From NCBI GenBank assembly GCA_963664405.1, contig OY761158.1, positions 2,592,001 to 2,656,000 on the forward strand: a stretch of 64,000 bases of DNA. The letters run 5' to 3'. Shown here in pieces: positions 1 to 64,000 of this stretch. The position numbers were made by a program, and so were the translations under genes. Under the pieces are notes generated by a model. That model saw only the letters and a program-made list of their open reading frames with translations, was not told where the DNA came from and ran no database searches. The stretch is from Thermoanaerobaculia bacterium (GTDB taxonomy: Bacteria; Acidobacteriota; Thermoanaerobaculia; Multivoradales; Multivoraceae). Every line of letters begins with the position of its first letter. Within the stretch, counting starts at the first letter, position 1.

Positions 1-100
1 GAATCGCATAGCTCGAGGTCATTCTGTTCGCTGGCCAGGCGCGCCGACGCAGGCATATTGAGCGACTTCCGCCTGCCCAGGGCAGAATGTTCGGCTGGCA

Positions 101-951
101 GTGCGACACGAAGGAGGAATCTGATGACCTGATCGAAAGACAGAGATAGGAGACCTCTGGGTCTCGAAGGCCGGCGGGTGAAAGTCCCGCCCGGGGAGTT
201 GTCGGTACACCCCGGTAGCCGCCGGAGCAGTCGATTCGGGTGACCGTCCGGCTGAAGCCTCCGGAACATCTGGATTAAGTCCAGAGGGCAAAGGTGCAGG
301 CCGCAACGCGAGTGAACCCTGAGAAGGCCCCGAAAGTTACTTGCTGGAGCCGACCCTCCTGCCATAAGGGGAAGGCCGCCGCTCGGCGGAGGAGCAACCG
401 ATCGTTGAATCCGTCGAATCCAGCCGGGGTAGTGGGGGTGGCATGTACCGAAGGTCTTTGAGGCAACGTGTGAGACCCACGTCGGTGGCGGGTTGCGACC
501 GCCAACCGGGAAGGCGTAAAAGGCCGTTCTCGGGCCGGGGTGGGAGTCGGAGGGGCTCGAAGTACTGATGAAGCCGGGTAACTCCGGTGGAGGGAAGGAG
601 CCCTAGTTCTGGTGCGCTTTGGAAGGAGAAGGAGACCGGGATTGACGCAAGTCTAGGAACCCGAATGAGTCAAACGACTCCGGAAGAAGCTCTGTGACAA
701 GGCCAAGCGAGAGGACGGTACAAGCTCCGATCGCAAGGAGCCGCCCGGCTAGATCGGGTCGAGGGGAACGACTCGCGAATGCCTTGTCGTGAAGCCAGTC
801 CGGGAGCCGTGTGCGGGAGAACCGCAAGCACGGTTCGATGAGAGGCGGCGGGAAACGGAGCCAAGGACAGGAGAGTGAGGCACTCGCAACCGAAAGGGCG
901 AGAAAACAGATGGGCCTGACCTACAGCCACCGCGCCCGCCGTCGACTCCAC
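101..951 (+). mobile_element. Group II intron, ORF-less (RT gene internally deleted)
   Basis: 5' GTGCG at 101; domain V GAGCCGTGTGCGGGAGAACCGCAAGCACGGTTC at 804-836; long domain VI ending ...GACTCCAC at 951. EBS1 TGCCA (360-364) pairs with exon TGGCA (96-100); EBS2 GAACAT (264-269) pairs with ATGTTC (87-92). Residual IEP-like peptide VKRLRKKLCDKAKRE near 670-715. Confidence 0.92.
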
Positions 952-976
952 CCTTAGCCAGCCAGCAGCAGGGGCC

Positions 977-1004
977 GAAGCCTGAAGCCTGTAGCCCGAA
1001 GCCT
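977..1004 (+). repeat. Heptamer tandem repeat (GAAGCCT-like x4)
   Basis: GAAGCCT GAAGCCT GTAGCCC GAAGCCT read directly. Confidence 0.7.
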
Positions 1005-1107
1005 GCGCGGCCGCTCGAAGAGCCCTGAGCTACTTTGGTTGCGGCCCGCGGCCGCGCTAGGATTGAAAGACTTGAGAGGATGACAGTGGTGATGACAGAA
1101 TTGGGAC

Positions 1108-1401
1108 ATGGCCGTTTCAGAGGATGCACCCTTTGTTGATGTGAGAGAGGCAGCGCGAGTGCTGGCGGTGTCGGAGTCTACGGTCTGGCGGCAGATTCGG
1201 CGCGGCAGCCTTCCCAGCGTTCGACGAAGAGGCCGCCGACTGATTCCGCGACACGCCCTCGAGGCCTACTCCTACAGGCGGGATCAAGAGGAGGTTCCTG
1301 CCTTGCGCCGGGACCATCCCATGTTCCGCCTGGTCGGAGCGGGGCGCTCCGGCGGATCGACGCCGGGAGCGCGCGACAAGTACGGCGTCCTGAGCGAATG
1401 A
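1108..1401 (+). CDS. Excisionase-like HTH protein, putative antitoxin
   Basis: VREAARVLAVSESTVWRQIRRGSLPSVR HTH_17-like motif; ATGA overlap with the downstream PIN gene. Confidence 0.8.
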   Translation: MAVSEDAPFVDVREAARVLAVSESTVWRQIRRGSLPSVRRRGRRLIPRHALEAYSYRRDQEEVPALRRDHPMFRLVGAGRSGGSTPGARDKYGVLSE

Positions 1402-1808
1402 GACGTTGGGTCCTGTGGGACTCGAGCGCCGTTCTGGCCCTGCTCGACGCGGACGACGCCGATCACCAGCCGGCTGTCTCTGTTGCGGAGCGTATCGCTT
1501 CCGAAGAACGCCCGAGCTTCATCACCAACTACATTGAAGCCGAAGCGCACGCTCTCCTGCTGCGTAAACTCGGCAGGTCTCTGGCAAGGGAGTGGCTAAT
1601 GAGCGGTGGCCTCCCCGTGCTCAGAGCTCAAGCCAGCGAAGAGCAGCGCGCCAAAGAGATTCTCTCCCGCTACGCAGACAAGGACTGGAGTCTCTGCGAC
1701 GCCATATCATTCGCCGTAATGAACGGCCGCGAGGTGAGAACCGCTTTCAGCTTCGACCACCACTTTCGACAATACGGCCGGTTCCGAGTCTGGGGTCTTT
1801 CAGAGTGA
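1398..1808 (+). CDS. vapC: PIN-domain VapC toxin
   Basis: WDSSAVLAL, E, SLCDAISFAVM and AFSFDHHF PIN motifs. Confidence 0.9.
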   Translation: MRRWVLWDSSAVLALLDADDADHQPAVSVAERIASEERPSFITNYIEAEAHALLLRKLGRSLAREWLMSGGLPVLRAQASEEQRAKEILSRYADKDWSLCDAISFAVMNGREVRTAFSFDHHFRQYGRFRVWGLSE

Positions 1809-1886
1809 CAGACCGAACCGCGTGAGCGCGTTCTATTCGCTCAGGATGGCCTGGTTCACCGTCAGCGAACCACGCATAGCCCAGAC

Positions 1887-3240
1887 CTACTCCGCACAGC
1901 GATAACTTTCGGCGGAACTTGGATCACCCCCTTTAAAATCCGCAAGCTGCGGAAACGGGCAATGCCTGCGCGTAAACGCACCATCCGGTCGGGAGCCAAT
2001 CAACTCGGTTGGGGCCTTTCCTTCTTCGACCCACTCAACCAACGGCGCCAAATAATCGACCACGTGAGCGCCAGGGCCTCCTCTACAGTGCTGCATTCCG
2101 GGTACCATGAAGAGCCTAAAAAACTCGGCCGCGCGCTCTGCCCCGCCGTTGGCCGCAATCACCTGATCAAGATAGTCGATGGCGCGTTGAGGGCGTAGGG
2201 GGTAATCGTTCCAGCCCTGATACATCAGAACCTTGCCACCGCGCGCTCGAAAAGCTGAGAGATCCGCCGTGTGCACATCGACAATCGCCGAAGCTCGGTT
2301 CCAGTGCAAGTCCGCTCGGTCCCTATTGACGTCGAACTCTGAACTATCGTACGTAAGATCGCGGTAAACCCAATATTTCAAGATGTCGTCGGCAGCCATG
2401 CCATTGAGCCTCCCCGCCAAAACCTCTCCGGTAGTGGGAACAGTGGCATTTGGCAAGGCCCACAAGGCCCAGTCGCCATGTCCCTCAGCTCCTGGCATCA
2501 GACCCGGTGAGAGCAGTTCGCCGCTCTCCGCGACGACACCTCGGTAGTGCTGCTGCACCGTGGCCAACTGACCCGCGGATAAGCACGTCGATGGGTTCTG
2601 GCCGGATCTGCAGTGCAACGTCGCGGGGTCGTAGTGTTCGTCAGTACACAAGCGGGGATCATTGATGACGCCGTCCTCGACTCCATCCAGGGTATCGCAA
2701 GCCCGGCGCGAAGCGTCTCCCAATAGTTTCAGCTCCGCCTCCTCCAATGGGTGGGCGTTCTGAGCGCGATCAGCCATGAGCACCCACAGCAGGAACTCAT
2801 CGTAATGAAACACCGGAGCACCAGCGACGATACCGTCGAAATCCTCAGGAAACCGGGTCGCTTCAATCATGCCCTGCCGCCCGCCATTGGAGCAGCCCTG
2901 ATAGTAGGAAAACTGAATCTCTCGGCGATAGAAAGCTGTGATGATTTCCTTGGAGAGCTGGGCGACCAGATGCACGGCGCGGAAGGCAAAGTCCAACGCC
3001 GCATCGGCTTGCAGGACAAAATCAATTGAACTCCCTTCATGTCCTGTATCCGTAGAGGACATGGCATAACCCCGGGCAAGCTCTGTAGTCGTGTCGGCAA
3101 TATAGCCCGAATTGCCGCCGGTGCCGACCATGAGAAAGCGGCCATTCCAATCGCGTAGCGGCATGCGAACTTCAAAACGAATGGCCCGGTTCAGCACGCC
3201 CCGTACGGCGCAATGCTCGGGGACGTAGCGCCCAGCTGGT
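1887..3240 (-). pseudogene. Tannase/feruloyl esterase family hydrolase, 5'-truncated
   Basis: WNGRF, GCSNGGRQG, FDGIVAGAP, GGKVLMYQGWND, FMVPGMQHC; no signal peptide or credible start; abuts a TPR fragment. Confidence 0.82.
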
Positions 3241-3247
3241 CCGGACC

Positions 3248-4389
3248 GTGGACGGCAGAGAACTCTGGTCGGAGCACTACGACCGAGAGCTGGGCGATGT
3301 CTTCGCCGTCCAGGACGAGATCGCCGTTGCGATCGCCGAGGGAGCGACGGCGAAGATCTTGCCGCCACCTGCTCGCCCGGGGGGGGGGAGGGACTCACCG
3401 ACAACCAAGAGGTCAACTATCTCTTCCTGGAAGCCCAGCATCATCGTGTACAGGGGCACCACGGGGACAGGGAACGGGCCATCGAGCTCCTGGAGCGGGC
3501 GCTCGTCTTGGAGCCCAACTTCGCCGCCGGCCACGCTCTTCTTGCCCTGTGCTACAACAATCTGGCCTTCTTTAGTCTCGCGGCGACCGAGCAGGCTCGC
3601 TCCAAGGCGGAGACAGCAGCGGTCCGGGCTCTCGAGCTCGACGACTCGCTGGCCACCGCGCAGGTGGCCTTCGGGGTCGTCCGTTCCTGCTGCCACTGGG
3701 ACTGGGCGGGCGCGCAGCGAGCACTCCGGCGCGCCATCGAGCTCGATCCCGGAGCCCCGGGACCCCACTACTGGTATGCCATGGCCTGGCTCGCTCCCCT
3801 CGGCCGCCTCGAGGAGGCCGAACGAGAGTTGAGGACTTCTATCGAGCTCGACCCTTTGGCACCGCCACGTAGTTGGTCTCTCGCGCACGTCCTCTTCTGG
3901 TCGCGGCGCTACGATGCCGCCCTCCTCGAGCTCCGCCATGCGCTGGAGCTCGATCCGGGATCCCGCACAGCGCGTACTGCGCTCGCAATCGCTTACACGG
4001 CCCTGGAAAGCTGCGAGGACGCGCTGCCAAAGCGCCGGATCCTATTCGAGAGCCTGGGACAGCATGAGGTGGTGCAGGAAGCGGCTCGGATCTACCAGTC
4101 GGCCGGGGAAGAGGGAGTGCTCCGTTGGCTGTTCGAAGGGCGGCTACCACCTGCGAAAGCGAGCGACGATCACGTCTTCCACCAGGCCTGTTTGTTTTCC
4201 CAACTCGGCGAAAAAGAGTCCGCCTTCTCCTGCCTGGAGCAGGCCTTCGCCCGGAAGAGCGGCTGGATGCTCTACACGAAGGTTCTTCCCTGGCTCGACA
4301 ACTTGCGCTCCGATTCTCGCTTCGATGCCCTTCTCGAGCGCATGGGAGTCAACGATCCACGGGTAGCGACAGCGGGGGCGGTCGTCTAG
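3248..4389 (+). pseudogene. TolB-like/TPR protein C-terminal fragment, frameshifted
   Basis: LWSEHYDRELGDVFAVQDEIA, then after a G run near 3380 TPR repeats (RALELD, RAIELDP) and LDNLRSDSRFDALLERMG; N-terminus missing. Confidence 0.78.
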
Positions 4390-4578
4390 CATCTGGAGGC
4401 GTAGATTCAGACCGACAAGAAAGGCGGTTGTCAATCCGTCTCCTCCCGTTCCGGCCTCTCGCTACCGCCGTGCTCGCGCTCGCGGTGAGCGCCGCCTTCG
4501 CGTCGCCCAGCGGCCCCACGTCATCATCGTCATGACCGACGACCAGGGCTACCCCGAGCTTTCGGCGCACGGCAATCC

Positions 4579-4594
4579 GTAGTAACGTTGCTAC
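4579..4594. promoter_or_regulatory. Putative TA operator palindrome
   Basis: GTAGTAACGTTGCTAC (14/16 self-complementary) just upstream of the antitoxin RBS. Confidence 0.55.
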
Positions 4595-4608
4595 AATCAG
4601 GAGGCGAG

Positions 4609-4866
4609 ATGGCCACGAAGAAACTCACAAGCCGGGAATTCAACCAGGACACAGGTGGCGCCAAGAGGGCCGCCGAGTCAGGACCGATCTACATCACCGA
4701 TCGAGGTCGGCCCTCCCATGTGCTGTTGACTTTCGCCGACTACCAACGTCTCGCCGCGAACCAGCCGGGCATCATCGAGCTGCTCTCAGAACCGGAAGGA
4801 GTCGGGGACATCGATCTGGAAGTCGCGATCTCCCGTGAGCTACCTCAGCCTGCACGCTTCGACTGA
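4609..4866 (+). CDS. Phd/YefM-family antitoxin
   Basis: SREFNQDTGGAKRAAESGPIYITDRGRPSHVLL; AGGAGG RBS. Confidence 0.9.
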   Translation: MATKKLTSREFNQDTGGAKRAAESGPIYITDRGRPSHVLLTFADYQRLAANQPGIIELLSEPEGVGDIDLEVAISRELPQPARFD

Positions 4867-5285
4867 TGTTCATCCTCGACACCAACGTCGTCTCGGAGCT
4901 CCGCAAGGCCAAGGCAGGCACAGCCAACCCCGGGGTCACCGAGTGGGCCATTGAAGTCCCGGCATCGTTGATGTTCCTGTCGGTGATCTCGCTTCACGAG
5001 CTCGAACATGGCGTGCTCCTGGCCGAGCGTCGCGATCCTGCCCAGGGCAGCGTTCTACGCCGGTGGCTCGACACCAGCGTCGCCACGGCGTTCGCCGATC
5101 GGTTTCTGCCCGTCGATGAGCCGGTCGCTCGACGAGCGGCCGCATTGCATGTTCCCGACCCGGCACCCTTTCGGGACGCCCTCATCGCCGCGACGGCGCA
5201 TGTGCACGCAATGACCGTCGTTACACGGAATGTGAGGGACTTCGGTCGTTTCGTCGGGCTCCATGTCACGAACCCCTGGACCTGA
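4866..5285 (+). CDS. vapC: PIN-domain VapC (FitB/StbB-like) toxin
   Basis: FILDTNVVSELRK, RDALIAATA, VVTRNVRDF. Confidence 0.92.
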   Translation: MFILDTNVVSELRKAKAGTANPGVTEWAIEVPASLMFLSVISLHELEHGVLLAERRDPAQGSVLRRWLDTSVATAFADRFLPVDEPVARRAAALHVPDPAPFRDALIAATAHVHAMTVVTRNVRDFGRFVGLHVTNPWT

Positions 5286-5376
5286 AAAACCGACTTGGTA
5301 TCTCCAATAGCTCACATTCGTGCCGTATGAATCAAGTTGCTATCGAAGTGAACTCGTGCTGGGTGGACGCCCGGCC

Positions 5377-6150
5377 CTAGGTAATCGTCGCCTCGACGTA
5401 GCCGAACGCGGACGAGACAACCTCCACGTGAGTCTTCTCACCCAGTGGCAGAGCCGGCCCGAATGCGCCGGTCAGGAGCGTTTCGCCCTTACGGATCCGC
5501 CGACCGTCCGCGGCCAGCTTTCCCACCATCCAGACTACGGCCCGCAAGATATCGCGTGGCCAGGACAGCGAGGGCCACGAATCAACCACCTCACCGTCGA
5601 AAAGCACCACCAGGTCCGTGGATAGTGACGTGGCCGGCGCCGGGCTCCCCACGCCGCGAACGACCCCGGCATGAATCGCATTGTTCGCAATCAGCTCGTG
5701 GCCCCGCGGTGGCTCGCCCCTCATCATCAGATTGTGCAGCTCAATGACCGGGAAGATCCGGTCGATTGATTTCGAGAATGTGTCGATCGTGACGGAGTCC
5801 GGGTTGATGTCGCGGCCGAGGGTAACCGCAAATTCACCTTCGATGGCGATGTTCGCAAAGTCCCTCTTCGAGAGCTTGGCGCCATTGACATGCTGCTCCG
5901 TTGACCAGAGCCGTGCCCAGACCGGATGCGAGAGTCCGGTGGACCGCTGATTCGCCGGGTTGATAGCGCCGATCTTGTATCCGACCAACTGCTCGCCGCG
6001 CTGCTCCCTCAGATCGGCAACCGCAGCCTGTAGCTTCCAGGCGTCATCGACCGACAGCCGCAGCCCTTCGCCAAACACGGTGCCGGGATCTCTGGCATCG
6101 TAGTCGCGCAACATACGTTCGGCCAAGGCGGCAAAATCGGGTTCTGGCAT
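5377..6150 (-). CDS. 2-keto-4-pentenoate hydratase-like (FAH superfamily)
   Basis: GEQLVGYKIG, IEGEFAVTLGRD, LIANNA, GETLLTGAF. Confidence 0.85.
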   Translation of the reverse strand: MPEPDFAALAERMLRDYDARDPGTVFGEGLRLSVDDAWKLQAAVADLREQRGEQLVGYKIGAINPANQRSTGLSHPVWARLWSTEQHVNGAKLSKRDFANIAIEGEFAVTLGRDINPDSVTIDTFSKSIDRIFPVIELHNLMMRGEPPRGHELIANNAIHAGVVRGVGSPAPATSLSTDLVVLFDGEVVDSWPSLSWPRDILRAVVWMVGKLAADGRRIRKGETLLTGAFGPALPLGEKTHVEVVSSAFGYVEATIT

Positions 6151-6320
6151 CGGATTCCTCGGTTTCGGGAGACGTACAGCGTATTCGAGCAGGGGACCTA
6201 GAGCGAGCGTTCTCGGTGGAAGCCGGCCGGTGAGCGTCTAGGATCCGGAACCTCAGAATGGATCATCGCGATTAGGAGCATAGCGCTATGCGCGTACCAT
6301 CCGGTGTCACCACAACGCCC

Positions 6321-6527
6321 GGCAGCCTTCGGCTGCCAAGGTGCCAGCCGAGTATTCTGCCCTCCACTCGGGGAGGGATTTGCAGCCGAGCGGTCAGCCC
6401 GCAGGGATGATCGCGAACGCCCAAGATCCCGTTGGGGCTACCTGCGCGCTGCGCGCGCTGGTATCCCCAAGTAACCCTATTTTGAACACCCCTAAGTATC
6501 GCTATTTTGAACACCTGGATGGATTGG
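6321..6527. repeat. About 200-bp structured repeat, copy 1 (intact), with tRNA-Glu 3'-end sequence
   Basis: Close match to 9322-9347 + 10858-11037. Contains ATCCCGTTGGGGCTACC (6426-6442), TGGTATCCCCAA (6459-6470) and CTATTTTGAACACC twice (6477, 6502). Confidence 0.88.
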
Positions 6528-6727
6528 CTGACTGGGCTTGGCAAGCTGAGACGAGTCCTCCAACAGGGATGATCATCACCACAAGCCGAGGAGAAGATCG
6601 GGGATCTTCCGGGATCTTCTGGTCGGAGAGACCTCCTTCCGACTCGTGTCTGCCGCCTTCTCGTGCACTACGTGATTCGCAACTAGCTCTCGACGCGTGA
6701 GTTAGCGTTCGGCCGATTTATCGCACC

Positions 6728-7312
6728 CTACGCCCGCAACTTGAAGCGGCGAGGCGGCCGACTCGGTGACACGTGGTTCTTGGACGAAGTCTTCGTGAAT
6801 ATCCAGGGCCAGCGGCAGTATCTCTGGCTTGCCATCGATCAGGAGGGAGATGTGATCGACATCCTCGTGCAGCCACGCCGAGATCGAAGAGCAGCGGAAC
6901 GCTTCTTCCGCAAGCTCTTGAAGGGCCAAGGGGCAGAACCGGTGCTCCTGGTGACCGACAAGCTGAGGAGTTATGGCGCAGCGCATCGGACCACCATGCC
7001 CTCCGTCAGGCACGATACGAGCCAGTACGCGAACAATCGGGCTGAGGTCTCCCATCAGCCGACCCGCCAGCGAGAGCGACAGATGCGCCGCTTCAAGTCG
7101 CCCGGCCAGGCGCAGCGATTCCTCTCCGCTCACGGAGTCATCCAGAACCTTTTCCGCGTCGGGCGGCACCTCGTGAGCGCAGGCGACCACCGTACGCTGA
7201 GAGATCGTTCTTTCGGCGTCTGGCGGCAGGTGACGTGCGCCTGCTGAATCCGAGCCGACCAACCCTTGATAACGCCAGATCTCGCCTCGGCCAAGGCCAA
7301 GTTGACAGTGCC
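6728..7312 (+). mobile_element. IS6-family element, 5'-truncated
   Basis: WFLDEVFV, TDKLRSY, NNRAEVSHQPTR (ORF 6741-7247); right IR ...GTTGACAGTGCC. Confidence 0.9.
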
Positions 7313-7322
7313 GCGCGGAGAC

Positions 7323-8825
7323 CTAGTCTGCGGCCCGTACGTCTTCGTTGAAGACCTCGCCGGTCACCCCGTAGTGTCGGAATGTCGCGGTGGGGACACC
7401 GTCGAGCCTCGACACCTCGACGGCTAGAAAACCGCCCTTGGGCCGGTAGTAGAGCAGCTGGGAGTGATCGGTGTTCGCCATCGTCGTTGCGTGCACGTCG
7501 GTCGAGGGGCCGGACGAATACTCCAACATCCCCGTCTCGTGGTGTCGCGACACATACTGCCAGTGGCGATCACCGGTTATGAAATACATGTTCTTCTGTG
7601 CGCTGATGAACTCACGCAGCATGTCGCCTTCGTGAGACCACTCGGGATCCGCATGATTGTCCGACAGGTCGGCCTTCCACAGATGATCGGGGCCGACCAT
7701 GGGTGTCGGGCTGATCAATATCCTGAAGGTGGCATCCGAGGCCTCGACCGTTTGCTTGAACCAGGCGACCTGCTCCTTGCCCCACATCGTCTTTTGCGGC
7801 CCGTCCGGATCGTGATTCGGGCTGCGGAAGTCGCGGACCTCGACCAGCCAGATCTGCAGATCCTTGCCCCAGCGAAAAGTCCTGTACCGGCGCTCGCTCA
7901 TCGGCACCTGCTCACCGTAGACCAGGCCGCCCTGTTGGTAGGTGAAGAGGCCCATCCGTGGCGGCATCGTCGGCCAGCAGTCGTTCTGCCATGAATCGTG
8001 GTCGTCTTTCATGAAGTAGGACGGCACCGCGTTGTGAAAATCGCGAGTATTGGGCAGACCGAACAGCCTGTTCCATCGGAACCGTGCCAGATCGATGTGC
8101 GTCGTGTAGGGGTCCAAAAGGTCGTAGTAGACGATGTCTCCAGTGTGGACGAAGAATTCGGGTCGGAGGGCCAGCATGGCTCGAAAGAACTTGTGACCCT
8201 TGTCACCGTCATCCCGTGAGCTGTGGCGTGTGCCGGTGACGACGGTGAAGAGCACTCGGCTCGAGCGATCTTTCGGCGGCGCGGTCTCGAAGGAGCTGCG
8301 CAGGACAGCGCTTATCGGGCTCGCGGCGCTCTTTCTGCCTTCGACCGTCAACGAATACTCTGTGTCGGACTTCAACCCCTCCAACTTGAAGTGCCTGGTG
8401 AAGTCCCTGTCGTCCTCGACCGGCGTCCAGCCCAATACCCTCTTACTGTCCTCGTTCCCTCTCTCTGTGAAGGTGACTCTCACGTCTCCCTTCGTGCCGG
8501 GCACCGCCCCCGCTGCCTCCTCCAGGGACGCTCCCTGTGGTAGCTGAAATGCGTAGCCACCGGACGGTCCCATCTGCTCGTCGAGGATGTTCGCGTTGAC
8601 GAAGAAGTCCTTCTCTCCGAAGTTTCTGAACAGGATGCCTTCGGGGTCCGGTGCCGCTACGCTCGTCAACCGGGTCCAGACGATCACGCTGTCGGAGGTG
8701 AGCTCACCGATCTTGATGCCGTTGCCCATGTACACCCCCGAGTCGTCCTGGGCGCCGCAGAAGCCACTATGCAGTCCGAACAGCACGACCAGGGATAGCG
8801 TGACAAGTTGCTTTCGATCAGGCAT
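7323..8825 (-). CDS. Alkaline phosphatase D (PhoD)-family secreted metallophosphatase
   Basis: Signal peptide; VIVWTR, FFVHTGDIVYYD, KDDHD, GDRHWQY. Confidence 0.88.
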   Translation of the reverse strand: MPDRKQLVTLSLVVLFGLHSGFCGAQDDSGVYMGNGIKIGELTSDSVIVWTRLTSVAAPDPEGILFRNFGEKDFFVNANILDEQMGPSGGYAFQLPQGASLEEAAGAVPGTKGDVRVTFTERGNEDSKRVLGWTPVEDDRDFTRHFKLEGLKSDTEYSLTVEGRKSAASPISAVLRSSFETAPPKDRSSRVLFTVVTGTRHSSRDDGDKGHKFFRAMLALRPEFFVHTGDIVYYDLLDPYTTHIDLARFRWNRLFGLPNTRDFHNAVPSYFMKDDHDSWQNDCWPTMPPRMGLFTYQQGGLVYGEQVPMSERRYRTFRWGKDLQIWLVEVRDFRSPNHDPDGPQKTMWGKEQVAWFKQTVEASDATFRILISPTPMVGPDHLWKADLSDNHADPEWSHEGDMLREFISAQKNMYFITGDRHWQYVSRHHETGMLEYSSGPSTDVHATTMANTDHSQLLYYRPKGGFLAVEVSRLDGVPTATFRHYGVTGEVFNEDVRAAD

Positions 8826-8875
8826 CGGTGTGTCTCTCTGTTGTGAGTCGGTTTAGGTGCGGGCGACAGATGGAT

Positions 8876-9269
8876 CTAAGGTTTCACATCGGCCGCGTCC
8901 GGCAGCTCCTCGTCGACGCGGAGCCAACCGATCTTCTCGTGCCGAAAGTCGTGAAAGCCCGCCGGAAAGGCGCCCGGGTCGTCGAAAATGCCAAGCGTAA
9001 TGTAGATGCGCTCGGGGCGCGGCTTGAAGCCGAAGCACAGGCTCGACCCGCAAGTCGGGCAGAAGCCCCGCCAAGCGCGCGCGCTCGAGTCGTATCGTAG
9101 CAGGCTCCGTCGACCATCGAACCTGGTCGCTGGCGAAAGTCGCGAACGTAGCCACCACGGCGCCTACCGCCCTGCGACACATTTCGCAGTGACAGTGGGT
9201 GACTCGACGCGGAGGACCCTCGGCTTCGAAGCGGGTCGCGCCGCAAAGGCAGCCGCCGGTGATGGTCAT
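8876..9269 (-). pseudogene. GFA/CENP-V family protein, one frameshift near 9098
   Basis: GGCLCG and HCHCEMCRR in one frame, RGFCPTCGSSL in another. Confidence 0.8.
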
Positions 9270-9360
9270 TGGCAGTTGAATTGTACTCGGGAGCTGAATC
9301 TTGCGTCGGCTGGCCAGGTCAGGCAGCCTACGGCTGCCAAGGTGCCACACATTAGAAGGC

Positions 9361-9769
9361 CCGAGTCAAGCGAGCTCATCTCTCCTGGTCCGGCCTCCTG
9401 GGCCGGCGTTTTTTTCGGGACGAGGGCTTTTCTATCCCGTTCACGAGCTCGCTCGATGGCATCCGGGTTCTCTTCGTTGAGGGTGTCGGATCGAGTCCGC
9501 ACCAGCCACACATCAGGATCTAGGCCCGTGGGCTCGTTAGAGCATGGGGCCCCACGCGCCAGGCGCGCTAGAAAACCGTTGGGTTGACCGATCCACATCC
9601 ACGGGGTGAGTGACAGTCGATTGGGCTGCCCGTAAGGGCTCCAGCACCATTTGGCTCATGGATCGGGCGCATCGTCGAGCTCGAGAAGACGGAGGAAGAC
9701 CGGGGCGTTCCATTCACCCGACTGGGCTTGGTTGCCAGCACCTAGTACGGTTCGGCCCCGGCCTTCCGA
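9361..9769 (-). ncRNA. Putative seekRNA/bridge-RNA region
   Basis: About 410-nt non-coding, hairpin-rich segment downstream of the recombinase, where IS1111 elements carry their guide RNA; boundaries unknown. Confidence 0.6.
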
Positions 9770-10764
9770 TCATCCAAAGGCTCGTTCGGGTTCAAAGGGC
9801 ACTTGATCTCGCATCACGTAGTAGCAAGCCCTAGCGAGCTTGTTGGCTAGGGCACGGATCGCCACGATCCGGTGGGTCTTGGCGGCCTTGCGCTCGACGT
9901 ATCTCCGCGCGAGGGGCTCGAGGCGGATGGCGAAGTGGGCCGCTTCGGTGAAGGCCCAGGACAAGTAGGGATTGCCATTGCGCTTGGCGTTGCTGATCCG
10001 TGCGGTGCTCACGCACCGACAGTAGGAGGCAAAGTTCCCCACCTTGGCGAAACGCCGGATGTCGCCCACCTCGCACATGATCGTAAGCGCGATCGCCTCA
10101 CCAATCCCTCGCACGGTCTGGAGCAGGCGAAACTCCTCGCGCAGCTTCGCCTCGGTGAGCACGGCCTTCTCGATCCGTCGGATCTGAGCCGACAGCACGG
10201 TTGTGACCCGAAGCTGCGAGCTCATCGACAGCGCCACCCGGGGTCGTCGCAGAGCCTCTCGACCTCCCGCACCTTCCACTGTTTCATCTCGCGAGCCGTC
10301 ACCCGCACTCCGGTGTGCTGCTCGTAGATCGCCCCGATGGACAGCAGCAGCGAGGTGCGCTTGCGCACCAAAAAGGCACGCCGGCGTAGCAGATCCCGCC
10401 ACGGACGCTCCTCTTTCGGGTAGATGTAGCCCTCGGGCAGGATCCCCAGGCACAGCAAACGCGCCAGCCAACGAGCGTCGTCACGGTCGTCCGTGTACTT
10501 GAGGCCCTCGTATTGCTGCACCACCGAGGTATTGGTCAGATGGACCCGGTACCCGGCTTCCATCAGACCATCCACCAGCCAATACCAGTTGCGCGTCGAC
10601 TCAACGGCAACGCCCTCGACATCCTCCCGATACGGCTCGAGCCGACCCAGGATCTCGCCTAGCTCATTGCGTAGACGTCCTTGGCACACCGTCTTGAGCT
10701 CCTCGTCCAGAATCACCAAGTAGTTGTTGCTTGAATGCAGATCGATACCGCCGTACAGTGACAT
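9770..10764 (-). pseudogene. IS110 DEDD recombinase, frameshifted near 10230
   Basis: YGGIDLHS, AVEST, KYTDDRDDA, then GIG and GNPYLSWAFTEAA in a second frame. Confidence 0.88.
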
Positions 10765-10857
10765 CGGCTCCTCCTCTTCGTTGCGCTGCTTACACCGGCA
10801 GCTTGGTTTCCGCCGAGGCTAGCGCTACGACGGGGGGAGCCTTCTAGATGAGTTTCA

Positions 10858-11037
10858 TCCGAATATTCTGACACTCGAGCGGTGAGGGATTTGCAGCCGA
10901 GCGGTCAGCCCGCAGGGCTGATCGCGAACGCCCAAGATCCCGTTGGGGCTACCTGCGCGCTCCGCGCGCTGGTATCCCCAAGTAACCCTATTTTGAACAC
11001 CCCAAATAGCTCTATTTTGAACACCTGGGTGGATTGG
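10858..11037. repeat. About 200-bp structured repeat, copy 2 (left 26 bp at 9322-9347, split by IS1111)
   Basis: 10884-11037 aligns closely with 6373-6527. Confidence 0.88.
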
Positions 11038-11183
11038 GCCACTCAACTCGTCAAGCTGAAGCTCATGCTCCAACCCCGCTGATCGCCCCAGAAACAGAGG
11101 AGGAGTTTGGGCATCTTCCTCAGCCCCCGCGTTGTGGGCTGGACCTCCACGAAGCCGTTCTCCCGGGTGCCCAGACGGCGTAG

Positions 11184-11558
11184 CTAGGAGGGCTCACGCA
11201 ACGGCAGCAAACGTGCGCGCGAGCCGTCTGGATCCACAACCACCACAGCCCCTTGCACTAGGTTCTTCTCGTGTTGGCGAAGGACCTGAATGACCGTGGA
11301 AGCGGTTTCACTCGGCAGGAGGCGATGGGAGCGAAGCTGAACGACGCTGGGACCTCGACTTCCTGTCAGCGCGAGGAGGCGACTGAAGTCCAGGTCGTGG
11401 GACAGCAAGACGTAGTCGTGGCGGCGCGCCCACTCGAAGATCTCTCGATCAGGGGCACCTCCTTCGCCCACGGTGCTCCAATGCTGGGCCTCGATGCCAG
11501 CGTCCTCCAGCACCTCTACCCACGAAGGCGACAGGTTCATGTCGAGGAGGACCTTCAA
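11184..11558 (-). CDS. DUF5615 PIN-like toxin
   Basis: MKVLLDMNLSP, APDREI, SHDLDF. Confidence 0.88.
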   Translation of the reverse strand: MKVLLDMNLSPSWVEVLEDAGIEAQHWSTVGEGGAPDREIFEWARRHDYVLLSHDLDFSRLLALTGSRGPSVVQLRSHRLLPSETASTVIQVLRQHEKNLVQGAVVVVDPDGSRARLLPLREPS

Positions 11559-11785
11559 CTTGTCGCGACCGGAACCTCTTGCTCCTCGAGACGCCAGGCT
11601 GCATAGGCGAGAGCCTGGCCGATATCGTCAGGCTCTAGGTAGGGGTACGCCTCCAAGACTTCGTCCCGCGTGTGGCCTTCGGCAAGTAGTCCGACAACCG
11701 TCCCGACTGTCACCCGGAGGCCGCGAATGCAGGGTCGTCCCCCCATCACGTCCGGATCGAGAGTTATCCGATCGAGCTTGGTCAT
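11555..11785 (-). CDS. DUF433 antitoxin
   Basis: RITLDPDVMGGRPCIRGLRVTV, YPYLEPDDI. Confidence 0.9.
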   Translation of the reverse strand: MTKLDRITLDPDVMGGRPCIRGLRVTVGTVVGLLAEGHTRDEVLEAYPYLEPDDIGQALAYAAWRLEEQEVPVATS

Positions 11786-11825
11786 GGTTGTATTATAAGC
11801 CTGACCCCTCCCGATCCCCTCGAGA

Positions 11826-12632
11826 GGTACTGTCAGGTTGAGCCTGTTGGTGGCAGAGTGCGCCCATGAAGAGCAGCACACTCAGCTACCGCGGCTATCG
11901 GTTCCCGCCCGAGATCATCGCCCACGCAGTCTGGCTCTACCATCGCTTCTGTCTGAGCCTTCGGGACGTCGAGGATCTCCTGGCGGAGCGCGGAATCACC
12001 GTCTCCCACGAGACCATCCGCCAATGGTGCCGGAAGTTCGGCACCGAGTACGCACGGAAGCTGAAGCGGCGGGGAGGCAGACTGGGCGACACGTGGTTCT
12101 TGGACGAGCTGTTCGTGACCATTCAGGGCAAGAGGCAGTACTTGTGGCGTGCTGTCGATCAGGACGGCGACACAATCGACATCCTCGTGCAGCCGCGCCG
12201 CGATCGGAGGGCAGCAGCGCGCTTCTTCCGCAAGCTGTTGAAGGACCAAGGAGCAGAGCCGCTGCGCCTGGTGACCGACAAGTTGAGGAGCTATGGCGCA
12301 GCGCATCGGACCACTATGCCCTCTGTCAGGCACGATACGAGCCAGTACGCCAACAATCGAGCGGAGGTCTCCCACCAGCCGACTCGGCAACGAGAGCGAC
12401 AGATGCGCCGCTTCAAATCGCCCGGCCAAGCGCAGCGATTCCTGTCCGCTCACGGAGCCATCCAGAACCTGTTCCGTCTTGGCCGTCACCTCGTCAGCGC
12501 ACCCAACCATCGTACGCTGCGAGATCGTTCCTTCGGCGTCTGGCGGCAGGTGACGTGCATCTGCTGAATCCGAGCCGACCAACCCTTGATAACGCCAGAT
12601 CTCGCCTCGACCAAGGCCAAGTTGACAGTGCC
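11826..12632 (+). mobile_element. IS6-family element, complete (transposase 11866-12567)
   Basis: IRs GGTACTGTCA and TGACAGTGCC; 233-aa DDE transposase starting YRGYRFPPEII; no flanking target duplication. Confidence 0.95.
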
Positions 12633-12778
12633 CTGCTTGAAGTCACCAGCCTGGATCGTTCTGGTGTCGGTGTCCTTCATATCCGGATGCTCTAGTTCTC
12701 TCCATAGACGATGTCCATGGACATTTTACCTTGAAGGTGCTCGAGCAAAGGTGCCAGCGAGCCCTGCGTCCCTGGTTC

Positions 12779-15220
12779 TCAGCGGGGCGGCTCACCACCG
12801 ACCCACCACGGGCTCGACCAGGCCAAGTGGCCGTCGAGCTGCTCGACACGGACGTAATACCAGTCTCCCGGCTCGCCGCGATGCGAGAAGTGAAACTCGA
12901 CGTCGTCGCGCAGACCCGCATTCCGCTCGACGCTGACCCGGTCGCGATGGCGTCCGGTCTCGAACACTTTCTCATTAGCAGGCTCTCCGGCCACGGGCAC
13001 CGCCAGAGCGAAGTCGGCGGCGGGGAACTGGTGCGGAGTCCGCACCTGGGTTGGCGCGGTGCCGACCTCCCGAACCGCGTCGAGCTCGAAGGTGAGGCGG
13101 GTCGAAGCCGATACATCGTCGACGGTGAGAGCGATGGCGCGTCGCGAGCCGCGAGTCGCCACGTCGAAGCTCACCCGTCCGCCTTCGACTTCGAGGACGT
13201 CGGTACCGGGGTGCGGCGTGCCGAGGAATCGCGCGCTCACCAGCGCACCATTCTCGACCTCGAGGTTGCCACGCCAGGTACGCCGACCGCGCGGATTGTC
13301 GCGGATGCCGACCCACGACTCCGAGGTGAAGCCGACCACGATCTCTTCCTCGCCACCCCCGGAGCCTCCTCCCGGGTCGAAGCTCGCCACCACTTCACCG
13401 TTCTTGATCAGCTCGATGGCGCGGATCGGGCCGGTCCCGATCGCCCGCCCCTCGACCCCTCTCGTCTCAGAAGCCGGGAGCTCCATCCCCATGGCACCTC
13501 CGTTGAGGCGAGCGTCGAGAATGATGCGCTGGGAGCCGGTGACGGCATAAACACGTCGTGCCTTGAGCGCGTCGAAGACCGTGTCGGTGGTCTTGGTCGG
13601 CGCCCAAGCCGCGGCCAGACCTCCGGCTTGGAAGATGCCCGAGCGCTGACCCACGGTGCCGGCATGACCGGGAGAGTACCCAGGGTGACCACGGTGATCG
13701 TCGGAGGCACCGACGAAACCGACGCGGAAGCCGTTCTCCAAATAGCGCTGTCCGAACCACTCGAAGGTGCCGTGACCCGACATGATCTCGATCAGCCGCT
13801 CCATTCCCAGATCGTTAAGCCGCCAATCGCCGTTCTGGTGGGCGTGAGGGATGATGAGAACATCGTCGATGTCGTGCTTCCGGCGCAGGCCGCGGTAGAG
13901 CTGGGTCAGGTTGGGAGCTTCCTGCACCGGTACGCGCTCGAATCCCGGGCGGCGGAAAAAGACGTTGTGATGACCGCCACGCTGCCGGTGCGACGTCCAC
14001 TCGTAGCCGGGGAAGACGATGATCTCCCCTTCGCGATGAAACTCGGCAGCGACCTGGTTGAGCGTCATCCACTCGCCGTCGTCCATCGCGGAGTCGTGCT
14101 CCGTCAGGGTGACGAAGTCGAGGCGAGCATCGTCGCGCGCGAAGCTGAAGTAGCCCCGCGGGGTACCCTGGCCCTCGGCGAAGCCGCAGTGGCCGTGCAT
14201 CTCGCCCCAGTAGATGCGCTCGGCGGGCACATCTCTGACCCACACCGGATTGGCGATGCCGGTGATCTTCCCGTCGGAGCTGTGGAGCGAGACACGATAG
14301 ACGCCAGGCTCGGACAAACGCAAGGGCAGCTGGTGAATCGCCCGGCTGGCCGGCAGCTCGCCGAAGAGCTCCCCGTTCAGGCGCACTTCATAGGCGGGGA
14401 TCTCAGCGCTCGCCCGGTTGGTGAAACGATCCTCGGTGCGCACCGAGATCGCGAACGGCTCGCCGGCGGCAACAATCGACGGTGCGAAACCGTGCACGCC
14501 GGCAGCTTTGCCGACGACGACCCCGAAGGTCGCATGCGGCAGCTCGTAGAAGCGCCCGTCACCGGTGTCGACACGCAGGGGAAGGGCGATGGCGTCATTC
14601 GAATAGACGCCAATGTCGAGCCCCCCGCCCCCGCTGGAGCGATCACCGTAGATGAGGGTAACGGTGTCCCCAGGCCGGAGCGCCGCGCCCCGCACTCGAA
14701 ACATCGGCAAAGGCTGCCCCGCCGTGAAGCCCAAGCCCCCCCGCGACAATGTAGTGCTTGCGAGCTCGAGGCGAACGGCCGGGTTGCTGCTAGTGGCCGA
14801 GACGTAGTTGTTCGCTGCCGGGTCGTCGAACTGGAGAGGACCGTACCCCCCGGCGCGATGACGACCGGGGACGAGGCCACCCCCCTCGGCAACCCCCAAC
14901 GAGCCGACCCGCCACTCGACGCGGATCGTCGCCCGTGAGTCGGCGGTCACCGCGGCCGGACCTTCGACGGAGCTCGCCCCCAGCGCATCGGGATCTCGAT
15001 CGAGAATAGCGAGATGGCGAACGAAGTCGTCCACCGCCGCAACTTCCCCCGCACTGACCGCAAAGCCCGGACGCGGGTAGGGAATGCTCCTCGCGGCCCC
15101 GGTCACCGATGGCGGTACGAAGCCTCCCTGCGCCGCAGCCGCATTGGCCCATTCCCATACCCACGCCATCCGCTCGATGGCGTTGTCCATCGTGGTCGGC
15201 GCGCCTTCGACCTCGGCCAC
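12779..15220 (-). CDS. DUF3604/PHP-like metallohydrolase
   Basis: YWGEMHGH, LTEHD, GYEWT, GGHHNVFF, IPHAH, GASDDH, DWYYVRVEQ, AWSSP. A signal-like peptide continues in frame to about 15328 without a standard start. Confidence 0.8.
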   Translation of the reverse strand: MAEVEGAPTTMDNAIERMAWVWEWANAAAAQGGFVPPSVTGAARSIPYPRPGFAVSAGEVAAVDDFVRHLAILDRDPDALGASSVEGPAAVTADSRATIRVEWRVGSLGVAEGGGLVPGRHRAGGYGPLQFDDPAANNYVSATSSNPAVRLELASTTLSRGGLGFTAGQPLPMFRVRGAALRPGDTVTLIYGDRSSGGGGLDIGVYSNDAIALPLRVDTGDGRFYELPHATFGVVVGKAAGVHGFAPSIVAAGEPFAISVRTEDRFTNRASAEIPAYEVRLNGELFGELPASRAIHQLPLRLSEPGVYRVSLHSSDGKITGIANPVWVRDVPAERIYWGEMHGHCGFAEGQGTPRGYFSFARDDARLDFVTLTEHDSAMDDGEWMTLNQVAAEFHREGEIIVFPGYEWTSHRQRGGHHNVFFRRPGFERVPVQEAPNLTQLYRGLRRKHDIDDVLIIPHAHQNGDWRLNDLGMERLIEIMSGHGTFEWFGQRYLENGFRVGFVGASDDHRGHPGYSPGHAGTVGQRSGIFQAGGLAAAWAPTKTTDTVFDALKARRVYAVTGSQRIILDARLNGGAMGMELPASETRGVEGRAIGTGPIRAIELIKNGEVVASFDPGGGSGGGEEEIVVGFTSESWVGIRDNPRGRRTWRGNLEVENGALVSARFLGTPHPGTDVLEVEGGRVSFDVATRGSRRAIALTVDDVSASTRLTFELDAVREVGTAPTQVRTPHQFPAADFALAVPVAGEPANEKVFETGRHRDRVSVERNAGLRDDVEFHFSHRGEPGDWYYVRVEQLDGHLAWSSPWWVGGEPPR

Positions 15221-15350
15221 TAGCCGATCGACGCGTTGGCGCAGATCTGCCGGCAGCTCGTAGCTGACGGCTGGCGACGCAATGAGAAACAGTCCGAGCC
15301 AGGTTTTCCGAGTCAGAGGTCGCAGTTTACACCAGCGACCTTAACTCAAG

Positions 15351-15570
15351 GGCTTTGTTGCACGATCAACTCCGGTGCGAGTCGGGCCGCTCTCCCAACT
15401 CCTCCCTCACGACACTACGGCGTAGGACTCCGGTCTGCCGAGCTCGACCATCCGGTTGAGGACGTGCCACCCGATGACGTCTCTTGTCTGCGAGTTCCTG
15501 TTTCTCGCCTTCAGGCCGCCTCCCAACAGTGACTTGTATCGCAAGAACCCGTTCTCCACGCGCTGTCCCT
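15351..15570 (-). mobile_element. IS5-family (IS903 group) 3' remnant
   Basis: End GGCTTTGTTG at 15351; minus-strand peptide RVENGFLRYKSLLG...VLNRMVELGRPESY. Confidence 0.72.
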
Positions 15571-15640
15571 CCTCAAAACAGATCCGCCTGAGGAATCAAC
15601 AGGTTCGAGCGGGAGGCTCGAGATCGCTGGCGCGAACGGC

Positions 15641-16942
15641 TGTTGCGTCCACGATCCGCTTCCATCAACCTGTGCGGTCATGCTCAAGTTCTTCCTCATG
15701 CTCATCACTCTCGTTGTGAGGGCGCTTCAAGTGGCTCTTCGGTCGCGGTCCTCGCTCGTTCTCGAGAACATCGCCTTGCGCCAGCAGGTGTGTGTCTTGA
15801 CGAAGAGGCGGCCTCGGCCGCCGCTGAACAACGCGGACCGCGCCTTCTGGGTAGCGATGAGAGGTGCCTGGCGCGACTGGGCGCAACCGCTCATGATCGT
15901 CGAGCCGGACACTGTTGTGAAGTGGCACCGCGAGCTCTTTCGGAGCTACTGGACCAGGCTGTCGCGACGGACCCCGGGGCGGCCGAGAGTGGACAGGAAG
16001 ATCCGCGAGTTGATCCGGAGGATGGCTTTGGAAAACAACTGGGGAGCTCCACGAATTCACGGTGAACTGGAGAAGCTGGGCTTCGCCGTCTCTGAGGCCT
16101 CGGTTTCGCGCTACCTGCCGCCGGCGCCCGGCCAAGACCGATGTCGTCCGACGCTGGCTGGCGTTCCTGAACAATCACAAAGAGGGCATTGCAGCGATGG
16201 ACTTCTTCACGGTGCCGACGGCCTCGCTGCGCATCCTGTACTGCTGGTTCGTGATCCACCACGAGCGCAGGCGGATCCTCCACTTCAATGCGACCTTCAA
16301 CCCGAGCGCCGACTGGGTGATCCAGCAGCTGCGAGAAGCCTTCCCCTTCGATACCGCGCCGACGTACCTGATCTTCGACCGCGACTCGATCTTCAGCAGC
16401 GCCGTGGTGGGATTCGCCAAGTCGATGGCCACTAAGCCGTGCCGCACCTCCTATCGCAGTCCCTGGCAGAATCCTGTGGCTGAGCGGTGGATTGGCGGAT
16501 GCCGCCGAGAGCTCTTCGATCACGTGATCGTGTTCAACGAGCGCCATGCGGTTCGGCTCGCCCGGACCTACCTCGGCTATTTCCACGAGGACCGAACGCA
16601 TCTCGGTCTCGACAAGGACACTCCATCCCGCCGAGCCATGACACCGCCACCGTCACCGACCGCGAAGGTAGTCGCGATGCCTCGTGTCGGAGGACTCCAC
16701 CACCGGTACGAGTGGCGCGAAGCCGCCTGAGCCAACCAGCTCGAGTTGGCTCCGTATCTGCGGGCTGCCTCGGGGAAGCACGGCCCTTCCCTGGCTAGCG
16801 CGAGCGCGGCTGGTACCGCACGAGAGAATCGTCCGCCACCTCCAACTTTGGTGGAAGACTGGCGCCGGAGATGAGGCCGACCTCATTCGAAAACGAGCCT
16901 TCAGCGCTGACCCGATTGGCGGATGAGTATTGAGGAGGCACA
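15641..16942 (+). mobile_element. IS with integrase-core (IS481/IS3-like) transposase 15680-16730, frameshift near 16118
   Basis: ENIALRQQ, WGAPRIHGEL, MDFFTV, DRDSIF, SPWQNPVAER, GGLHHRY; imperfect TGT...ACA ends. Confidence 0.8.
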
Positions 16943-17094
16943 GGTGTCCCACTTTCTGATGGAAGGTGACGCGGCGGGAGATCGGAACCCCTCGCCGCTG
17001 GGGGAAGGAACCGGCACGCTAGCGGCTAAGGCTTTCTCGCACCAACCATCACGCGGGGATCGGTAGGAAGCAATGGGTGCCCGCCCTGAGAAAA

Positions 17095-17601
17095 CTAGGG
17101 CTCCTCGAACGCGAAGAAGGGCGCAACCCCGTCCTCCGAGCCTGGGTTCGCGAGCACCCCCTCGAGTCTCGCGGTGATGTCGCGCAGCAGTGCTGGCCTG
17201 TCGCTCTCCGCCCTGGTGAGAAAGTCCTCGGGAACCGGCAACTCCGGCTCCCACTTGGCGCTCCAGAGAATCATCTCGACCATGAGAGGTGCCAAGTCAA
17301 TGCCTTTCCGGGTCAGGTAGTAGTACTTCGCGCGCGAGTTTTCACGCGGCCGTGTCGAGGAAATCACCCCCCCGCGACCAAGGCGTTCAAGGCGGTTGGC
17401 CAGGATGTTCGTGGCAACCCCTTCGCCAGCCTCGAGGAACTCGCCGTAGCGACGCCGGCCGAAGAACATGAGGTCGCGAACGACCAACAGCGTCCACCGA
17501 TCGCCGAAGAGGTCGAGCGCAGAAGCGGTAGGGCAGTCTGAGCGTCGCGCAGTCTCTTCTTCTGGGGACACAACAGTACGGTAGCATCTTTTAACTTGCA
17601 T
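17095..17601 (-). CDS. HxlR-family winged-helix regulator
   Basis: RSDCP..ALDLFGDRWTLLVVRDL, EGVATNILANRL, YYLTRKG; start uncertain. Confidence 0.88.
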   Translation of the reverse strand: MQVKRCYRTVVSPEEETARRSDCPTASALDLFGDRWTLLVVRDLMFFGRRRYGEFLEAGEGVATNILANRLERLGRGGVISSTRPRENSRAKYYYLTRKGIDLAPLMVEMILWSAKWEPELPVPEDFLTRAESDRPALLRDITARLEGVLANPGSEDGVAPFFAFEEP

Positions 17602-17648
17602 GTTGCAAGTAGATCAGAGACAATAGATTTAACTTGCAAAAAGCAAGT
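17594..17648. promoter_or_regulatory. Two ACTTGC-N5-GCAAGT palindromes, putative HxlR operators
   Basis: At 17594-17610 and 17632-17648, between the divergent regulator and GST genes. Confidence 0.7.
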
Positions 17649-17679
17649 CAACGGCCACAGATCGGAAAGGAGATCTCAG

Positions 17680-18360
17680 ATGGGAATGACCGTACATGTT
17701 GTAAGCGGCGCCCCGCGAGCGTGGCGCGTCCTTCTAGGGCTCACATTCAAAGGCCTCGACTACGACATCAACTACCTACAGGCCTCCAAGCGCGAGCACA
17801 AGTCGGAGCCGTTCATCAGCCTGAATCCACGCGGCACGGTGCCCGTGCTTGAAGCCGAGGGACTTGTCCTGCGCGACTCGATCGGCATTCTGGCTTGGCT
17901 CGACCGGGCGTATCCGGATCGGCCGCTCTTTGGCGGCAGCGCCAATGAGGCGGCTGCCATTTGGCAGGCGACTCTAGAGAGCTGCGACTATCTGCGCGCG
18001 GCAAGTGACGGGCTGTTGCGCCCTATCTTCTTTGGTGGTGCGACCTCCAAGACGCCTGAGCTCACCGAAGCCGCTGAGTCGATGCAGGCCGAGCTCAGGC
18101 GATTGGAAGACCTCCTCAACTCCGGCGATTTCCTGTCGGGCAATGGGCCAAGCGCGGCAGACGCGGTCTCTTATCCGGAGGCTCGACTGGTTCAACGCGC
18201 GGTCGAGACGACGTCCGAGCTGATGGCGGAGTTGGGCTTCCAGGAACCGCTTACCGGCTACCCCCACGTATCGGCGTGGAAACGGCGCATAGAGGCCCTT
18301 GATGGATTCGAGAGGACCTTGCCGCCGCATTGGCGTGGCCAGAGAGAAGGACATGAGTAA
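17680..18360 (+). CDS. Glutathione S-transferase family protein
   Basis: LNPRGTVPVL, RDSIGILAWLD, SAADAV; AGGAG RBS. Confidence 0.9.
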   Translation: MGMTVHVVSGAPRAWRVLLGLTFKGLDYDINYLQASKREHKSEPFISLNPRGTVPVLEAEGLVLRDSIGILAWLDRAYPDRPLFGGSANEAAAIWQATLESCDYLRAASDGLLRPIFFGGATSKTPELTEAAESMQAELRRLEDLLNSGDFLSGNGPSAADAVSYPEARLVQRAVETTSELMAELGFQEPLTGYPHVSAWKRRIEALDGFERTLPPHWRGQREGHE

Positions 18361-18883
18361 AGAGACCCCACAGTCAGGCGGTTTCAGCGAGTGGTTCGCC
18401 ATGGCCGTGTATCGATGGCGTTGGCTCACAGCGGCTCTCGCTCTGACAATTGTCGGCGTGCTCTTCGCTCAGGGAACCGGATTCGTCGGCACACAGACCA
18501 GCATGGTCCTACAGCTCGGCGACGTGTCCGATGGCAGCGGATCAATCGGGCCGCAGATATTCGATCCTAGTTTGGATGTCTGGTTCACAGGCGACAGCGA
18601 GGCCATGCGGACGTTCTACGAGATCGAAGATCGCTTCGTTGCCGAGGACTACCTCGTTGTCGCATTCGAAGTCTTGGACAAGCCCAACGGCGTCTTCGAT
18701 CGAGAGACTTTGGGGACGATCGCGCGTCTGACAGATGAGTTTCTGAAGATCCCCGGCGTGCGGCACGTGCGCAGCCTTACGCGCAACCCCTGGATCCGGT
18801 GGGGGACCATTGAAGACGAGTTCGGCGCCGAAGAGGGTCTGATCATCACGGATCTCGTCGAAGAGCACGCCAAGCTTTCCGAG
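18353..18883 (+). pseudogene. MMPL/RND-like membrane protein N-terminus, cut by IS6
   Basis: N-terminal TM helix, periplasmic segment IPGVRHVRSLT; ends at the IS6 left IR. Confidence 0.65.
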
Positions 18884-19689
18884 GGTACTGTCAGGTTGAG
18901 CCTGTTGGTGGCAGAGTGCGCCCATGAAGAGCAGCACACTCAGCTACCGCGGCTATCGGTTCCCGCCCGAGATCATCGCCCACGCAGTCTGGCTCTACCA
19001 TCGCTTCTGTCTGAGCCTTCGGGACGTCGAGGATCTCCTGGCGGAGCGCGGAATCACCGTCTCCCACGAGACCATCCGCCAATGGTGCCGGAAGTTCGGT
19101 ACCGAGTACGCACGGAAGCTGAAGCGGCGGGGAGGCAGACTGGGCGACACGTGGTTCTTGGACGAGCTGTTCGTGACCATTCAGGGCAAGAGGCAGTACT
19201 TGTGGCGTGCTGTCGATCAGGACGGCGACACAATCGACATCCTCGTGCAGCCGCGCCGCGATCGGAGGGCAGCAGCGCGCTTCTTCCGCAAGCTGTTGAA
19301 GGACCAAGGAGCAGAGCCGCTGCGCCTGGTGACCGACAAACTGAGGAGCTATAGCGCCGCGCACCGGACCACCCTGCCCTCCGTCAGACACGATACGAGC
19401 CAGTACGCGAACAATCGGGCTGAGGTCTCCCATCAGCCGACCCGGCAGCGAGAGCGACAGATGCGCCGCTTCAAGTCGCCCGGCCAGGCGCAGCGATTCC
19501 TCTCCGCTCACGGAGTCATCCAGAACCTTTTCCGCGTCGGGCGGCACCTCGTGAGCGCAGGCGACCACCGTACGCTGAGAGATCGTTCTTTCGGCGTCTG
19601 GCGGCAGGTGACGAGCGCCTGCTGAATCCGAGCCGACCACCCTTGATAACGCCAGATCTCGCCTCGACCAAGGCCAAGTTGACAGTGCC
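18884..19689 (+). mobile_element. IS6-family element, complete (transposase 18924-19625)
   Basis: Same IRs as 11826-12632; intact 233-aa ORF; no target duplication. Confidence 0.95.
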
Positions 19690-19692
19690 CCA

Positions 19693-20005
19693 CAGGTGCT
19701 TCATACGGGCGTAAATGGGCAGGTGAATATGGCGCAGCATCACCTATTACAGCCACTAAACCGAGAATACAAGCTCATGCGCTCGTTCCAGGCTGATCTT
19801 GGCTTGTCGCCAAAAGACGCACAAGTGCTAGATATCTCTGAGCCCGTTGACGAGGATGAGGATATAGGGGCGAGGTATCTGAGGGGCGATGATCCCAGAC
19901 CCGATCGTCCAAACTGACCCGGCGACGGCCTACGCTGAGGCGGTTTGTGCAGGCGAGCTCGTTACCGGGCGGCTAGTGCGTCTGGCTTGTGAGCGCCACC
20001 TCTCC
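19693..20005 (+). pseudogene. Terminase small-subunit 3' end plus large-subunit 5' fragment
   Basis: Near-identical to about 40455-40767; DLGLSP and AYAEAVCAGELVTGRLVRLACERHL. Confidence 0.8.
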
Positions 20006-20028
20006 CACGGCCCCAAGGTGCCGAAGCC

Positions 20029-20222
20029 TTGGCCGACCTGCCCGGCACGGTCCAGGCGCTCCGCGAAACTCCACCACCAGCGCGGCGGGGCTTCACCCAA
20101 TCCGATCAGGTGCACCAACTTGTCACGGCCAGCGAAGCCGACTCCGATCTAGGTTTCATGGCGCGGATGATGGTGCTGTGCAGTCTGTCCCGCACCAACC
20201 CCGGCAACCGGCATCAGTCGAA
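20029..20222 (+). pseudogene. Plasmid RepA-like N-terminal fragment
   Basis: FTQSDQVHQLVTASEADSDLGFMARMMVLCSLSRTNPG resembles the RepA_C-type CxLP motif region. Confidence 0.6.
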
Positions 20223-20254
20223 GAGCACATCAGGGAACGCCCGACGCTTGATGA

Positions 20255-20872
20255 CTATTTTTTTTCCCAAGGATGAGCCTCCGGCGGGTCAGGCACGTTG
20301 ACGTATGCCCTTCTAGCGGCCTCCTCGGCCTCTTCTCTCGAGAGCCCGGCTTCGTACTCCATGATGGCGGCGCGCTCATCGTAGGCTTCGCGGTGGGCCT
20401 CTTCGTTGCTATGTCCACCGCTGGACATAGCAGGCGAGCTTCCTACCTCGAGCACACCGGCTGCCCATGCCGCGGCGACGTCTTTCTCGCCGCCGTAGGC
20501 GCTGATCGTGAGGGTCTCGACGCGCTTTCCGCGCATCACGGCACCCTTGGCAAGCTTGCGCCATGCGTCGGTGCCGGCCTGGTCGGCATCGAAGGCGAAG
20601 ACGAGCTCGGCCACCTGCCGAAACCATGACCAGCGCCAACCACCGACACCAAACACCGCCACCACTCTCTCTACGCCGGCCTCGAGGAGAGCCAGGGCAT
20701 CAAAAGCACCCTCAACAACCCACACAGGGCCATCCTGGGAGCCTGTGAGGGCCTGAGCGTTGAAGTACCCCTTCACACCCTTCAGATGATCGTGTCGGCG
20801 CTCCTTGTGCGCTGAAGACGCGGTAGATCGCGCATAGAGAGAGACGAGCTCCCCGGCTAGGTTGGTGTGTGG
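20255..20872 (-). pseudogene. Toprim (primase-like) C-terminal fragment
   Basis: VWVVEGAFDALAL, FAFDADQAG; tail YDERAAIMEYEAGLSREEAE. Confidence 0.75.
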
Positions 20873-20874
20873 CA

Positions 20875-21455
20875 CCACCACCAGGCCCTCGTATCGGCTG
20901 CCAAACGCCCTGAACCGTCCGCGCCCGTTACCACAGACCGCCCGCACGACCCGGTTGCCTCGCTCCTCCGGCTGGTCGAAGTAGCCCTCGTTGATCCCCC
21001 AGCAAAAGACGTGTTTGCGGTCCGCGACGCCCCGGCGCTCGAAGGCCGCCTTGATGTCGTCGTGCTCGAGGAGCAGCTTGGTAATGGTTTCATCCTCGCC
21101 GGAAAGCCGCATGTAGTTCTGGCCCGGCGTGTCGCGCCAATCGAGCATCGTGCCCGCTTGCAGATCGAGCACCGCCTCGTACCCTGCTTCGTTCTGCACC
21201 AGGTGCACCAGGACTTCGCGCCCGAAACGTATCGCCTTCCCGCCACGCCAGCACCTCGGATTTCGGCGGCTCGTGCAAACCGACATAGGCGATGACCATC
21301 TCCGAGTCGGTGCGGTCTGACTTCTGCAGGATGTCGTAGGCGGCCCAGTGCTCCGCGGCCGTCAGGTGATCGAGGGGGTGCTGGGGGGCCGCGACCAGAG
21401 AATCGACCGCCGCAATGAGCATGACGCATACCACGACGAGGTAACGTTTAGACAT
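20875..21455 (-). pseudogene. Copper amine oxidase N-terminal fragment
   Basis: Signal peptide, HPLDHLTAAE, LHEPPKSEVLAW; frameshift near 21230; catalytic domain absent. Confidence 0.75.
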
Positions 21456-21751
21456 AGGTCCTCCCGGGAGAATCTGAATTATCTTCCAAATGGAGCGGCG
21501 CGCCCCTATTGCCCGAACCCCGGGGTGCGCTGCTACCGACGCCAACGCAGAGCTCGTGTCAAACCCATTTTGTACTCGTTCTGGAGAACCCGCCACCCGC
21601 CTTGACGCGCGCCCCCCGAATTCATTCCTCAACGATCACTTTTCGGCGAATATAGTCTAATTCCGTAAGGAGGAGCTGCTGCGGGGACTCAGCCTCCGGC
21701 GGCTTTTTCGACTCACGCTCCCCTGTAGAGGCTGCACCGGAGGTTTAGGCC

Positions 21752-23500
21752 ATGGACCACGCATCAGAACCGAAACGCTTCGAGATCAACCGAGCAAGAA
21801 GCCCCGTAAGACTGGCGATTCGAAGGTGGGTGCCCCTGCTCCTCCTCGGGGCGCTGAGCCTCGCCTCCCCCGCTCCGGGAGCCGATTGGCCGCAGTGGCG
21901 TGGGCCGAACCGCGACGGAGTCGCAGTCGGAAGCGAGCTGCCGGCGCAGCTTCCCGCCGCTCTCCACCCCCTTTGGGAGGTTCCCGTCGGCGTTGGGCAG
22001 TCCTCTCCGATCGTCGTCGGCGACCGCCTCTTCATCCACGCGCGACAGGGTGAGGAAGAAGTCGTCCTCGCCCTTTCGGCGTCGACCGGCAAAGAGCTGT
22101 GGCGGCATGCGTACACGGTTCCGTACGTGCCGGCGACCGCGGCAATCCAGTACGGCCCCGGCCCCAAGTCGACCATGCTGGCCGAAGGCGATTCGGTTTA
22201 CAGTTTCGGCATTCGCGAGCGTCTCCTCGCTCTGGATGCCAACTCTGGCGCGGTGCGCTGGGAGAAGACCTTCGAGGATGACTACAACCCGCCCTACCCG
22301 ATATGGGGAACGGCGGCGTCACCTCTGGTAGAGGGAAATCTGATCATCGTCCCGGTCGGCAACACCGGCTCAGCGGAGGAAGACGACCACGGAGCTCTGA
22401 TTGCCTTCGACAAGGCGACCGGGAAAGAGGTCTGGCGCGCAGACGGACCGCCCGCCTACGTCTCCCCGATGGCCTTCGACCTCGGAGGGGTCCGCCAGAT
22501 CGTGACGATGAGCAATGTGGCCTTCTTCGGCGTCCGGGCGAGTGACGGTGAGCTGCTGTGGTCGAAGGAGTTTACGACCGCCTTCTCCCAGAACACTCCC
22601 ACCACTATCCTCTACAAGGGCATGTTCATCCTCTCGGGCTACCAGGAGGGCGCCGCGGCGCTCCGGGTCGAGCCCCCGAAAGGGGACGGAGCTTGGAAGC
22701 TGACCGAGGTGTGGAAGACGACGCAGGCGGAGCTCTACATGGACTCGCCGGTGCGAGTCGGCGACTATCTGTACTTCCGCTCCTACAAGCGGGCCGGCAC
22801 CTTCGTCTGTCTCGATCCCATGACCGGCAAGATTGTCTGGCAGAGCCCAGGGCGGTGGGCGGCCTACTCGTCGGTCATCGCCGTCGGCGATCGCCTGCTC
22901 GCGCTGACCGACACCGCCGAGCTCAAGGTGATCGCGGCGGATCCAGAGGACTACCGGGAACTGGCCTCTTGGGAGGTGGCGAGCTCTGCCACATGGGCCC
23001 ACCTGGCGCTCTCCGGATCACGGCTCTACGTGAAAGACGAGGAGAACTTGGCAAGCTTCGACCTGGCTGCTGCTCGCTACACCAAAGCCTCCGACCGCCC
23101 CGCAGCGGGAGTCGTCGCCGAGTCGCGGCGAAGTGGAAGGGCTCGAGACTCACGAGATACCGAAGCTGTAGCTGCCATGATCCGCCAATGGATGGCGGCG
23201 ACAACGGCCGGGGATCTGGATCGGATGATGACCTATGTTGCCGAGGATTTCAGATCCGACACCGGCGCGTCGAGGGAGGTCTGGCGCCAATATCTCGGCC
23301 CCACCGCCGGCACCACGGCCGAGACCGAGTCGATGAAGATCGAATGGCAGGGTGCGACCGCCAGCGTCAGCGGTGTGCGATGGATCAGAGGCACCCTGAG
23401 TTTCGGACTCGCGTTGCTCGCCGACGAGCGCGACGGCGAGTGGCGCCTCACCTACTTCGAGTACCTCGGCAACAAGCCGGTCGAGGCGGGCCCGAACTGA
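21752..23500 (+). CDS. Secreted PQQ-like beta-propeller protein with C-terminal NTF2/SnoaL-like domain
   Basis: DWPQWRGPNRDG, GQSSPIV, TGKELW repeats, TWAHLAL; tail WMAATTAGDLDRMMTYVAEDF...DGEWRL; start uncertain. Confidence 0.82.
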   Translation: MDHASEPKRFEINRARSPVRLAIRRWVPLLLLGALSLASPAPGADWPQWRGPNRDGVAVGSELPAQLPAALHPLWEVPVGVGQSSPIVVGDRLFIHARQGEEEVVLALSASTGKELWRHAYTVPYVPATAAIQYGPGPKSTMLAEGDSVYSFGIRERLLALDANSGAVRWEKTFEDDYNPPYPIWGTAASPLVEGNLIIVPVGNTGSAEEDDHGALIAFDKATGKEVWRADGPPAYVSPMAFDLGGVRQIVTMSNVAFFGVRASDGELLWSKEFTTAFSQNTPTTILYKGMFILSGYQEGAAALRVEPPKGDGAWKLTEVWKTTQAELYMDSPVRVGDYLYFRSYKRAGTFVCLDPMTGKIVWQSPGRWAAYSSVIAVGDRLLALTDTAELKVIAADPEDYRELASWEVASSATWAHLALSGSRLYVKDEENLASFDLAAARYTKASDRPAAGVVAESRRSGRARDSRDTEAVAAMIRQWMAATTAGDLDRMMTYVAEDFRSDTGASREVWRQYLGPTAGTTAETESMKIEWQGATASVSGVRWIRGTLSFGLALLADERDGEWRLTYFEYLGNKPVEAGPN

Positions 23501-23546
23501 CAGGCGCTCGGCTTCTACACCCAACAGATCAGGAACGGAGGTCATC

Positions 23547-24320
23547 ATGTCGCTCGTCGATCATTCCATGGACGGCAAGGTAGAGCTGATCACCGGGGGC
23601 TCCAAGGGCATCGGTCGTGCCATCGCCCTGGCGTTTGCCGAGAACGGTGCCGATGTCGCGATCGCGGCCCGAGGTCTCGAGGCACTCGAGGCTACGGGTG
23701 GAGAGCTGCGGGAGCTCGGCCACCGCGCATTAGCGATTCCCGCCGATGTCGGTAGCACCGAAGCACTCGACGACCTCTACGAGCAGGTGGTCGCCGAGCT
23801 CGGTGGCATCGACATCCTGGTCAACAACGCAGCCACCGGCGGTGGCGGCACCCCGATCTCCGAGCTGAAGGAGGACGACTTCCAGCGGGTGATGGCAATC
23901 AACCTGTGGGGACCGATCAGGCTGTCGCAGCTGTGCCGGACCTCGATGAAAGAGCGCGGCGGCGGCATGATCATCAACATCGCGTCGAACGAGGGCGTCC
24001 GGGCGTCGCCAGGACTGGGCATCTACCCGCCCTCCAAGGCGGCGTTGATCAACTTCAGCCAGATGATCGGCAAGGAGTGGGCGAAGGACGGCATCCGCAC
24101 GGCTGCCATCGCTCCCGGTCTGGTCCGGACTGAACTGGCTGCGGGCCTGATCGAGTGGGTGGAGAAAAACAACATCGCCATCAACCCGATGGGCCGCATT
24201 GCGGAGCCGGAGGATATCGCGGCCCTGGTGTTGACCCTGGCGACTCAGGCAGGAAGGTTCACGACCGCTACCACCTACGTTCTGGACGGCGGTGAGCTGA
24301 GTGCAGGACCACTCGGCTAG
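23547..24320 (+). CDS. Short-chain dehydrogenase/reductase
   Basis: TGGSKGIG, NNAA, YPPSK, IAPG. Confidence 0.92.
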   Translation: MSLVDHSMDGKVELITGGSKGIGRAIALAFAENGADVAIAARGLEALEATGGELRELGHRALAIPADVGSTEALDDLYEQVVAELGGIDILVNNAATGGGGTPISELKEDDFQRVMAINLWGPIRLSQLCRTSMKERGGGMIINIASNEGVRASPGLGIYPPSKAALINFSQMIGKEWAKDGIRTAAIAPGLVRTELAAGLIEWVEKNNIAINPMGRIAEPEDIAALVLTLATQAGRFTTATTYVLDGGELSAGPLG

Positions 24321-24510
24321 ACAATCGGGAGCCTGCGCGCCCATCTCATCGCGGATATCGGTCGCGGCCGTCTACGCCGAGCCTGCAGGGTAGAGGGAAC
24401 TGCTATGTCCGAGAGAGATCGCTTTGATGAGCCACAACACGATGCAATCGATCTCATCAGGGATTTCAACACCGGCCTCTACAACCGAGTCACCAGTCCG
24501 GCGTGATGAT

Positions 24511-25782
24511 TCACCCGAGGTGGTCCGCGATCGCCCGGTTGACCGCGTCGGGAGCTTCCAGAGCGACCGCGTGACCCGCCCGCGGCTCGACGTGCAGCCG
24601 CGCTGCGGGGATGGCCCGGGCGATGGCGTCCGAGCCGGGCGTGAGCAGGTCCTCGCCGGCGGCGACGACGAGCGTCGGCACCGATAGCTTGGCGAGGTCG
24701 TCGACGCGGGTACCGGACCAGCTCGCCATTCCGGCGCTCATGCGGTCGAGTGTGGCGGCGGGAACTCGCGCCACGGTCTGGGACAGGCCTCGCAACATGC
24801 GACTGCGCACCGCGGTGTCAGCCAGGAGCCCCGATGAGAAGAACCAGGGCAGCAGCGCCGCGGCCAAGGTCTCGGGAGTCGTCTCGGCCGCCATGCGGCG
24901 CCAGCCCTCTGCCACCGCCAGCAGGCGCGGCGTGGTCTCGACGAAGGGTGTGATCAGGATGAGGGACTTCACGCGATCGGGCTGGTCCAGCGCGAGCTCC
25001 AGTGCCACAGCGGCACCGAGGCTGGCACCGATCACATGCGCAGCCCCTTCGTATACGGCAGCGGCATCCGACGCCATCTGGGCGACGCTGTAGGTTTCTG
25101 AATCGGGCGCGTCGGAGAGGCCCACGCCGCGCGGGTTGACGCCGCGCACCCGAAATCGCTCGGCCAACAGAGGCGCCTGCCGCGCGAAGGCCGAAACGTC
25201 GGTGCCGAGACCGGGCAGGAGGACGACGTCGTCCCCGCTACCGGCGTCGAGCACCTCCAGCCGCACGCCCTTGGCCACCTCGACCAGCGCTTCGCGTGCC
25301 GCCGCATGGGCTTCGACGTCCTGCTTCGTGACGCGCCCGCCCGGGCCTGTTCCGGCAACGCGTTGAAGATCGATCCCGAGTCTCTTGGCCAAGGCGCGCG
25401 CGGCGGGCACGATCGGCTTGCTGGCCGCCGCGGTCGACCTGGCTACGGAGGCTGGCGCGGTCTTCACCTGGAGCCCCGACGCGCTCTTGGGCTCTGGGCG
25501 ATCCTCGGTGGCTCGAAACGACTCGGCGTCGAACTCCTCTTCGACCGTGTCGGTGATGGCGCCAAGCAAGGTTCCACAGGGGACTGTGTCCCCCGTTTCG
25601 ATGTAGGTGTGCCGGAGGATGCCACTGGTCGCAGCCTCGATTTCGACTTCGGCCTTCTCGGACTCGATGATCAGGACGATCTCGCCCTTCTCGACCGGCT
25701 CGCCGATGGACAGCGGCCACTCGATGACCGTGCCCTCCTCCATGGTCATGCCGAGCTTCGGCATCGAGATCGCGGTGGCCAT
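24511..25782 (-). CDS. AcoC-like E2: lipoyl + E3-binding + alpha/beta-hydrolase domains
   Basis: MPKLGMTMEEG, ESEKAE (lipoyl-Lys), GTGPGGRVTKQDV, GASLG nucleophile elbow, AGH. Confidence 0.85.
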   Translation of the reverse strand: MATAISMPKLGMTMEEGTVIEWPLSIGEPVEKGEIVLIIESEKAEVEIEAATSGILRHTYIETGDTVPCGTLLGAITDTVEEEFDAESFRATEDRPEPKSASGLQVKTAPASVARSTAAASKPIVPAARALAKRLGIDLQRVAGTGPGGRVTKQDVEAHAAAREALVEVAKGVRLEVLDAGSGDDVVLLPGLGTDVSAFARQAPLLAERFRVRGVNPRGVGLSDAPDSETYSVAQMASDAAAVYEGAAHVIGASLGAAVALELALDQPDRVKSLILITPFVETTPRLLAVAEGWRRMAAETTPETLAAALLPWFFSSGLLADTAVRSRMLRGLSQTVARVPAATLDRMSAGMASWSGTRVDDLAKLSVPTLVVAAGEDLLTPGSDAIARAIPAARLHVEPRAGHAVALEAPDAVNRAIADHLG

Positions 25783-25788
25783 GTTCGC

Positions 25789-26796
25789 TCAGCCCATTTC
25801 GCCGACAGCGTCGAGAACGTCCTGGGCCGAGGGGACGAACGCCTGCTCTAGAACAGCGCTGAAAGGTACGGGCGTGTGCGGCGCCGTGACGCACTTCACG
25901 GGTGCCTGCAGGAAGTCGAAGCCGCGGTCGACACACAAGGCCGCCACGTCGCGGGCCACCGAACAGCGCGGTGTCGATTCGTCGATCACGACCAGACGCC
26001 CGGTCTTTTCGAGCGTGCGCAGGATCGCCCCTTCGTCGAGCGGCGAGAGCGAGCGTAGATCGAGGATCTCCGCACTGGTGCCGGCGCCGTCGAGCGCCTC
26101 GGCCGCCTCCACCGCCACCTTCACCATTGCCCCGAAAGCGACCAGGGAGACGTCGCTGCCCTCGCGGATCAAGTTGGCTTCGCCGAGGGGGATTTCGTAA
26201 TCACCCTCGGGAACCTCGCCGACCTCGTTCAAGATGCCCTTGGCTTCACAGAAGATCACGGGGTCGTCGTCGCGGATGGCGGCAAGCAGCAGCCCCTTCG
26301 CGTCCCGCGGCGACGACGGGATCACCGTCTTCAGACCGGGGATTCCTGTGGTGATCCAATACAGCGACTGGGAGTGTTGGGCGGCGGCCTGCATGCCGGC
26401 ACCGCTCACGGTGCGAACGGTGAGCGGCACCTTCACCTTGCCGCCGAACATGTAGCGGAGCTTCGCCGCCTGATTGAGCAGCGGGTCGAGACAGGTGCCG
26501 AGGAAGTCGATGAACATCAGCTCGGCGATCGGACGCAGCCCCGTAACCGCCGCGCCGACGGCCGTTCCGATCAGGCCCATCTCGGCGATCGGCGTATCGC
26601 GCACGCGGTTCATGCCGAACTCACCAACCAGGCCGCGCGTAGTGCCGAGCACGCCGCCCATCTCTTCGGTGCCTTCCGATGATCGATCGCCACCGCCTGC
26701 CACGTCCTCGCCGATCAGGATCACCTTCGGGTCGCTTCGCATCGCGATCGCGATGGCCTCGTTGATGGCACCGCCGGTGTTGAGTTCACGCGTCAT
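25789..26796 (-). CDS. acoB: ThDP-dependent acetoin dehydrogenase-like E1 beta
   Basis: GEDVAGG, DTPIAE, NQAAKLRYMFGGK, AAQHSQS, DLRSLSPLD. Confidence 0.85.
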   Translation of the reverse strand: MTRELNTGGAINEAIAIAMRSDPKVILIGEDVAGGGDRSSEGTEEMGGVLGTTRGLVGEFGMNRVRDTPIAEMGLIGTAVGAAVTGLRPIAELMFIDFLGTCLDPLLNQAAKLRYMFGGKVKVPLTVRTVSGAGMQAAAQHSQSLYWITTGIPGLKTVIPSSPRDAKGLLLAAIRDDDPVIFCEAKGILNEVGEVPEGDYEIPLGEANLIREGSDVSLVAFGAMVKVAVEAAEALDGAGTSAEILDLRSLSPLDEGAILRTLEKTGRLVVIDESTPRCSVARDVAALCVDRGFDFLQAPVKCVTAPHTPVPFSAVLEQAFVPSAQDVLDAVGEMG

Positions 26797-27767
26797 TCGC
26801 TGTACCTCACGTAGACGTCCGTCAGGACGTCATCGGGAGTGGGCATCGGCCCCTGCTCGGCCTGCTCGAAGGCTTCGCTGAGAAAGGCGGCCACCTCGCC
26901 GTCGACCGTGCGGCAGTCGTCGGATTCGAGCAGGTTCGCTTCGGTAACCCGGGCTTCGAAGAGATCGAGCGGATCGCGGTTCTGGATCCAGTCCTCGGCT
27001 TCTTCCTTGTCGCGATACGGAGTCGTGTCGCCCACGTAGTGGCCGGAGAACCGATAGGTCTTGCATTCGAGGAGTGTCGGCCCCTCTCCCTGACGTGCCA
27101 GCTCGATCGCTTGTCCCGCCTTCTCGTAGACGTCGAAGAAATCCATGCCGTCGGCGATGACGGCCCGCATTCCGTAGGAAGACGCTCTCTCGACGATGTC
27201 CTTCACGGGCACTGCGAAATCGGTCGGCGTGAACTCGCCGAAGCCATTGTTCTCGCACACGTACACCGCGGGCAGCTTCCAGTTCGATGCCATGGTCAGC
27301 GATTCGTGGAACTGCCCCTGATTGGTAGCGCCATCACCGAAGAAGCTGACGGCGACGTTGCTCCGGCCCTGCACCTGCGCGCTGAGGGCGGCACCCGTCA
27401 CCAGCGGAATGCCGCCGCCGACGATTCCGTTCGCGCCGAGCATTCCCCTGTCGACGTCGGCGATATGCATGGAGCCACCCTTGCCCCGATTGGTCCCAGT
27501 GGTCCGGCCGAAGAGCTCGGCCATCATGGCCTTCACATCCACCCCCTTGGCGATGCAGTGGCCATGTCCCCGGTGGGTCGAGCCGACTTGATCGTCGTCA
27601 TCGAGGTGCGCACACACGCCCACCGCGATGGCTTCCTCGCCGGCGTACATGTGCATGAACCCCCCGACCTTGCCGGCAGCGACCAGCTCCTCGAGCTTCT
27701 CTTCGAACGATCGAATCGTTCGCATCAGACGGTAGACGTCGAGCAGTTCCGTTTGCGAGAAATCCAT
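26793..27767 (-). CDS. acoA: ThDP-dependent acetoin dehydrogenase-like E1 alpha
   Basis: HMYAGEEA, STHRGHGHCIAKG, GKGGSMHIAD, GDGA...ENN ThDP motif; AAGGAG RBS before ATG 27767. Confidence 0.85.
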   Translation of the reverse strand: MDFSQTELLDVYRLMRTIRSFEEKLEELVAAGKVGGFMHMYAGEEAIAVGVCAHLDDDDQVGSTHRGHGHCIAKGVDVKAMMAELFGRTTGTNRGKGGSMHIADVDRGMLGANGIVGGGIPLVTGAALSAQVQGRSNVAVSFFGDGATNQGQFHESLTMASNWKLPAVYVCENNGFGEFTPTDFAVPVKDIVERASSYGMRAVIADGMDFFDVYEKAGQAIELARQGEGPTLLECKTYRFSGHYVGDTTPYRDKEEAEDWIQNRDPLDLFEARVTEANLLESDDCRTVDGEVAAFLSEAFEQAEQGPMPTPDDVLTDVYVRYSE

Positions 27768-27778
27768 GGCGCGCTCCT

Positions 27779-29165
27779 TTAGTCGTCGAAGGACCAGCTC
27801 TCGAGTCGATCCAAGCTCTTCGTATAGTGGCGTAGACAGATCGCCAAGCAGACGACGGCGAACGCCTTCGCGATTAACGCAGTCAAAGCCAGCGAGTAGT
27901 GCACCATCATCTCGTCTTTGAAGACGTAGTCGGTGACGATCGCCACGATTTGTGGGCCTAAGGCCGTGCCGAGAAGGCCGCCCACGAAAAGATAGACGGC
28001 CGTCGCCTGCCCGCGCATCTGATTCGGCATCATCTCGTGAATGGCCGCCACTGCAATCCCCCACGGCATCGCCCCGAAGAAGGAGGCAACGGCGTAGAGC
28101 ACGATGGCCAAGGTCGCGTTCGGCACCAGCGGGTAGGCCACGACGAGCGGCAAGGGGGCCAAGGCCGAGAACAGGCCGACGCGGATCGTGGCGTCACGGT
28201 AGCCGCGCTCCCCGAGCCAGTCGGCGAGCCAGCCGGCGGTCAGGATCCCGAGGGGGCCGACGGTGATAAGGACCACACCCAGCACCTTGCCGGTCAGAGC
28301 GGGCTCCCAGCCGTGGATGCGAATAAAGAGCGACGGTACCCAGGCGCCGGAACCGTAGCCGGCGAAGGAGAGCCAGGCGAAGCCGATGTTGTGGGTCAAG
28401 ACGGTCTTGGCGTTGCGACGGGCGTAGCGCAAGAAGGCCGAGAGCGGCAGCTTCGCCGCCCGTGCCGTGCCGTCCTCTCCTACTATTTTGTGCACTCCTC
28501 TGCGAATCGGCTCGCGTATTGTCAGGAGCAAGAGAGTGAGCGGAATGGTCGGCGTGGCGATGATAAAGAAGACCATCTGCCAGGATTTGCGCGGACCGAC
28601 GAAAGGCAGATCGTAAAGCGTGCCGGTTCCGACGAGTTCGAGGACGTAGCCGCCGACCAAATTGGCGAGACCGCCTCCCAGAAAGATCCCGAGGCCGTAG
28701 ACGCTCATAGCCGTGGAAAGGCGACGCCGCGGGAAGAGGTCGGTAATCAGGGAATAGGCCGATGGCCCAAGCGATGCCTCGCCGACTCCGACGCAGATTC
28801 GTGCCGCAAGAAGCTGAGAGTAGGTGCGTCCGAGTCCGAAGCTCACCGAGGCGAGCGACCAGAAGAACTGGCCGAGGGCGATCAACCAGCGCCGACTCAT
28901 CCGATCCGCCAGCCAACCGAGCGGCAGCCCGGCGATGATGTAGGAGATCGCAAACGAGGGGGCCCATGAGAAAACCCATCTGGGTGTCCGAGATCTTCAT
29001 GTCGGCCTTGATCGGGTCGACCAGGAGGCCGAGGATCTGCCGATCGAGAAAAGAGTTCAGATAGATCCCCGTCAGGATGAAGACGCAGTACCAGGCGTAG
29101 GCTGGCGCCGGGTAGGGCGACTCTCGCTCAGCTGCGGGCGAGGCTTGATCGGCCGTCTCTGACAT
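27779..29165 (-). CDS. Spinster-family MFS transporter, +1 frameshift in a homopolymer near 28960
   Basis: AYAWY, SFLDRQILGLLVDPIKAD, GVGEASLGPSAYSLITDLFP, PNQMRGQATA. Confidence 0.82.
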
Positions 29166-29187
29166 CCCAATCCCGGGCGCCGTCGGC

Positions 29188-30396
29188 TCAGCCGAGCGCC
29201 TGGAAGGCGCGCGCTGTGCCGGCCAGGGCTTGGTCGATGTCGCGCTCGGTGTGCGCCACGGACAGGAACATGTTGTGCCAGGGGTGTAAGTAAACTCCGT
29301 TGGCGAGCGCATGCCCGCAGAACGCAAGGCCCTTCGATAGCTCGGGGTCGTCCTCGAACATCACGGTCGGCATCTGCGGCGGACCGGTCTGCTGGATCGC
29401 GTGGCCGTAGCGCTGCGCCTGCTCGGCAAGCCCGGCCCTGAACGCCTGGCCCAGCTCGAGGAGCCGGGTCGGCGCGTCGAGCTCCTCTACGACGTCGAGC
29501 GTCGCGAGCGCCGCCGCAAAGGGCGCGGCCTGATACCAGAACGAGCCCGTGACAAAGATCTGCGACGCGGCGTCCCGGTACGCCTCGCTGCCCAGAACTG
29601 CTGCAAGCGGCTCTCCGTTTGCTATCGCCTTGCCCCACGCCGAGAGGTCCGGCTCGACGCCAAGGGTCGCCCAGCTCGCATCCAGCGACAGACGCAACCC
29701 GGCCCGCACCTCGTCAAGGATGAGGGCGGCTCCCTCCGAGTCGCAGATCTGGCGCACCGCGCGGGCGAAGGCCGGGTCGACGAGCTCCTGCGGGTAGCCC
29801 GCGTCGTGCTTGAAGGCCGACACGGCGATTCCCGCGAGGTCGCCGGCGGAAGCCTCGGCGGCCGCGCGCAGGCTTTCTGTGTCGTTGTACGTGAACGTCG
29901 GGTAGTTCGCGTGCTCCTCTGCCGGCGTTCCACGCGACAAGTGGTTTGCCCACGGCTGAGAGCCGTGGTAAGCGCCGGCCGCAACCAGGATCTTGTGCTT
30001 CTCACTCTTGGCTCGCGCGACCATGTTGCAGACCGTCGTCGCATCGTTGCCGTTCTTCGCGAAGATCGCCCAGTCGGCGTGCCCGACTTGAGCTACCAGG
30101 CGCTCGGCCAAGTCCACGATGAGGGCCGGTGGGCCGTTCGCGATGTCGAGCGCGCCGCGCTGCGCATCGGCCGCAGCGCAGATGCGCGGATTGCGGTAGC
30201 CGGCAATCATGGGTCCGTACGAGCACATGAAGTCGATGTACTCGTTGTCGTCCACGTCCCACAGTCGGCAGCCTTCGGCACGCGCGAAGAACTGCGGGTA
30301 GTTCTTCGGCATCCTGTAGGACACCGACTGGTGCCCGTACATGCCTCCGGGAATCACCCGCTCGGCCCGAGCCCGCAACGCCTTATCGTTCTTCAT
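29188..30396 (-). CDS. Class III aminotransferase, FumI (aminopentol aminotransferase)-like
   Basis: AERVIPGGMYGH, HADWAIFAKNG, AYHG, DEVRAG, PDLSAWGKAIANG, IFVTGSFW, HPWHNMFLS match FumI as recalled. Confidence 0.8.
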   Translation of the reverse strand: MKNDKALRARAERVIPGGMYGHQSVSYRMPKNYPQFFARAEGCRLWDVDDNEYIDFMCSYGPMIAGYRNPRICAAADAQRGALDIANGPPALIVDLAERLVAQVGHADWAIFAKNGNDATTVCNMVARAKSEKHKILVAAGAYHGSQPWANHLSRGTPAEEHANYPTFTYNDTESLRAAAEASAGDLAGIAVSAFKHDAGYPQELVDPAFARAVRQICDSEGAALILDEVRAGLRLSLDASWATLGVEPDLSAWGKAIANGEPLAAVLGSEAYRDAASQIFVTGSFWYQAAPFAAALATLDVVEELDAPTRLLELGQAFRAGLAEQAQRYGHAIQQTGPPQMPTVMFEDDPELSKGLAFCGHALANGVYLHPWHNMFLSVAHTERDIDQALAGTARAFQALG

Positions 30397-30426
30397 GCTT
30401 TCTTTCCCGCGCGACCCTACCCGGAC

Positions 30427-30906
30427 TCACTTCTTTCGCTGCCAGACCAGATCGTACTCGGTCTCCCAGGTCTCGCCCCCGTCCGACGAAAGCAGCGATA
30501 GCTCGCGGATCCGGCCGTCGGGCAGGTTGAAGTAGCTGAAGCGGCCCGCCTTGCCCTTTGCCAAGCCTCCGCTTTCCTTGGTGACGAAGCGAAGTTCGTT
30601 GCCAACCATGTTTCCGTCTTCGAATAGCGAGCGCCGTCCGCCTGGCTTCGACTCTCCGGCAAAGAGCGCCCAGTTGTTCTCTTCGCTGCTGTAGGCGAGC
30701 AGGCAGAGAGAATCTGGAACGCCTTCGGCGAGGCCGGTCCACTTCTGGACCAGGTAACAGCCCTCGGGACCCAGCTCCCAGAGGGTTTTGCCAATAGGCG
30801 TACCGTCGCCGACGGTGACCTCCCATTCTCCGAGCAGAAAGTGCGCGGCGGCACCGGCGGGGTCCGCCAGCGCGGAAGATTGTGCGGGGCCTCGTGTCGA
30901 ACCCAT
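30427..30906 (-). CDS. Hypothetical DUF1579-like protein, paralog lacking signal peptide
   Basis: HFLLGEWEV, SSDGGETW; paralog of 31579-32136. Confidence 0.7.
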   Translation of the reverse strand: MGSTRGPAQSSALADPAGAAAHFLLGEWEVTVGDGTPIGKTLWELGPEGCYLVQKWTGLAEGVPDSLCLLAYSSEENNWALFAGESKPGGRRSLFEDGNMVGNELRFVTKESGGLAKGKAGRFSYFNLPDGRIRELSLLSSDGGETWETEYDLVWQRKK

Positions 30907-30966
30907 GTCGTCCTCCTTCTGGAGCTGCGGCGCCCCGGGGGCAGCCCTCTCCGGCTCGCCGATTCG

Positions 30967-31539
30967 CTAGGCGGGGAGCTCCCCGATAAGCTCGAACCAA
31001 ACCTGGATCTTGCCCTGGTGGACGAGGAACATACTGGTGTTTGGCACATCGACCTGAGGGCCCTGGGCGTTGGTCCAGTTATCTCGACGCTGGTGGATGA
31101 CCACGTGTCCGAGCGCCTCTTCGCGCGTGATCATCAGCTTCTGATCCGTGTTGTCAAAGCAGCACGACTCCAGCGTCTCCATGATCGCCGTCCGGCCCTT
31201 CACCTCTTTTCGGGCCCACTCCCCGCTGGTGGCCGCGTCCCCGTGGGTCCAGAATCGGGCGTCCTCGGCGAGGAGGCTGGAGACCCGATCCCAGTCGCCC
31301 GCCTCCATCGCCTTGGTGAAGTCGCGCGTGGTCTGTATATGCGCCTTCTCGTCCGCCGTCGAGGTGGCGCCGGGTTCCGGCGCCGTCAGGGCGGCGCGCG
31401 CCGACCGCGGCAGGAAAGCCGCCGCAGCGATTCCCAAGGAGGTCGATGCCAGCAGACGACGGCGATCGACGAGTTGTCGCGACTCGCGGACGAGGCGTGG
31501 TGCCTCGGGTGTCTCTCTCATGTCCAGTGTCTCCCTCAT
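30967..31539 (-). CDS. Tat-exported limonene-epoxide-hydrolase-like (NTF2/SnoaL) protein
   Basis: DRRRLL...ARA signal; GRTAI, VVIHQRRD, GKIQVW. Confidence 0.72.
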   Translation of the reverse strand: MRETLDMRETPEAPRLVRESRQLVDRRRLLASTSLGIAAAAFLPRSARAALTAPEPGATSTADEKAHIQTTRDFTKAMEAGDWDRVSSLLAEDARFWTHGDAATSGEWARKEVKGRTAIMETLESCCFDNTDQKLMITREEALGHVVIHQRRDNWTNAQGPQVDVPNTSMFLVHQGKIQVWFELIGELPA

Positions 31540-31578
31540 GTCTAGATTTATCCGAACTCACATCCTTGACGCCTGCAC

Positions 31579-32136
31579 TCACTTCTTTCGCTGCCAGAAC
31601 AGATCGTACTCGGTCTCCCAGGTCTTGCCCCCGTCGGACGAAAGCAGCGATAGCTCGCGGATCCGACCGTCGGGCAGGTTGAAGTAACTGAAGCGGGCCG
31701 TCGTCCCCTTCGCTAGCGGCTCCTTGGTGACGAAGCGTAATTCGTTGCCAACCATCTTTCCGTCGTCGAAGAGCGCGCGCTGTGTCCGCCACGGGGGATT
31801 CTCAGCCCACCAAGTCTCCGGGCCTGGCCTCGTCGACGCCGCGAAATACCTCCAGTCCTTTTGTTCGCGGCGGTAGGCCATGATGGCCAAGACATCTACA
31901 TTGCCCTCGGCGATACCCTTCCACGTCTCCACCAGGTAACAGCCCTCGGGACCTAGCTCCCAGAGGACTTCGGAAAGAAGCGTGCCGTCGCCTTGGTTGA
32001 CCTCCCATTCCCCGACCAGAAAGTGCGCGTCGGCGCATTCGGGGTCCGCCAGCGCGGAAGATTGTGCAGTTGCGATCGACGCACAGAAGAGGGTGGCTGC
32101 CACCGATGCGCGGCCGAGATCTCGTGTCAAACCCAT
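31579..32136 (-). CDS. Secreted DUF1579-like protein
   Basis: Signal peptide; HFLVGEWEV, GCYLVETW, SSDGGKTW. Confidence 0.72.
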   Translation of the reverse strand: MGLTRDLGRASVAATLFCASIATAQSSALADPECADAHFLVGEWEVNQGDGTLLSEVLWELGPEGCYLVETWKGIAEGNVDVLAIMAYRREQKDWRYFAASTRPGPETWWAENPPWRTQRALFDDGKMVGNELRFVTKEPLAKGTTARFSYFNLPDGRIRELSLLSSDGGKTWETEYDLFWQRKK

Positions 32137-32178
32137 GTCGTCCTCCTTCTGGAGATGCGCCGATTCGCAGTCGATTCG

Positions 32179-32721
32179 CTACGCGGGCAGCGGCCCGACC
32201 TGCTCGAACCAAACCTGTACCTTGCCCTGGTCGACGAGGAACATACATGTATTGGTCACCGTTTGAGGGCCATCGGTGGTGGTGAAGTTCTCTCGACGCA
32301 CGTGAATGACCACGTGTCCCAGCGCTTCTTCACGCGTGATCGTGAACTTCGGATCCTTCAGTGGAGGCATGACCCTCTTCATCGCGTCCAGGATCGTCGC
32401 TCGGCCCTTCATCTCCGAGCGGGCCCACTCCCCGCTCGCCGCATGAGTCCAGAACCGGGCATCCTCGGCGAGGAGGCTCGAGAACCGATCCCAGTCCATG
32501 GTCTCGAGCGCCTTGATGAAGTCGCGCGTCGTCTGTCGATTCGCCTTCTCGTCCGCCGTCAAGGCGGCCCCCGGCTCCGGCGCCGTCAGGGCGGCGCGCG
32601 CCGACCGCGGGACGAAGGCCGCCGCAACGACTCCCAACGACGTCGATGCCAGCAGACGACGGCGATCGACGAGACGTCGCGCCTCGCGGACGAGGCGTGG
32701 TGCCTCGGGTGTCGCTCTCAT
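32179..32721 (-). CDS. Tat-exported limonene-epoxide-hydrolase-like protein, paralog
   Basis: ATG 2 nt after the receptor stop; DRRRLL signal; VIHVRRE, GKVQVW. Confidence 0.72.
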   Translation of the reverse strand: MRATPEAPRLVREARRLVDRRRLLASTSLGVVAAAFVPRSARAALTAPEPGAALTADEKANRQTTRDFIKALETMDWDRFSSLLAEDARFWTHAASGEWARSEMKGRATILDAMKRVMPPLKDPKFTITREEALGHVVIHVRRENFTTTDGPQTVTNTCMFLVDQGKVQVWFEQVGPLPA

Positions 32722-32723
32722 CT

Positions 32724-35552
32724 CTACCAGTCCACACCCACCCGCACCGCCAGCCGCCGCGGATAGGTGTACTGCGAGGGAGTGAGCGCAAGGGGGTATA
32801 AGCCGTAGCCCCCCCAGAAATGGTTGGTGTCGTCGTCGAGGACGTTCAACACCTGGAGGTCGACGGCCAACCCGAGCCGATCGCCGAGGAGGAACCGACG
32901 CGAGAGACCGAGGTCGAGGTTGGTGTTGGTTGGCATCCGGCGGTCGCCGGTCATCGGCTCGAGTGGAACCGTGACAGCCCCCTGGTTCATTCCGGTCACC
33001 CGCGCCAGATGTCGGTACGGTCTGCCGTCCTGATAGTTGAAGCTGCCTGTCGCCTTGAGCTGCCAGGGCAGGTCGACCATTCCCTGAACCCGAAACACCC
33101 ACGGACGGTCGGCTTGTCCGAGGCCTCCATTGTAGAGATGGTGGTTCGGATCTTTGCCATTTGTAACGACGAAGAAAGTGCCCCCCTGGGTCTGGGCGTC
33201 TGACTGAGGCTGGAATCCCTTCGTCTCCGACCAGGCGAGGGACGAGCTCAGCGACCAGCGGCCGGTGTGGCGCTTCGCGAAGGTGAGGAAAACGGCCTGG
33301 TACTCCTGCTCGTACTTCGAGCCTGGTGGGACGTTGGCGTCCGCACCGGGCGCGTTGCCTTTTCGAGCGGTGGGCTCCACGATGATGTTCTTGAGGATGA
33401 TCGTCTCGCCGGTCAAGGGGTTGACGTAGGGAAAGTCCTCGTAGACGCCGCCGTCGTCGAGCGACCAGCCAATCATATCCGTCGTGTCATGTTTGACGAG
33501 CTGAAGGCCGACGACGTAGTTCCCGAGCTGCTGGTCGTAGCCGACGGCGAACTGGTCCGTCTGGGGTCGCTCCATGCCCTCGCGCGGTAGCCCGAAGGTG
33601 TCCTCCGAGGTCTCGAAGTAGTAGTAGAACGGGCCGTACCGGTTGGAGCTGGAGCCGAAGCGCGCCTGGGGCCGGTCGGGGTGCGGTTGTTGCCACATGG
33701 AAGTGATGTTTTGTTCGTGGTACCTGCCGGCCGACGCCCGCAGGACCCCTTGCTTGCGTCCCTCACCGACCTGGTAGGCGATTCCGAGGCGCGGGTCGAC
33801 GCTGTCATAGTCGACGACGTCGGGGTAGTTGGGCGTGAACTCTCCGGGAACGACGACGCCGCAGCCGATCTCGTTACAAAGGTATTCCTCGAGTACCGGA
33901 AAGGGGGGCAGATCAGCCCCGTCCTGGTCGGCGCGCACTCCGATGTTCAGGGTCAGCCTGTCGGTGATACGCCACGAGTCGTCGACGTAGAGCCCGATAG
34001 CCTCTGCTTTGGCGCCGTAGTAGTGAACTGCGCGGGAGTAGATGTAGTAGTTGGCCCCGATTTTGGAGTAGTACTTGCCGCCGAAACCGGGATAGACGGC
34101 TCCTGCCTTCTGACTGCTGTTGTTGTACTGGATACCGAACTTGAACTCGTGGCTGCCGGCGAGATCGTCGGCGAAGTGCGTCACCTTGGCGTGGCCGCGA
34201 GACCACCAGACGGGGTAGAGATAAGGATAAATCAATCCGCCCAGGGAGGTGGCGGGAGACGTGTTGAAGTCGATGAATGGCGACTCAAAACTGCCGGTCG
34301 CCGCGGTATGATGGGTCAAGGTGTAGATGTTCGACCAGTTGCCCTCGAAGAGGGTGTTGGAACCCAGAACCCCCTGGTAGCCGAGCCGAGTGTACGGCTG
34401 GCCGCTTGCCTGCTGGATGCCGACGGAATTCGGGTTGGCGAGTACGCGACCCCCTGTCGTTGAGAAGCTCGGTCTCTTAACGTCTTCCCACTGGTACCCG
34501 CCCGTCAGCGTATGCGACGGGTGGATCGACCAATCGACCTTGAGGTTGTAGTGGTCTGCCTGACCGTCGGGGATGGTGATGCTAGGAGTGGCGCCGGGAT
34601 TGCGCATGAGCTCCTCCCTCAACCCGATCGAGAGGAAATAGAACAGCTTGTCCTTCTTGATCGGCCCGCCCGACCACAGGGAGTAACTCTCGTAGGTAAC
34701 TCTCTCGAAGCCGCGCTCCACCCCGAACGCGTCCGCGACCTTGGGCCCGGTGGCGGTGGTGTCGTCCCACTCACCGTTATAGGCCAGACGCCCATGGTGG
34801 GTGTTGGTCCCCGACTTGGTGACCACGTTGATGGCCACTCCGGTCATGTTTCCGTACTCCGCCGGGGCGCCGGCGCCGAGCACCTGATACTCGGCGATGG
34901 CGTCGGGGTCGATAGACCCACCAAAGGGAGCGCCGTCATCTGGAATGGAGACGGCGAGTCCGTCGACGTTCCACCCCAGCGACCCAAAATCGCGACCGTA
35001 CGCCCCGATGAACCCCTGATACTCTCCGACGCCCCCGACGCGACCTATCGCGTTGACGCCAGGGGCCAGCAGGGCGAACTCCTGGTAGTTGCGCGTCGTC
35101 GTCGGCAGAGCGTCGATGAGCTCTTCCTGGAAGTCCATGCTGACGGAAGAGCTCGTCACATCGATGAGGGGCGCCTCCGAGATCACCGTGATCGCCTCTT
35201 CGACCCCGGCGACACGCATGGTGAGGTTCACGGTGGCGGCGCCGGAGATGGAGACACGCACACCTTGGACCTCGGCGTTCTCGAGGCCCTCGAGCGTTCC
35301 GGTCACCGTCACGATCCCCGGCGGGAGCCCGGGGATCAACCACTCGCCAGTGGCTCCGGTCGTCGAGGTGCGCTCACCACGTACGACGTCGCCCGTCACC
35401 TGCACCAGCACCCCGGGGAGAGGATCGCCATCCGGCGAGCTGACCGTCCCCCGTACGGTGCCGACGTTTTGCGCGTAGACGGTTGCTGCAGGTAGCAGCG
35501 CCGTTGCGAGAAGAACGAAAGGCATCGCCGAGGTAATGGGACGTAGCCGCAT
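32724..35552 (-). CDS. Oar-type TonB-dependent receptor
   Basis: Signal peptide, carboxypeptidase-like N domain, INVVTKSGTN, GGPIKKDKLFYF, DDSWRITDRLTLNIGVR, C-terminal W; AGGAGG RBS. Confidence 0.92.
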   Translation of the reverse strand: MRLRPITSAMPFVLLATALLPAATVYAQNVGTVRGTVSSPDGDPLPGVLVQVTGDVVRGERTSTTGATGEWLIPGLPPGIVTVTGTLEGLENAEVQGVRVSISGAATVNLTMRVAGVEEAITVISEAPLIDVTSSSVSMDFQEELIDALPTTTRNYQEFALLAPGVNAIGRVGGVGEYQGFIGAYGRDFGSLGWNVDGLAVSIPDDGAPFGGSIDPDAIAEYQVLGAGAPAEYGNMTGVAINVVTKSGTNTHHGRLAYNGEWDDTTATGPKVADAFGVERGFERVTYESYSLWSGGPIKKDKLFYFLSIGLREELMRNPGATPSITIPDGQADHYNLKVDWSIHPSHTLTGGYQWEDVKRPSFSTTGGRVLANPNSVGIQQASGQPYTRLGYQGVLGSNTLFEGNWSNIYTLTHHTAATGSFESPFIDFNTSPATSLGGLIYPYLYPVWWSRGHAKVTHFADDLAGSHEFKFGIQYNNSSQKAGAVYPGFGGKYYSKIGANYYIYSRAVHYYGAKAEAIGLYVDDSWRITDRLTLNIGVRADQDGADLPPFPVLEEYLCNEIGCGVVVPGEFTPNYPDVVDYDSVDPRLGIAYQVGEGRKQGVLRASAGRYHEQNITSMWQQPHPDRPQARFGSSSNRYGPFYYYFETSEDTFGLPREGMERPQTDQFAVGYDQQLGNYVVGLQLVKHDTTDMIGWSLDDGGVYEDFPYVNPLTGETIILKNIIVEPTARKGNAPGADANVPPGSKYEQEYQAVFLTFAKRHTGRWSLSSSLAWSETKGFQPQSDAQTQGGTFFVVTNGKDPNHHLYNGGLGQADRPWVFRVQGMVDLPWQLKATGSFNYQDGRPYRHLARVTGMNQGAVTVPLEPMTGDRRMPTNTNLDLGLSRRFLLGDRLGLAVDLQVLNVLDDDTNHFWGGYGLYPLALTPSQYTYPRRLAVRVGVDW

Positions 35553-35590
35553 CAGCCAATCCTCCTGAGAAGCCACCATTGCTGTTTTTT

Positions 35591-35634
35591 TAGGTCAATG
35601 ATCGATTGTGGAACACGGACGAAGACCATGTCAA
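35591..35634 (-). promoter_or_regulatory. Putative sigma70 promoter and TetR operator for the catabolic operon
   Basis: Minus-strand TTGACA-N18-CACAAT; imperfect palindrome TAGGTCA-A-TGATCGA at 35591-35605. Confidence 0.45.
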
Positions 35635-35766
35635 GCCCCCAAATGCGACTCTGTTCCGCGACACCATGAAGTGGCGCCATGAAGTGGGTCTACATCGCCG
35701 AGCAGAGCTTCGCAGTGGAAGCGTCCCGGCCGAGACGCGACAAGCGTCACTCCGGAACCAACAGAC

Positions 35767-36477
35767 TCAGCGCTCTGCGATCCACAAGACGGCGGCTACG
35801 ACTTCGTTCTCATAGGACGGGTGTCTCAGCCCGCGTATGCTCTCGAGAGTCTCGGGTGGCATCATCGTAGTACCGTCGATCATCGCCGCGACGAGGACGG
35901 CCTTGAGCCGCAGTTGGCTCGCGGTCGCTCCCGGCTGGAGCTCGCCCATAATCGGAGTCAACAGCTCGTAAGTGCGCTCCCAGAACTCGAGCCGGAGAGC
36001 CCGGAAACGTGGACTCCGCTGCGCAACGACGTTGAGAGCCCTCCAGATTGGGACGTGGCTCATCCCAGCGGGGCCATCCTCCCACCGAGCGATGAAGGCG
36101 CGGGTTATGGCACTCAACCTGTCTCTGGGTGTCTGCTCGCGCGCGCAGAGCAGAGCGATCAGCTCGGCGTCGGAGTCGGACTCGGCACAAAACAGCGCCG
36201 CGAGCAGATCCTCTCTGTTCGGGAAGTAGTACTGGAGGTTTCCTAGCGAGATCCCGAGGCCCTTCGCCACACCCCGCAAGAGACCGGAGCCGTTTTCGGA
36301 ATGGTGCAGATGGGCGCGGGCCGCGGCGAGGATCTCCTCACGTCGACGAGAACCCTTCTCCCCGTGGTGGTTCCGTTTCTTCTCAACTGTTGGGGTCTGC
36401 TCTGCAGATTCCAACGCTTCGACCTGTGTGGCTTCACTCGATGCAGGCATCTCTTCACGAGCAAGTGACTGGTTCAA
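35767..36477 (-). CDS. TetR/AcrR-family regulator
   Basis: RREEILAAA, LRGVAKGLGISLGNLQYYFPNREDLL. Confidence 0.9.
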   Translation of the reverse strand: MNQSLAREEMPASSEATQVEALESAEQTPTVEKKRNHHGEKGSRRREEILAAARAHLHHSENGSGLLRGVAKGLGISLGNLQYYFPNREDLLAALFCAESDSDAELIALLCAREQTPRDRLSAITRAFIARWEDGPAGMSHVPIWRALNVVAQRSPRFRALRLEFWERTYELLTPIMGELQPGATASQLRLKAVLVAAMIDGTTMMPPETLESIRGLRHPSYENEVVAAVLWIAER

Positions 36478-36554
36478 AAGCGATCCCGAAGCGCTCGGCG
36501 CGTCGAAGCTCTTAGACCTCGAGGTTTGACCCTTCAGCAGCGAGACCCTAGCAC

Positions 36555-37746
36555 GTCGGCGTGGGGCAGTCCTCTCCGATCGTCGTCGGCGACCGCCCCT
36601 TCATCCACGCACGACAGGGTGAGGAAGAAGTCGTCCTCGCCCTCGAGGCGTCCACCGGCGAGGAGCTGTGGCGGCATTCCTACACGGCACCGTTCGTGCG
36701 GTCGAACACGCCCTCCAGTATGGCCCTGGCCCCAAGTCGACGATGCTGGCCGATGGCGCTTCGGTCTACAGCTTCGGCATCCGAGAGCGCCTCCTCGCTT
36801 TGGATGCCAAGACCGGCGCCGTGCAGTGGGAGAAGAGCTTCGAGGACATCTACGACCCTCCCTACCCCGAGTGGGGAACGGCGGCGTCGCCGCTCCTCGA
36901 GGGAGATCTACTGATTGTCCCGATCGGCAACACGACCGAGGAACAGGAGAGGATCATCTCGCTCAGGGAGCTCTGGTTGCCTACGACAAGGCAACCGGCA
37001 AGGAGATCTGGCGAGCAGACGGAATCGCACCCGCCTACGCCTCGCCGATGGCGTTTGACATAGGAGGGGTTCGCCAGATCGTCAGCCTAGGCGACGAGAG
37101 CTTCTTCGGTGTGCGGGCGAGTGACGGCGAGCTCTTGTGGTCGACCGAGTTCGAAACCGCCTTCGACCAGAACAACGTCACCACCATTCTCTACGAGGGC
37201 ATGCTCCTCCTCTCGGGCTACCAGTGGGGCACCGCGGCGCTCAAGGTCGAGCCCCCGAGAGGGGGTGGCGGCGTACTCGTCGGTAATCGCGGTAGGGAAT
37301 CGCCTGCTGGCGCTGACCGACGCCGCCGAGCTCAAAGTGATCGCGGCCGACCCCGAGGGCTACCGGGAGCTGGCTTCCTGGGAGGTGGCGACGTCGACCA
37401 CCTGGTCGCACCTGGCGCTGGCCGGATCACGACTGTACGGTACGTGAAGGACGAAGAGAACCTGGCAAGCTTCGAGCTGCCCGCGCGCGACACCAAGGCC
37501 ACCGACAGCCACCCGACGCGCACCGCCGCCAAGGCTGAGGGGCGCGGAAAGGCTCACGGTTCGCACGACACCGAGGCGATGAAGATCGAGTGAGACGGCG
37601 AGACCGCCAACGTCAGCGGTGTTCGCTGGATTACGATAACCTTCGGACTCGAAATGCTGGTAGATCAGTGCGACGGAGAGTGGCGGCTCACCTTTATGGA
37701 CTTCGACAGTACAGGTGTCTCGAAAGGCACCCCGGGGAGAAACTGA
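36555..37746 (+). pseudogene. Degraded paralog of the PQQ-propeller gene at 21752-23500
   Basis: Colinear from GVGQSSPIV; 5'-truncated, several frameshifts, internal deletion near 37265. Confidence 0.88.
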
Positions 37747-37793
37747 CATGGGCTCCAGCTTCCACATCCAAGAGATTCGGAACGGAGGCCATC

Positions 37794-38567
37794 ATGCCGA
37801 CGATTGATCATTCTATGGACGGCAAGGTCGCACTGATCACCGGGGGCTCCAAGGGCATCGGTCGTGCCATCGCCCTGGCGTTTGCCGAGAACGGTGCCGA
37901 TGTCGCGATCGCGGCCCGAGGTCTCGAGGTACTCGAGGCTACGGGTGGAGAGCTGCGGGAGCTCGGCCACCGCGCATTAGCGATTCCCGCCGATGTCGGT
38001 AGCACCGAAGCACTCGACGACCTCTACGAGCAGGTGGTCGCCGAGCTCGGTGGCATCGACATCCTGGTCAACAACGCAGCCGCCGGCGGTGGCGGCACCC
38101 CGATCTCCGAACTGAAGGAGGAGGATTTCCAGCGGGTGATGGCAATCAACCTGTGGGGACCGATCAGGCTGTCACAGCTGTGCCGGACCTCGATGAAAGA
38201 GCGCGGCGACGGCATGATCATCAACATCGCGTCGAACGAGGGCGTCCGGGCGTCGCCAGGGCTGGGCATCTACCCGCCCTCCAAGGCGGCGTTGATCAAC
38301 TTCAGCCAGATGATCGGCAAGGAGTGGGCGAAGGACGGCATCCGCACGGCTGCCATCGCTCCCGGTCTGGTCCGGACTGAGCTGGCGGCGGGCCTGATCG
38401 AGTGGGTCGAGAAAAACAACATCGCCATCAACCCGATGGGCCGCATTGCGGAGCCGGAGGATATCGCGGCCCTGGTGTTGGCCCTGGCGACTCAGGCAGG
38501 AAGGTTCACGACCGCGACCACCTACGTTCTGGACGGCGGTGAGCTGAGTGCAGGGCCGCTAGGCTAG
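37794..38567 (+). CDS. Short-chain dehydrogenase/reductase, near-identical to 23547-24320
   Basis: Only a few amino-acid differences by eye. Confidence 0.92.
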   Translation: MPTIDHSMDGKVALITGGSKGIGRAIALAFAENGADVAIAARGLEVLEATGGELRELGHRALAIPADVGSTEALDDLYEQVVAELGGIDILVNNAAAGGGGTPISELKEEDFQRVMAINLWGPIRLSQLCRTSMKERGDGMIINIASNEGVRASPGLGIYPPSKAALINFSQMIGKEWAKDGIRTAAIAPGLVRTELAAGLIEWVEKNNIAINPMGRIAEPEDIAALVLALATQAGRFTTATTYVLDGGELSAGPLG

Positions 38568-38624
38568 ACTAGCCTCTGCCCTCGCGGCGTCGAGCCGCGT
38601 CAACGCCTCCAAACGGGACTCCAG

Positions 38625-39283
38625 ATGAAGTTGCTGGTGGCGAACCGAGGAGAGATCGCGATCCGGATCGTGCGGGCGGCGGCGGAGCTGGGCATCCCGA
38701 CGGTGGCGATCTATCCCGCCGATGATGCGGGGTCGCTGCATACCGGCAAAGCGGACGAGGCCTTCGCCCTCGAAGGCGTCGGCACGGCCGCGTACCTCGA
38801 CCTCGAGCAGATCATCGGCGTCGCTCGAGCTGCCGGCTGTGATGCCATCCACCCAGGTTACGGCTTCCTGGCGGAGAACGCGGACTTCGCGCGCCGATGC
38901 GCCGAAGAGGGTCTGACTTACATCGGCCCGAAAACGGAGGCACTGGAGCTCTTTGGTGACAAGGCCCGCGCCCGGGCCGCGGCGACGGCGGCCGGTGTGC
39001 CGATCGTCCGCGGCCTCGACCATGCGGTGTCCTTGGAGGAGGCAGCCGCCTTCTTCGACGATCTCGGCTCGCAACCCGGGCAGGGCCGCGCAATGATGAT
39101 CAAGGCGGTCGCGGCGGGGGCGGTGGTCGCGGGTCGCGGATGGTCGAGCGTGCCGAGGAGGTTGCAGCCACCTATGAGCGATGCTGCACCGAGGCGCAGA
39201 CCGCGTTCGGTAAGGGCGAGGTCTATGTCGAGGAGCTCATCCGGCAGGCGCGCCACGTGGAGGTGCAGATTCTCGGTGATCGA
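38625..39283 (+). pseudogene. Biotin carboxylase domain fragment
   Basis: LLVANRGEIAIR, IHPGYGFLAENA, ARHVEVQILGD; frameshift in the GGGG loop; truncated. Confidence 0.85.
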
Positions 39284-39284
39284 G

Positions 39285-39414
39285 GGGGACGCCGCCGACG
39301 TGCGGTATCTGAAGAACGGCGCGGCGAAAGCGATCCGCACCCTTCGCGCCGCCGACGCCGCACCCACGGATCGGGTGATCGGGTTGTCGCCGCTACAGAT
39401 TCAGCGCCGCTTCA
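39285..39414 (+). pseudogene. Possible tyrosine recombinase internal fragment
   Basis: ADVRYLKNGAAKAIRTL...GLSPLQIQRRF resembles the segment before the HxxR box; catalytic motifs absent. Confidence 0.4.
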
Positions 39415-39672
39415 CCGAACGAATCACCCAGGCCGCGGTAGAGAAGATCGGCGCAGGCGTGGTGGAGCGCCTCCGGGCCGGAGTCCTCCGGCATAACCAA
39501 CTGCGAAGGTATGAGAAGGAAGAGAAGAACGCGAGGGTTCATTGACTTGACTCGTTCGAGGGATAGGGCGGCGGGGTAGTAGCTGCCTCCCGGTTGGTGC
39601 CAACCCCCTGGGGGCTCCCCTACTTCCGGTTCACCCGCCGTCTGATTCCCTCTTTATGAGTTCCCCTCTCCC

Positions 39673-39936
39673 ATGCCGACCGCTGCCCCCAAGCACAGCT
39701 CCACGGTCTATAGCGGCAAACCGCGCGGATGGATCTACGGCGCGAGACATCGGCGTTGGAGACGAGCTGTTCTCGACCGTGACCCCCTCTGCGTAGGCTG
39801 GCCTTGCGGCCGGCATTGTCTAGAGGAGGCGCGCCACGCGGATCACATAACCCCGCTCCGGCTAGGCGGCGCGCCTTACGAGCTGGAGAACGGGCAAGGA
39901 CTTTGCCCCGGGGTGCCATGCCCGGAAGACGGCTGA
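39673..39936 (+). CDS. Phage HNH endonuclease (packaging-associated type), C-terminus probably frameshifted
   Basis: WRRAVLDRDPLC..C, ADHITP...GG, ENGQGLC; upstream of terS. Confidence 0.78.
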   Translation: MPTAAPKHSSTVYSGKPRGWIYGARHRRWRRAVLDRDPLCVGWPCGRHCLEEARHADHITPLRLGGAPYELENGQGLCPGVPCPEDG

Positions 39937-40190
39937 GGGCTTATAAGTGAGGAGTGTTAGTAGGGGTGATACCGGGCTCGGCAGCAAACACGCATCACCC
40001 CTCCCCTTATGTCAACATGTCGCGACTAGGACACCCCTGTGAGGCCCTGAGAGGCCACGTAGCGGCCCGAACGGGTACGGGTGGAGGGGTGGCCATTATT
40101 CTGATAAAATAGGCGATCTGACGACGCGCCCGTGTCCTAGATATCGTGTCAATATGAATTTTCCTAATTCCAAGCTAAGATGTTAGCCTA

Positions 40191-40679
40191 ATGAGACGCA
40201 GAACCCAGGCACAGAAGGAGCTACTAGGAACGGCTAGGGCGGATCGCTCCCTCAGTCATTCGCCTGTAGACACTGTGCACCCGAAGCCGCCCGCTGAGTT
40301 GTCGAATAAGGCAAGGGTCATATGGCGCAAGCTCTGTTTTCGCATGGCGGAGGACGGTACGCTCAAAGCTAAGTACGAGGGCGCTATGGCTGGCTGGTGC
40401 GCGGCCTGGGCGCGCTGCCGGGAGATGGAGGCTATACTTAAAAAAGACGGCCCCCAGGTGCTTCATACGGGCGTGAACGGGCAGGTAAATATGGCAAAGC
40501 ATCACCTATTACAGCCGCTCAACATGGAATATAAGTTAATGCGCTCGTTCCAGGCCGATCTTGGCTTGTCGCCAAAAGACGCACAAGTGCTAGATATCTC
40601 TGAGCCCGTTGACGAGGATGAGGATATAGGGGCGAGGTATCTGAGGGGCGATGATCCTAGACCCGATCGTCCAAACTGA
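40191..40679 (+). CDS. P27-family phage terminase small subunit
   Basis: PKPPAELSNKARVIW, HHLLQ, ADLGLSP. Confidence 0.82.
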   Translation: MRRRTQAQKELLGTARADRSLSHSPVDTVHPKPPAELSNKARVIWRKLCFRMAEDGTLKAKYEGAMAGWCAAWARCREMEAILKKDGPQVLHTGVNGQVNMAKHHLLQPLNMEYKLMRSFQADLGLSPKDAQVLDISEPVDEDEDIGARYLRGDDPRPDRPN

Positions 40680-40767
40680 CCCGGCGTCGGCCTACGCTGA
40701 GGCGGTTTGTGCAGGCGAGCTCGTTACCGGGCGGCTAGTGCGTCTGGCTTGTGAGCGCCACCTCTCC
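40651..40767 (+). pseudogene. Terminase large-subunit N-terminal fragment, followed by RepA-like scrap to about 40900
   Basis: AYAEAVCAGELVTGRLVRLACERHL, then the same junction as near 20005. Confidence 0.7.
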
Positions 40768-41032
40768 CACGGCCCCAAGGTGCCGAAACCTTGGCCGACC
40801 TGCCCGGCACGGTCCAGGCGCTCCGCGAAACTCCACTCCACCACCAGCGCGGCGGGGCTTCACCCAATCCGATCAGGTGCACCAACTTTGTCACGGCCAG
40901 CCCCCGCGAGCCGAAGCCTTGAGCCGCGCTGTCATTATCGCCTCTGACCGGCGTTGTTGCATGAACACAGGCTGCGGTGGCTGCGGGTGGAGCGGCGTAG
41001 GCTACTGAACAGGCAGGATTGAAGGAGAGGTC

Positions 41033-42519
41033 ATGATCACCGGCGAACTCAAATCCAAAGTGGACAACATCTGGAACACGATGTGGTCTGTGGCGGCATC
41101 TCGAATCCGCTCTCGGTCATCGAGCAGCTCACCTACCTGCTCTTCATCAAGCGGCTCGACGAACTACACACCCTGAAGGAGCGCAAGGCCGCCCGCACCG
41201 GCAAGCCCATCGAGGATCCGATCTTCACCGCCAAGCAGGACAAGCTCCGCTGGTCACGCTTTAGAGAGGCCGCGCCGGAGCAGATGTTTGAGACGGTGCG
41301 CGACGGAGTGTTCTCCTTCATCAAGACGCTCGGGCAGAAGGGGGAGGCGGACGGCGAGGGGGGCTCGACGTACAGCCACCATATGAAGGATGCCCTCTTC
41401 ATGATGCCCACGGCCCGTGTGCTGGCCAACGTCGTCGACCAACTCGACGGCATTGATATGGCCGACAGCGACACCAAGGGCGACCTCTACGAGTACATGC
41501 TCGGCAAGATTGCCACCGCCGGACAGAACGGTCAGTTCCGCACACCGCGCCACATCATCCGTCTGATGGTGGACATGACCGCCCCGACGCCCAAGGACGT
41601 GATCTGCGACCCGGCCTGCGGCACGGCGGGCTTCCTCGTTGCCGCGTCTGAGCACCTAGTGGAGCACCACAGCGACACCATCTACAAGAACGCTACGGCG
41701 CGCCGCCACTTCAACGAGGACACGTTCCACGGCTACGACTTCGACAACACCATGCTGCGCATCGGCAGCATGAACATGCTGCTGCACGGGGTGGAGAATC
41801 CAGACATTTGCTACAAGGAATCGTTGGCCCAGACCGACGATGATGACGCGGAGAAGTACTCGCTGGTCCTCGCCAATCCGCCGTTTGCGGGAAGCCTCGA
41901 CTACGAGTCCACCGCCAAGGATCTTCAGCAGATCGTCAAGACGAAGAAGACCGAGTTGCTGTTCCTCACGCTCTTCCTCCGCCTGCTCCAGACAGGAGGA
42001 CGCGCCGCCGTCATCGTGCCCGACGGCGTACTCTTCGGGTCGAGCAAGGCGCACAGGACCCTGCGCACGATCTTAGTCGAGGAGCAGAAGCTCGACGCCA
42101 TCGTCTCCATGCCCTCTGGCGTCTTCAAACCCTACGCCGGGGTCTCCACCGCCATCCTGCTCTTCACCAAGACCAACTCCGGCGGTACGGACCACGTCTG
42201 GTTCTACAACATGCAGGCGGACGGCTACTCGCTGGATGACAAGCGCACGCCGCAGCCGGAGAAGAGCGACCTTGCCGACATTCTCGCCCGCTGGCAGAAC
42301 CGCGAGGCGGAGCGCAAGCGGCAGCGGACGGACCAGAGTTTCCTCGTGCCCAAGGCCGAGATCGCGGGCAACGACTACGACCTGTCCATCAACCGCTACA
42401 AGGAGCTGGAGTACGAGGCAGTGGAGTACGACCCGCCGATGGTGATCATGGAACGGCTGGCTGAGCTGGAAGAGGAGATCACGAAGGAGCGTACGGAGTT
42501 GGAGAGGTTGCTGGGATGA
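41033..42519 (+). pseudogene. hsdM: Type I RM methyltransferase, +2 frameshift near 41090
   Basis: MITGELKSKVDNIWNTMWS then GGISNPL in another frame; GQFRTPRHI, DPACGTAGFL, ANPPF. Confidence 0.88.
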
Positions 42520-45383
42520 AACTTTGCGCCTCATCCCAATTCCCCTTCGTATGCCTTGGGGATTGCGGAGAAGTTGTTACTGGCTCAACTCCGCCAAAGG
42601 CCAACTCCGATTTGTGGGGGGGCGAGATCCCTTTCGTTACCCCCGCTCAACTTGGTTTCCAACCGCCAATCACGACCGCCGATGAGTATGTTACGAGTGA
42701 GGGTGCAGATCGCGGAAGACTTCTTCCCGAGGGCGCGGTGCTCGTTTGCTGCATTGGATCACTCGGAAAAACAGGCACTGCTGGAGTTCCGCTCATAAGC
42801 AACCAGCAAATCAACGCAATCATCTTTGATCCAATTCAGGTGGATGCACGATACGGCTACCATGCCGCTCGCAGTTTAACTCCTCTACTTGAGCATTTTG
42901 CGCCGTCAACCACCGTTAAAATTGTCAAAAAAAGCGCCTTTGCAGAATTCCAAATCCCCCTCCCGCCCCTCGCCGAGCAGAAGCGGATTGCGGGGATTCT
43001 GGATGCGGCGGACGCCTTGCGGGCCAAGCGCCGCGAGGCCATCGCCCAGCTCGACACCCTCCTCCAATCCACCTTCCTCGACATGTTCGGCGACCCCGTC
43101 ACCAACCCGAAGGGGTGGGAGGTTAAGCCGCTGAACGAACTGTTGGGGGAGAAGTTCACCAACGGTGCCTATTACCCAAAGGACGCGTATTCAAGTGTCG
43201 GAACCCGAATGGTTCACATGGCCAATGCGTTCTATGGCGTGGTGAATCCGAATGAAGTCAAGCGAGTTGATGCTCCGCTTGCTGACATAGAAAAGTATGG
43301 CCTCCTACCTACGGATATCTTGGTCTCTCGCCGTTCCCTTAACTACGAAGGGTCAGCGAAACCCTGCCTGATACCAGAAACAGATGAACCGTTGATATTC
43401 GAGTCTTCGCTGATCCGTGTGCGGCCAGACCCCTCTCTGCCAAGATGCTTGAGACATCTCGCCACCCCTTAAATAGAGTAGGGCGGAGAGGTGAAACCTG
43501 ATGTCTGAAGAGAGGAAGATGCAAGAGATGAGATCAGCAGGCACGTCCATTGCGGTCCGGGGCGAGGAGGAGGTTTCCCAGCTTCCCCCGTGCGCCCAGC
43601 TGGGGTCCGCGGAGGCGCCGACGGGCGAGCGTAGCGAGCACGGAGACGCAGCAGCGTGCGCCATCTGGGCGCGGCCGAGCCCTGTGTTGGATCCTGAGGT
43701 GGTCGCCAAGCCAACGCGGCGAACCTTCACGGCCGAGTACAAGCTGCGAATCCTCGAGGAAGTCGAAGTGGCCACGCCTGGCGACATCGGCGCGATCCTG
43801 CGTCGCGAGGGATTGTACAGCTCCCACCTGACGGCCTGGCGCAGGGCACGCAGGACCGGCGCTCTGCGAAGGCTGGGCCGAAGGCGAGGGCGCAAGGCGA
43901 AGTCCGGCAATCCGCTGGCCAAGAAGGTCGAGCAACTGGAAAAGGAGCTATCCCGTACTCGCGAGGCGCTGCGCAAGGCAGAGCTGATCCTCGAAGTGCA
44001 GGGAAAAGTTGCCGGGCTGCTGGGCTTCAACCTCGAGGACGGGAGGAGCTCCTGATGGCCGCAGCCGAATTGGCGCTGCAGGTCGGCGTCAAGCCGTCCT
44101 GTGTCGCTCTCGGCGTGGCACGGGCGACCCTGTACCGTCGTCGGAAGCCATCTACCGGGCCGCAGCCCCGGCCAACACCTGCCCGGGCTCTGAGCGAGGA
44201 CGAGCGCCAAGCCGTCCTGGGCGTCCTGGACTCGCCTCGCTTTGTCGACCGTGCCCCCGCCGAGGTCGTCGCCACGCTCCTGGACGAGCAACGCTACCTC
44301 TGCTCGGAGAGGACCATGTACCGCATCCTCGCTGCGCGAGCGCCGGTGCGCGAACGGCGTAACCAGCTTCGCCACCCCGACTACACCAAGCCGGAGCTGG
44401 TGGCGGCCGCCCCCAACCAAGTCTGGTCCTGGGATATCACCCGATTGCGGGGTCCTGAGAAGTGGAGCTACTACTACCTCTACGTCCTGCTCGACATCTT
44501 CAGCCGCTACGTCGTCGGCTGGATGCTCGCGCCCCGCGAGAACGCCAATCTCGCCGGTCGCCTCATCGAGGAGACCTGCTGCAAGCACGACGTCAAACCT
44601 GAGGTGCTCACCCTGCACAGCGATCGGGGCTCCCCGATGACCGCCAAGTGCACGGCTCAGCTGCTCGCCGATCTGGGACTCACTCAGTCGCTCAGCCGGC
44701 CCCAGGTCTGTGACGACAACCCCTTTTCCGAGGCCCAGTTCAAGACCCTCAAGTACCACCCGAGCTTCCCCTCCCATTCGCCAGCCAGGAGGCCGCCCAG
44801 GCTTTCTGCAGGACCTTCTTCCCTTGGTACAACACCGAGCACCGCCACGGTGGGATCGCCCACCTGACGCCGCACGGCGTCCACCACGGTCGAGCGGAGC
44901 AGGTCCTTGCCGCACGGCAAGTCGCGCTCGATGGCGCCTTCCAAACTCACCCAGAACGCTTCCTCCGAGGGCGACCCATCGTCGCGCCTTTACCTGGAAC
45001 CGTTTATATCAACCGGCCTGAGGATCCGCCGGCCTCGACCGAAGAGGACCTTCACTAATTTATGACTCAAGGTGTCTCAAAGTTCTTGACAGGTTCCGGA
45101 CCGGGAGAGAGTTCTAACGATCTACCTCTTTCACTATCTTTTGAACGACCGGGCTCGAGCGAAGTATGTATTCCCGCTAGTGACTCGTTCTACGATTTCG
45201 GGAATCAGTCAGTCGAACCTAATGAAGGTGAAGATCGTGCTGCCTCCCCTCGACCTCCAACACCGCTTCGCCGCGATCGTCGAATCCGTCGAGCAACAGA
45301 AGGCCAGCCAGCGCGCCCACCTGGACGAACTCGACACCCTGTTCGCCTCTCTACAATCCCGCGCCTTCCGTGGGGACCTCTGA
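42516..45383 (+). pseudogene. hsdS: Type I RM specificity subunit interrupted by IS3
   Basis: PLPPLAEQKRIA, DMFGDPVTNPKGW; frame resumes at 45099 to LPPLDLQHRFA...AFRGDL. Confidence 0.92.
43431..45098 (+). mobile_element. IS3-family element (orfA 43501-44055; orfB 44055-45058, frameshift near 44777)
   Basis: RRTFTAEYKL, LRREGLYSS, WSWDIT, HSDRG, DDNPFSEAQFKTLKY; GAC duplicated at 43428 and 45099. Confidence 0.92.
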
Positions 45384-45388
45384 GCCCC

Positions 45389-48300
45389 ATGGAAATCTCA
45401 GCAAACTTCGCGTTCCTGGAGCAGGAGTTTCCACATGCGGCGGAGAGCGGGAGCTATGCCGAGCGGCACGTCTACGGTGACCCCCGAGCCTCGTGCTTCC
45501 ATGCCCGGCACGCGCTGGAGCGTCTGGTCATGCGTGTCTACAAGGTCGACAAGACCTTGAGTCCGCCGAAGATCACGAACCTGGACGGCTACCTCAATGA
45601 GACTGCCTTCCGCGACCTCGTGCCCGAGGTCATCTGGCAGAAGGCCGAGTACATCCGGCAAGCGGGCAACGTGGCGGTACACGGAAAGAAGATGCCCAAG
45701 CCGGAGACTGCGCTGGACATCGTGCGGGAGCTTTCGCACGTCTTCTACTGGGCGGGCCGCACGTACCTGCGGAAGGGGGCGGAAAGCCTGGCCGGGAAGA
45801 CCTTCGACGAATCACTCGTCCCGAAAGTGGAACCGGCAGCTGTGCCGGCCAGCGTCGAGGAACTGGACGCTCTGAAGGCGGAGCGGGACGCTGCCGAGGA
45901 GGCTCACAAGGAGCTAGAGAGGGAGCTGGAGGCATTGCGTGTACGGCTCGCGGCGATCAAGGCGGAGAACGAAGCGGTCCCCGAGGCCCACGACTGGAAC
46001 GAGGACAAGACTCGACGGCTGCTCATCGATCTCGCGTTGAACCGAGCGGGTTGGTCGCTTGGTGGGCCACACGACCGGGAATACAAGGTCACGGGGATGC
46101 CCAATGCGCAGGGCGTGGGCTATGCCGACTATGTCCTGTGGGGAGACGACGGCAAGCCGCTGGCGGTGGTGGAGGCGAAGAAGACCACCGTCGACCCGGC
46201 GGTGGGCCAGCAACAGGCGAAACTCTACGCCGACTGCCTGGAGGCGATGCACGGCCAGCGTCCGGTCATCTTCTACACCAACGGCTACCAGACATGGCTG
46301 TGGGACGACCTCGCCTACCCGCCGCGGACCGTCGCGGGGTTCTATAAGAAGGACGATCTGGCGTCCCTGATCATCCGCCGAGCCCAGCGCGCCCCGCTCG
46401 ATGTGTCGCAGGTGAAGGACGACATCGTCGAGCGTTACTACCAGAAACGGGCCATCGGCAGCATCGGCGAGCAGTTCGCGCAGACGCGACGCAAGGCGCT
46501 GCTGGTGATGGCCACCGGCAGCGGCAAGACACGCACGGCGATCGCCCTGGTGGACCTGCTGCAACGGGCGGGCTGGGTGAAGCGGGCGTTGTTTCTGGCC
46601 GATCGGGTGTCGTTGGTCAACCAGGCGGTGAGTGCCTTCAAGGCGCACCTGCCGGAATCGAGCCCGGTGAACCTGGTGACCGAAAAGGACAAGGCGGGCC
46701 GTGTCTACGTCTCCACCTATCCGACGATGATGGGACTGATTAACGAGACGAAGGGCAACGAGGCGCGCTTCAGCGTCGGGCACTTCGATCTCGTCATCAT
46801 CGACGAGGCGCACCGCTCGGTCTACCAGAAGTACGGCGCGATCTTCCGGTATTTCGATTCGCTCTTGGTCGGCCTGACCGCGACGCCTAGCGAGTACGTC
46901 GACCGCAACACCTACACCCTCTTCGACCTGAAGCCGGGCGTGCCGACCGACGCCTACGAGCTAGAAACTGCGGTGGCGGACGGCTTCCTCGTGCCGCCGC
47001 GAGCGGAGCAGGTGGACCTCAAGTTCCCCCGCGAGGGTATCGACTACGATTCGCTCAGCGACGAGGAGAAGGAAGAGTGGGAGAGCCTCGACTGGGGCGA
47101 TGACGTCGACGAGAACGGCCTTCCCGAAAGGGTCAACGCCTCCGCCATCAACAGCTGGCTTTTCAACAAGGACACCGTCGACAAGGTGCTCCAGCACCTG
47201 ATGGAGCACGGCCACAAGGTCGAAGGCGGCGACCGGCTGGCCAAGACGATTCTCTTCGCCCGCAACCACGAGCACGCGAAGTTCATCGAGGAGCGCTTCA
47301 ATCACCATTACCCACACCACAAGGGACACTTTGCGCGGATCATCGACCACTACGCCAAGTATCCGCAGAGCTTGCTCGACGACTTCTCGCAGAAGGACAA
47401 GGTGCCGCACATAGCGATCTCGGTGGACATGCTCGATACCGGCATCGACGTACCCGAGGTGGCGAACCTGGTCTTCTTCAAGCCCGTCTACTCGAAGATC
47501 AAGTTCTGGCAGATGATCGGACGAGGCACGCGTCTGTGCCCGGCGCTGTTCGGGCCCGACGACGACAAGCGGGACTTCCGTATTTTCGACTTCTGCTTCA
47601 ACTTCGACTTCTTCCATGAGAATCCCGACGGCAGGGAGAGCCGCGTTGTTGTCCCGCTCGGCACACGGCTCTTTCGGTACCGGCTGCAGCTTCTGGACCA
47701 TGTTCATAGGACGCCGGACCTGGCCCCGGATGCCAAGCTCGCGGGGTCCCTGAGCACGGAGCTTCATCGGGAAGTGGCGGCGATGAACCGCGAAAACTTC
47801 ATCGTCAGGATGCACCTGGAGGCAGTGGACCGCTTCCGGGAGCGCAAAGCATGGGAACAGCTCAGCGAGGCTGACCGTAAGGCCCTGCACCGTGAGGTCG
47901 CGGGCCTGCCCAGCGAGATCGAGAACGATGACATCGAGTCGCGAATGTTCGATCTCACAGCTCTCCGCATGCAGCTTGCCCTGGCCGAGGGCGACCTGGC
48001 CGTCGTCGAGGCTTACCGGCAGCGGATGGTCGAGATCGCCATGCTGCTGGAGGAGAAGACCACGATCCCTGCAGTGAAGGCCCAGCTCGCGTACCTGGCC
48101 TCCATCCAGGAGAGCGGCTTCTGGGAGGAGATCGACCTCGACGGTCTCGAAGATCTGCGCCTGCGGCTACGTGGGCTGGTGCGTTTCCTCGACAAGAAAA
48201 AGCGCAAGGTCGTCTACACAGATTTCCAGGACGAGGTCCTGGGCAGGCGTGATGAAGCGTTTGTCTCCATGCCGAAAATGACCGGCGCGCTGTATGAGAA

Positions 48301-48802
48301 GAAGGTCAAGAGCTACCTCGACAACCATCTCAACCACATCGTGATCCACCGGCTTCGGACCAACCGGCCGCTCACCAGCGCCGACCTGAAGGGGCTGGAG
48401 TCGACTCTGGTCGAGATCGGTGAAGGGGATGGGAAGATGCTCCTCTCCGGCTTGCTGGCCCGTAGCGAGGCCCCTTCGTTGGCCCACTTCGTGCGCAGCC
48501 TGGTGGGCATGGACCGGTCCGCCGCGCAGTCGGCGTTCTCCGAGTTCTTGAACGATCGGAGTCTCACTGTCCCACAGATCCGCTTCGTCGAGATGGTGAT
48601 AGACCAGCTCACGGCCCGAGGCGTAATGGAGGCATCGGCTCTCTACGAACCGCCCTTCACCAACCTGCACGCCGGGGGGCCGGAGGCGTTGTTTGGCGGA
48701 AAGAAAAACGTGATCGAAGGGATTTTCGACACACTGAAGGCGGTCCAGTCGGGGTTGATGGTGAAGGCAGGGTCAACGCCAGGAAGAGTCGCCCTGCTGT
48801 GA
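45389..48802 (+). CDS. hsdR: Type I RM restriction subunit (EcoEI-like)
   Basis: ADYVL..VVEAKK nuclease motif, MATGSGKT, DEAH, TAT, QMIGRGTR. Confidence 0.93.
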   Translation: MEISANFAFLEQEFPHAAESGSYAERHVYGDPRASCFHARHALERLVMRVYKVDKTLSPPKITNLDGYLNETAFRDLVPEVIWQKAEYIRQAGNVAVHGKKMPKPETALDIVRELSHVFYWAGRTYLRKGAESLAGKTFDESLVPKVEPAAVPASVEELDALKAERDAAEEAHKELERELEALRVRLAAIKAENEAVPEAHDWNEDKTRRLLIDLALNRAGWSLGGPHDREYKVTGMPNAQGVGYADYVLWGDDGKPLAVVEAKKTTVDPAVGQQQAKLYADCLEAMHGQRPVIFYTNGYQTWLWDDLAYPPRTVAGFYKKDDLASLIIRRAQRAPLDVSQVKDDIVERYYQKRAIGSIGEQFAQTRRKALLVMATGSGKTRTAIALVDLLQRAGWVKRALFLADRVSLVNQAVSAFKAHLPESSPVNLVTEKDKAGRVYVSTYPTMMGLINETKGNEARFSVGHFDLVIIDEAHRSVYQKYGAIFRYFDSLLVGLTATPSEYVDRNTYTLFDLKPGVPTDAYELETAVADGFLVPPRAEQVDLKFPREGIDYDSLSDEEKEEWESLDWGDDVDENGLPERVNASAINSWLFNKDTVDKVLQHLMEHGHKVEGGDRLAKTILFARNHEHAKFIEERFNHHYPHHKGHFARIIDHYAKYPQSLLDDFSQKDKVPHIAISVDMLDTGIDVPEVANLVFFKPVYSKIKFWQMIGRGTRLCPALFGPDDDKRDFRIFDFCFNFDFFHENPDGRESRVVVPLGTRLFRYRLQLLDHVHRTPDLAPDAKLAGSLSTELHREVAAMNRENFIVRMHLEAVDRFRERKAWEQLSEADRKALHREVAGLPSEIENDDIESRMFDLTALRMQLALAEGDLAVVEAYRQRMVEIAMLLEEKTTIPAVKAQLAYLASIQESGFWEEIDLDGLEDLRLRLRGLVRFLDKKKRKVVYTDFQDEVLGRRDEAFVSMPKMTGALYEKKVKSYLDNHLNHIVIHRLRTNRPLTSADLKGLESTLVEIGEGDGKMLLSGLLARSEAPSLAHFVRSLVGMDRSAAQSAFSEFLNDRSLTVPQIRFVEMVIDQLTARGVMEASALYEPPFTNLHAGGPEALFGGKKNVIEGIFDTLKAVQSGLMVKAGSTPGRVALL

Positions 48803-49022
48803 ACCCGCTGACCCGCGCACGCTCGTCCAGATTGGCCCTTGCCGACGATGCCAGGGTAGCGCCCAGAATCGTGCGAATTTATACGCTAAGAGGTTTCGAG
48901 TCGGTGCTTGCTGGATCGGTGCAGGTATCGACCGGTACGAAGACGAGCTTGAGTTTCCAAGATGGACCACAGGCAAAGAAGGCCCGTGGGGTCACCGAGC
49001 CGCAAAAGCTTACAAAAGCTAA

Positions 49023-49590
49023 CCCCAATTCGCGAATAAATCAGGCGGCTCGGAGGGCTTTAGCGACTCTTTGGAAGTCTTGTTGAGCGGCGGCTGAAGT
49101 GCCGAGGTCGAGGGTGATTCGGCCAGCAGGGTGAAGGAGGACGCCGGCTCGGCCGAGGAGTTTGAATCGCAGGGTGTGGATGGTTTCGAAGCGATGCAGG
49201 GTTCTCCGTTTGCGACTCCGTGATCGGGGTTGCGGACGTGCCGCGACCTGAAAGGACCGGGTGAGGTTGAAAGCGAGCACGCTGAGGATCTGCCAAGCGG
49301 CGTTGGCACCGGCTTTCAGGCTCGGGACACAGTTGAAAGCGAAGCCGTTGCGCAGCTCGGCGTACGCCTTCTCGTGCGTTCCCCGACCGTTGAGGAAGTG
49401 CCAGAGATTCAGGCCGTTGAGGGACTTGTTGGTGGTGATCGCCGAGTACTCGTAGTGGCCGTCGTCGGGATCGACCAGGTCCAGCTGGAAGTTCTTGCGG
49501 GTCTCGTAGGCCACTCGCTTGCGGTACAGCACGATGCGGCGTAGCTGATTCCAGGGAGCAACCCGTGTGCGGGTCTCGCAGTAGCTCACC
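49023..49590 (-). mobile_element. IS1380-family 3' remnant
   Basis: GRGTHEKAYAELRNG, ANAAW...LAFNL, TLRFKLL; probable end CCCCAATTCGCGAA. Confidence 0.75.
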
Positions 49591-49768
49591 GAAGACTTGC
49601 CGGGCTCTCTGCTCCTGGTCTTTGGTCAATTGTCGTTGGCAGGCGAGAGGGTGCTGGCGGTGCTTCGCGCCCTATCGACCGGGCCCTCGGTGCAAGCTGT
49701 GTGAGGGTCGCCGAAAACCCGCAAAAGATGCGTCTCGACTCTCCGAGAAGCGGGCCTGTTATCGGCGG

Positions 49769-50122
49769 TCATAAAGTGCGGGATTCCGGCTGTGTAGTGG
49801 CGCTTTTGGTTTCATCCTCCTCGAGAAGGGACCGGTGCCGAAGGAGGATGTAGCGGACGTATTGAGGGTCGAGCTCGTCGTTGGTCAGGGCTCGATGTAC
49901 GGAGCGGTAGTAGGCAAGTGAGTGAATCTGCGGCAGCGGATCGGTGCTGAGGCGCCGTCGCAAGGTGGCGAGTCGAATGGCATGGGCAAGCTCTTCGAGG
50001 GGGACGTTGGCTTGATAGAGCTTGTCGGCGATGGCCCAGTCTCGGCGCCGAGGTCTAGGCGGGGTTTTAGGAGCGTCGAGGTAGAGGCGGATGAGCTCGG
50101 CGCGATACTCCTGTCGGATCAC
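49769..50122 (-). CDS. Element A fourth ORF (helical, unknown function)
   Basis: GTGA overlap with istB; homologous to 57793-58149 (IHSLAYY vs IRSLAYF). Confidence 0.75.
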   Translation of the reverse strand: MIRQEYRAELIRLYLDAPKTPPRPRRRDWAIADKLYQANVPLEELAHAIRLATLRRRLSTDPLPQIHSLAYYRSVHRALTNDELDPQYVRYILLRHRSLLEEDETKSATTQPESRTL

Positions 50123-50892
50123 GAGGTCTTCGCACTGCGCCGTCGAGGGCGAGTGCCGCTTCGGCGGGCCGAAGCGCGCTTCTTGGCGTGCTCCTTGGAC
50201 TCCTTGAGCCGATAGGAATCGCCCTCGATGTTGACGAGCTCGCAGCGATGGACGAGGCGATCGACGATGGTGACGACGGTAGTAGCGTTGGGGAAGACCT
50301 CTCCCCATTCTCCAAAGGACTTGTTTGTGGTGATGAGAAGGGACTTATTTTCGTACCTGCGGGAAACGACCTCGAAAAGTAGATCGGCGTGGCGCGTGTC
50401 GTAGGACAGATATCCGAGCTCGTCAATGCAGAGCAGGGATGGGCGCGCAAAGAGCGCGAGCTTGCGCTGAAGGCTGGTCGAGGAGTCTTGTTCGGCGAGG
50501 GTGTTGAGCAGCTCCGAGGCGGTGAGGAATCGGGCGGTGGCTCCACGTAGTACGGCTTGATGGGCGAGATTCTTGGCAATGAGCGTCTTGCCGATGCCGT
50601 TTGGCCCTATCAAGACAGCGTTGTGCCCTCGGGCGAGCCACTCGAGCCGAAAGAGATCTTCGATCTGCTCGCGGTCGATCTTCTTGGGCCAATTCCAGTC
50701 GAAGTCGGCCAGCGGCTTGAAGGTGCCGAGCCGGGCCCGACCCAGGCGTCGCTCCAGTCCGCGACGGGCTCGCTCCTGCTCTTCCCAGTCGAGCAGGTCG
50801 GGGAGCCAGGGTTGGTTGGCGACCTCATCCCAGTGGGCTAGGAGGCCATGGAGTTTCAGGGCTGTGGCACGCTCTTGGTCGGTGTTGTTCAT
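50119..50892 (-). CDS. istB: IstB-like AAA+ ATPase
   Basis: DFDWNWP, GPNGIGKT, IDELGYL, ITTN, DRLVH, GDSYR. Confidence 0.92.
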   Translation of the reverse strand: MNNTDQERATALKLHGLLAHWDEVANQPWLPDLLDWEEQERARRGLERRLGRARLGTFKPLADFDWNWPKKIDREQIEDLFRLEWLARGHNAVLIGPNGIGKTLIAKNLAHQAVLRGATARFLTASELLNTLAEQDSSTSLQRKLALFARPSLLCIDELGYLSYDTRHADLLFEVVSRRYENKSLLITTNKSFGEWGEVFPNATTVVTIVDRLVHRCELVNIEGDSYRLKESKEHAKKRASARRSGTRPRRRSAKTS

Positions 50893-51061
50893 TCGTCGTC
50901 CTCCTCGTCGTTGGGGTTGTCGTAGTCGGCCAGTGCATGGGGAGTGACCGTGAGCTCCCGGATCCTGGGATCGTCGGGGAGCTGGACAGGCAGCGCGGGT
51001 AGGAGTCCCCGCTCGTGGCGCCGACGATCGAGGATGAGTCGCACCGCTTCGGGATGCGGGG

Positions 51062-52910
51062 TGAGAGTGAGCACGATAATCGATGGGAATGTTGGCCATT
51101 CTGAGCACGGTAGGTGAGGGAAGGGTGTTTGGTCCCTCAAGTAGTGTGCTCAAGACTAGGTCCGTCGGCATCATCCCCGCCGAAGGCGGGCCGTCGGGGA
51201 TCCGTCCCGAATGCTGTGGAAATTGAGAATGGCGTAACCTCCTAGTGGTCAAACACATCGCCGGTTAGGGCGAACGGAGGATTACGCCATGGTGGAGAAT
51301 ATCAACGAGGAAGGGGAAGCTGCACGCTTCCGTCAGGACATTCGTTCGTTGTTACGCGAGCGTGTTCGTGCGGCGATCGAGATCACACTCGAGGAAGAGC
51401 TGTCCGAGGCGCTGGGCTGCAGCGCCTACGAGCGTTCAGGCGAGCGTGCGGGCTATCGCAACGGCAAGCAGCGTCGTCTGATCACGACGGCGTGTGGGTC
51501 GAAGGAACTGGACATTCCACGAGGACGGCTAGTCGGCGAGGATGGGGCCAGCGTAGAGTTTCGCAGTGCGATCGTGCCGCGTTACGCTCGTCGTACGCAG
51601 GAGGTCGATGACGCGATCCTGGGTGCGTATCTGGCTGGCGCTAACAGCCGCCGGATCAAGAAGGCATTGGCTCCGCTGCTGGGTGAGGAGCACCTGTCCA
51701 AGAGCGCAGTTTCGCGTGTGGTGTCTCGGCTGAAGGAGCTTTTTGCTCGCTGGAGTGAGCGCGATCTGTCGGAGGAGTCCTACGTGCTTCTGTTTCTCGA
51801 TGGCTTTCACCTGAAGGTCCGCTTGGCCCGTCGAGTGGTCTCGGTACCGGTGCTGGTGGTGCTGGGTGTGACTCCGGACGGCACCAAGGTGCTGGTGGCC
51901 TTACGTTTAGCCGCGAGCGAGGCCGCCGAGCACTGGAAGTGGCTGATCGAGGATCTGAAGGCCCGAGGTCTTCAGGCTCCGCGCTACCTGGTCACGGATG
52001 GCCACAAAGGGCTGGCCGCGGCGCTGAAGGCTTGGCCTGAGGTCAAAGTCCAGCGCTGCGTCCAACACAAGTGGGAGAATCTGAAGAAACACTGCCCGGT
52101 GCACGCACACGACGAGCTGCGGCGTGACTGGCACTCGATCGTACGAGCCGAGGACGCGGCACAGGCCCGCAAGGCCTACGCGGCGTTCGTCACCAAGTGG
52201 TCGCGACTAGTCCCGGCGGTGGCTCGCAGCCTTGAGGAGGCAGGGTTCCAGCTACTGACCTTCTACGAGCTCCCCAAATCGCTGTGGAGTTCGGTGCGCA
52301 CGACCAACGCTCTGGAGAACCTGAACCGCGAGTTTCGTCGCCGCACTAAAACCCAGGGCTCCTTTGCCACCGAGGCTGCCGGCGTCACGCTCCTCTGGGG
52401 GCTCGTCGCCTTCGGGCAGATACACCTGCGAAGGATTAACGGCTACCGGGCGCTTCAGCTCCTGCTCGAGGTTGAGAGGGCCGCGTAAACGGTAGGATTT
52501 AGCAAAAGACGACTCGGAGGACTACGCCTGAACCCATTTCCACAAAAAACGGGACACATCCGCCGTCGGGGCCTGACGCGCAGTCCATACTTGTTCTTTC
52601 GCTGATCACGCTGAACGAGGGCTGACACGCAGCGATGGGATGAACGGCACGCTATCTGATGGGCGATCGAGGCGGTTCGCCGAGCTTCCATCGCGCTTGG
52701 GCCCCTGGTTGCGCCCTCAGATACCTTGAACGGAACACCCATTCCCACCAGACAACGTGATCGGGTTTCCTCGAATCGCCATCAAATACTGTGAACAAGA
52801 CCGTCTGAGGCAAGTGGCAGCGAAACGCAGCTTCGGCTAAGTCCTTCAAAAGGCTACGCGACCATCACTTATCGTGATCGGACCGCCATCGATTATCGTG
52901 CTCACTCTCA
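51062..52910. mobile_element. Non-autonomous TG...CA element (477 bp once IS256 is removed)
   Basis: Perfect 25-bp IR TGAGAGTGAGCACGATAATCGATGG; 5-bp duplication CGGGG (51057-51061, 52911-52915); second imperfect end repeat at 52862-52879. Confidence 0.9.
51198..52561 (+). mobile_element. IS256-family element (transposase 51289-52488)
   Basis: YRNG, LFLDG, VTDGHKGL, QRCVQH, RTTNALENLNREFRRR; imperfect IRs; 8-bp duplication GCCGTCGG. Confidence 0.95.
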
Positions 52911-54198
52911 CGGGGATCCTTTTTCGAGGGCCTCGTCGATCGCCACTGCAAGCTCCCTGGGTCCACTCTCGGCAAGGAGCTCGAGGAGTCTGGCGACGGC
53001 ACTCGAGAGTCGTCTCTGCCGTCGGGCCAGCTCCCGCAGGAGCTCTTCGGCCTGGGGCACCGTACGCAGCAGGTAGTCCTGGCCGCGCTGTGTACGTGCC
53101 TCGCGTTTCTGTCGTTCCAGCTCTTCTAGGTGACGGGGGTCTTCGATGATCTGGCCCTTGTCCCAGGACCTTGTGTGCTCGGCGATGAGCTGCTCGCGAT
53201 CGAAGATGCGCACACGCTCCGGGTCTGCGGCGATCTGTAGCGAGCGGGCGATGCGATCATGCGGGATCGAGTAGCGATTCGCATCGAAGCTCAGGTAAGG
53301 AGTGCGCCGCGTGATCCGCTCGACCCATTCGTGGCAGGGGAAAGGCTGCGCCGGAAGGCTCACGAGATGAGAGCGCTCCTCGAGATAGGCCTGCTCGACG
53401 GTGCGACGCCGGTCCTGGGGCCACGGGCGCTTCATCGCTCGGTCGCGACACCACTCCAGAGCGTCCCGGTTCAGCGCTTCTCTGTCCCAGGTGCGACGCA
53501 GCGGAAAGAAGGAAGTTCTGACAAAACGAATGGCTCGTTCGACGCGACCTTTTTCATTTCCTCGTCTGGGAGCAACGGGCCTTGGATCAAAGCCGTAGAA
53601 GTCGGCGAGCTCGAGAAGCCGTGGATGAAAGCGAATGGCGCTGCGGCGCCGCTCGAGCACAGCGCTGCGCAGATTGTCGTAGAGGTGGATCTTGGCCAGA
53701 CCCTCAAAGAAGGAGAAGGCGAGGACATGCCCGGTCAGGAAGCTCGGCAGACGAGCGTCGTAGAAGAAGTGCAGAAAGAGAGCTCGCGAGTAGCTCAGCA
53801 CCATGACGAAGGCGTAGAGACGGCGCTCTCCGCCATCGACCTTTCGGGTGCCGAAGTGAGCCCAGTCCACCTGGGCCTGTTCGCCGGCAAGCGTACGGAG
53901 CACAAAGAAAGCCTCAGGCGCCTTGCGGGGGCGCAGGCCGAGCTCGGCAATGCAGTGGCGGAAGTGATCCTCCCCACCGGGATAGTCACGCTTCTTGACC
54001 ATCTCGTAGAGCACGCTCGCCGGCAGCTCCGGGTAGCGCTCAAAGACTTCCTGGATGAAGGGGACGAAGCGATCGACCATGGACGCTCGTCGCGGCGATC
54101 GAGGCCGGCTCAGCCCTTCGCGTCGAAGGACTCGAGTGACCGTCGAGTGATGGATTCCCAGATGGCGGGCGATCGTGTTGCGCCGCCAGCCCTCCGAC

Positions 54199-54723
54199 TC
54201 ATAGAGACGGCGGATCTCGGCGGCGAGCTCGGGAGAGATCATCCCGCGCCCGCCTGCGCACCGGGCGTACTCGGCGCGATCGCAAGAAGTCGTGGCGGAC
54301 AATCGGCTCGCAAGGATGGCGGCACAGCCTGCAGAGAAGCTCCTCGTTCCGACCTCCAACGGACAAGCCTTGCAAAAACAACGGAAGCGGCGCGGTGGGC
54401 CATGACGCCACCGTCGCAGGGCAGCCCCCGGTGCGGCAACTGTGATGCGTCACTTTCTTTGAGCCTTGCTGCTTGCAATCTCGATAGGCCTGCTGACGAC
54501 GAGCATGCAAGCGGCGCCCTCGCGGCGTCTGCTGATAGCGACGCCCGGCCCCGCGAAGGCTGTGGCGCCGAGCCTCATCCCGGCACTCCGGCGTGCAATA
54601 ACGATGGCCGCGATCGCACCAAGAGCAAATGTAGACAGCTTGCCGGCAACGATCGCAAACGAAACGGCGACAATCGGGACGGCGGCGCACGGCCCAGGCC
54701 TCCTTCGGCCTGGACTTCGCCAC
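54199..54723 (-). CDS. Element A upstream Cys-rich (Zn-finger-like) basic ORF
   Basis: CDRC...CSWCDRGHRYC, KVTH, CRLC; homologous to 55126-55521; start uncertain. Confidence 0.75.
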   Translation of the reverse strand: MAKSRPKEAWAVRRRPDCRRFVCDRCRQAVYICSWCDRGHRYCTPECRDEARRHSLRGAGRRYQQTPRGRRLHARRQQAYRDCKQQGSKKVTHHSCRTGGCPATVASWPTAPLPLFLQGLSVGGRNEELLCRLCRHPCEPIVRHDFLRSRRVRPVRRRARDDLSRARRRDPPSL

Positions 54724-55125
54724 CCGCAGGCGGAATACTCCCTCTTCTGGGGCGTCATACCCCAGGTGTTGATGGCTGCGAGAAAGCGCATCCCGTTGGC
54801 TGCGAGCGCAGTTTCCGGGATGGAGTGAGCTGAGGGCTTCGCGACCGCGGGAAAGCTAGGCCTTCTTCAGGAAGGGCGGCATCATCCCGCCGGAACGGCG
54901 GTCCGGGTGCGTGGTCCCGGCGGCGTGTTTGCGGTCGGAAGAGATGCGTGAGTCGGTGTAGGGCTTTGCAGTGCGGGCTCTGCTCTGATAGAGCAGGCCG
55001 ACCAGAGACGGCGAGAGCCCGGGAAAGCGAAGTAGAAAACGCCCCGGGCTCTGCCCCAAACCGCAGCATTAGCTGCGCTTGCAGTATGGCAGAGAGTCGG
55101 GGTCGTCGTCGAATGGGAGGCGACG

Positions 55126-55521
55126 ATGCGACCGGACTACCGACTCTTCGACTGTGCTCGATGCCGTCGGCGTATCTCGCTGTGCTCGCACTGTGACCGT
55201 GGCCAGCGTTACTGCCGGGCTTGTGCTCTGGTGGCTCGTCGGGAATCGACTCGGGCGGCCGGCCATCGGTACCAGCGAAGCCTCCGAGGTCGGCATTGTC
55301 ATGCCGCCCGTCAGGCCCGCTACCGTCGGCGCCAGCGCGAGCGGGCAGAGAAAGTGACGCATCAGGGTACCCCAGGCGGTACTTCGGGGAGGACACTGTG
55401 TCGGATCGAGACTCCGAGGCGCGAAGTGCGCTACGACCCGAGGAATCCGCGATGCATGCAGTGTGGAGAGGCCTGCCGAGAGTTTGTGCGAACGAGCTTT
55501 CGTCGTTGCCGACGGAGATAG
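55126..55521 (+). CDS. Element B upstream Cys-rich (Zn-finger-like) basic ORF
   Basis: CARC...CSHCDRGQRYC, KVTHQG, CMQC; GGAGG RBS. Confidence 0.8.
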   Translation: MRPDYRLFDCARCRRRISLCSHCDRGQRYCRACALVARRESTRAAGHRYQRSLRGRHCHAARQARYRRRQRERAEKVTHQGTPGGTSGRTLCRIETPRREVRYDPRNPRCMQCGEACREFVRTSFRRCRRR

Positions 55522-55525
55522 GGGC

Positions 55526-57036
55526 GTGATCGACGCACAGCTGCGCGGGGAGATCCGTCGTCTGTTCCTGGTCGAGAAGTGGAAAGTCGGCACGATCGCT
55601 CGACAGCTACAGCTGCACCCCTCAACCGTGCGCCGGGCGCTGGAGAAGTCCGGCGTGCTACCCCAGCAGCGACGAGGGAGGATGATCGATCCTTACCTGC
55701 CGTTCATCGAGCAGGTGCTCGGGACCTACCCACGACTGCCGGCGAGCCGTCTCTACACCATGGTGGTGGAGCGCGGCTATCCAGGAGGCCCGGATCAGTT
55801 TCGCCACCTGGTGGCCTCGATGCGACCGAAGCCCCAGCGCGAGGCGTTTCTCTCGCTGCGCATGCTGCCAGGAGAGCAGGCGCAGGTCGACTGGGGCCAC
55901 TTCGGTCGGCTCCGCGTCGGCCGGGCACATCGTCGGCTCTATGCCTTCGTCTTCGTGCTGTCGTTCTCGCGCACGGTCTTCGTGCACTTCACCCTCGACA
56001 CTCGTCTCGAAACCTTCTTGCACGCTCACCAGCTGGCCTTCCACCTACGTCGACGGCGTCGTCAGGACCGTTCTGTACGACAACCTGCGAACCGCGGTGA
56101 TCGAGCGGCAGGGAACCGCGGTGCGCTTCCATCCCGTGCTGCTCGATTTCGCCAGCCACTACGGCTTCCTTCCCACCGTCGCCGCGGTGGCTCGGGGAAA
56201 TGAAGAAAGGCCGCGTCGAGCGCGCAATCCGCTTCCTGCGAAGCTCGTTCTTCGGCGCCCGAACGGTGAGCGATTTGGATCGTCTGAATCGGCAGGTCCT
56301 GGAATGGTGCCAGAGGTCGCAGCGCAGACCCTGGCCGCAGGACCGACAGCGAACCGTGAAAAGCGCCCTGGCCCAGGAACGACCTCGACTGCTTGAGCTT
56401 CCCGGAGACGACTTCGAAACCGACCTGCGACTGGAGATCAAGGTCAGAAAGACGCCGATCGTGCGCTTCGACCTCAACGACTACTCGGTGCCGCACAGTC
56501 ATGTGCAGAGGACCGTCACGCTCCTCGCCAGCGAGCATCGGGTGCGGATCCTCGATGGCCAGGAGCTCCTCGCCGAGCACCCTCGCTCGTACTCCCGGGG
56601 CGAGCAGATCCTCGATCCTCAACACCTCGAGGAGCTCCTCGCTCACAAACGCAGGGCCCGACGACACCGGGGCTTCCATCGGCTGTTTTCCGCTGTGCCT
56701 CGATGCGAAGAGCTGATGCAGCAGCTCGCCGAGCGAGGCGAGAACCTCGGAACGCAGACCGCCGGCCTGCTCCGACTCCTGCGCCAGTACGGCCCCCAGC
56801 GACTCGACAAAGCCGTGCGCGAAGCGCTCCTGAACCACGCACCGCGATTCCAGTCCGTCCGGCTCCTACTCGAACGGCACCAGCGCGGCCTCGGTCAGCC
56901 CCCGGCTTTACCGGTGCCGCTCAGCCAGGAGCTCCAACAGCGAGATCTCTCCGTGAGACCGCACAACCTCGAGGACTACGACCAACTTGGAGGCAACGAC
57001 GATGGCCCGACCCAGGAAGAGTCCAACGATCCCTGA
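55526..57036 (+). pseudogene. istA: IstA-like transposase, frameshifts near 56045 and 56200
   Basis: GEQAQVDWGHF, LYDNL, KGRVERAIRF, NDYSVP across the breaks. Confidence 0.88.
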
Positions 57037-57796
57037 CGAACCACTACGAGAGCTCGCCCGATCCCTCGGCTTCTACGCCCTCGTCGACGACTGGGGCACC
57101 TACCGAGAACAGCCCTGGCTCGAACAGCTGCTGCGCAAAGAAGAGGCCGAGCGCAAACGGCGCAGCCTCGAACGGCGCATCCGCACCAGCCGCGTCGGGC
57201 TCTTCAAGAGCATCGCCGACTTCGACTTCTCCTGGCCCCAGCGCATCGACCGCGAGCAGATCCAGGATCTGCTCACCCTCCAATTCCTCGACGACATCAC
57301 CAACGTCATCCTCCTCGGACCCAACGGTGTCGGCAAGACCATGATTGCCAAGAACCTCCTCTACCAGGCGCTGCAACGAGGGGCCACCGCCAGCTTCGTC
57401 ACCGCCTCCGACATGCTCAACGATCTCGCCGTCCAGGAAACCCCCTCGGCGCTCCAGAGAAGGCTCTCCAAATACACCCGACCCTCGCTTTTGGCAATCG
57501 ATGAGCTCGGCTATCTCTCCTACGACCACCGCCACGCGGATCTCCTCTTCGAGGTCGTCTCCAGGAGATACGGCAACAAGCCCATTCTTCTCACCACCAA
57601 CAAGCCCTTCGCCGAATGGGCCGAGGTCTTTCCCAACGCCTCCTGCGTCGTCACTCTCGTCGATCGACTCACCCACCACGCCGAGATCGTCAAGATCGAG
57701 GCTAACTCCTATCGCCGCAAGGAGGCCAAGGAGGCTGCTGAAAAAAAGGCCAAGGACCGCGCCAAAAGGCGGAGCGCAGCACGACGACGCTCATGA
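57002..57796 (+). CDS. istB: IstB-like AAA+ ATPase
   Basis: GPNGVGKT, IDELGYL, LTTN, DRLTH, SYR; start uncertain. Confidence 0.92.
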   Translation: MARPRKSPTIPDEPLRELARSLGFYALVDDWGTYREQPWLEQLLRKEEAERKRRSLERRIRTSRVGLFKSIADFDFSWPQRIDREQIQDLLTLQFLDDITNVILLGPNGVGKTMIAKNLLYQALQRGATASFVTASDMLNDLAVQETPSALQRRLSKYTRPSLLAIDELGYLSYDHRHADLLFEVVSRRYGNKPILLTTNKPFAEWAEVFPNASCVVTLVDRLTHHAEIVKIEANSYRRKEAKEAAEKKAKDRAKRRSAARRRS

Positions 57797-58149
57797 CCCG
57801 AAGCCACTATCGGCGCCAGCTCCTCCGCCTCTATCGACTCCTTCCCGACACCCCGCACCGCTTCCACCACGGCGACCGCGTCATCGTCGACCAGCTCTTC
57901 GACCAAGACCTGCCTCTCACCGTCCTCCAGGCCGCCCTCCTCCTCGGCTCCGCCCGACGCGCATGCCGAGATCCGCGCCTACCAAAGCTCCAGCCCATCC
58001 GATCCCTCGCCTACTTTCTCCCCATCCTCCGAGAACTCCCCACGACGCCACCCCCCGAGGGGTACCTCGACTATCTGCGCCACACCCTGAGTCACGCCTC
58101 GCGGGGACAAAAAACCGACTCGCAGCCAACTAAGTGCGCTTTCTCGTAG
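57793..58149 (+). CDS. Element B fourth ORF (helical, unknown function)
   Basis: ATGA overlap with istB; stop codon lies inside the terminal IR. Confidence 0.8.
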   Translation: MTRSHYRRQLLRLYRLLPDTPHRFHHGDRVIVDQLFDQDLPLTVLQAALLLGSARRACRDPRLPKLQPIRSLAYFLPILRELPTTPPPEGYLDYLRHTLSHASRGQKTDSQPTKCAFS

Positions 58150-58425
58150 CCGGTAACACCAGGCCTTCCGGCGGTGGGCGGTCACCTTGCTTGGAGTCGC
58201 CCCCGCCGGTCTCCCCATACTCCCACCTGCCACGCTGCTCGCGCGCTCGCGCGCGACGATGATGCTGAAGAGACTCTCAGCAGGAAACGCGGTCAGAAAG
58301 CCGGGATCGCGCGCTTCTTAAGCGCCGTTGACAGGCGTGTAACAGTCTGAAGGGGGATCGGGACCAGGCGTATCTAAGGGCTAGAATGGGCGGTAGGATT
58401 TAATGTGGCTATCAAGTATTATTTG

Positions 58426-58446
58426 GGGATTATATACGAGAGTGCC
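58426..58446. repeat. Possible IS1595-type terminal repeat
   Basis: GGGATTATATACGAGAGTGCC resembles IS1595-family ends as recalled; partner end not found. Confidence 0.4.
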
Positions 58447-58604
58447 GAAGGTTTGGGAGGTGAAGTGTGAGTGATTCAGGGCATCCCGACTACGTTGCAG
58501 AGGCTCTGGGGGCCTTCATGCGTGAACAGCCGCGGTGGACGTACTGGCCGCGTGAGCGGTTGACCGTCCGATGGGCCGCCCGGTAGCTCACCATGAGGTC
58601 GAGC

Positions 58605-59258
58605 CTAGACGGAACCTTGTGAGTCGTGGTCGTGCGCACACCGTGCCACGAACAGCCCCTCAATCGAAGCTCGACGAAACCTGCTCAACAAGACCAACTT
58701 CGCGGCTGCAAAGTGGGCTCCGGTGGTGAGCACGTCGTCGACGATGACAATCACAGTCGGTTCTGGCGTTGAGCGTGTTTCCTCAATGCGGTAGCGTTGT
58801 GCGATCTCCCGTGGCCGGGGCCGCATGCCAGTCGGCTTTTCGTGGGCAGGGACGGTGCTCTCGTCCTGAACGAGAAGTTCGCTCACGTTCCACGCCTGAT
58901 CATCAGGCCGAGCAACGCGAAGCATTCGCGTTAGTCGGTCGTCATAGAGAGGGTCGCCGGGTGCCTTCGACGGCGGCATCGGTACGAACGCATGGCCCTC
59001 TGGGGGAACTGGAACTACGGCACGCCGGAACGCCGTGGCGATCGTGTCAATCGCATCCTCCTTGTATTTCCACTCAGGTCTCCCTTGCCGGCTCATCGAC
59101 TTCTTGAAGTTCGAGATCAGGCTGTTGGTCGAGCTGTAGGCAAAGCCTCGTCCAGCGACGTACTCGCCGAGGAAGTAACAGCGGTCCTCGCTGATGAGCC
59201 AGCGGTGGTCGGCCCGCGTCAGCTCGTCGACTAGTGTGAAGCGATCAGGCAAACTCAC
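58605..59258 (-). CDS. Phosphoribosyltransferase-fold (ComF-like) protein
   Basis: FVPMPPSK, IVIVDDVLTTGAHF. Confidence 0.85.
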   Translation of the reverse strand: MSLPDRFTLVDELTRADHRWLISEDRCYFLGEYVAGRGFAYSSTNSLISNFKKSMSRQGRPEWKYKEDAIDTIATAFRRAVVPVPPEGHAFVPMPPSKAPGDPLYDDRLTRMLRVARPDDQAWNVSELLVQDESTVPAHEKPTGMRPRPREIAQRYRIEETRSTPEPTVIVIVDDVLTTGAHFAAAKLVLLSRFRRASIEGLFVARCAHDHDSQGSV

Positions 59259-60213
59259 GTCGGATGTCGGCGTAGTCCTGGACCCTAACCGCTCCCTTTT
59301 CCGCTAGGCGTGCAGGCCACGTCAACTGCGGGTTCCGAAAGCAACTGTCGAGGACAAACAGCTTCCGTCCCTGGTGCAAGGCTGCGCGTGCCTGAGTCAG
59401 CGTGCCCGAGGTCTCGCCCGCTTCAACGATGATAGACGCCTCCGAAAGCGCTGACATCACTACGTTGCGCTCCGGAAAGAACAGGCGGTTGCGGCGATAG
59501 TCTTGCGACTCGTACCGCTCGAGGGGAACCGGACTCACGACCAGAAAACGCTCGGCAATACGACGCTGCAGGTCTGCGTGAGCCCTCGGATAGACGTGCG
59601 AAAGTGGTGTGCCGATGACCGCGATTGTTCGCCCGCCGCACTTGATGGCCGTCTCGTGGGCGACCCGATCAATGCCGGCCGCCAACCCCGAGATGATGGT
59701 GAAGTCGTCGGCGACGAGGTCGCGGACCAGATTCCGGGTGCATGCACACCCATTCTTCGACGGCTTCCGGGTTCCGACCACCGCGACCGACCGCGACGCT
59801 ACTAGGTCCCAACATCCTTGGTAGTAGAGAAGCTCAACCGGATGGGCCGCATCCCGCAGTTTCGTCGGGTACTCGCTGGCACCGTTCACGCTTACGCCAA
59901 ACCGCGGAATCTCGGCTTTGGCGAATCGCTCCTTGACGGCGGCAGCGTGGCTAAGAGCGTCCTCCTCTGACACGAAGTGCGACGGCACACGCTGGGGATG
60001 CTCGGCAAACCGCTTCGCGAGTGACCTGAAGGTGGTGCGCGGATCGGACCACAGGACTTCATACGCTCCCATCTCTCGGAACGGGGAAATTGCCCGCTCC
60101 TCAAACGAGGATTCAACGGGAAGAGGTAGCGTTCCGCTGGCGTCTTTGCCGACGACTGACATTCCCACCGCGGAGACTCTAGCAGATGCGGCCACTAGCG
60201 AACCTGCTCTCAT
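59245..60213 (-). CDS. DprA/SMF-like protein
   Basis: VAVVGTR, ISGLAAGID, FFPERN, IVEAGETSGTL; overlaps the PRTase start. Confidence 0.9.
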   Translation of the reverse strand: MRAGSLVAASARVSAVGMSVVGKDASGTLPLPVESSFEERAISPFREMGAYEVLWSDPRTTFRSLAKRFAEHPQRVPSHFVSEEDALSHAAAVKERFAKAEIPRFGVSVNGASEYPTKLRDAAHPVELLYYQGCWDLVASRSVAVVGTRKPSKNGCACTRNLVRDLVADDFTIISGLAAGIDRVAHETAIKCGGRTIAVIGTPLSHVYPRAHADLQRRIAERFLVVSPVPLERYESQDYRRNRLFFPERNVVMSALSEASIIVEAGETSGTLTQARAALHQGRKLFVLDSCFRNPQLTWPARLAEKGAVRVQDYADIRREFA

Positions 60214-60389
60214 TACGCTTCATTACCGCCCATACTGCCAGCTTTCCATCGGACTGGCAACCTAGGCGGGCAGCCCCAAGGGCGGCTGTGTGGCGTCCCG
60301 GCGAGTATCTCCGCGCTGGCGGCGAGCGGTCGGGCATGAAGCCGCCGCGCTTCGTCTACCAGTAGGCAGCTCCCCACGTCTCCTGCCTC

Positions 60390-60742
60390 TTGACTTCTAG
60401 CGCCAAGACTGGCACCGTCATGGAGGGATCGAAGATCGGATTCCAGAAGTGGATGATCGCCGCCTTCCTGCTGACGACCAGCCTCAAGAGCGTGTCGAGC
60501 ATGAAGCTGCACCGCGACTTGGGCGTAACGCAGAAGACCGCGTGGTTCATGGCGCAGCGGCTTCGCGCTGCGTTTGAAGCGGGCGGGCCAACCGTGCGTT
60601 TCGAGGGTCCAGTCGAAGTGGACGAGACGTTCGTGGGCGGCAAGCGGAAGAACATGCACGCCAAGAAGCGCAAGAAGCTGGAAGGACGCGGCACCGTGGG
60701 GAAGACGGCCGTGGTCGGCATCAAGGATCGGGAGACGAAGCA
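60390..60742 (+). pseudogene. IS1595-family transposase fragment
   Basis: SSMKLHRDLGVTQKTAWFM, GPVEVDETFVGG, KTAVVGIKDR. Confidence 0.88.
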
Positions 60743-60991
60743 AGCAGGCTTTCCCGGGCAGTCAGGAGCAGCCTCAAGAGCCGTCTGCTCACCTCCTGCT
60801 CACCAACTCAGCCAAACTGCCCGGGATTCAAGGGGTCGAGGGTTGTCCCAACACAAGAGAGGGACCACCGGGTTCAGGGAGCCCGAAATCACCGCTCAAG
60901 TCCTACCTATCGCCTACCCCGGCCCCGAGCGTCGATCTACGCCTCACTCATGAAGAAAGAGTAAGTCGTGCGTAGAGAACAAGTTAGATGC

Positions 60992-61068
60992 TGGTATCCC
61001 CAACGGGATTTGAACCCGTGTTGCCAGCTTGAAAGGCTGGAGTCCTGACCAGGCTAGACGATGGGGAC
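60992..61068 (-). tRNA. tRNA-Glu (anticodon TTC)
   Basis: Cloverleaf: GTCCCCA acceptor, CCAGC-CTTTCAA-GCTGG anticodon arm, GGTTCAAATCC T arm, encoded CCA. Confidence 0.97.
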
Positions 61069-61135
61069 ACGAGGCACGAGAGACCCTAGAAGGGCTCGCT
61101 GTCGAGTGCCGAATTTTAGCACAAGGCGCAGCGCT

Positions 61136-61963
61136 TCAGACCTCTGGGGGCGTCGCTCCTTGCGCGTCCGGCCTCAGTTCCAACTCTAGGCTTGTCGTCG
61201 AAAACTGGACCTCGCCGAAGCCGAAAGTGCCGAGGAAGGTCCCTTCGTAGAGGGCTCCCGCGCCCGGCATGATAGCGGTGGTCGAAAGCTCGGCGTCGCT
61301 ACGAGCGAGTAAGCCACCATCGCTGTCCAGAAGGCTGACAGTCACGACAACGACGCTCGCGACCATCGGGCTACTATTTCGCAAGGAGCCCCGAATGGTG
61401 ACCTCTCCGTCTCCTGACGAATCCTCAATCCAACTGACGACTTCTACCGGTGAGGTGCCAGGCAACTGCAGAGCCGGTCGGATCTCCAAACGGTCAGATG
61501 ACGGGACCAACGACGCCGCCTGGACCGCGCCGGAATCGCTAGGGCTCTCGTCGCCCGTAACGTCATCCTCCGAAGCCACTACCGCAACCGCTTCGAACTC
61601 CGGCAGGTCCCCATCGGTGAGTACCAGGACCGGGGCACGCTCCTCGGCCTCCGCAGGCTTCGCCTCCGGCTTGCTCTTCTTCTCGCTCAGTTTGCGACTC
61701 GCATCGATGTCCACGGAAGCCACTCTGACCGATGAAAGCGAACCCCGAGGCGTCGTGAAAATGACCCGGCCGCCCTGAACCGTCCAGGAACCCTTGGTCT
61801 CTACTTCGTCGCCAGAGTCCAGAACGAGCCAGTCGGCAGCGGCAGGAAGAGCGCCCATCACCAGCAGCGCCACCGCTAGCAGCAAGACAAGGGGACTGGC
61901 TCCAGCGACGGGGGTCCGAAGACCCGGATTCGTCGACGGCGTGTTGGGAGAGTTTCTCGTCAC
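61136..61963 (-). CDS. Secreted protein with C-terminal FxLYD-like Ig domain
   Basis: Signal ...AAA-DWLVL; IRGSLRN, VSLLDSDGGLL, IMPG. Confidence 0.65.
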   Translation of the reverse strand: MTRNSPNTPSTNPGLRTPVAGASPLVLLLAVALLVMGALPAAADWLVLDSGDEVETKGSWTVQGGRVIFTTPRGSLSSVRVASVDIDASRKLSEKKSKPEAKPAEAEERAPVLVLTDGDLPEFEAVAVVASEDDVTGDESPSDSGAVQAASLVPSSDRLEIRPALQLPGTSPVEVVSWIEDSSGDGEVTIRGSLRNSSPMVASVVVVTVSLLDSDGGLLARSDAELSTTAIMPGAGALYEGTFLGTFGFGEVQFSTTSLELELRPDAQGATPPEV

Positions 61964-62249
61964 GACAGCCTCCTCTCGAAGGAGTTCGGAAATGCCTGAG
62001 TGATTATAGGCTCTTCGACCGATCAGCGACGATCCGAAAGCCGCCCCCCCTATAGCCTCGGCCCTGGATCGCCGCTGGGCTCTAGGCCCGCAAGACCGAT
62101 GCCAGAGCTGCGGGCGCGAGAAAACGCTCAGATCAATCGCCTTACTCGCAACCAGCGCGGACGCTCTCGGGCAGGGCTGTTACCGAACTACACATATACG
62201 CCGCGAGTGATATTCCGAAGTGGAGAACCGAGCACGGAATCGTCGCTTT

Positions 62250-62483
62250 CAATCTTCCGCCCCAAACCGGCTGTCCGAGGACATCGAGGTCATTCGCCGA
62301 GCGTTCCCCCAGACTTATGTCCTGAGACCACCGAAGACTCACAATCTGGTGGCCATCGCAACCCCGGAGGAGGCGGTGGGTGTCGACGAGCTGATGCAAC
62401 GAGGCCGGGCACTGGATGACCGCTTCGGGACCGAGCTCTCCTTCGCCGAGCTCGCCGGCCAGATCCTCGATCGCGGCGATTGA
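62250..62483 (+). pseudogene. Possible spermidine-synthase-like C-terminal fragment
   Basis: IRRAFPQTYV...HNLVAIAT; no credible start. Confidence 0.3.
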
Positions 62484-62494
62484 AGCACCAGGCC

Positions 62495-64000
62495 CTAAGG
62501 AACCTCACCACTCTCCAGGCGCACCGGTTCTCCGAAGCCGAGACTCACGACGTCGTCCTCGATCTCGGCGAGATCGCCGAACACCAACCAGGTGAGTTTG
62601 TCGGGTTGGATGAACTTCGCCGCCGCCGCATTGAGCTCGCCCTCGCTGAGCCGCTCGACGTTGGCCGCGTAGTCGTAGTAGTACTGCGGTTCGTAGCCAT
62701 ATCTGACCATCGTCGTGGCCGCCTCCTCGAGATCCTCCAGGGTCTCGAAGCGTCCGGGTAGCCTCAGCACCATATGGCGCTTGATGCTCTCGAGCTCTTC
62801 GCCGCGGATCGCTCGCTCGCCGGCGATGCCACGAATCTCAGCTAGAACCTCGAGCATGGATTCTTTGGTCTTGTCTCTCTGGACCGGGGCGATCACGATC
62901 ATCGGCCGCGGGCCACGCGCCTCACGAAGAGCACCATAGACACCGTAGCTCCAGTGCTTGTCGAGGCGCAGATTGCGGTTGAGCCGCGACGTCGCCATGC
63001 CGCCGAAGAGTCGCATGACTGTCTCCATCGCAAGGTCTTCGGGCTGCCCCCCAGGGAGGGAGAGCTGTGCCGCCACGATGACCGACTGCGGAGCGCCAGG
63101 TTTGTCGACGAGATACACGTTTCGACTCTTGCTTGGCGCCATTTCGGACAGATTCTTCTTCGGAACCTCTGCCCTCTGCCAGCTGCCGAAACCGGGCTCG
63201 ACCTGTCTTACCAGCTCGTCCATGGTGATGTCGCCGGCGACGATCAGGGTCGAATTGTTTGGGCGAAGCCAGGTGTTGTGCCAATCGGCGAGGTCCCTCC
63301 GAGTGAGACTCTCGACACTCTCCAGTGTGCCAGACCCTGTCAGCGGGCTCGAGTAAGCATGGCCGGCCCCGAAGAGTAGCGGGGGTACCAGGCGGAGCGC
63401 GGCAGCGGTCGGCTGCGCGAGCTCCTGCTCGATCCGCGCCAGCTGCCGGCGCTTCACGATCTCGAAGGCCTCCGGCGGAAAGGCCGGGCTCAGGACGATG
63501 TCGGCGTAAATCTCTAGAGCCTCGCCAAGGCCTGCCTTCAGAGCTCGCAGCCGGACGAAAGAGAGATCCAAGGAATTGTCGGTGGTGACAAAGGCCCCCA
63601 GAGCATCGAGATCGTCGACCACCTTGAAGCCATCCCGGCTGTCGGTCCCCTCTTCCATCATCTCGAGGGTCATCCGGGCCAAGCCCATCTTCTCCCCGGA
63701 GTCAGCGGCGAAGCCGGCATCCGAAGCCAGAGTAAAATTCACCAAAGGCACCCCGCGGCGCTCGAGTAGGAGCAGCTGGAGACCGTTCTCCAGCTGCCGC
63801 GACTGGACCTCTGGGAAAGGCAGCTTCGAGCGCTCCGTGAGCGCCGGCAGCACCGAGCGATCAACGTCTGTGCCGCTGCCTTCGAGCTCTGGATATGGCA
63901 CCACCGTGAGTGTGTAGTGATGCCGCCCCAGCCAGTCGCGACTGGTGGCCAGAACTTCTTCGCTCTGGGCTCTTGCCATTGTGCGAAAGCTGTCGAGGTA
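62495..64000 (-). CDS. M16 (pitrilysin-family) peptidase, C-terminal half; runs off window
   Basis: LENGL, GLARMT, YLVDKPGAPQSVI, SRLNRNLRLDKHWSYG. Confidence 0.9.
   Translation of the reverse strand, partial: YLDSFRTMARAQSEEVLATSRDWLGRHHYTLTVVPYPELEGSGTDVDRSVLPALTERSKLPFPEVQSRQLENGLQLLLLERRGVPLVNFTLASDAGFAADSGEKMGLARMTLEMMEEGTDSRDGFKVVDDLDALGAFVTTDNSLDLSFVRLRALKAGLGEALEIYADIVLSPAFPPEAFEIVKRRQLARIEQELAQPTAAALRLVPPLLFGAGHAYSSPLTGSGTLESVESLTRRDLADWHNTWLRPNNSTLIVAGDITMDELVRQVEPGFGSWQRAEVPKKNLSEMAPSKSRNVYLVDKPGAPQSVIVAAQLSLPGGQPEDLAMETVMRLFGGMATSRLNRNLRLDKHWSYGVYGALREARGPRPMIVIAPVQRDKTKESMLEVLAEIRGIAGERAIRGEELESIKRHMVLRLPGRFETLEDLEEAATTMVRYGYEPQYYYDYAANVERLSEGELNAAAAKFIQPDKLTWLVFGDLAEIEDDVVSLGFGEPVRLESGEVP

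Follow-up and report, generated by a model that had tools for sequence, protein, structure and literature searches.

A multicopy repeat bracketing Y1 transposase genes as the probable shared target of a group II intron and an IS1111-type element in an acidobacterial genome

Introduction

Passages of two reports document REPs as a target class for IS110/IS1111 elements (PMC1525189; PMC11187229), and among the repeat-targeting IS1111 members that they describe are ISPa11 in the REPs of Pseudomonas aeruginosa, IS4321/IS5075 in Tn21-family terminal repeats and ISKpn4/ISPst6 in attC. According to PMC11187229, the seekRNA module of IS1111 elements follows the transposase gene and carries its top-strand guide 5' of the bottom-strand one, and the usual length of IS1111 inverted repeats is 11–13 bp. 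For Pseudomonas putida KT2440, a section of PMC1525189 reports that ISPpu9 and ISPpu10 lie in REPs (7/7 each) and that two of nine group II intron copies are REP-associated. Convergence of the two element classes on attC, which the initial annotation of the present locus had invoked, also has a precedent, as an excerpt of PMC3001079 states that IS1111-attC elements and group IIC-attC introns insert near the attC 5' end, on the antisense strand. IS110/IS1111 elements in REPs and the pairing of an intron with an IS1111 element on attC are already known.

Here we describe a stretch of 64,000 nucleotides (the window; contig OY761158.1, positions 2,592,001–2,656,000) from a Thermoanaerobaculia bacterium, in which a group II intron and an IS1111-type insertion sequence (IS) occupy copies of one short motif, termed the head. 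So far as the cited passages describe ISPa11, IS4321/IS5075 and ISKpn4/ISPst6, the window IS shares with them a DEDD and PF02371 transposase, subterminal inverted repeats, a long downstream non-coding region in which the top-strand guide comes before the bottom-strand guide, and insertion in a single orientation at a fixed point of a repeat that is multicopy and may fold. It differs in its host phylum, which the labels of its relatives indicate to be Acidobacteriota, in the repeat that it occupies and in the frameshift of the window copy. The arrangement also resembles that of group IIC-attC introns and IS1111-attC elements as described in PMC3001079, in that an intron and an IS1111 lineage have inserted within a few bases of each other, with matching strand sense, towards one end of a short, structured site present in many copies. 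However, the present target is not attC but probably the head of a Y1 element, integron integrases were not found in the genome, and the closest Rfam domain I–IV model of the window intron is RF02003. Like the portion of the P. putida KT2440 data described in PMC1525189, the present genome holds IS110-family elements and a group II intron in its repeats, but here 6/6 intron copies occupy one exact position and carry a matching EBS1.

Results

The positions H1–H17 refer to a 17-base pattern read on the strand on which window positions 6340–6356 match it. The three motif copies of the initial annotation, one empty, one holding the IS and one inverted and holding the intron, were recovered at 6335–6359, 9341–9347/10858–10867 and 86–100/952–953, respectively. 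The empty copy (6321–6359, forward strand) consists of a 7-bp hairpin (6321–6337), a 2-nt spacer and the head itself (6340–6359), and is followed by a block of ~200 nt (6360–6560, forward strand) that recurs after the IS-holding copy (10871–11070, forward strand) and in part at other loci of the genome. The 25-mer originally offered as the shared motif has one match without mismatch, at 6335–6359, and 0 matches in 100 shuffles; it describes one subfamily together with half of the preceding hairpin, and the shared part of the target comes to ~12–14 nt.

Genome-wide, the 14-base head core has 63 intact copies, mostly between genes, and the 11-base core occurs 81 times, compared with 1–33 times (median about 6) for thirty scrambled 11-mers. 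The 17-mer pattern occurs 22 times and, read backwards, not once. When genes were called crudely, 44 of 65 scanned copies of a 12-base pattern were intergenic, with 83% of the genome being coding by the same call; the other 21/65 lay within called genes and may in part be chance matches. The conserved part of the repeat is a head of 10–13 nt beside a variable hairpin: a short, GC-rich hairpin often precedes the head, and a hairpin of at least 6 bp ending within 8 nt upstream accompanies 24/63 heads, against 325/3000 random positions (11%).

To which element does the head belong? The genome contains 13 matches to the Y1 (HUH) transposase family PF01797, 12 of them above cut-off. Most of these genes are bracketed by a forward head upstream and an inverted head downstream; by eye, 10/13 have a forward head, or one that differs from it by one base, ~40–260 nt upstream. 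No upstream head was marked for the Y1 open reading frames (ORFs) starting at 413432 and 1985621, and the upstream head of the Y1 gene at 6395956 is one split by the intron. The association extends to a sample of 80 Y1 loci from other genomes, almost all labelled Acidobacteriota, in which a forward head precedes the gene in 49/76 cases (opposite-sense control, 4/76; median position −56) and an inverted head follows it in 43/75 (control, 3/75; median position +262), the pattern being missing in about a third of these related loci. Dozens of further heads are gene-less and occur, mostly between genes, singly or as pairs about 60–90 nt apart. From these placements the motif is likely to be a REP-like repeat, the head that stands in inverted orientation at the two ends of RAYT-like Y1 transposase genes and marks their gene-less derivatives, and the same level of confidence covers the explanation as a whole, namely that the head of a Y1 element is the target of both RNA-guided elements.

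The classical REP is a palindrome with a four-base head, and inverted REPs typically lie on either side of RAYT genes, whereas IS200/IS605 elements are not known to have inverted terminal repeats. The present system resembles REP/REPIN–RAYT systems in that a short repeat stands, in inverted copies, on either side of a Y1 HUH gene and is also dispersed in intergenic DNA, singly and as inverted pairs; it differs in having a head of 10–13 nt with a variable hairpin, 13 gene copies and proteins of about 300 amino acids that score below the RAYT model cut-off. Their best NCBIfam match is the REP-associated tyrosine transposase model NF047646, at 58.9 bits against a cut-off of 80, PF01797 scores 34.9 bits against a cut-off of 23, and the C-terminal half of about 170 amino acids is without a named family. 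The proteins fall below the RAYT cut-off and are twice the classical RAYT length, and may be plain autonomous transposases that have no association with REPs. A corresponding alternative takes the heads for the termini of an ordinary, currently active IS200/IS605-like family and its miniatures, as opposed to a REP/RAYT system with a domesticated transposase, in which case the targeting by intron and IS would be unchanged. Such a family would fit the sub-threshold RAYT score, the 13 gene copies with their nearly identical pairs, the absence of the 17-mer pattern from the 24 same-family genomes searched and the PDB profile matches, where the closest solved relative is an IS200/IS605 transposase (ISDra2 transposase, E = 1e-6; TnpA-REP, 4ER8, E = 1.7e-3). 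However, the ends are inverted here and the RAYT model outscores the IS200 model (58.9 versus 22 bits), and we consider this alternative possible but not probable.

The initial annotation had envisaged a new recombination site or a boundary of cassettes or islands, and an attC-like or other site-specific site served by a recombinase could attract both elements as attC does. In keeping with this idea, some head copies form imperfect palindromes of ~60–90 nt whose ends are conserved and whose middle varies, like attC, four same-sense copies form one run, 630–760 nt apart, near 6.212–6.214 Mb, and the genome has many tyrosine recombinase genes. However, no integron integrase in the genome profile search reached the cut-off (best score 122 bits against 265), and the matches to the integrase model skip its positions 181–235. 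Head copies are moreover scattered over the whole chromosome in both orientations, and the bracketing of Y1 genes, both here and among the relatives, points to a different owner. A recombination site of this kind is therefore improbable.

The element at 101–951 (851 nt, forward strand; RF02003, 99.7 bits at 172–311) is, by sequence comparison, an ORF-less group II intron copy with domain IV deleted. It is 96–98% identical to genome copies of 2035 and 2176 nt, and the ORF of 454 amino acids in the 2035-nt copy encodes reverse transcriptase and maturase domains (RVT_1, 140 bits; GIIM, 41.2 bits), with no endonuclease family listed; this reverse transcriptase/maturase ORF is deleted from the window copy. 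The domain V–VI model RF00029 scores above cut-off in the full-length sister copies and is not listed among the Rfam matches for the window copy, for which RF02003 is the closest domain I–IV model. The intron-holding head lies on the reverse strand, such that the complement of H3 onward forms the 5' exon (83–100, with H3–H17 running from 100 down to 86) and the complement of H2–H1 with the preceding bases forms the 3' exon (952–959, with H2–H1 at 952–953). All six intron copies in the genome are inserted between H2 and H3 and have an identical 10 nt before the 5' splice site, and in 3/4 complete copies the 3' exon begins with the complement of H2–H1. Sequences further out are unrelated among the six, so the insertions are independent.

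How might the intron find this position? The loop at 358–366 (forward strand) is a candidate EBS1, as its bases 360–364 exactly complement the last five bases of the 5' exon (IBS1, 96–100). In a 77%-identical paralogue, the homologous loop complements that paralogue's 5' exon over 7 nt without mismatch, with a compensatory change in the stem that closes it; in six further relatives from other genomes the loop again matches the element's own 5' exon. This covariation is a reading by eye. Recognition would accordingly involve 5–7 nt through EBS1, and no EBS2 partner was found. One close relative (L122) has only the last 5–6 exon bases in common with the window copy, and its 3' exon is unrelated.

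The IS (9348–10857, 1510 bp, reverse strand), whose ends were placed by homology with relatives, is the sole full copy in the genome. It separates the hairpin and H1–H7 (9322–9347, with H1–H7 at 9341–9347) from H8 onward (10858–10870, with H8–H17 at 10858–10867), both on the forward strand. A junction between H7 and H8 is seen in this copy and in 3/3 right-end remnants, which abut H1–H7, and the surroundings beyond the head differ among all four IS ends. The multicopy target shared by both elements that had been proposed from the window is thereby upheld, although the two insertion points, in the same orientation, lie 5 nt apart (H2|H3 and H7|H8) and not ~3 nt. Neither intron or IS copies in unrelated targets nor a motif found nowhere else, the outcomes that the initial annotation had set against its own proposal, was observed. 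The site preference of the IS is read from the remnants and relatives, there being one full copy in the genome. The base at H8 in the IS-holding copy falls outside the pattern.

The transposase gene (9770–10764, reverse strand) is not intact: it is frameshifted near 10240 into two overlapping ORFs, an N-terminal one (10222–10764; PF01548, DEDD/RuvC-like, 38.3 bits) and a C-terminal one (9770–10471; PF02371, 47.3 bits), whereas relatives have a single ORF of 342–375 amino acids. Because the frame is broken, the window copy is probably non-autonomous. Its inverted repeat of 8–10 bp, about 7–11 nt from the left end and 3–4 nt from the right end, is shorter than the range given in PMC11187229. About 420 nt downstream of the transposase gene are non-coding, and directly after the stop codon lies a putative seekRNA-like target-binding module (9694–9767, reverse strand) with a predicted 13-bp outer stem, a T guide at 9743–9738 and a B guide at 9721–9715.

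The guides and flanks of 16 IS elements were compared with mismatched guide/flank pairings. At a fixed place in the module, an 8-mer spanning the junction is found with 0, 1 and 2 mismatches in 4, 5 and 7 of the 16 elements, while at most one mismatch is seen in 4/238 mismatched pairings; a 6-mer that complements the right flank is free of mismatches in 11/16 elements versus 17/222 mismatched pairings. In sister IS elements, a different palindromic target goes with changes in both guides. Relatives in at least six other genomes have the same first six right-flank bases, and for this reason the IS lineage appears to be tied to the head. Recognition by RNA base pairing, as first suggested for both elements, is thus consistent with complementary segments in each that covary with the flanks of relatives. 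The B guide mismatches H8 in the occupied site, and H8 of the empty copy at 6340 also differs from it; the guide fits the other common head variant.

Could the short flank simply travel with the intron and the IS, or reflect segmental duplication, with no targeting involved? The conserved flank is indeed short in intron and IS copies (about 10 nt on one side and 2–7 nt on the other), but 63 intact heads are without either element, the flanks past the head are unrelated in the six intron copies and at the four IS ends, and the guide segments complement the flank and change with it in relatives, which makes this alternative very improbable. Least probable of all is a regulatory site such as a sigma-54 promoter exploited by the elements, since, despite a −24-like element in the head complement, which in all three window copies faces a gene start 60–190 nt away, the −12 tetramer is at the required spacing in 0/63 heads (its last three bases in 1/63) and the orientation to flanking genes is mixed genome-wide.

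Discussion

The explanation that we favor is that the head belongs to a Y1 element and has become an address for two unrelated RNA-guided elements. The Y1 proteins presumably act on the heads and would thereby keep them constant; a head that is constant, multicopy and located in dispensable DNA would be a good landing site for other mobile elements, and the group II intron and the IS1111-type element would each have adapted to it. In this model, the EBS1 loop would pair with the complement of H7–H3 and the intron would reverse-splice between H3 and H2 on the complementary strand. One IS guide would read H(−1)–H5 and the other H6–H12, with recombination between H7 and H8. The guides would need to be expressed and used, and intron and IS to be mobile here, now or formerly, the window IS being frameshifted and the window intron ORF-less.

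Why would this matter? If correct, the head would be a second natural site, beside integron attC, on which group II intron and IS1111 lineages converge, and the guide segments of both elements can be read in the sequence and checked by covariation. The head would also serve as terminal repeat to a family of long, RAYT-like Y1 transposases that is widespread in Acidobacteriota and of which we found no description in the literature searched. The IS relatives, with two guides changed together with a palindromic target, provide material on natural reprogramming. Understanding of either element class is unchanged, and the locus is best viewed as a tidy, testable example.

A more tentative proposal, and on balance a doubtful one, is that a guild of RNA-guided parasites, comprising IS1111 and endonuclease-less group II intron lineages, has specialized on the ends of another mobile family and tracks the head across genera of Thermoanaerobaculia-like Acidobacteriota. 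Its members may be hyperparasites, inactivating RAYT-like elements and curbing the spread of these, and the constancy of the head for its own transposase would then provide a durable address. The guides of both elements would read overlapping parts of the same 13–14 bases. An inserted element interrupts the head, and one such interruption in this genome lies immediately upstream of a Y1 transposase gene.

Copies of the head in the window and across the genome

The source genome is one contig of 6.78 Mb with 62.6% G+C, in which the window is G000:C1:2592001-2656000. The initial annotation described one short motif in three window copies, one empty, one holding an IS1111 and one inverted and holding a group II intron, and this description is confirmed. 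The 25-base motif has a single match without mismatch, at 6335-6359 (shuffles: 0/100), and this is the empty copy of the short repeat, hereafter the head, whose 17-base pattern is numbered H1-H17 on the strand read at 6340-6356. Direct reading of the IS-split copy places H1-H7 at 9341-9347 and H8 onward from 10858, with 1510 bp in between, while the intron-split copy lies on the other strand, with the complement of H3-H17 at 100 down to 86, an 851-nt insert, and the complement of H2-H1 at 952-953. The intron is inserted between H2 and H3 and the IS between H7 and H8, so that the two points are separated by 5 bases and not by the approximately 3 nt first estimated. The two elements share one orientation with respect to the head: the intron sense strand and the transposase-coding strand are each the complement of the H strand.

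An nhmmer profile of the motif is too short for its E-values to split copies from noise, and exact patterns were used. The 11-base core occurs 81 times in the genome (1-33 times, median ~6, for 30 scrambled 11-mers of the same composition), the 14-base core 63 times, and the 17-base pattern 22 times versus 0 for the reversed pattern; because the patterns are exact, these counts are minima where diverged copies are concerned, and a few intragenic matches may be fortuitous. A search for the 17-base pattern did not find it in 24 further genomes of this family and found it in 1 of 16 genomes of the order's other families. Copies of a 12-base pattern have mixed orientation relative to neighboring genes, and 44 of 65 are intergenic. 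The latter figure is approximate, because genes (83% of the genome) were called by a crude GC3 criterion that overlooked one or more real genes in the window. At 24 of 63 heads, a hairpin of 6 bp or more terminates no more than 8 nt upstream of H1, compared with 325 of 3000 random positions, and the stems of these hairpins vary among copies yet stay paired. Several copies are imperfect palindromes composed of a forward head, ~37-60 nt, and an inverted head.

Four same-sense heads spaced 630-760 nt apart (6212137, 6212894, 6213524 and 6214298), the last of which holds the intact intron copy, form the sole array-like run seen. In two window copies the head is followed by a block of ~200 nt (6360-6560 and 10871-11070; ~92% identity) that holds a 14-nt direct repeat. 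Parts of this block recur separately at 1670284-1670367, 4455108-4455379, 2726013-2726288 and 6332898-6332971 of the genome, so that it resembles a mosaic of smaller repeats or the internal part of an element that lacks a gene. Window 6741-7312 holds a truncated IS6-family transposase gene (PF13610, 125 bits), with a terminal inverted repeat near 7300-7312; this element has more than 12 genome copies of 80-99% identity, two more of them in the window near 12049-12632 and 19107-19689.

Proposed recognition of the head by the group II intron

The 851-nt insert (101-951) scores 99.7 bits against Rfam RF02003 (group II intron domains I-IV) over 172-311, and its start and end are typical of a group II intron. 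Six copies are present in the genome, comprising the window copy, complete copies at 6214298-6216332, 2890811-2892986 and 6396014-6401261, and 5' fragments at 1589105 and 2075364. In all six, the 5' splice site is preceded by 10 bases complementary to H12-H3, with one alternative at H8 in five copies and the other in one, and the sequence beyond these 10 bases is unrelated among them. The 3' exon is the complement of H2-H1 in three of the four complete copies and differs by one base in the fourth. The sole intact intron-encoded protein (454 aa, copy at 6214298) contains reverse-transcriptase and maturase domains, and no endonuclease family was listed for it at E <= 0.001.

How would the intron read this sequence? 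The ribozyme has a 9-nt loop (window 358-366) on a 4-bp stem, and bases 360-364 of this loop are exactly complementary to the five bases at the exon end (96-100). A paralogous intron of 77% identity (~884.85-886.83 kb, minus strand) occupies an unrelated insertion site, and there the homologous loop is complementary without mismatch to the final 7 nt of the paralogue's own exon, with a compensatory change in the closing stem. Matches to the intron were found in 16 of 401 class genomes, this one included, and in the 15 other genomes the 5' end and loop could be placed in eleven relatives. Reading by eye revealed 6-7 contiguous Watson-Crick or G-U pairs from the splice site in six of these (L122, L123, L125, L127, L129 and L136), 4 pairs in two (L128 and L131), and no convincing loop-exon pairing in three with uncertain 5' ends (L130, L132 and L138). 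The exact complementarity in the window, together with the matching change in the paralogue and relatives, indicates that the loop at 358-366 is EBS1, which would read H7-H3. Two close relatives in other genomes (L123 and L134) are inserted in sequences with similarity to the head's complement over 11-15 nt; L122 has just the last 5-6 exon bases in common, and its 3' exon is unrelated. Two candidates for EBS2 were rejected, the first being a complementary segment that is nevertheless conserved in the paralogue with its different exon, and the second a complementary segment 3' of EBS1 that is unconvincing; EBS2 is not claimed.

Two intron copies (1.59 and 2.08 Mb) have their sense on the minus strand and four (2.59, 2.89, 6.21 and 6.40 Mb) on the plus strand. 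Cumulative GC skew is lowest at 2.753 Mb and highest at 6.765 Mb, and dnaA is at 3.418 Mb. Five of the six copies would fit the replication-strand bias predicted for an endonuclease-less intron, in a small sample and with an uncertain origin.

The copy at 6396014-6401261 is 5248 nt long and contains, besides a further 275-aa ORF, another group II intron that belongs to a different Rfam type (RF01999, 108 bits) and has its own domain V-VI match and a 473-aa ORF. The outer intron interrupts the head upstream of a RAYT-like gene, 43 nt ahead of that gene's predicted start. In the window intron, 113 nt (839-951) separate domain V from the 3' splice site, and in a sister copy (L039, 2284-2483) the match to a 77-position Rfam domain V-VI model spans 200 nt, so domain VI seems to bear an insertion of ~85 nt. 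About 150 nt downstream of the intron-bearing head, window 1108-1808 contains HTH_17 and PIN-domain genes with a 4-nt overlap, an arrangement that recalls toxin-antitoxin pairs.

Proposed recognition of the head by the IS1111-type element

The 1510-bp insert contains two overlapping minus-strand ORFs that match PF01548 and PF02371, both of the IS110/IS1111 transposase domains. Alignment with the ends of relatives places its own ends at window 9348-10857, and it has subterminal inverted repeats and ~420 nt of non-coding DNA downstream of the transposase gene, described as defining features of IS1111-type elements in PMC11187229. The transposase is frameshifted near 10240 and its relatives are single ORFs of 342-375 aa; the window copy is probably dead or dependent on help. 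It is the single full copy in the genome, where other tblastn matches are relatives of ~30% identity, and relatives of 46-68% identity occur in 26 of 400 other class genomes searched. Three right-end fragments of 22-90 nt (5044683, 4203061 and 251792) each abut H1-H7 in unrelated surroundings.

In all relatives the stop codon is followed immediately by a module in which a long outer stem is combined with two variable segments, each at a constant position. In the window this seekRNA-like module (9694-9767, minus strand) has a 13-bp outer stem and an unremarkable fold energy (z = -0.98), and its top-strand guide comes first, which is the order reported for IS1111 seekRNAs (PMC11187229). The first guide (9743-9738) is the perfect complement of six bases running from H5 back to the base before H1, and the second (9721-9715) has the sequence complementary to H12-H6 of the head variant that carries the alternative H8 base; H8 is the sole mismatch to this guide both in the occupied site and in the empty copy at 6340.

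Guides and flanks were compared in 16 elements for which both flanks are known. An 8-mer corresponding to the last six left-flank and first two right-flank bases matches its own site with 0, 1 and 2 mismatches in 4, 5 and 7 elements, respectively; among 238 mismatched pairings, 4 have at most one mismatch and 178 have at least three. A 6-mer upstream of it, the complement of right-flank bases 3-8, is perfect in 11 of 16 and has one mismatch in 5, compared with 17 perfect among 222 mismatched pairings. A nine-element subgroup from other genomes sits in a different palindromic repeat, and both variable segments are changed accordingly. Sister IS1111-type elements in other class genomes (L014, L017-L022 and L024) are inserted in the 3' arm of another palindromic repeat, which is longer, and both of their guide segments have changed to match it, a clean natural case of guide reprogramming. 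The first six right-flank bases of the window IS recur in relatives from six other genomes (L011 and L145; L015; L016 and L148; L025 and L142; L026; L028), of which L015 and L026 lie, by eye, in full inverted heads; two further copies differ at the first right-flank base.

Neither insertion into unrelated targets nor a motif confined to the three window copies is what we observe: six of six introns, the full IS and three of three IS fragments lie in a head whose 14-base core recurs throughout the genome.

The head and RAYT-like Y1 genes

A further question is what the target itself represents. The genome has 13 matches to PF01797 (Y1, the HUH transposase domain), 12 of them over cut-off, in open frames of ~300-440 aa, and several adjoin motif copies already listed. 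The flanks of all 13 genes were read by eye over 330 nt upstream and 420 nt downstream. A forward head or one-base variant lies 40-260 nt upstream of 10 of them, and an inverted head or variant lies 220-320 nt downstream of many; for the ORFs that start at 413432 and 1985621, the reading marked no upstream head. The upstream head of the ORF at 6395956 is the one split by the 6396014 intron copy, and at the 2208825 locus the adjoining hairpin is likewise present at both ends.

This arrangement recurs in relatives. A protein-alignment scan of one genome per species returned 80 Y1-related loci of 46-54% identity, 79 of which are titled Acidobacteriota, Thermoanaerobaculia or Holophagales and one Solirubrobacterales. 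A forward head is present within the last 400 nt upstream of 49 of 76 genes (opposite-sense control, 4 of 76; median position -56), and an inverted head within the first 450 nt downstream of 43 of 75 (control, 3 of 75; median position +262), with 4 and 5 loci, respectively, omitted for short flanks. Heads bracketing Y1 genes both here and in relatives thus argue that the head is the inverted terminal repeat of a conserved RAYT-like element family, and the most plausible reading of the scattered single heads and head pairs is that they are gene-less derivatives, i.e., REP/REPIN-like repeats.

The proteins may be domesticated RAYTs or active transposases. A representative Y1 protein passes PF01797, and its top NCBIfam model is the REP-associated tyrosine transposase, at 58.9 bits below the cut-off of 80, with 22 bits for the IS200 model. 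Searched against solved structures, a ten-protein profile matches the ISDra2 transposase (E = 1e-6) and TnpA-REP of E. coli (4ER8, E = 1.7e-3), in each case spanning only the first 130-150 residues. One alternative is that these are ordinary active Y1 transposons with miniature derivatives rather than REP/RAYT; we regard this as plausible but less likely, and it would leave the conclusion on targeting unaffected.

Other readings of the head were rejected. If it were an integron-like site, an integron integrase might be expected; however, none of 29 genome matches to the integron-integrase model is over cut-off (best 122 bits versus 265), the matches skip the integron-specific insert, and head copies are dispersed in both senses. 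Carriage as a hitch-hiking flank or within a segmental duplication is ruled out by the 63 empty heads, the unrelated outer flanks and the internal guides. A sigma-54 promoter fails on the -12 tetramer, in place in 0 of 63 heads.

The first interpretation is thus supported in part. The proposal of a shared RNA-guided target is upheld by the guides and by the location of all copies in the head, whereas that of a new kind of safe-harbor or recombination site gives way to a terminal repeat of RAYT-like elements. The explanation as a whole, a shared RNA-guided target that is itself an ordinary kind of sequence, the end of RAYT-like elements, is in our judgment probable.

Comparison with known systems

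Insertion of IS110/IS1111 elements in REPs is well documented in PMC1525189, for ISPa11, ISPpu9, ISPpu10, ISRm19 and IS621, and ISPa11 is listed as an IS1111 member with a seekRNA (PMC11187229). A group II intron of P. putida is described as REP-associated in only 2 of 9 copies (PMC1525189). A full-text search of the largely non-subscription literature, by title and abstract, found no paper on a group II intron lineage specific for REP/RAYT ends or on the long RAYT-like family. The closest parallel is attC, which IIC-attC introns and the IS1111-attC group both target, close to one end and on the same strand (PMC3001079). The logic is alike, with an intron and an IS1111 element on one site, but here the site is a REP-like head in a different phylum and both guides are legible.

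The genome also contains seven tyrosine-recombinase genes of 308-316 aa (34968, 43271, 597025, 615289, 887344, 6274320 and 6759113), some of them identical pairs, that score 94-122 bits against the integron-integrase model with the specific insert skipped. One of the seven adjoins the paralogous intron at 885-887 kb.

Follow-up and report, generated by a model that had tools for sequence, protein, structure and literature searches.

The element at 51062-52910 of the window, by which we mean the whole 64,000-nucleotide stretch of DNA analyzed, is very probably a 477-bp non-autonomous, MITE-like derivative of a Tn6049-family transposon that has captured an insertion sequence of the IS256 family. 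A preliminary description of the same DNA had gone beyond a simple MITE and had suspected a large pseudoknotted RNA, possibly a ribozyme or a guide RNA, in the interior of the element. The main value of the present analysis is a correction: the apparent large pseudoknotted RNA consists of ordinary transposon ends and chance complementarity.

The outer element ends in perfect 25-bp inverted repeats, TGAGAGTGAGCACGATAATCGATGG, and the window copy is flanked by a 5-bp target duplication (Table 1). It splits the istA gene of another mobile element, about 57 codons ahead of the stop codon. The first protein of this host carries Mu-transpos_C_2 (82.8 bits) and rve domains and the second is an IstB_IS21 protein; an IstA with rve followed by an IstB ATPase defines the IS21 family, to which the host element belongs. 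It is present in eight copies in the genome, seven of which are uninterrupted and contain CGGGG once each, so that they represent exact empty sites for the insertion in the window. The empty-site joint was also found in contigs of three public runs. Elsewhere in the genome, an intact copy of 477 bp consists of the two parts of the window copy (136 + 341 bp) placed end to end. The 25-bp repeats, the 5-bp duplication and the IS256-family element inside, all reported in the preliminary description, are thus confirmed by the sequence, the empty sites and the contig joints.

Table 1 Positions in the window of the outer element, the captured insertion sequence and the IS21-family host
Feature	Positions	Strand	Remarks
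istB of the IS21-family host	50119-50900	-	start approximate; IstB_IS21, 202 bits
Left 5-bp duplication CGGGG, made by the outer element	51057-51061		once in uninterrupted IS21 copies; contig joints 51056->52911
Left 136 bp of the 477-bp non-autonomous element	51062-51197	+	first ~92 bp (perhaps 130) homologous to Tn6049-like left ends
Left terminal inverted repeat, 25 bp, 5'-TG	51062-51086	+	includes site L1 (51069-51086)
Sub-terminal site L2, 18 bp, GAGCACGGTAGGTGAGGG	51103-51120	+	5' arm of the "two-stem hairpin"; same position in 32/32 family left ends
Sub-terminal site L3, 18 bp, inverted	51134-51151	-	3' arm of the "hairpin"
Left 8-bp duplication GCCGTCGG from the IS256-family insertion	51190-51197		contig joint 51189->52562
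IS256-family insertion sequence, 1364 bp, imperfect terminal repeats	51198-52561	+	transposase ORF 51289-52488 (399 aa)
Right 8-bp duplication GCCGTCGG	52562-52569
Right 341 bp of the 477-bp element: interior, then right end	52570-52910	+
Sub-terminal site R2, GATCACGATAAGTGATGG on the - strand	52862-52879	-
Right terminal inverted repeat	52886-52910	-	includes site R1 (52886-52903)
Right 5-bp duplication CGGGG	52911-52915
istA of the IS21-family host, 5' part (rve + Mu-transpos_C_2)	52911-54359	-	remainder 50889-51061

The 477-bp unit contains no transposase or other credible coding sequence. Its longest open reading frame in the natural short copy has 79 codons and no relative among the proteins of 43-139 residues in a collection of 5.8 billion proteins, and none of the four ORFs tested from the intact copy matched Pfam. 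A scan of that copy for consensus promoters and terminators likewise yielded none of either. The statement that the unit lacks a transposase once the IS256-family element is removed therefore holds for a form that exists in nature, with no ORF exceeding 79 aa.

Copies were sought in the genome of the window, a single contig of 6.78 Mb, by BLAST with the two parts of the element and the insertion sequence, and their ends were then read out. The outer element is present 15 times, as eight short (477-478 bp) and seven long (1849 bp) copies. In the right part, 11 copies are 100% identical, three 99.4-99.7% and one 95.9%. Most copies have single-copy flanks; three, including the window copy, are located within or next to other repeats, and one pair is in tandem. 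No two copies have both flanks in common, which identifies them as independent insertions rather than segmental duplicates. Clear duplications of 5-7 bp were seen at ten of the 15 sites, and all differ except ACCGG, which occurs at two unrelated sites. Five copies have no clear duplication of this length; copies of this kind include one with 4 bp, two with an imperfect duplication or 3 bp at best, a diverged one, and two in tandem. With related terminal repeats, a target duplication with its empty site, non-coding content and many near-identical copies at unrelated sites, the element is MITE-like.

Two arrangements of the copies deserve description. At 3800330-3802657 of the genome, one long and one short copy are arranged head to tail, their abutted ends 1 bp apart, and the outer flanks do not form a duplication. 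Such a junction is reminiscent of the reactive tandem junctions of IS21 and IS30, and the closeness of the two copies argues against strong target immunity. Within 10 kb, at 6485606-6495279, there are three copies: the diverged short one, a long one and a short one.

The inserted element belongs to the IS256 family: it encodes a Mutator-type transposase, has imperfect terminal repeats and is flanked by 8-bp duplications in the copies examined. Its 399-aa transposase scores 295.7 bits with NF033543 (cut-off 150) and 293.9 bits with PF00872. The genome contains 11 full copies, and the element has gained more of them inside another element (seven) than standalone (four), a clean natural case of this kind. 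The seven internal copies all agree in junction, 8-bp duplication and orientation, whereas the targets of the standalone copies are unrelated (CTTCAGAG, ACGACGAA, TAAGAAGG and one of 7-8 bp containing GGCTTCA). Among the seven long copies, six are each flanked by a clean outer duplication of their own. One inner junction in one orientation, unrelated standalone targets and separate outer duplications are most simply explained by one capture followed by movement of the composite. The IS256-family element would have entered the interior of the outer element a single time, and the resulting 1849-bp composite would then have moved as a unit, by means of the outer ends, to six or more additional sites; istA of the IS21 copy in the window would be one of its landing sites.

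The long copies could also have arisen without composite transposition, either by repeated entry of the IS256-family element into existing short copies, given a strong target preference for GCCGTCGG beside a small GC hairpin, or by gene conversion. The insertion sequence is active by itself, as its four standalone copies attest, and recombinational copying could draw on perfect homology in the short copies, 136 bp on one side of the insertion point and 341 bp on the other. Gene conversion among short copies would in fact yield the same picture as composite transposition, outer duplications included. Arguing against repeated entry are the standalone targets, which bear no relation to GCCGTCGG, the use of the same base pair and orientation in 7/7 insertions, and the clean outer duplications of six long copies, as expected if the long form itself inserted. 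We consider these two routes together unlikely, though they retain some probability, and regard a single capture with subsequent movement of the composite as the simplest history.

The relationship to an autonomous transposon became evident from the right 51 bp of the element, which match six further genomic sites at 86% identity. At five of them lies a full transposon copy of 3555-3559 bp with a target duplication of 5-6 bp; this transposon is called the partner hereafter. Each copy contains four genes, which encode a 212-aa HTH protein, a 474-aa rve transposase (PF00665), an AAA_22 ATPase and a 115-aa protein. The transposase has rve as its only domain; the ATPase weakly resembles MuB (E 0.012) and TnsC (E 0.086). 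Outside the partner copies, the genome has no further gene for this transposase. Two observations concern relatives of its genes in the window. At 49591-49701 the window encodes 37 residues with 81% identity to the C-terminal end of the 212-aa HTH protein, probably left over from a related element immediately upstream of the IS21 copy. Paralogues of the 115-aa last gene product, about 41% identical, are part of a different element that is highly repeated; one of them lies at 57844-58077 of the window and about 25 more elsewhere in the genome.

Two plasmids, pMOL28 of Cupriavidus metallidurans and pHS87a, carry annotated transposases 48% identical to that of the partner and have the genes in the same order. 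The element concerned is Tn6049, reported from C. metallidurans CH34 and from the P. aeruginosa plasmid pHS87a as a 3.5-kb element with a gspA-like ATPase and 12 copies; its published ends are a 12-bp imperfect repeat starting with TGTGC and 4-bp direct repeats (PMC2864759, PMC4739549). The partner shares with Tn6049 a size of about 3.5 kb, the order of a small HTH gene, an rve transposase gene, a gspA/ExeA-like AAA ATPase gene and a small ORF, and the occurrence of many copies per genome. It differs in that the repeats are 25 bp long and start with TGAGAG and that the duplications are mostly 5 bp (5-6 bp in the partner). The 25-bp repeat is absent from the pMOL28 locus at up to three mismatches. 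Judged by its sequence, the partner is therefore a relative of Tn6049 and not Tn6049 itself, since the layout fits and the repeats and the length of the duplication do not.

The ends of the partner match the repeats of the 477-bp element at 20 of 25 positions on the left and at 23 of 25 on the right. The repeat of the element thus has five mismatches in 25 to the left end of the partner, whereas ends found in Planctomycetaceae and Chromatiales assemblies are identical to it, so that the true parent may be a relative missing from this genome. The resemblance extends inward. When the 18-bp core of the repeat was used to scan for sites with up to six mismatches, the short element contained sites at positions 8+, 42+, 73-, 429- and 453-, with 0.24 chance matches in shuffled sequences, and the partner at 9+, 43+, 75-, 3508- and 3532-. 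Common to both is a layout of three sites on the left, two direct and one inverted, and two on the right. The proposal of the preliminary description that a transposase of the Mu/Tn7/IS21 type moves the element in trans is borne out to the extent that related ends and the same site layout are found in a partner with an rve transposase and a MuB/TnsC-like ATPase. Based on these shared ends and sites, the partner transposase presumably mobilizes the 477-bp element in trans.

This architecture is not confined to one genome. A search with the exact repeat pattern identified eight loci in assemblies of Acidobacteriota, Planctomycetaceae, Pirellulaceae, Polyangiaceae, Chromatiales and others, together with 23 metagenome loci. 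The ends sort into a left type and a right type, and the same architectures recur across phyla. A protein-based scan yielded 483 loci that encode relatives of the transposase, the best 80 of which were kept; 39 nhmmer hits in these 80 provided 25 distinct left ends, namely non-duplicate + strand hits whose start lay inside the locus and which extended to profile position 80. Together with the seven first ends they form a set of 32, in which the positions of L1 and L2 are constant and L3 follows downstream in inverted orientation. Just inside L3, several left ends of the family (L133, L134 and L135) have the motif CATCATCC and, after it, a short GC-rich hairpin. In the short element the motif and hairpin occupy positions 107-131 (51168-51192 of the window), and the IS256-family element was inserted directly after it.

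The two-stem hairpin that had been noted at 51102-51152 is real insofar as the segment folds very stably (z -6.0 and -6.4 on the two strands). It does not stand as an RNA structure, for it consists of L2 and L3 in inverted orientation. Among the seven first left ends, five L2/L3 pairs change on both sides (reached by 36 of 500 shuffles) and the covariation score is 0.249 versus 0.177 (reached by 7 of 500). In the full set of 32, sites within an element are more similar to each other than sites of different elements, the effect being strongest for the direct pair L1/L2 (value reached in 2 of 5000 permutations) and weaker for L2/L3 (139 of 5000). The L2/L3 palindrome was considered as a true hairpin and rejected because it is the direct pair that shows the greatest similarity. 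That order of similarity indicates binding sites that co-evolve with their protein rather than selection for base pairing, and the modest L2/L3 covariation in the seven ends is attributed to the same co-evolution.

The 477-bp element would then have retained just what the transposase of the family needs, the 5'-TG...CA-3' termini with three sites on the left and two on the right. The rve transposase and the MuB/TnsC-like ATPase of the partner would bind to these sites, pair the ends and insert the element by a staggered cut, mostly of 5 bp. In the interior, about 300 bp, no function was detected. One might suppose that the interior nevertheless contributes transposase-binding or enhancer sites that raise the frequency of transposition, since the scan returned three further matches to the 18-bp site (171+, 212+ and 346-), eight in the element altogether as compared with the 0.24 expected in shuffles, and an inner inverted pair, 212-239/335-363, scores 23 versus 16.8 +/- 2.7 (10 of 300 shuffles reach this value). 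The internal matches are, however, weak (5-6 mismatches in 18), the autonomous transposon has none at the same threshold, other short derivatives have different interiors, and an insertion of 1.37 kb that separates the left end from the motifs is tolerated in the long form. Internal sites of this kind are quite improbable, and a unit that depends on its ends remains the preferred reading.

Folding was used to judge whether the element carries in its interior a large functional RNA (a ribozyme, guide or scaffold) with a defined, perhaps pseudoknotted structure. The whole 477-nt unit does fold better than shuffled sequences, with z-scores of -5.2 and -5.8 on the two strands. Comparison with dinucleotide shuffles had been set in advance as a test by which the RNA proposal could be refuted, and in this comparison the interior (element positions 96-428) performed no better than the shuffles. 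On the + strand its energy is -119.4 kcal/mol versus -118.8 +/- 5.4 kcal/mol (z -0.11, 42 of 100 shuffles as good) and on the - strand -121.2 versus -124.9 +/- 6.1 kcal/mol (z +0.61, 72 of 100 as good). With interior z-scores around zero, the excess stability of the whole unit, equal on both strands, comes entirely from the terminal repeats and the site pairs. Of the long-range helices listed in the preliminary description, all are present, three as perfect and three as imperfect complements, but they are about as frequent as expected by chance. Complementary 7-mers are mildly enriched (8 versus 3.2 +/- 2.5 in shuffles, 28 of 500 of which reach 8), and one of the helices, GATCACG/CGTGATC, is formed by the core of the transposase site motif. 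The crossing 8-bp pair, which had been read as a pseudoknot, is the sole complementary 8-mer; 0.79 are expected and 223 of 500 shuffles have at least one. The proposed nested fold by itself amounts to -39.7 kcal/mol, and the best fold that contains it reaches -106.9 kcal/mol, 12.5 kcal/mol above the minimum of -119.4. The cUUCGg hairpin lies outside the local minimum-energy fold (z +0.85). It had been taken to favor the + strand, but the - strand has a CCCGCCUUCGGCGGG of its own, and the tetraloop therefore gives no strand preference.

Databases and homologues lead in the same direction. Neither the region in the window nor the intact copy matched Rfam at E values up to 10 except for two matches at chance level, one of 15.1 bits against a gathering threshold of 221, inside the IS256-family element, and one of 12.9 bits against 37.8. 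The element is absent from the 40 nearest relatives. Among 400 other genomes of the phylum, one contains the full interior, 100% identical, and 30 have matches of only 20-40 nt (E 1e-5 to 0.01), which are taken as chance. The eight genome and 23 metagenome loci found with the repeat pattern match in the ends and not in the interior; tblastn and tblastx searches against the partner transposon and these 31 loci found nothing in the interior, and blastn of the interior against its own genome returned its own copies only. The collections searched contain no diverged homologue of the interior. In the single diverged copy of the element (about 96%), all four substitutions that hit the proposed helices disrupt a pair and none is compensated; the sole change on both sides falls in the terminal repeat.

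With respect to transcription, one RNA-library contig of 195 nt (depth 2.7) covers element positions ~75-266 in the short form, across the short-form junction, although contigs of this type define neither strand nor ends. Carry-over of DNA or read-through would explain it, and it is at most a weak hint of transcription. In the same run, which is on record as RNA, most of the stretch is without cover, which is uninformative either way. Set against the stability of the whole unit, the six long-range complements and this contig are the confinement of the stability to the ends, the distance of the proposed fold from the minimum, the absence of an Rfam match above chance, the rarity of the interior among relatives, its replacement by unrelated sequence in other short derivatives, and the lack of compensatory changes. 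A large structured RNA in the interior, whether ribozyme or guide, is on this evidence highly improbable. We assign an equally slight chance to a lineage-specific RNA transcribed from the interior, either as a guide or scaffold for the Tn6049-like transposase-ATPase pair or as a regulatory RNA that is taken along to new loci. The 195-nt contig overlaps the region, but such an RNA would have to be structured too loosely, or to depend too much on protein, to register in energy statistics. The preferred reading remains that of a MITE-like unit with transposon ends.

Further short derivatives and a second host genome were encountered. In the metagenome loci L064, L073 and L070, pairs of family ends lie 324, 315 and 436 bp apart, respectively, and enclose interiors unrelated to that of the 477-bp element; miniature derivatives seem to arise repeatedly in the Tn6049-like family. 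One copy of the 477-bp element, 100% identical, was found in a genome from another family of the phylum. The same genome has a copy of the 3.56-kb transposon at 99.5% identity, and 757 bp of its sequence are identical to a repeat present in about 20 copies in the window genome. Its unique flanks match the window genome at 76% or not at all. The identity of elements across families of the phylum suggests recent horizontal spread of a mobile pool, or else a chimeric assembly.

The ends of phage Mu and Tn7 begin with 5'-TG and finish with CA-3', contain several transposase-binding sites that are arranged differently on the left and on the right, and generate 5-bp duplications with the help of a partner AAA+ ATPase. 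The 477-bp element and its partner resemble them in their 5'-TG...CA-3' termini, the unequal sets of sites on the left and right, the 5-bp duplications, and an ATPase that is weakly MuB/TnsC-like. They differ in that the partner transposase lacks Mu- or Tn7-specific domains (rve only), that genes for TnsA or a target selector are absent from the partner, and that the tandem pair of copies speaks against strong target immunity. Another comparison class are the bacterial MITEs, the Tn3-derived inverted-repeat miniature elements (TIMEs) and the mobile insertion cassettes (PMC4133298), which are short and non-coding, with repeats that match those of an autonomous element, target duplications and many near-identical copies, and are able to carry passenger DNA between their ends. 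All of this applies to the element studied here. In contrast to those elements, the parent is a heteromeric transposon of the Tn6049 type, with a transposase and an ATPase, rather than Tn3 or a single-gene insertion sequence, there are several sub-terminal sites at each end, and the passenger is itself an active insertion sequence. In the papers found to mention Tn6049, no miniature derivative of it appeared; one of the family is documented here, and the little-studied family gains a defined end layout of three left and two right sites, which is kept in 32 left ends from many phyla. The 477-bp element is thus an additional example of a known, MITE-like sort of mobile DNA.
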